Part shown: one piece after another, positions 1-64,000 of the stretch
Layout: every line of letters starts with the position of its first letter
Numbering within the stretch: position 1 is the first letter of the stretch
Assembly: GCF_002571385.2 (NCBI RefSeq)
Contig: NW_019218092.1
Location: forward strand, 96,667 to 160,666
Length of the DNA stretch: 64,000 nt
Direction: 5' to 3'
From: Stylophora pistillata
Taxonomy: Eukaryota
Notes under the pieces: model-generated
The model's database searches: none
Told to the model about the DNA's origin: nothing
Seen by the model: only the letters and a program-made list of their open reading frames with translations
Position numbers and translations under genes: made by a program

Positions 1-931
1 TGGAACTTAACGCATCTGCTTTGCTGTATTTTGTTTTAATTGGCTTAATAACTGTTGCTTGACATAAATTCACGGTCTTTAGTCTCAAGTCTATTTGAAG
101 CGAGATGGAATGCGCGCCAAACGCCCATTTAACTCCAGGATGACATTGCCCTAATCACATAACATTTCTGCTAGATATGATTAATTGCGTTTTAATCGCA
201 GTTCTCTTAGCGAGTTCCTTTGTTGAACTTCAGCGCGTGCGGAGTTGTTTACTACCTCACTAAAAGTTTTCGCGCTTCGTCAATCACTAACAAATTCAGG
301 TAATTTTTTTGCATTTTTATTGACGGAATCAGATCGTATCATACTCTTTACTTAGCACACTACTTGAGATTGTTTTCTTGTGTTCTATGCAGTACTTAAA
401 AACAAACACTTTTTAATTGAAATCCTTTTTGCCCTTACAGACATTAAACGTTCCGACTTTTTTTCTTTGAGTGGTTTTCGATCAGCGTTTCTGTCTTGCT
501 TATCCATTTTCTGTGTTTAAACTAGATTACGATAGTTACGCGTTTGCACACGAGGTGACCATTGCTGCGTTGCAGGAAAGCATCGCTGCGCTAACGAAAG
601 GAAGAAAAATCACTCGATGATCTTGAAGTCTTCATCTTCAACATCAAACCTTATCTATTCTGGGCTGCTTTTCTTCCGTTAATTTCTCTCTCCTGGCGAT
701 AGACCTTTTTTTTTCTTCTTTGTGTTTTTCCTAATTCAATTTGTCAGTCATTCGAGCTCTTGAAAGCTTATCTAGAATTTGTGTCAATAAGTGCCTTCAG
801 TGCGAAGGATACTCTTCACTTGGAATAAAGCCGAGCGACCAGCTGGGAGAGGAAAGTCTATACGTTCTGAGTGATTGCGAAGAGCAAAGGTGCTGAGGTC
901 GTTATAGTGCACAGGAGAGTTACTTTGAGCC

Positions 932-2438
932 ATGCTACTATTCCAAATCACCGTTTCATTTTTTATCGCTGAATTGAGCTGTCTCCGCCATCCCATCGTT
1001 TATGGAAAGGAGAATTTGAAGACTTCGTTGGAAAAAGCTGACCCGCCAAAGCACAGAGAGAAACGATGGCTATGGGGCGGTAAGACTGGGTCTTGTGTGT
1101 TTCTTACCTTCATTCCTTGAAAATCTATGTCATTTTCACAACTGATTTGCTCAACTCGAAAATTAATTTACATAAGCGCTGTTCCGGAGTGTAAACTGAG
1201 GTTATACTTTATCGGTATGGAATAAAGCCAAAATATGTTGCACTTGAGAACTTCACTGACTCACGAGCGCCATCTTCTTGATGTTAGTTTAAGAATCATG
1301 CTTCCGTTGAGAAAGTTTTCTGAAAAAAAAACCAGCATACTTTTAACTTTGTTGAACCAGAATATTTGCAAGAATCTTGACCACTTCATTTTTTGATCCG
1401 GGCTTAGTTATGTAAACCTTTCTGGGGCTCCGTAGTCAACCACAAATATGGACTTTACTTTACCACTACTTCTTCGCCTAAATTAGATAAAATTGCTTTC
1501 ACGTACCATTCTTCACCAACTGATCATCTATCTCAGGACAAAGATTAGAGACGTTTGCTAGAAAACAAAAAATATTTGTCAAAGGTTTTCTGCTTTTTCA
1601 CCAAGCTCCACCCTATATGATGTTTGGAGGCATCTCAATATTTCGATTTTTATCGCGGTTATAGCAAGTCACGAGATCTTTGGTACGAACATTTTACTTG
1701 ACACTACTTCCATAACTTTTCTCAATTGACCTAGCAAATTAACCCCTTTTTCTTTGGTAATTTCTTCACAGTTCTATATTTTGCCATTCCAAAGGAATCT
1801 TGAAATTTAATGCTCTTTAGATGCCGATATGTCTTGGTTTTTCCTCAAAGAATTTTCGAAAATAAAACATGTCCGTCAGTTTCTAAAATAGATCGTGACA
1901 CATCTCGATTAATTTAATCAGATTTCCGTTCTATTTACATGAAATAAATGTGGCGTTTTTAAGATTAGTGTAGCGTGCCTAGATCACTCTCACTTAGACA
2001 GTCCTTTGGAACCGTTCAAAGTTGAACCTCTGAGAAATCACATTTAGGCGGTGCCTCTTGATATTCGATAGCTTAAGACTGAACCGTTCGGCGAAAGACC
2101 TTTTAATTTGCAATAATTACTCTTACCTCATTGAGTTTTGCCAAATCCTGCAATTTGTTTGTAAAGTTAAAGTATGCATGCAAACTGTCCTTCTCAACAA
2201 GTATCGTGTGTGTGCTCAAGAAGCCGATAAAGAGTATATATGAGTCAAGTGAGGGCCATGTACTAAAGCCGCGAGAATATTCGTGTAAAGGGGCATTGAA
2301 AAGCTAATAGATTTCAACACAAGTGCATTGCCTCTAATCCCTCTTAATCAAAAGGCGCACAGTCTAGGCAGGCTTGTTCGTTTTTGGCAGCAAATGCACC
2401 TTTTTGTTATTCGTTGCACTACTATTCAAAGAAGTCAT

Positions 2439-2469
<31 letters not shown>

Positions 2470-5400
2470 GCAATGCAGAGTATGAACAGATTGGGGTCTT
2501 GTCATACTGAACTTTGCAGTCAGAATTCGATCAGTACTATTTCCTAAACAATAAATCTTTTCCAAAGGGCGGATTTGTGCTAAACAGAGGTGTTTTTGCA
2601 TGCGTTTTTAATCAAAGGTTTCTAAATCCTTTGGCTGTTCTTGAATAGTTTTCAAACGACGTGCAAAATTCGCCAAAAATTTGTAAACAGGTCTTATCAT
2701 TGGAATTTTAGGCATGGAAAACAGACCCAAGAAATAATATTTTCATTGCTTTTTAGATAGTGCAGGAATGTCATTTGCACTCACGGAGACAAGTTCAAAA
2801 CAAAAGATTAATTGCCATTCTTAACGATAACAGTTTGTTTTAAATGCAAGTTAAAAGTTTTGTTGATGTTGATCTATATCATGAGATAGATAATCGATTA
2901 AAGCTTATTTCCGGAAATGAACTGAGAAGAGGGTCTGCTAAACAGTGCTCAATTATACCGGACACATTTCATTTGTGCACAACAGGGCCTATCAGAATAA
3001 CACGACCAAGTGTTTTGAACTCTTTCGTGGAATTCATACTACGAATACACACGGCCGCCATGATTTGACTCCTGCGTGTACATTACTGAGCGCGTGCTTA
3101 CAATATAATACCTAGATGACACTCTCGTAAACAAGACCGGCGATCGTTTTGAACAGCAGGGCGAACCCTAAAGGCTTAAAGAGAACCTCTTTCAAACGTG
3201 TGTAACTATGGATCTTTGTCTATTTCACTTTCCTTGTCTCTAATTAGGGTGTGGTTTCATTCCTGGATGTGAACAGTGTAACGATGGACTTATTTGCAAG
3301 AAATGCAGACCAGTTTTCACCCCTGTGGAGTACGAAAGGAACAAAAAGAAGATCATTAGGTGCAGTCGCTCCTGTCCTCCAGGGTACAATCTCACATCTA
3401 CAAGGGAATATCCCAAGATATGTATTAGAACACAATTTGGTAAGTTGAATCAGTTGCATTCCAAGATCCTTTCTTGAACCTAAGACAAATTCTTGGACAT
3501 TTGGACAAGTCAGATATGCATGGTGGTTTATAGCTATCTGTTGGTACTTGGGCAGAGAAATGATGGTGCATCTCCATCAAGAGAAGATAAATCCTCACTG
3601 TGTCTGTTTTCTTGCTGTACAGGTCACAGTGATCGTGTTTCAGTTCCTGTGCTGAAACAGAGAACATAGATGGCTGTCAAATTATGACTTTATTAATGTT
3701 TGGTGAAATATACCAGATAAAATAGTCACGGAATCCATGCAGGTGAAGGAGAAGTTGATTTCACGTCTGTAGGTCACTGCAAGACTGGCAGCAACGTTTA
3801 AATTATAAAAGACATTTTCCCCAAACCCCCAGTTTAAAGGCAATGTATTTAGCCTTAAAGGTGGTCACCCTTCAGTTAAAAGTAATGATAACCAAAGCCC
3901 TTCATTTCCTTGAAAAGTCATTGTTCTGTTATTTAAGGTTGTTCTGCACGACACTGTGAAGACTGTCAATCTCACAACCCAGTTAGCTGCGCGAACTGCA
4001 GTCAGGGATACTATTCACTACAAAAAAGGGTTATGGGAAACGTGAAATGCGTAAAAAAGTGTCCAAATGGTTTCACCCCTAACGTGAACACTGATGGGAA
4101 GATGATTTGCAAAGATTCGCAGTCAAGTAAGAATGATAAAGTTAATAGTTAGTTATAGTTAGGTGGAGGATCCTTGGGGTGTTTAGCATTGCAGAGTTGC
4201 ACAAGTTATGCCCAAAAATCCTCGGACAAAGTTATGTTGTTTTTTTTTTTTGACAACTCTGAGTTGTTTAGCTCTCGATTTTTTGATTTGCGAATTGTCA
4301 ATATAAAGTGAAGAAAACGAAGAAGAAGAAAACTCAGAAGATGGGGAAGGGAGAACATGGCGGGCTAGCCGTTACATGATGCTTTTCATAAGGGAGATCG
4401 GTATTCATCAGAAACCACACAATTTTTATCTCTGCCATTTAAAGTGTTTAAAAAAATTACTGCTTACCTCCTTAACGTTTTGATATTCTAAATAGAGACC
4501 ATTAGGCTCGAAAAATTTTATCATAATTTCCAAGGTAATGAACTGTGGACGCCGGCATTTGAACACAACTTCTATCTTAATCGCAAACACAAAACGCGAC
4601 ACGTCGTTCATCAACAGCAACTGCGGCTATAGCTAAACCAGAAGGAAACATGATCAGAGTCAAGAGTTATAATTTTATATATACTTTTCAGGTTTCCGGA
4701 CCATACTTTTCCCTTTAATGATGGATTTGTCTTTTTACTGGAACTGGAGAGAAGTTAAACGTCAGTGAACATTAGATGATTCTCTCTAAAGATTGAATAA
4801 CTGTAGTGTATTTTTCAAGAACCCTGCTAACACACAGGCTGATTCAATTTTCCCATTTTCAGAATGCCAATCGTTTGTGCCTAACTGTGCTTCGTGCTTA
4901 GATAGCGTACGCTGTCGAAAGTGCAAGAGTGATCTGCATGTCTTCTTTAACAAAAGCGGCATGGCTTGTGTTCAGAACTGTCCGAAGGGCTTCGTCCCCG
5001 CCGACTCCAACTATTTCGGAAAGTACTGTAAAAGGCCACTTGTCGGTAAGTAATACAATCAGATCATCTTTCCTAAGATAAGCCCTCAATAAAATAATAG
5101 ACCTAGATTTATTCTGTCGATGACAACAATGTAGAGAAAAAATGGACTTGAATATAATAAACTCGTCAAAATTTTTTATGAAATAATTGTGATACCCCGT
5201 GACTAAGCGCACTTTAATTCGTCCAAAGACAAATTGTTTGTTTTACAGCTAGAACTAAGGTTATTCTAAGAAATATATCGCACTTTGCATGCTTTCACAG
5301 GCCAAACAGCCCGCATGGTAGGTTTGGAGAACGCTTGAGAATACTCTTCTTCTCCCAATACTACGCCGCCTGAGTTGTTACGCCAATTAGCGCATACACG

Positions 5401-7597
5401 AAAGTACAGTCAATCGGATTTAACATTGTACACCAGCGATACTGAAGAATAACTTAATTATCATAACGTTTTTTTTCCAACAATTTGCCGCCTGAGTTGC
5501 TACGCCAAGTAGCGCATACATGAAAGTGTACAGTCAATCGGATTTAGCACTGTACACCGGCCATACTAAGAAATAACTTAATCATGATAACTTTTTTTTT
5601 CCCAACACTACTCCGCCTGAGTTATTACGCCAATTAGCGCATACACGAAAGTACAGTCAATTGGATTTAACATTGTACACAAGCAATACTGAAGAATAAC
5701 TTAATTATCATAACGTTTTTCTCCAACAATATGCCGCCTGAGTTGCTACGCCAAGTAGCGCATACATGAAAGTGTACAGTCAATCGGATTTAGCACTGTA
5801 CACCAGCCATACTAAGAAATAACTTAATCATGATAACTTTTTTTTTCCCCAACACTACGCCGCCTGAGTTGTTACGCCAATTAGCGCATACACGAAAGTA
5901 CAGTCAATCGGACTTAACACTCTACACCAGGAATACTGAGGAATAACTTAATTATGATTTTTTTTTTCTCTTAACCGTTCGCACTAAACGGGAAAAATTT
6001 TTCATCAATGGTTGGTCTGAGCTCAAACAAGCCACGATGAATTTCAAAACTATTAAAAATATTAAGTGGGCTTTAAATGTTAACCCAGGTCAGCCTACGT
6101 ATGGTACAAATTTCTTGTCTTTTATTTCTTTGGTATGGAAAGAGTGCCGACTAGTTTCAAACTGTGAGAGATGCCCTGACAAGATCAATTGCCGCAGATG
6201 TGAGCCAAGGTTTTACAAGCTCAAAACAAATCCGTTGTCCCGCGCAAAGTGTGTTTCCTCGTGCCCACCAGGGTTTAATAGGAGAGGAAGGAGATGCCAA
6301 CGGATTAAGGAAGGTAACACAGATCAAAGCGATCGATGAGTGTTTAATTGTAGCTTGTGATTTATTGGCGAGTAGGTTTGCAACTGTCTACCTCGCTCTG
6401 TTATCAAAAATTATCTTAAATTGCCCATTTTATTTACAAACACTTCAACGACGTCGTTTCTATCGTCTTTTAGACGGATGCTCTGACGAGTATTGTTTGG
6501 CATGCAAGGAAGGCTGGTATCGCGTCAATTACAACAAAAGACATTGCCAGCGCAAGTGTCCCAAAGGCTTTTACACTCTGGGAAAAAAACAGAAATTCTG
6601 TCTCCGTAAGTACAAAAACTATATGTTAAGCTGGTTGCCAAGCAATGACATAGAGATTGGTTCACAAAGAAATGACCATGCAGTGACGATTCTAAGACCT
6701 TTGAGTTTTTCCTTCACTTTGGAGCCAGTTGTAATAAAGGGGAGGTTATTTATATGAAAGCACTCAGGAGATTCACCAACTGGATTTCTAAGGCTCACTA
6801 CTTCGAAGCCGAGGGCAGATGGTAACTTAACGTATTTTCAGTAAAAAATGAAAACAATTACATTAAAAACGAAGTAAATTATCAAAATAATACAGAGGTA
6901 ATGAATTCAAAATACGTTGAGATAAACGTTTGGTCAAGTTATTCGCTAAATTGTCGACTAGCAACAACATATTCTCTCCTTTTTCTACGTAATTTGCATA
7001 GGATGCTTAGCCCGATGTGAAGAATGTACGAACGGTTTTGACTGCAGCAAGTGTGATCCGGGAACTTTTAAACTTGTCCAGGGTTTGCACACGTCTTGTA
7101 TGACAAGCTGCCCCTTTGGCTACACGAGCCATGGTAACAACAAAACCGGAAGAGTCTGTACACTTAAAAGGTTTGTGAAATACCATACAAATGGAATGCT
7201 AAAAGAGGCCAACAGAGCCTTTGGCAAAGGGCACCCCTTTAAGATCCTTATTGTTCATTGTATGAGCATGTTACCTGGTGAGGTGCAAATAGGTGCGACG
7301 CCAACTGTAAAATTATTATTCAAAGTCTAATTTTGAAGGTGAGCCTTTTCTCATACTCCGTTACGCTTGCATGCTCCTCAAAGGTCGTCGGATATCTTTA
7401 TCAACTGGAGATGGTTTGACCTTTCTTGATGATTCAATGCCCTCTCTCCACTCAAATCTGAGTAGTATTTTCCCTTACTATCCAACTGTGCTTCGTAGAG
7501 TACAAATAACGCGCGAGACGAGTACAAATATCACGCGATATTTGTACTCCAGAAATATCCACGAAATTCGCCCGCACCGAAATAACAATTTGGCGTC

Positions 7598-7629
<32 letters not shown>

Positions 7630-7684
7630 TGTGTAGTACGTAATAAGATATTTATTTCTATACAGGATCACACGACCAAGCTGA
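932..7684 (+). CDS. Secreted furin-like (FU) Cys-rich repeat protein, R-spondin FU1-FU2-like (gene 1), ~400 aa, 8 coding exons: 932-1079, 3248-3439, 3938-4126, 4863-5045, 6143-6313, 6474-6605, 7002-7170, 7666-7684
   Basis: All junctions are GT-AG and keep frame (phase 1, last intron phase 2). Exon 1 encodes a hydrophobic N-terminus (MLLFQITVSFFIAELSC) and REKR. Exons 2-7 each encode one C..CxxC..CxxC..CxxxCPxG[YF]..C module, e.g. CGFIPGCEQCNDGLICKKC...CSRSCPPGY...IC (exon 6 is a shorter 6-Cys version). Ends RITRPS*. Confidence 0.85.
5356..5960. repeat. Intronic tandem repeat, 5 units of ~120-127 bp in A-B-A-B-A order
   Basis: Recurring gcctgagttg(t/c)tacgccaa(t/g)tagcgcatac. Units 1, 3, 5 and units 2, 4 share diagnostic bases. 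Confidence 0.9.
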
Positions 7685-8471
7685 CGCTGTTGTGATGACA
7701 TCAGACCAGGGCGGGCCCAGCCTCTCTCCGCCATGCATCAGACCTATATATAAACGTGGAAGAAAAAAAAAAGGGAACATGCATGTCCAGTTAGATAGCT
7801 GCTAAAAATGGGAGTTTGGCTTGTTGTTTGTTTGTTTGTTTGTTTGTGTTTTGCAACTAGTTTAAAGCAGATGTTCTAGAGTACATGCATGTGAAACGTT
7901 TATTTGGGAATTTGTTCAGAGCTTTTTTCAGCGCCATTCGAGAGATAAACAGTGATGAGAATACCTCGGGATATTTGAGTTGTACAAGCCCACTAACTAG
8001 CTTCTAATTCGCTGAAGGTCCAGTCAGGTCAGCTTAGTATCCCCATTTTAGACAGATAAACCATATTCATTTTGGAAAGAATTCCCAAATGATGATTTAG
8101 CAAGTTTATAGTAAGTAGTAAACCATTTAAAGTTGTGAGACTAACTTAAACTCTTTCTCACCCAACTCTCTCCTTCCCTTCCAATTAGGCCATCATAAGA
8201 GACGCTAAACTATTCTTCCACAGCACAGACTTGCTATTTCTAACTAACTAACTAATTATTGTAGGGCAAGGAAACAGGTCGTTTAAAAAATGATGGAAAG
8301 CGTTGAACAGACAATTATTGGTTTAAGTGTATTCTTCGTAAATTAGACGTATTAAGCCGATACCACACATAACAACAAGGACAACAACGACAAAGAAGAA
8401 GTTCAGCTCCCGAGAACACTGTATGCTTTGATGTCAGATGATGCCTTTCCTCCTTAAACGTTTAATTTCTT

Positions 8472-8750
8472 TTATTACACGACTCGGGCAGTCATAGGGC
8501 CAATAACTAAAATCAACCAATCAAAATGTTCTATTGCCGGTCAATATTCTCTAAGTATTGGACCGGGCACTGACTCGAATGATACCGCACTTACATCCAT
8601 TTGAACTTCAGTCGTATAATAAATCTCTTATTAACCAAGCTTTCTCGGGAACGTACTGGAAGAATATCGGCCCTCGGTCTTTTTTGTACGGACCTCGGGC
8701 CGATATTCTCCCAGTAAGGCCCTCGCGCTTGGTTAATAATAAGATATATG
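8472..8750. mobile_element. Non-autonomous palindromic repeat (Crypton-like terminal hairpin)
   Basis: Imperfect palindrome ~8625-8745: ttattaaccaagc...tactggaagaatatcggcc / ggccgatattctcccagta...gcttggttaataa. Family assignment is from recall only. Confidence 0.5.
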
Positions 8751-9691
8751 TATGTCACTGATGGTAGGGTTAGCTGCCTCTGATAAAAAAAAAAGTATCT
8801 GAAAAGGCAAAAAAGTTTTGTCTTTTTTTAGAAATAACTTATGTATAATCATCATTGCATCGTCATTCCAAGAAAGTTCGACAAACGAGGGGAGATTTCA
8901 TCTCAAAAAAGTTCAAATCTCCAGTTATACTGTGAAAGAATAGCTCCTCCCAGGATTTTAGAATTAGAATGCAGTAACGTAACAACTAGTGTATAAGTTG
9001 TATACCCGCGATACATTGACGGGTGATAATAAAAGTGAGGAGCCACTAACTCCTTTATAGTGCCTTAAATAATCAGAGATGAGGTGCAGATATGGGAATT
9101 TTTAGATTTATCCTTGAGCTACCCTATTCCACCTCCCTTCTTCCGCCACCAAAAATAAATATATAAAAGCTGGCCCTATAATAGTGATATGTGATCGTGT
9201 CTTTGCAAGAATTTGGTATCAGACGAGTTGTAAAATAAACCCAAAGGTTTGATAAGGATGGGGGGGGGAGAGGGGGAAGGGGATTCAGACCCTCTGTTCC
9301 TTCCCTCTTGATCCGCCACTGGTGATGAACACGTGCTGTAATCTCGTTCCCAGATCCTACCATGTAACTGAAAATTAAATTTAGTAATCTCGTGCCCAGG
9401 TTCTATCGTGTAACTGTAACTGAAATGTTGGACCTTACAACCGTTTGGCCGTGGAAGGTCTGGCAATGAGAGTACATATTTTAATCATTTTTATCATCGT
9501 AACCTGTCTTACCTGTTAACATTGCGCGACGATTATCAATGTGTCACTTTTCAAAATGGGGAATACCACGTTTTCTGACAGGTTGCATTATTTGAGAAGG
9601 TCGCTTATCAGTTAAAGGTGCGCTTTTAAAGTTTGGCTGGACATGTTGAAAGAAATAAATAGTTTAAAAACTGAGTGAAAATACAGCAGTT

Positions 9692-11471
9692 CAGGGGCGT
9701 AGTGTGAGATTTTGAAGGTGTACGCACAGGCGCCTCAAAATAGGGGGGTCTGGGGGCATGCTCCCCCAGAACATTTTGAAATATAGGGTCTTGGAAATGC
9801 CATTTCCAACTATTTCCGCAGAACTTTTTTATCATGATAAATGCGACGGAAAATGCAGCAGTTAGTTGTTTATTTCCCCTATCTCTATAGTTTTAAAGCT
9901 AAAAGGGTGTTGGCTTCAAAGAATTGACAAGTCTAGGAAGCCAAATAATGTTTCTTGTCGTTTATGGATTAATGAAGAGGTACTGGAAAAACAAATACAC
10001 ACGCCAGTATAATTCGAAATTTAAAAATCGGTCCTATTTAATCTGCCTATAAAGTTGTCCATTCTACAGAAACCGCCTTAGTTCAAGTGCAGAATGATAT
10101 CCTACGCGCTGTTGATACAAACCATTCTATTGTTTTGCTACTATTAGACTTATCTGCGGCCTTCGATACAGTAGACCATTCTATACTGTTGTCAAGACTA
10201 GAGCAAAGATTTGGTGTAAAAGGAAAAGTAATCCAATGGATTAAGTCTTATCTCATAGACCGTGAACAGTTTGCACAAATTCAAACCTGTTAGTCAACGT
10301 TACGCAAATTGGTACATGGTGTTCCACAAGGATCTGTTTTGGGCCCATTATTGTATGTACTATATACTTCTCCAATAGCTGATATTATTAAGAGCTATGG
10401 TCTACAATATCATTTATACGCTGATGACACGCAAATTTATGTGTCTTTCTTCTCAAGTTCGCAAGATGAACTATCAACAGTTAAATCTAAAGTGGAATTG
10501 ATTCATGGATGATATAGAACGGTTTGAAGCTCAACCAAGATAAAACCGAATTGTTACTCATCAGTTCCAGGTTTCGTCAAGTCCTGTACTCAATTTTTCT
10601 GAAGTTGGTGATGAAAAGATTAGCCCAGCTCAATCTACAAGAAATTTAGGAGTGTTTTTCGATCAACATCTAACAATGGATGAGCAAGTTAAAAAAGTCT
10701 GTCAAGCTTCGTACTATCACCTAAGGAACATAAGTAAGATACGAAAATATCTCAGTCCGGAAACTGCTGAAATTGTGATTCATGCTTACATTACATCTAA
10801 GTTGGATAATTGCAATTCCCTTCTTTATGGACTACCTGACTATATGAGTAACAAGCTACAGTCTATACAGAACGCTGCTGCGCGAGTTATTACTTTGACA
10901 AAGAAATGGGAACATATTACACCTGCATTAAAGAAAATCCATTGGCTACCTGTTAAGTATCGCATTATCTTCAAAATACTTCTACTTGTCTATAAAGGTT
11001 TACGTGGCTTAGCTCCAACCTATATTGCTGAACAGTTGCATCAAAGGAATTATGGCTCTCATGTACTGCGTTCCTCATCACAAATGCTCCTGATGGTTCC
11101 AAGAACATTTCGAAAGAACTATGGTGACCGTGCCTTCTCTATTTCCGGTCCCAAGCTTTGGAACGATTTACCATATTGCCTGAAAACATCTGAATCTGTT
11201 GCAATTTTCAAGAAGAACCTTAAAACATACTTGTTCAAAGACGCTTTTTAATTTACGATTTTTTATAATTTAATTGCTATGTTGATTAGTCTATAATTTT
11301 GTAAAGCGCTACGGAGAACTAGTCGAGCTTAGCGCTATATAAATGCTTTTTTATATATTATTTATTATTTATTTTATGATAACTGTGACAAATGCTATAA
11401 GGGACTAAAAAAACATATTTTCTAGATTTCAACTGTACGCACGGGTGTACGTGCGTATATGGATGCCAATG
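9692..11471. mobile_element. MITE-like element interrupted by a LINE
   Basis: Left end caggggcgtag...gtgtacgcac; degenerate right end gtacgtgcgtatatggatgccaatg lies after the LINE tail. Confidence 0.4.
10038..11376 (+). mobile_element. 5'-truncated L2/CR1-group LINE, reverse transcriptase pseudogene
   Basis: [33 protein letters not shown] and HWLPVKYRI...LKTYLF; stops and frameshifts; (tta)-rich tail. Confidence 0.95.
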
Positions 11472-14147
11472 TAATAAAATATGTATGCTCGATTTTATAA
11501 TTTTAGTTTACTTGATAATGACGTTCTGGAAACGTCGAAACGTCGTGTCATGCTTTATAATATTTTATCGCAGTTTTTCATTGTCAAAAGTAAACAAATA
11601 GCCAATAGAAAATTGAATAATTCAATTTGCGCTAAAATAACCTTATTAAATAGAAATGCCTTTGTATACTGCTTTACCCGCTTTTCAAGCTGAAAAACTT
11701 AACGGTAAAGGTTCCGCAAAAAAACTGGATTGTTTATCTGTGATTTCAAGTGGAAACGGTGAAGGGTTAATGCTCTTACCTTAATAATTCTCCACCCGCA
11801 TGGTAACCTTAGGAAAAGAATGAAATCAAACCGGATACAGAAAATCAAAGACACGGACAACAAACAAAAGACGCAAATACAAAATAAAAATTAATGATTA
11901 ATTATATTGATGTTTCACCTCCTGTTGAAAGACCAGAACATGTGACCCAGCTTCCTTTGCACGTGACGAAAGGTTTGATTTTCAGGAGAGATCAGCGCAT
12001 GCGTTAAAAACAAGCTGAGACTCAAATAAAGCCAAGCCGGTGCACAACCGCCCCTAACCTTCATAAAATATACTGAGTGGGGAGGGGATAGGGGAAGTGG
12101 TGCACAAGCCTTTAGAGCCAGTCTAACTTGTTTTCAAACGGTCTATTGGGTTCATGTTCTTGGGCTCTTTATGATCCAAGATTTTGAAGGTACTAGTACT
12201 GGGGATGAAGAGGTGACACACAAGACCAGTCAGTTGGTACAAGCCATTTCTTACATTCCAAAGCCACTGTTTTAAAAAGAGGATGAGTGTAAACCGTTCG
12301 GCACGGAAATAATAGATCATTCTCGTTCAAATAAAAATATTTTTTTCAGGGTTGGTTTCTCACTTCCTCTCATCTTGAAAGTGAGGAGTTTTGTAAAGTG
12401 GTAAAGGCCAATTAGATTGAGATCGAGCAGAAAGATATGATGAGTACGTGCACTCAAAGCCAAACTGAACATGCTGAATCGAATATTTCCTATTTGGGGC
12501 AACAAATGAAGAGGTGAAGTAGAATGAAATCATATTACAACGCAGTTGGGTTGCAAAAAGGTCTTTCGACGTTTGAAATGCGTTTCACATTTCATCCTGC
12601 CGACAAATCTATACAGCGTTTCTATTTTTTTTTCTCAACCTCTTTTTATTTTTTTCTTCAGAGTACCCCGCAGTTGAATGATCATTTTTTTTTAAAATCA
12701 CAGTTGATTATGAGATTTGGAAAAAATACAATTTTATAATTTTCAAGTTTCAAGGGATCGCTGCGAAAAAAAATATTTAAGTAGTGTTTTCAATAGTGTT
12801 AAAGCTGCGTTTGCAGTTGCGTCCGTCTTGTCTGGCTTACGTGCATGACCTCATAAACCTTATCTATAATGCACAACCACAATATTCCAGTTCCGATTTG
12901 TGTTAAATCAGTCAATTGTTTGTTCGTTATGATTGACAAAAAAGCCGCTTATATTGCCAGCCGATAAAATTATGACCTCTCAATTTTAAACAGAGTGGGT
13001 TCTGAAAGCATAATAGAAATTACAATATACTTCACCCTGTCTGAGGAAGCAAGACAAGACCGTCAACAACAGCAAAACAAAACAAACCTCATAAGATGGA
13101 AAGCTTACACATTTTGAACAAAACGCAACTGAGAAAAAATAAAACTGGTCGGGGAAAAATAGGCTTGAATGAGTTATGTAGAATCAGTATAGAATAAAAA
13201 TTAATTTCTCAGATTAGAATGATAATTTTAATGGCAAACATGATCTTTGGGGAAGACAAATTTTTGTTTTTTTTTATTCTATACCAGCATCGAAGACAAA
13301 TATGACTGAGGAAGGCGCTGATCACAAGGGCTAGTCCCTTCCTTTCTAGCCAGATCCCGTTTACTTGACTGTTTGTAATTAGCTCTTTTGAGAATCGCGT
13401 AACAAGCTAACTACGATCGGCCTGAAAGAAATGTCAGATAAACAAAAGCTAGAACTTTCTCATTTATAAATGACCTTTTAAGATAAAAAATGAGAGGCTT
13501 TTATGCGAAAGGTAAGTAGCTGAGTCAAGCAATCTGAACTGTGTTGGTCTGAGTATGCCTGACATAATAAATCCCCACTTTCAGCTCAGTTAAGACTCAT
13601 TACCTTAGGTAACAATAATCACCGATGGTTCTTCTTATCTGCATCATCGTAAAATGAAATTTGTGAGATCTGTCAAGAATTTCCTACGATTATCAACCTT
13701 AATTTTTTTTTGACGTCAAGAATGAAACATCTAGAAAAAAAATATGACACCACCAGATTTTTCTGATTCTCCGGGAGTTCATCAAAACAAATGAAATTAA
13801 AAATAGTCGTTGGAAAGTGTTAATTACGATTGCATATTGCTTTGTACCACAAAAAGTATTCTCGTTGAGTATCCTTAAGAAGTAAAATTTCCTAAACACC
13901 ATTTTAGAAAAGGAAAAACAATTCGCTTCTGATGGCGCCAGTTTTAATTAACCGCATTGACACTAATGTTAGTATCCTTGACAAGAGGATGTGATAAGCA
14001 CGTAATATATAGCTGCTAACCCTTCTTACTTAATTAACAGAACTGCCTGCGGTCCATTTGTCTTCAGGTGCATAGGCAGGGAGGATACGCAGTTCAACAA
14101 ATGATTTCTGTGAGAGAAAACGACTGCAAGGAACCAACATCGTCAAC

Positions 14148-25308: not shown

Positions 25309-26947
25309 GATTTTTTTCAGGTCTGATGTTCGCTATTGCATAAATAGCGCTATCTACTGCGAGGATCGTGCATCATACGAAAGTAAATTGAATAAGAGTA
25401 TTCGTTTTTTAAAACCTACTTTTCAGTTACTGATCAACTTAAAGAAAATTTTCTGGTTTGTAGATTGAGCTCGTAGGTACTATCATTACGTCTGCACGGA
25501 CTAGAATGAATTTTAACTTGTTCCGTCCTTAACCAAATAAACCATCTCATGGTAGATGAGTTGTGCATAAATCGTTTATTTTTCATTCATTGAGAAAAAG
25601 GTATGCTTTGCCGTGAGAGAAATGACCACTATCTTTTGAGTCACAAGTACCATATTCGTGGGAAGCTAAGCTGAACCTCACAGCTGAACCGGAATTTGAA
25701 AAGAAGTAAATCCGGTATATTGTTCTTCTTATTATCATTTTTTTTGTTTTTGTTTTCGTAGCTATCCGATCGATCCATATTTAGAGAGGAAGCCTATTCT
25801 TCTCTTAAACGACGCACGCTTTCTCAGATGAGCGACGTCCTTGTACTCAGAGTGAAACTTTCTTTTCCTTTTGTGCTGCGATTGTCTAAAGATTAAAACT
25901 TAATTATGATTTTAGTTCAGTTTGAAAATCAGGTAAAGTGTAAAACTTAAGGTTGACTTCGACAAAGGAAATAATTATCACATTTGAACTTTATTCATGT
26001 GCAAATTCTCTTTATTCAAAAAAAAATTTTAAAACACCTAACTAATGTTTTTCTTTAGGGATAATACAATCTACAGAATACATGCAAGGATCTGTAACAT
26101 CATTGAGATCTATTTCCTGTGAATCAAATAATTGGTGCCACGGAGAACACTTAAAACTTTCCCCACCTATTCTTTTTCAAAATATCAAGAGCTGGTCCAA
26201 CATCATCTGATTAAATACGAATGAGGCTTGTGGACAATAGTCTAGATAAGGAATTATCAGAGCTTTTGTTCACCTGATTGACATAAAAACATTTCAGTCA
26301 GTGGTTTGTTGTTGGGCTGCCCACTCGAGGTAATTCAATCCCCGACCCTTTGACCAATCGGACGTAACCGGCTGTTGAGGAGGAAATAGAAAAGTAAATT
26401 TAATATTTTTCTGCCACAAAGTTTGTTCAAAGTGAATCTTTCGCTTTTGATTTTAAAACGTCAAATGTTTACCAACGGATCACTGAGTCAATGGCAAGTT
26501 CTTTTTCTTATATTACCAATCGAGTTATCTATCATCCTTATCAGAAAATCGCAATCTGACTATTAAGAGCGGCACTGAAACCTCGGACTTTTTGTAGAGG
26601 GCCTAATTTCGTGAGCTTTTATAGTCGCTAAAAAGGATTGCCGACTCATTTTGGTAACCATTCTTCCATAAACAACAACACTAGTTGGCCTATAGCGTGT
26701 TAATGATCACGTTTGTAAAATTAAAGGGTACTGAAAAAAAAAACAAAAAAACACAAAAAAAAACAAAGAAAAAGTTGATTTTGCGAGACCAGGTAGTTAC
26801 AGCAGTAAAACTGTTTTACCGCCCTTAAACAGCTTCTAGACAATCTTCCAAAAGCAACGCAGCTGACAGGTGTGTTTCTTTTAGAGAAACTAGAAATATC
26901 TTTAAATAACAAAGACAACCTTCGTGATAGGTAGAATAGAAAGTGAC

Positions 26948-27952
26948 ATGCCGAATGCAACAAGCAACCATACGCGCGGATTCATTCGTATTCAACAACC
27001 GTACGTTTGGTATTGGGTTTTGAGAGGAATCATTGCATTGTTAAGCATCGCTGGGAATGGACTTGTCATCTACTTCGTTGTTTCTAAACGACGCCTGCGT
27101 GTAAGCAGCAACTGGTTCGTGCTATCCTTGGCAGTTGCTGATTTTTGTGTCGGTTTGTTTACAACGCCGAGTGAACTTATTTGCACATTCTGCTATCAAT
27201 GCGATTGGCGTTTCCAGTTCTCATTCTACAATTTTCTACTCTTTGCTTCCACGTTAAACTTGTGGGCAATGGCAATAGATAGATATATCGGGATTGTACA
27301 TTCTTTACGTTACACATCTCTCATGACAGGCGGACGGGTCTTCGCACTAATAAGCATGGCGTGGGGAATCTCTCTTATTGCGCCGTTTGCGCGTTTTATT
27401 TGGTGGTTTAGTGACTCCGTTGAACTGAAAAAGGTTGACAAATACTATCGAGTTGCACTCGATCTTTTTTTCGGTGTTTTTTCGTGTGTCGTACTGTTAT
27501 TCATTTACCTCCGTGTACTGTTCATTTCTCGCAGACTCGCGAGACAAACAGCCTCGCATATGAAAGACATCAATTTTAACCATGGTCAGGGTGAAGATCT
27601 TCACTTACATGGCGTCTCATCCAAGCGTCGTCGACGGCCCCGGAGAAATTCAACTTCAATTGCGGTTCTCGGATCAGTGATTTTCTTATTTGTTATTTGC
27701 TACAGTTTAAACATCTACATTTCTTTTTGTGCGAATTTTAAGCTTCGTTTAGTAAGTCCTTTAGTCAGTTTAACTTCTTTCTTACTGTTACACTGTAATT
27801 CGTGCGTTAATATGGTGGTATATGCATTCATGAAAAGTGATATTCGCAGAGAACTAAGACGCTTGTGTCGATGTGGAAGCTTAACGGATCTTCAGTCTCA
27901 ATCAAGGGAATTCTCTCTTAATCAAGCTGGAAATACGAGCGGTACATTGTGA
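26948..27952 (+). CDS. Intronless class A (rhodopsin-like) GPCR, aminergic/adenosine-receptor-like orphan
   Basis: First ATG at 26948 (MPNATSNHT, N-glycosylation sequons); seven hydrophobic segments; GN, SLAVAD, DRY, NSCVNMVVY; helix 8 followed by Cys. Confidence 0.93.
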   Translation: MPNATSNHTRGFIRIQQPYVWYWVLRGIIALLSIAGNGLVIYFVVSKRRLRVSSNWFVLSLAVADFCVGLFTTPSELICTFCYQCDWRFQFSFYNFLLFASTLNLWAMAIDRYIGIVHSLRYTSLMTGGRVFALISMAWGISLIAPFARFIWWFSDSVELKKVDKYYRVALDLFFGVFSCVVLLFIYLRVLFISRRLARQTASHMKDINFNHGQGEDLHLHGVSSKRRRRPRRNSTSIAVLGSVIFLFVICYSLNIYISFCANFKLRLVSPLVSLTSFLLLHCNSCVNMVVYAFMKSDIRRELRRLCRCGSLTDLQSQSREFSLNQAGNTSGTL

Positions 27953-30343
27953 CTTGTTAATTAACTATATGGTCACTTTTTCGTAATAGCTAAATTATGT
28001 TATGTTGGATCCGGAGTGATTAGGGTTCGTATGAGACAAAACATATTATGCTGTATGATCAAAAGAAGAATTAAAACGTAAAAAAGAAAAGTCAAACTCA
28101 TTCACATGTTTATTTTATCATGGCCGGACATATTATGTCACCTGAGTTATGTTAAGCGTCAGAAAATAGGCTGACAATAGAAGCTCTTGATTTGGGAAGT
28201 AAAATTTTGAACGTGAATAAGATAGTGATTAATTGAATAATCTGTCTCTGCGGCACTTAACCACGAGCAACTTCTTATTGCTTTTTTCGATTGAAAAAAA
28301 AGTCACTTCCGCTGAAAATATTATTGTTTTCTATGCGATTAGGAAATGACAAAAGTGAAATCCAATTCGGTTAAAACATCAGCAAGGTGAGATGAATATA
28401 AAGCCGGGTTATTTGGTGCTATTTAAGTCTGGGATCGATAACCTTTCGTTCATTCTAACTCATTCTACGGTCTAAGTAAATTAGGATTACTCGATTTAAT
28501 AAGTATGTTCGGTTTTCGTTTGCCGCCGGTCAGTTAAACGATCAATACGGGCCCTGTTGAGCACTGTGACTCATTCAGACCGCCGAGATCTACGTCACAC
28601 GGTGAAAACGTCACAGTGCTTGACATTTGTAACAAAGAGTAGCTTTAAAATACTACCACAGATAGCCCTTTCAAGATACTTGTTATTCAGAGCGCAAAGC
28701 AGATGAACTATTTCTAAAACCGAGGAAACGGCCCTAAATCAGCCCGAAAGACTCGCTCCATGTAAAGGAAGAACCACTCAAGCAAGGTAAATTTGTTTTT
28801 AATTTATTCAAAACTAGTTCAGACGTTTGGTTGAGATCCCCTTTTTATGCCCATACAGATCCTTATATTTCGTCCTTTGTGCCACGTAAACATATTTGCT
28901 TATCTTGCGAAGGCTCAAAGTGTGAGCTTGGGCTACCCGTGATGTTATCGGTGATTTTTTAAGATCAAAGCCACAAAATATATCTCTATACTGCCATCGC
29001 CGGATCAAAAAAGGAAACAGAGCCCGGCCGGAGTGAAAAAAGTTAGGAGATGACTACTCCTTTTGGCTTTTAAATCCGTAAGCTAGAAAATGATTTCTAA
29101 TGAATGGAGAAACTTTCACTTCGTCCGAACAAAACTGCATGCTCTCTAATCCAACTGCGTAGCAAAAGAGCTCACACATTTCAACGTACTTTAACGTCAT
29201 TTCTATATTATCCTTGTCCTGCAGTGTTATTTCGAGTTTTATTTTAAGTGCTATTTCCGAAATCTACTTCTATCGAGGCCCAAATATTTTGAACCGCTTC
29301 CTACGTGCAGTTTTTCCCATGCTAATACTGGTTTAAGTTTCGTCCTTGTAGTCCTTTGCCATATTGAATCTAATAGTGTACCATCACCTGGTAACCAGTA
29401 GATTTTCCTTCTAATTTTATTATTTTTTTTTTTGGTTACTAGATTGCTTCAATCCTTTGTCAAACTTACCCTGAGCTGGATCAGTTGACTGCTCCCATAA
29501 CTCTGTTAATAAAATAACATTATGCTTCAGTCAAAACAACGCTGATTGAAATCCCTCATTGTTTGCGCACTTTATAGTATTGGACATTCATTGGGAGTCA
29601 TTGAGAACCCAATATCTTGTTGTTAGAACAAATGAATATGCGTTTGTCAAGCCTTCTGAGCATCGACATCGCCAACGAATCAAAATTTTTAAAGGAGCTA
29701 TGGTAAAATCACTTCCGGAAACGAAAAAAAGGGCGGATGATGTTATATATAAAAAATGCCAATATTCAGATTTGACTGTGACCCCATCAGGGCTCTCTTA
29801 AAGCCAATACCTGATCTCCTGATCTTGAGAGATCTCAAATTACTACAGTAGAATTTATGCTATAATTACTATCGAACGCAGAATAGTATAATACTAGTTT
29901 TGTTCCTTTTAAGAGACGAGAAGGGAGTGATTTCCTGACATCTAATTATTAGATGGCTTTTAACATGCGGTAAAGAAGGCCCCACGCAAACTGGATGCGA
30001 TAAGAAAGTTACGTGATAGCATCTTTCCTGAAAGGGTTTTGTTTACATCGTTTATAGAATAAACGTACCTTGGTGATTTAATCAGACTGTCCAAAGTGCT
30101 ACATTGAAACCGTGAAACTTGAAAACGTGAAGAATAGAGAGCAGATTAAAGTTACCAATCGTCGAAAAAAAAAAACTGCATAGTGACATTAACGAAGAAA
30201 GTACGCTGTGAAGTAGTTTGAATCTCGTTTAAAGCGAAGACAAGAATTCTCAAACTGAACAACGTTAACTGAAACGGTAAGATTAGACACACCTGGAAGT
30301 TACGCTCATCTTAGAGATACAGGCGTAGATATCAAAGTTCTTT

Positions 30344-31309
30344 ATGGAAAACATTTCGCACTCAGGCAACGACTCAAATAATTCAATTTATGTTCTAATC
30401 GAGCCTCAAGAAACCTGGTATTGGACCATCAAGGCTATTATTGCTTTTTTTGCCATTGTGGGCAATGGCCTCGTCATCTATTTGATCGTTTCAAAACGTC
30501 GCTTGCGTGTCACGAAGAACTGGTTTGTGCTATCGTTGGCAATTGCGGACTTTTTTATCGGCTTGATTACGACTTCCACTGGAATCTTTTGTACGTTTGG
30601 GCATCAATGCGACTGGCGATTACAAATTGGAATTTACAACTTCCTGTTGTACGCCTCTACATCAAACTTGTGGGCGATGGCCATAGACAGATATATCGGG
30701 GTTGTATATCCATTGCGTTACATGTCACTCATGACATTCAAGCGAGCCTCTGTGATGATAGCCATATCTTGGCTTATCTCCTTTCTTGCCGCATTTGTGC
30801 GTTTGTTTTGGCTCTATGGTGAGATAGACAATACGATCGATAAATACTATCGCATGGTCATCGATCTTTTATTCGGTGTTTTCTCGTGCGTGATGTTGGT
30901 GACTGTATATGCTCGTATTTTGTACATCTGCCGAGAAAAACTTAGACAATCAAATACTCAACTGGATCAAGTTATTTTCAATCACTCCTCAAGTGTTCCA
31001 CAATGCCTTAAAAAGGCCAGAAAAAATTCATCTGCAAAAGTTCTAGGATCAGTAGTTTTCTTGTTTGTAACTTGTTACAGTCTTAGTATCTTTGTTTCAT
31101 TTTGTTCCAATTTTGGAGTATGCCATCTCAGTCCTCTTGTTAAAACTATAGCGTTGTTGTTGGTACATCTTAATTCTGCAGTGAATTTTGTTGTGTATGC
31201 GCTTATGAAGAAAGACATACGCCAAGAATTACAACGCTTTTGGAGACCGATGAGATGTGATAGTCCAGCTAGACATTTTACTGAATCTCGAGAAGACACC
31301 TTGGTCTAG
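30344..31309 (+). CDS. Intronless class A GPCR, tandem paralog of 26948-27952
   Basis: GNGLVI, NWFVLSLAIAD, NLWAMAIDRYIG and NSAVNFVVY; collinear with the upstream receptor. Confidence 0.95.
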   Translation: MENISHSGNDSNNSIYVLIEPQETWYWTIKAIIAFFAIVGNGLVIYLIVSKRRLRVTKNWFVLSLAIADFFIGLITTSTGIFCTFGHQCDWRLQIGIYNFLLYASTSNLWAMAIDRYIGVVYPLRYMSLMTFKRASVMIAISWLISFLAAFVRLFWLYGEIDNTIDKYYRMVIDLLFGVFSCVMLVTVYARILYICREKLRQSNTQLDQVIFNHSSSVPQCLKKARKNSSAKVLGSVVFLFVTCYSLSIFVSFCSNFGVCHLSPLVKTIALLLVHLNSAVNFVVYALMKKDIRQELQRFWRPMRCDSPARHFTESREDTLV

Positions 31310-33418
31310 AAAGAAGGACTGTTTTAGTTTATGACGCAAATCAGACTCAAAGTACATGAAAGCAAACCATTTAGCATAAAGGTAAATGATACAAAGACTG
31401 AGGGAAAAGATCACAAAAAAAAAAAAAAAAAAAAAATCGACAATAAGTCCGTGCTAAAAAGGAAGCAGTTTGCATGTTAAAGGGGTCTAAATCAGTTTGT
31501 TTTAGCGTGAATTTTAACCCAGAAAAACTTGCTGTCCGAATAAGTTAAAACATTGCCCTACCTTGCGAAAGTCCTAATATCGTTAATGAATTAAGTTAAG
31601 AAGATGAGCTAAATACTCACTTGCGTTAACTTTAAAGAGCGCAAGCTTGAATTTGTCATAAGTCGTCTATCAGTTTCAACGAGAGCGGTCAGTTATAATG
31701 CTTGGAAATGGTTTACATGACTACAATTTTTTCAATAAAAGATTGTTGCCCTGCCTATCGTATTATTTTTCCAGCCATTCCAGTTCATTTATAATCTGTG
31801 TATCCTAGCGCAAGCCGTTTCACATTTTTCAGGGAAGATGACATACAAACTTCATTCTCGATTTGATTTTCCTTTGCACTGTAAAAACGGAATTCGACTT
31901 CCATTTCCAAAATCGTTCATTTTCGGTCTTCCTAGTTTAAACACTTGTGTCTGTTATCTGTCTGCTCCGTCTGATTTCCATTTCCGTTTCCATTCAATGA
32001 CTCAGCCCGACTTTGGACACCTATGTCACCTGCTTATGTCCGTCTGGGGACGTTCGGCCGTACGGTCCGACAGGGTTGCTCTTCCTCCTGGGGCTGGGGG
32101 AAAATCGTGCGTGTGGGGATAATAGACTGGGAACAAACGAGGTGAATCCAACATGGCCGCGGCTAGTTTTGGTGAAATGGTAAAAATTAAACATTTTTAC
32201 TGTGGTATCACTTGAAAAGAACGTTCCTCAAGCTTCTCTTTGATTGGAAAGTTTGTGTTTTTTCGGTATGGTTATATTTGTATCTAGGAATGGAAACAAG
32301 ATTGGACCAAGACAAGGAATTACTCAGTCTGGCAAATTTTTTTGCGAAGATACCTGGAATAAAACAGCTAGGAGAGGTAAGGTGAAACTCAGATCTGCTT
32401 TGTTCTCACATTTCATTGATTTAAGTTAAATATCTCTTAGTTTGTTTGAGGGCATGTTGAAAGCCATCTAATAATTTCAGGTGTCAGGAAATCACTTCTT
32501 TAAAACTTATCTGCCAGAGGGCCTGTTCTTTACTGATTGTTGTTGTCATTTTGATGTTTTTTAAATTGAAAAACTCTCAATATTTTGGTAGCCGTATTTG
32601 TTCACAGACTCATATTATTCAAACTGCAAGAGATTTGACTTAACAAATAGAGAAGCCTTGACTGTGTTCTGCTCTGTTTTAAAGCAAAGAGGAAGCGGCT
32701 AAACGGTCGAAGGTTTCTCCCCACTTCGTGAGTGCTCTAGTGGCTTCCTAAGTCTATGTAATTTCGAAGGCTTGCTTCTCTGCGATGACTGAGGATCGAC
32801 ATGGTGAACTAGGTGAGATGGACCTCAGTATGATCGCTGTCACTCTGACATCATCATAATTTTTATGACTTTTGACAGTTATACCAGTTTGGTTATATTT
32901 TTCAGGATTCTTGTTTTGAACATGAAACTATACATACTCTACAAGTGTTAGCTGTGTTTGATTTGTATTACTGTGTGTAAGCTTACAATCCAACTGAGTG
33001 TGAAAACCTTTAAAACTTGGAAAGTCCATTTAATTTTCTCTTTGAGGATATCCTCTCTGCTCAGGTTATAATATCACCAGTTGTGGTGTTTGGCATGTTT
33101 ACAAACCCTTGTTTGGTTCTTCTGTTGCCACTTGCCGGCCTGCTTGTTCCCAAATTTCACTTTCAATTAATGAAAAATAGGTGATGGAGAAGTCCAGGCA
33201 ATGGTTGGACATTGTAGAAATTGGGGAATGGTGTGAGAGCTTTAGTTCAGCTCTGTGTTTTGTACTTTGATAGAGCATGTTCTTTGAACCAAAGACAGTG
33301 GGTATAATTATATCTATTGACAGAGGGTGTGTTGAATGAGTTCAGTTTTATTCAGCTTAGAGATGGTAGGATCTTTTGGTTGGGGTGCTTCAAGTGCCTT
33401 ACACTGTACATAGTTATA

Positions 33419-34290
33419 TACATACATAATTATATACAAACTTTATTGGAACTCCCTTCAACAGGGCTTTTCAGTCACAATAAACTAAACTTATTTACGA
33501 TAACAATTTAAACTAAACTAAAATTATTTCTTATAAAACATATTCTTAAAAAGAGTCTTCCTAAAACTACAGTATCAATTTCTTTCACATTCTTAATATT
33601 CTCAGCTAGCCCATTCCATTCCCGTGGACCCCGGTAATAAAACCCCCTTTGTCCCATTGACAGTCTACATCGGAGAACCACAAAACTATTACCTCTCCTT
33701 GTATTCCTACTGTGGACTGCTGAACATTTAACAAAATATTTAACTAAATAATCTGGAGCTAAATCATTTACACATTTAAATGCTAAAACCAAGTCATTAA
33801 AATAAATAAAACTTTCTCTGTAACATCTAACCATCTAAGAGATCCCCGACCCTGAGAGATATGGTCAAACTTCCTTAACCCTACTAATACTACTCTGGCT
33901 GCAAATTCTGCACCAACTGTAGTTTGTGTAGATTACATTTAGATGTGTTCCCCCACACTGAGGAACAATAAAACAATTTACTGAAAACAAAGCTATGTAT
34001 TATAAGCAATAAAAGTGTTTTCTTGTCTAAGAGATGTTTAATTCCTCTGATGTGTACTAACTGGTTCATGCAATTAGAGGCTGTCTTAGTGATATGTACT
34101 TCACAGGTAAGATATTGGTCAATATATACCCCTAGATCCTTGACAAACAGAACTGGTGCAATAGTTTTGCCTAACAAAGATAATGAAATAGGAAGTAACC
34201 TCTTAATAAGTTGTGCTTAGCCAAAAACCACTAATTGTGTCTTTTCAGGGTAATTTATAAGTAGAGCATTTGTTGTGCACCATGTAGTAA
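33419..34290 (-). mobile_element. Decayed L2/CR1-group LINE 3' fragment
   Basis: VKDLGVYID, FVFSKLFYCSSVWGN, KCVNDLAPDYL and GPREWN; microsatellite tail near 33419. Confidence 0.9.
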
Positions 34291-34460
34291 GGAATGGACG
34301 CAATTATATAATATATTATAATAGCATGGAATGGACACAATTATATAATATATTATAATAGTAAGGAATGGACACAATTATATAATATATTATATAATAG
34401 TAAGGAATGGACACAATTATATAGTATATTGTAGTTAGGAATGGACACAATTATATAATA
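34286..34460. repeat. Minisatellite, ~5 copies of a ~35-39 bp unit
   Basis: gtaaggaatggacacaattatataatatattataata recurring. Confidence 0.9.
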
Positions 34461-36797
34461 AATTGGCCTTTAGTAGTCATGAAGTCTTCCAGACAGTTAG
34501 TGTACCTTTTAGTTCTTGGTGTGAACAAACTTAAGGGAGTGAAAGTAAAGAAAATGCTGTCAATTTAATTTTTTCAAAGTTCACTGGAATTTGATTTGTG
34601 GCTATAAAACATAGATCATTTTGAGGGCTTTGAAAAGGAGACCTTGAGCATGGATTTCTATTGCCTAATTTTTCATTCATAATTTGGGCATTCAAACCTT
34701 CAATTTCAAAGTTGAATTTGGCCATCTATCATTGCTTAATGTGAGGGGTGGTTATACTTTTTGCACTAGAGATAATTAAGATAAACGTGTTGTAGATCAT
34801 GATAATTGAAATTAATGAGAACAAAAAGGATTTTTGTAAATTTTTTACTGAACCTGAGATTGATCACACATGGTCACAAACAGCTGCACTCAGGAGTCAT
34901 TTAGGCCAACAAGTTAAAAGGATTTATGTCTATATTTTGTTGTCAGGGCATTGAGAACTAATTGTTATTTTGGATGATCACAAATTAAGCAAGCCTTACT
35001 TTTGACAACTTAGAGAGGGTGGACTTTAAAAACAGGCGATATTGATTAAGAATAGAGCAAAACGTTAGGCCATATTGCAGCTTAAGATACAAGACTGCAC
35101 ATGCATAACCAAGTCTAACTTTGGCTAGGTACTTAAAACCACTAAAGTTGAAATCAGATTTTAACAAGTGAGACCTCTCAAATACTATGTTAATAAGTCT
35201 ATACCAAGTTTGCTAGCAAGTTAGTGGTTATACCATACATCACCCTATTGCTGAGTTAATCATAATTAGAATGAGAACAAACAATGGTTTGACAGACAAT
35301 TTTTCGCTTGCTCTGCGCTTTTTGAAAATGCTTGAAAAACAAATTCTAGTCACAAATCAAAACACCAATCGAAGTGTCAAACTGTTCCTTGTCCTTGAAG
35401 ATTTCATTCTCCTTTCCAAACAAACAGCAGACAGTTTGCTCTCTCTGGAAAGAGAACATTTATTTAACAGGCAGTCAATGTGAATATAACAGTCTTTCAA
35501 TCAATTATAGTAGACTCAATTACTGCAAATTTGGGGCATCATCAGCCAAAATTTAGGCATCCCACCTCCAGTTAGCCCAGTTCACCTCCCTCTCTTAGAT
35601 GTTTGCAGAAGAATAATGGGACCATATTAAGGAGGCATAGATATGTTTTAATTTTTTTATTTATGGCCGAAATGATAAAAATCAGTTAATTGTGCTGACA
35701 CTCTTTTCTAAACTTGTGTCGAGTTAGTATAAAGTGAATTTTGGAAAATATTGAAGAGCACTAGCTAAACTGCAAATAGTACTTAGGATCAACTCTGTAT
35801 ATCAATAAACAACTTGTAATGCTGTTTTTAGGAAAATGCTGTATTTTAGGAAACAAGTGGAAACATTTCAATGTTACTCCACAATATTCTAAGAACAAAG
35901 TCTAACACCCAGAGGCAATCCATCGTTTTTCCCATTGTTTTCTTATTGCTTTTTAGAGAATTGTATGCATAATAAAGTACGGAGTTATTTGGAAATCTTT
36001 CTAACAATCATTCATGTATATGCTCTTCACTGATTTTTGGGGGTTTGCACTTTGACATGGGTATCCAAGCAGTTCAAGGTTTGCAGTATACCTTTGTTAA
36101 GCTAAGAGTAGTGTTTAGAAGTTTGGTATCCGATGTACTTATCGCAAGTTCATTAGTTTGTCTCTTGTTCGGAGCAACTGGAATTCAGTTTTTACAAGAA
36201 CAAGTGGAAAACGCCCTTTCCTTAATGATAATACCACTTGTAGTTCTTAATGAATAAATTCCCCCTAATACCGCTGCAAGGCATTTTTACAAGTAGGGTC
36301 TTTTCACTCTTTCAGGGACACGGCAAGTGTGAGAAAGGTTAAACACTCATCGCTGGACCCTACCTTTATAAAACGAGTGTATTTCGATGAAGCCTCGATG
36401 GATTGAATCAAGCCCCTTGCAGTGGACATCTCTCAAACAAAGAAGTTTGAAATGTGCATGATGAGAGGCCTGTCTGAGTTTACAACACAACATCCAGAGA
36501 AAACAAGAACCACAAAGTGGAAAATGATGCAAGAAGTGTTAGGAATTTCTTGCACTACTGTCATTAAGAACTGCGCAGTCTAGAAGGTCTGCCTGCGTAG
36601 GAAGATTCGTCTTTTTATCTGGCAAGTTATTCTTGTTTTTTCTTCTGTTTTTTTGTTTTTAATGCAATTTATTTAGTTGCCGTTGGAAAATAGTGTCGAG
36701 GAAGACTTTCCGTGGGACATTCTACAGATGTTCCAACTGTATTTTCTTTGTGATTTACCCGGCGATCGTTTTACCAAGAAGAAATTATTAGATTTGA

Positions 36798-64000: not shown

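What the first reader, a model, noticed from the sequence alone, without database searches (positions are those of the whole stretch)
932..4126. R-spondin-like FU1-FU2 module with a furin site in a probable cnidarian
Seen: exons 2-3 encode GCEQCNDGLICKKCRPVFTPVEYERNKKKIIRCSRSCPPGY...ICIR and CSARHCEDCQSHN..CANC, preceded by a signal peptide and REKR. Recalled human RSPO1 reads RQRR...[41 protein letters not shown]...[22 protein letters not shown]. FU1 Cys spacing is 2/5/2/18/3 in both. Both carry ERN in the long hairpin (offset by one residue), SCPPGY and HCExCxSHN, and both encode one FU per exon. R-spondins are generally described from deuterostomes. Inference: a pre-bilaterian proto-R-spondin-like Wnt modulator without the TSP1 domain.
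Basis: partly seen in the sequence, partly recalled or inferred. Interest (0 to 1): 0.85.

Follow-up and report, generated by a model that had tools for sequence, protein, structure and literature searches.

The report
Coral secreted six-repeat R-spondin-type protein
The two R-spondin-like exons are real and expressed in a coral, but they are only the first two of six such repeats in a small secreted protein that lacks the features defining an R-spondin, so it is an uncharacterised coral relative of the R-spondin repeat and not a proto-R-spondin.

Summary
Exon 1 (signal peptide, propeptide, REKR), exon 2 (FU1) and exon 3 (FU2) exist, and RNA-seq shows them spliced as proposed. The organism is a stony coral. 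However, exon 3 splices on to four more one-FU exons. The product is a ~397-aa secreted protein: signal peptide, propeptide, an invariant RxxR site, then six FU repeats. It has no TSR-1 domain and no TM helix. Eight full-length orthologues are all coral; the only named ones are Montipora "PCSK5-like".

The RSPO likeness is real at the domain level. Pfam Furin-like_2 scores above threshold. The PDB hits are R-spondins only. Foldseek ranks RSPO first. The genome's own convertase Cys-rich region instead resembles EGFR-type repeats and scores only 2-12 bits against these modules.

The likeness is not special to FU1-FU2: FU4-FU5 match RSPO2 at least as well. Receptor-contact residues are mostly lost (N51L, Q71K, G73I, no F106/F110).

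A divergent six-FU paralogue lies 8 kb downstream, and a third array lies on another contig. The coral does encode a ZNRF3-like E3 whose RSPO-binding strand is conserved, so a Wnt role remains an untested long shot.

First-stage notes on this same window (s1-775603, s1-775621) had already flagged the tandem FU genes and the missing phenylalanines.

The parts
932..1079 (+). Gene 1, coding part of exon 1: signal peptide (aa 1-~19), propeptide, REKR (nt 1055-1066), then WLWG; phase-1 donor
   Evidence: Sequence. RNA joint 1079|3248 in an X1 contig at depth 45.6 plus one raw read. Matches the N-terminus of orthologue P0018. R42 and R45 are invariant in 8 orthologues.
3248..3439 (+). Gene 1 exon 2 = FU1 (phase 1-1)
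   Evidence: RNA joints on both sides. 91% identical to P0018 aa 50-114. Pfam Furin-like_2 positions 3-53, 18.2 bits. RSPO1 FU1 E 0.005.
3938..4126 (+). Gene 1 exon 3 = FU2 (phase 1-1)
   Evidence: RNA joints 3439|3938 and 4126|4863. Pfam Furin-like_2 positions 57-99. RSPO FU2 E 0.02.
4863..5045 (+). Gene 1 exon 4 = FU3 (phase 1-1), outside the finding's span
   Evidence: RNA joints 4126|4863 and 5045|6143 in X1 (depth 122) and in the 1,913-nt X6 contig. RSPO2 FU2 E 1e-6.
6143..6313 (+). Gene 1 exon 5 = FU4 (phase 1-1)
   Evidence: RNA joints. RSPO2 FU1 E 2.5e-4.
6474..6605 (+). Gene 1 exon 6 = FU5, short 6-Cys repeat (phase 1-1)
   Evidence: RNA joint 6313|6474. The X6 contig leaves the window sequence at 6606 and reads into exon 7. 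Orthologue alignment.
7002..7170 (+). Gene 1 exon 7 = FU6; phase-2 donor AAAAG|GT. A last micro-exon (about two codons plus stop and 3'UTR) was not located
   Evidence: The loose end of the X6 contig matches 7003 onward. tblastn of P0018 aa 328-395. Frame check. Pattern search for the last exon found nothing.
14148..14280 (+). Candidate first exon of gene 2 (MEGKALVICLLWAGFVA..., signal-peptide-like, phase-1 donor); inference only
   Evidence: ORF and hydrophobicity scan. No RNA or orthologue evidence.
15533..19083 (+). Gene 2: six further one-FU exons (about 15533-15712, 16082-16249, 16349-16489, 17168-17329, 18071-18217, 18925-19083); divergent tandem paralogue
   Evidence: Cys-rich frames and AG/GT phase-1 boundaries. 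25-45% identity to P0018. Family-profile hits. Module e groups with FU5 at 99/92.

Best explanation
Gene 1 (932 to about 7170 plus an unplaced last micro-exon) encodes a ~397-aa secreted coral protein. It has a signal peptide, a ~25-aa propeptide and an invariant R-x-[KR]-R site before an invariant [WF]LW. After that come six disulfide-rich furin-like (FU) repeats of the R-spondin type (Pfam Furin-like_2), one per exon. Every FU exon begins in phase 1, and all but the last also end in phase 1. It is homologous to R-spondins at the level of the FU repeat, but it is not an R-spondin orthologue. It belongs to a small family seen only in stony corals, and in this genome that family includes a tandem paralogue 8 kb downstream. 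Shown: gene structure, expression, architecture, domain type, conservation. Inferred mechanism: a furin-type convertase removes the propeptide in the secretory pathway. The mature product is a strongly basic (pI ~9.3, 46 Cys, 5 conserved N-glycosylation sites) beads-on-a-string array of beta-hairpin modules. It is released and acts as an extracellular ligand or adaptor. Its charge would hold it on polyanionic surfaces such as heparan sulfate or acidic matrix, and its conserved FU hairpins would bind a protein partner. The partner is unknown, and the canonical R-spondin contacts for ZNRF3/RNF43 and LGR are not kept.
For: Splice joints linking exons 1-6 and the read-through into exon 7, in RNA contigs of two studies plus raw reads. 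Eight full-length orthologues of 397-419 aa share the architecture signal peptide, propeptide, RxxR, 6 FU and a 2-5 aa tail (up to 31 aa in the 419-aa model). Each FU position forms its own clade across species. FU1-FU5 are equally conserved (0.67-0.73 pairwise identity), FU6 0.53, propeptide 0.43 but with RxxR invariant. Pfam Furin-like_2 is the only family over threshold. PDB sequence hits are R-spondins only. The top Foldseek hits are all RSPO Fu1-Fu2. The same genome's convertase Cys-rich region (P-domain exon 3.3 kb upstream, TM tail) matches GF_recep_IV and EGFR-type domains and scores only 2-12 bits against these modules. pI, Cys and glycosylation-site counts. No TSR-1 signature in the window.
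Against: No functional data exist. The AF2 model has low confidence (pLDDT 61.6, pTM 0.24), so the rod-like shape and the fold matches are soft. The last coding micro-exon was not found. Heparan-sulfate or matrix tethering is inferred from charge alone. The narrow taxonomic range rests on one exhaustive search with a single 65-aa exon and two word-seeded searches, which could miss relatives below about 35% identity.
Confidence: 0.72

Rival explanations
1. One reading: the protein is a cnidarian functional counterpart of R-spondin. One FU1-type hairpin (FU1 or FU4) would bind the coral ZNRF3/RNF43-like PA domain. The basic array would replace the TSR/BR heparan-sulfate anchor. Together these would clear the E3 from the membrane and raise Wnt receptor levels without LGR.
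For: The FU modules are specifically RSPO-type. FU1 has the same 18-residue hairpin length as RSPO1. The coral has a ZNRF3-like gene (ZNRF_3_ecto 48 bits, a hydrophobic TM-like exon seen by eye, RING-H2). Its RSPO-binding strand keeps I98, Q100, H102, L104, G105, Y116 and K125 (residues from PMC3861454). No RSPO is known in Cnidaria (PMC12111769). Nematostella has an orphan type-B LGR (PMC9545775). RSPO2/3 can act without LGRs via ZNRF3 plus HSPG (PMC5800842, abstract only).
Against: Of the RSPO residues that contact ZNRF3, N51 is L, G52 is I/V/L, I69 is K or a gap, Q71 is variable (K/N/T/I/L), and G73 is I/V (Q71R and G73R are disease mutations in RSPO4). S48 is S/T/N, and R66 is kept only with a one-residue shift. 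FU4 also lacks these residues. F106 and F110 are absent in every orthologue. The family was found only in some stony corals, whereas ZNRF3 is expected to be broadly conserved. No binding prediction could be run.
Confidence: 0.12
2. It is a detached proprotein-convertase Cys-rich domain, as NCBI's automatic name 'PCSK5-like' implies. It would act like the PC5A/PACE4 Cys-rich region, tethering to or competing at the cell surface.
For: The Montipora orthologues are auto-named PCSK5-like. The protein carries a furin-type cleavage site.
Against: The transcript starts with its own signal-peptide exon spliced directly to FU1. There are no peptidase S8 or P domains in any orthologue. The modules score 2-12 bits against this genome's real convertase Cys-rich region. 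That region matches GF_recep_IV and EGFR-type domains, while this family matches only RSPO.
Confidence: 0.05
3. It is a lineage-specific secreted structural or defensive product, such as a matrix or skeleton-associated protein or a venom-like Cys-rich protein. Its signal peptide, propeptide and dibasic-site layout is simply the usual cnidarian maturation route.
For: Restricted to stony corals. Tandem and dispersed paralogues suggest lineage-specific expansion. Strongly basic and Cys-rich. A propeptide ending in KR is common in cnidarian secreted peptides (general knowledge).
Against: No proteomic or localisation evidence was found. Six positionally conserved modules at about 70% identity across genera look more like a constrained binding protein than a fast-evolving toxin.
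Confidence: 0.1

Closest known systems
R-spondins RSPO1-4 (Fu1-Fu2 Cys-rich domain, Pfam PF15913)
   Same: Secreted. Same FU repeat type: the only PDB sequence hits (E 2.7e-6 to 1e-3), the top Foldseek hits, and Pfam over threshold. FU1 has the same Cys spacing and 18-residue hairpin. One FU per exon. Basic overall.
   Different: Six FUs instead of two. No TSR-1 or basic C-terminal region. A furin-cleaved propeptide. ZNRF3 contacts are mostly replaced and the LGR Phe clamp is absent. Two different FU pairs (1-2 and 4-5) resemble RSPO Fu1-Fu2 equally.
Montipora 'proprotein convertase subtilisin/kexin type 5-like' predicted proteins (P0019, P0021)
   Same: Same family: 55-63% identity over the full length, same six-FU layout.
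   Different: A different genus. The name is automatic and misleading, since there is no protease domain. P0019 carries a 22-aa insert between FU1 and FU2 that looks like an annotation artefact.
Cys-rich region of PC5/PACE4/furin-type convertases (this genome's copy at C235:417-422 kb)
   Same: Tandem FU repeats. Also matches Pfam Furin-like_2 (39.5 bits).
   Different: Several repeats per exon. Follows a P domain and ends in a TM helix and tail. Its best Pfam match is GF_recep_IV and its best PDB matches are LET-23/EGFR/ErbB4. Scores only 2-12 bits against the window's modules.
Long multi-FU proteins P0024 (548 aa) and P0025 (634 aa) from other sources
   Same: All-FU arrays, 27-28% identity, E 1e-17 to the family profile. 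Some repeats begin CKIEYC/CKIENC, like RSPO FU2.
   Different: About ten repeats. No matching N-terminal signal/propeptide/RxKR. No PDB sequence hit at E<=1. Organism unknown.

Membership tests
R-spondin (RSPO1-4) | Architecture: two furin-like repeats followed by a TSR-1 domain (definition in PMC3937510; TSP1_spondin motif in PMC12111769) | tested here: not met
   Six FUs and a 2-5 aa tail (up to 31 aa in one 419-aa model) in all 8 orthologues. RNA joints run FU2 to FU3 to FU4 to FU5 to FU6. No TSR-1 signature in the window. No scored TSP1_spondin exon on this contig, though only 150 of 731 candidates were scored.
R-spondin (RSPO1-4) | FU repeats of the Fu-CRD type collinear with RSPO Fu1-Fu2 | tested here: met
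   P0001 aa 58-149 vs PF15913 positions 3-86, 37.3 bits against cut-off 28. P0018 53-171 vs RSPO1 12-114, E 1.2e-5. Foldseek top hits. FU4-FU5 matches RSPO2 as well or better (29.6 bits).
R-spondin (RSPO1-4) | ZNRF3/RNF43 contact residues S48, N51, R66, R70, Q71, plus hydrophobic I69/M and G73 | tested here: not met
   Window FU1 has N, L, R (only with a 1-residue shift; E without it), K, K; I69 is K or a gap; G73 is I. Across orthologues: S/T/N; L invariant; the Q71 position varies K/N/T/I/L; G73 is I/V.
R-spondin (RSPO1-4) | LGR4-6 phenylalanine clamp F106/F110 in FU2 | tested here: not met
   The loop reads C[QEHL][SPQ][HQ][NS]P.SC, two residues longer than in RSPO, with no Phe in any orthologue.
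R-spondin (RSPO1-4) | Potentiates Wnt/beta-catenin signalling | not testable with these tools
   Needs a reporter or binding assay. Complex modelling was not possible because the coral ZNRF3 ectodomain is split over small exons.
Pfam PF15913 Furin-like_2 domain family | Whole-protein score over the gathering cut-off (28 bits) | tested here: met
   P0001 scores 37.3 bits. All full-length orthologues carry a precomputed PF15913 hit. Single window exons score 13-20 bits each. The joined window CDS was not searched.
Proprotein convertase PCSK5/6 | Peptidase S8 and P domains upstream of the Cys-rich region | tested here: not met
   The signal-peptide exon is spliced directly to FU1. Orthologues start with Met and a signal peptide and have no other Pfam domain.
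Proprotein convertase PCSK5/6 | FU repeats of the convertase/EGFR (GF_recep_IV) type | tested here: not met
   2-12 bits against this genome's convertase Cys-rich region. No GF_recep_IV or Furin-like Pfam hit. No EGFR-family PDB hit.

The most novel reading that the evidence does not exclude
Corals, which have a ZNRF3-like E3 with a conserved R-spondin-binding strand but no R-spondin, may use this all-FU secreted protein, or its paralogues, as a lineage-specific ZNRF3 (or type-B LGR) ligand. It would tune Wnt receptor levels through a re-wired interface, with the basic FU array standing in for the TSR/BR heparan-sulfate anchor.
Probability: 0.1. Interest if true: 0.8.

Novelty: new variant of a known kind. 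Interest (0 to 1): 0.4.

Why it matters
R-spondins are key amplifiers of Wnt signalling and have not been found in Cnidaria. Yet this coral has a ZNRF3-like ligase with the R-spondin-binding strand intact, and a sea anemone has an orphan type-B LGR. A secreted coral protein built only of R-spondin-type repeats gives a concrete, clonable candidate for testing whether that receptor side has a cnidarian ligand. Even if it does not touch Wnt, two points stand. The R-spondin-type FU repeat exists outside Bilateria as a free-standing, exon-shuffled module. And the automatic name 'PCSK5-like' is wrong for this family.

Tried and rejected
Exons were searched one by one by reference, and the database orthologue P0018 (84-91% identical per exon) served as the full-length proxy.
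2. Exhaustive phmmer with exon 2 against 1.84 billion representatives found only the coral family and two repetitive chance hits; no RSPO reached significance at that database size.
3. The protein atlas gave only generic FU clusters scoring below 0.9.
4. The AF2 model had low confidence, so the fold search is corroboration only.
5. Complex prediction was not run. The coral ZNRF3 ectodomain lies on several small exons, no contiguous reference could be obtained within the length rule of the search for homologous proteins, and I do not claim binding.
6. A pattern search for the last micro-exon (R-[IVN]-T-stop) found nothing.
7. A strict scan for a second signal-peptide + RxKR exon upstream of gene 2 found nothing. 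A looser scan gave one candidate at 14148.
8. The search for a true FU-FU-TSR1 gene was inconclusive, because TSP1_spondin has 731 candidates and only 150 were scored.
9. The 28 nt at the 5' end of the X6 contig, first taken for an alternative first exon, turned out to be the end of an upstream tubulin exon.
10. My first count of seven FUs was wrong; there are six (onward).
11. The idea that FU1 is the most conserved module was rejected: FU1-FU5 are equal.
12. Literature searches for the family name in corals found nothing.
Full report
THE OBSERVATION. An ORF starts at ATG 932 and encodes MLLFQITVSFFIAELSCLRHPIVYGKENLKTSLEKADPPKHREKRWLWG. Its donor is at 1080. The exon 3248-3439 encodes FU1 (…GCEQCNDGLICKKC…ERNKKKIIRCSRSCPPGY…ICIR). 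The exon 3938-4126 encodes FU2 (CSARHCEDCQSHNPVSCANC…). The spacing C-2-C-5-C-2-C-18-C-3-C is the same in both.

RNA runs that hold the stretch are labelled coral or 'coral metagenome'. Laying three contig sets and one raw-read run on 880-6879 gave GT..AG joints at 1079|3248 and 3439|3938.

THE GENE IS LARGER. The same call shows joints 4126|4863, 5045|6143 and 6313|6474. One 1,913-nt contig carries exons 2 to 5, plus about 1,150 nt downstream that this call could not display, and it reads from 6606 into the exon at 7002. A scan for Cys-rich frames had already shown twelve FU-like exons on the + strand, in two clusters.

An exhaustive phmmer search with exon 2 and two word-seeded searches recovered eight full-length orthologues of 397-419 aa. 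P0018 is 84-91% identical to the window per exon. All eight share one layout: signal peptide, propeptide, an invariant R-x-x-R followed by [WF]LW, six FUs and a very short tail. My first count of seven FUs was wrong.

The exon lengths sum to 1,184 coding nt. The roughly 7 nt supplied by an unplaced last micro-exon bring this to 397 codons, as in P0018. P0018 served as the full-length proxy.

WHAT KIND OF FU. They do not.
- Pfam finds only Furin-like_2 over threshold in the orthologue (37.3 vs 28 bits).
- P0018 hits only R-spondins in the PDB.
- Foldseek on a low-confidence AF2 model (pLDDT 61.6) ranks RSPO Fu1-Fu2 structures first, well ahead of HER3 and the insulin receptor.
- For comparison I used the FU array at C235:417-419 kb. 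It lies 3.3 kb downstream of a P-domain exon and ends in a TM helix and tail, so it is the Cys-rich region of a real convertase. It matches GF_recep_IV (69.5 bits) and LET-23/EGFR/ErbB4 (3e-8), with RSPO only at 0.007. The window's modules score just 2-12 bits against it.

So the repeats are R-spondin-type, and NCBI's automatic name 'PCSK5-like' for the Montipora orthologues is misleading.

THE LIKENESS IS NOT SPECIAL TO FU1-FU2.
- Taken singly, FU3 (E 1e-6) and FU4 (2.5e-4) hit RSPO2 better than FU1 (0.005) and FU2 (0.02) hit RSPO1.
- In P0018, FU4-FU5 aligns with RSPO2 residues 11-106 (29.6 bits) and FU1-FU2 aligns with RSPO1 residues 12-114 (27.4 bits).
- With the family profile, the best stretch is again FU4-FU5.

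RSPO MEMBERSHIP FAILS. R-spondins are defined as two FUs plus a TSR-1 domain (PMC3937510). Here there are six FUs and no TSR-1.

The ZNRF3 contacts S48, N51, R66, R70 and Q71, the hydrophobic residue 69 and G73 come from PMC3861454. In this family they read S/T/N, L, R (only after a one-residue shift), K, variable, K or gap, and I/V. Q71R and G73R are loss-of-function mutations in RSPO4. The LGR clamp F106/F110 (PMC12111769) is absent, and the loop is two residues longer.

DISTRIBUTION AND FAMILY.
- Only coral sequences were found; the only named ones are Montipora. No orthologue with a source-given name turned up apart from the two Montipora models, with the caveat that these searches could miss relatives below about 35% identity.
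- Distant all-FU proteins (P0024, P0025; 27-28% identity) exist elsewhere.
- A module tree recovers the six FU positions as separate clades across species: FU1-FU3 strongly, FU6 at 91/90, FU4 at 70/86, and the FU5 clade (99/92) also taking in one gene-2 module. The six-FU layout is therefore ancestral to the family.
- FU1-FU5 are equally conserved at about 0.7 pairwise identity.
- In this genome the family profile also hits the second cluster at window 15.5-19.1 kb (gene 2, six FU exons, 25-45% identity, candidate signal exon at 14148). It also hits a third one-FU-per-exon array on contig C638.

CONTEXT FOR THE WNT IDEA. A 2025 survey found RSPO4-like genes in protostomes but none in Cnidaria (PMC12111769). 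So the premise 'deuterostomes only' is outdated, but a cnidarian RSPO would still be new.

This coral has a ZNRF3-like gene: ZNRF_3_ecto at 48 bits, a hydrophobic TM-like exon seen by eye, and RING-H2. The exon encoding the RSPO-binding strand is about 70% identical to vertebrate ZNRF3. It keeps I98, Q100, H102, L104, G105, Y116 and K125.

Nematostella has an orphan type-B LGR whose ligand 'might be an R-spondin' (PMC9545775). RSPO2/3 can work without LGRs (PMC5800842; taken from its abstract as listed). The receptor side therefore exists, and I give about 10% to the reading that this family, through a re-wired interface, is a ligand for it.

MOST LIKELY MECHANISM. Shown: the gene is expressed, it encodes a signal peptide, it has six RSPO-type FUs, the dibasic site is invariant, and the protein is strongly basic (pI 9.3, 46 Cys, five conserved N-glycosylation sites). 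Secretion itself is inferred from the signal peptide.

Inferred: a furin-type convertase removes the propeptide. A rod of beta-hairpin modules is then secreted, sticks to polyanionic surfaces by charge, and binds a protein partner through its conserved hairpins. The partner is unknown.

Noticed in passing
L001:1222-1530 (G000:C308:91909-92217), 4.4 kb upstream of the window start; joins window 3248: The 1,913-nt X6 RNA contig begins with 28 nt identical to the end of an upstream tubulin exon (donor TTTCAG|GTGAGT; Pfam Tubulin 43 bits). These are joined exactly to the acceptor of exon 2, bypassing the signal-peptide exon. It is either a read-through or chimeric transcript, or an assembly chimera. 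The tubulin copy reads YPSPLIATAVVEP where I recall YPAPQVSTAVVEP in canonical alpha-tubulin.
   Followed up: partly
window 2680-3274 (intron 1): RNA cover inside intron 1 is as high as over the exons in two runs: an X6 contig spans 2810-3274 and runs through the exon-2 acceptor, and X24 raw reads reach depth 3.4 at 2880-3079. Exon 1 is almost uncovered in X24 (0.09). This could be intron retention, an alternative start, or an unrelated transcript. Read numbers are small.
   Followed up: no
window 5353-5958 (intron 4): Tandem repeat of 124 bp (4.9 copies, 82% matches; also read as 247 bp x 2.4 copies at 94%). One RNA-library contig (X2) skips 494 bp here without splice signals (CC..TC), which looks like copy-number variation of the repeat.
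   Followed up: partly
window 14148-19083: A second all-FU gene (six one-FU exons, 25-45% identical to gene 1) lies in tandem 8 kb downstream, with a candidate signal-peptide exon at 14148. Only module e groups clearly with a gene-1 module (FU5).
   Followed up: partly
L009/L010 (G000:C638:14350-17139 and 22426-23955, + strand): A third array of one-FU-per-exon repeats (CxxNCxKCxxxFSCxxCxxGY… CPxGYK) lies on another contig. It is hit by the family profile at FU6 (E 4.7e-6). No TSR-1 signature is nearby.
   Followed up: partly
L008 (G000:C185:114000-123999, - strand): A ZNRF3/RNF43-like gene in small exons (PA-domain exons, a hydrophobic TM-like exon, RING-H2, Ser-rich tail). Its RSPO-binding strand is about 70% identical to vertebrate ZNRF3 (E 1e-15) and closer to ZNRF3 than to RNF43.
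   Followed up: partly
L005/L006 (G000:C235:417300-422600, - strand): A PC5/furin-type convertase: a P_proprotein exon (98 bits), then long exons with many EGFR-type FU repeats, a TM helix and a cytoplasmic tail. The genome has at least 36 P-domain exons, suggesting a large convertase or P-domain family.
   Followed up: partly
P0019 (Montipora foliosa model), alignment A1 columns 117-138: The NCBI model has a 22-aa insert between FU1 and FU2 that is absent from all transcript-derived orthologues. It sits at the exon 2/3 boundary, so it is probably a mis-called splice site.
   Followed up: no
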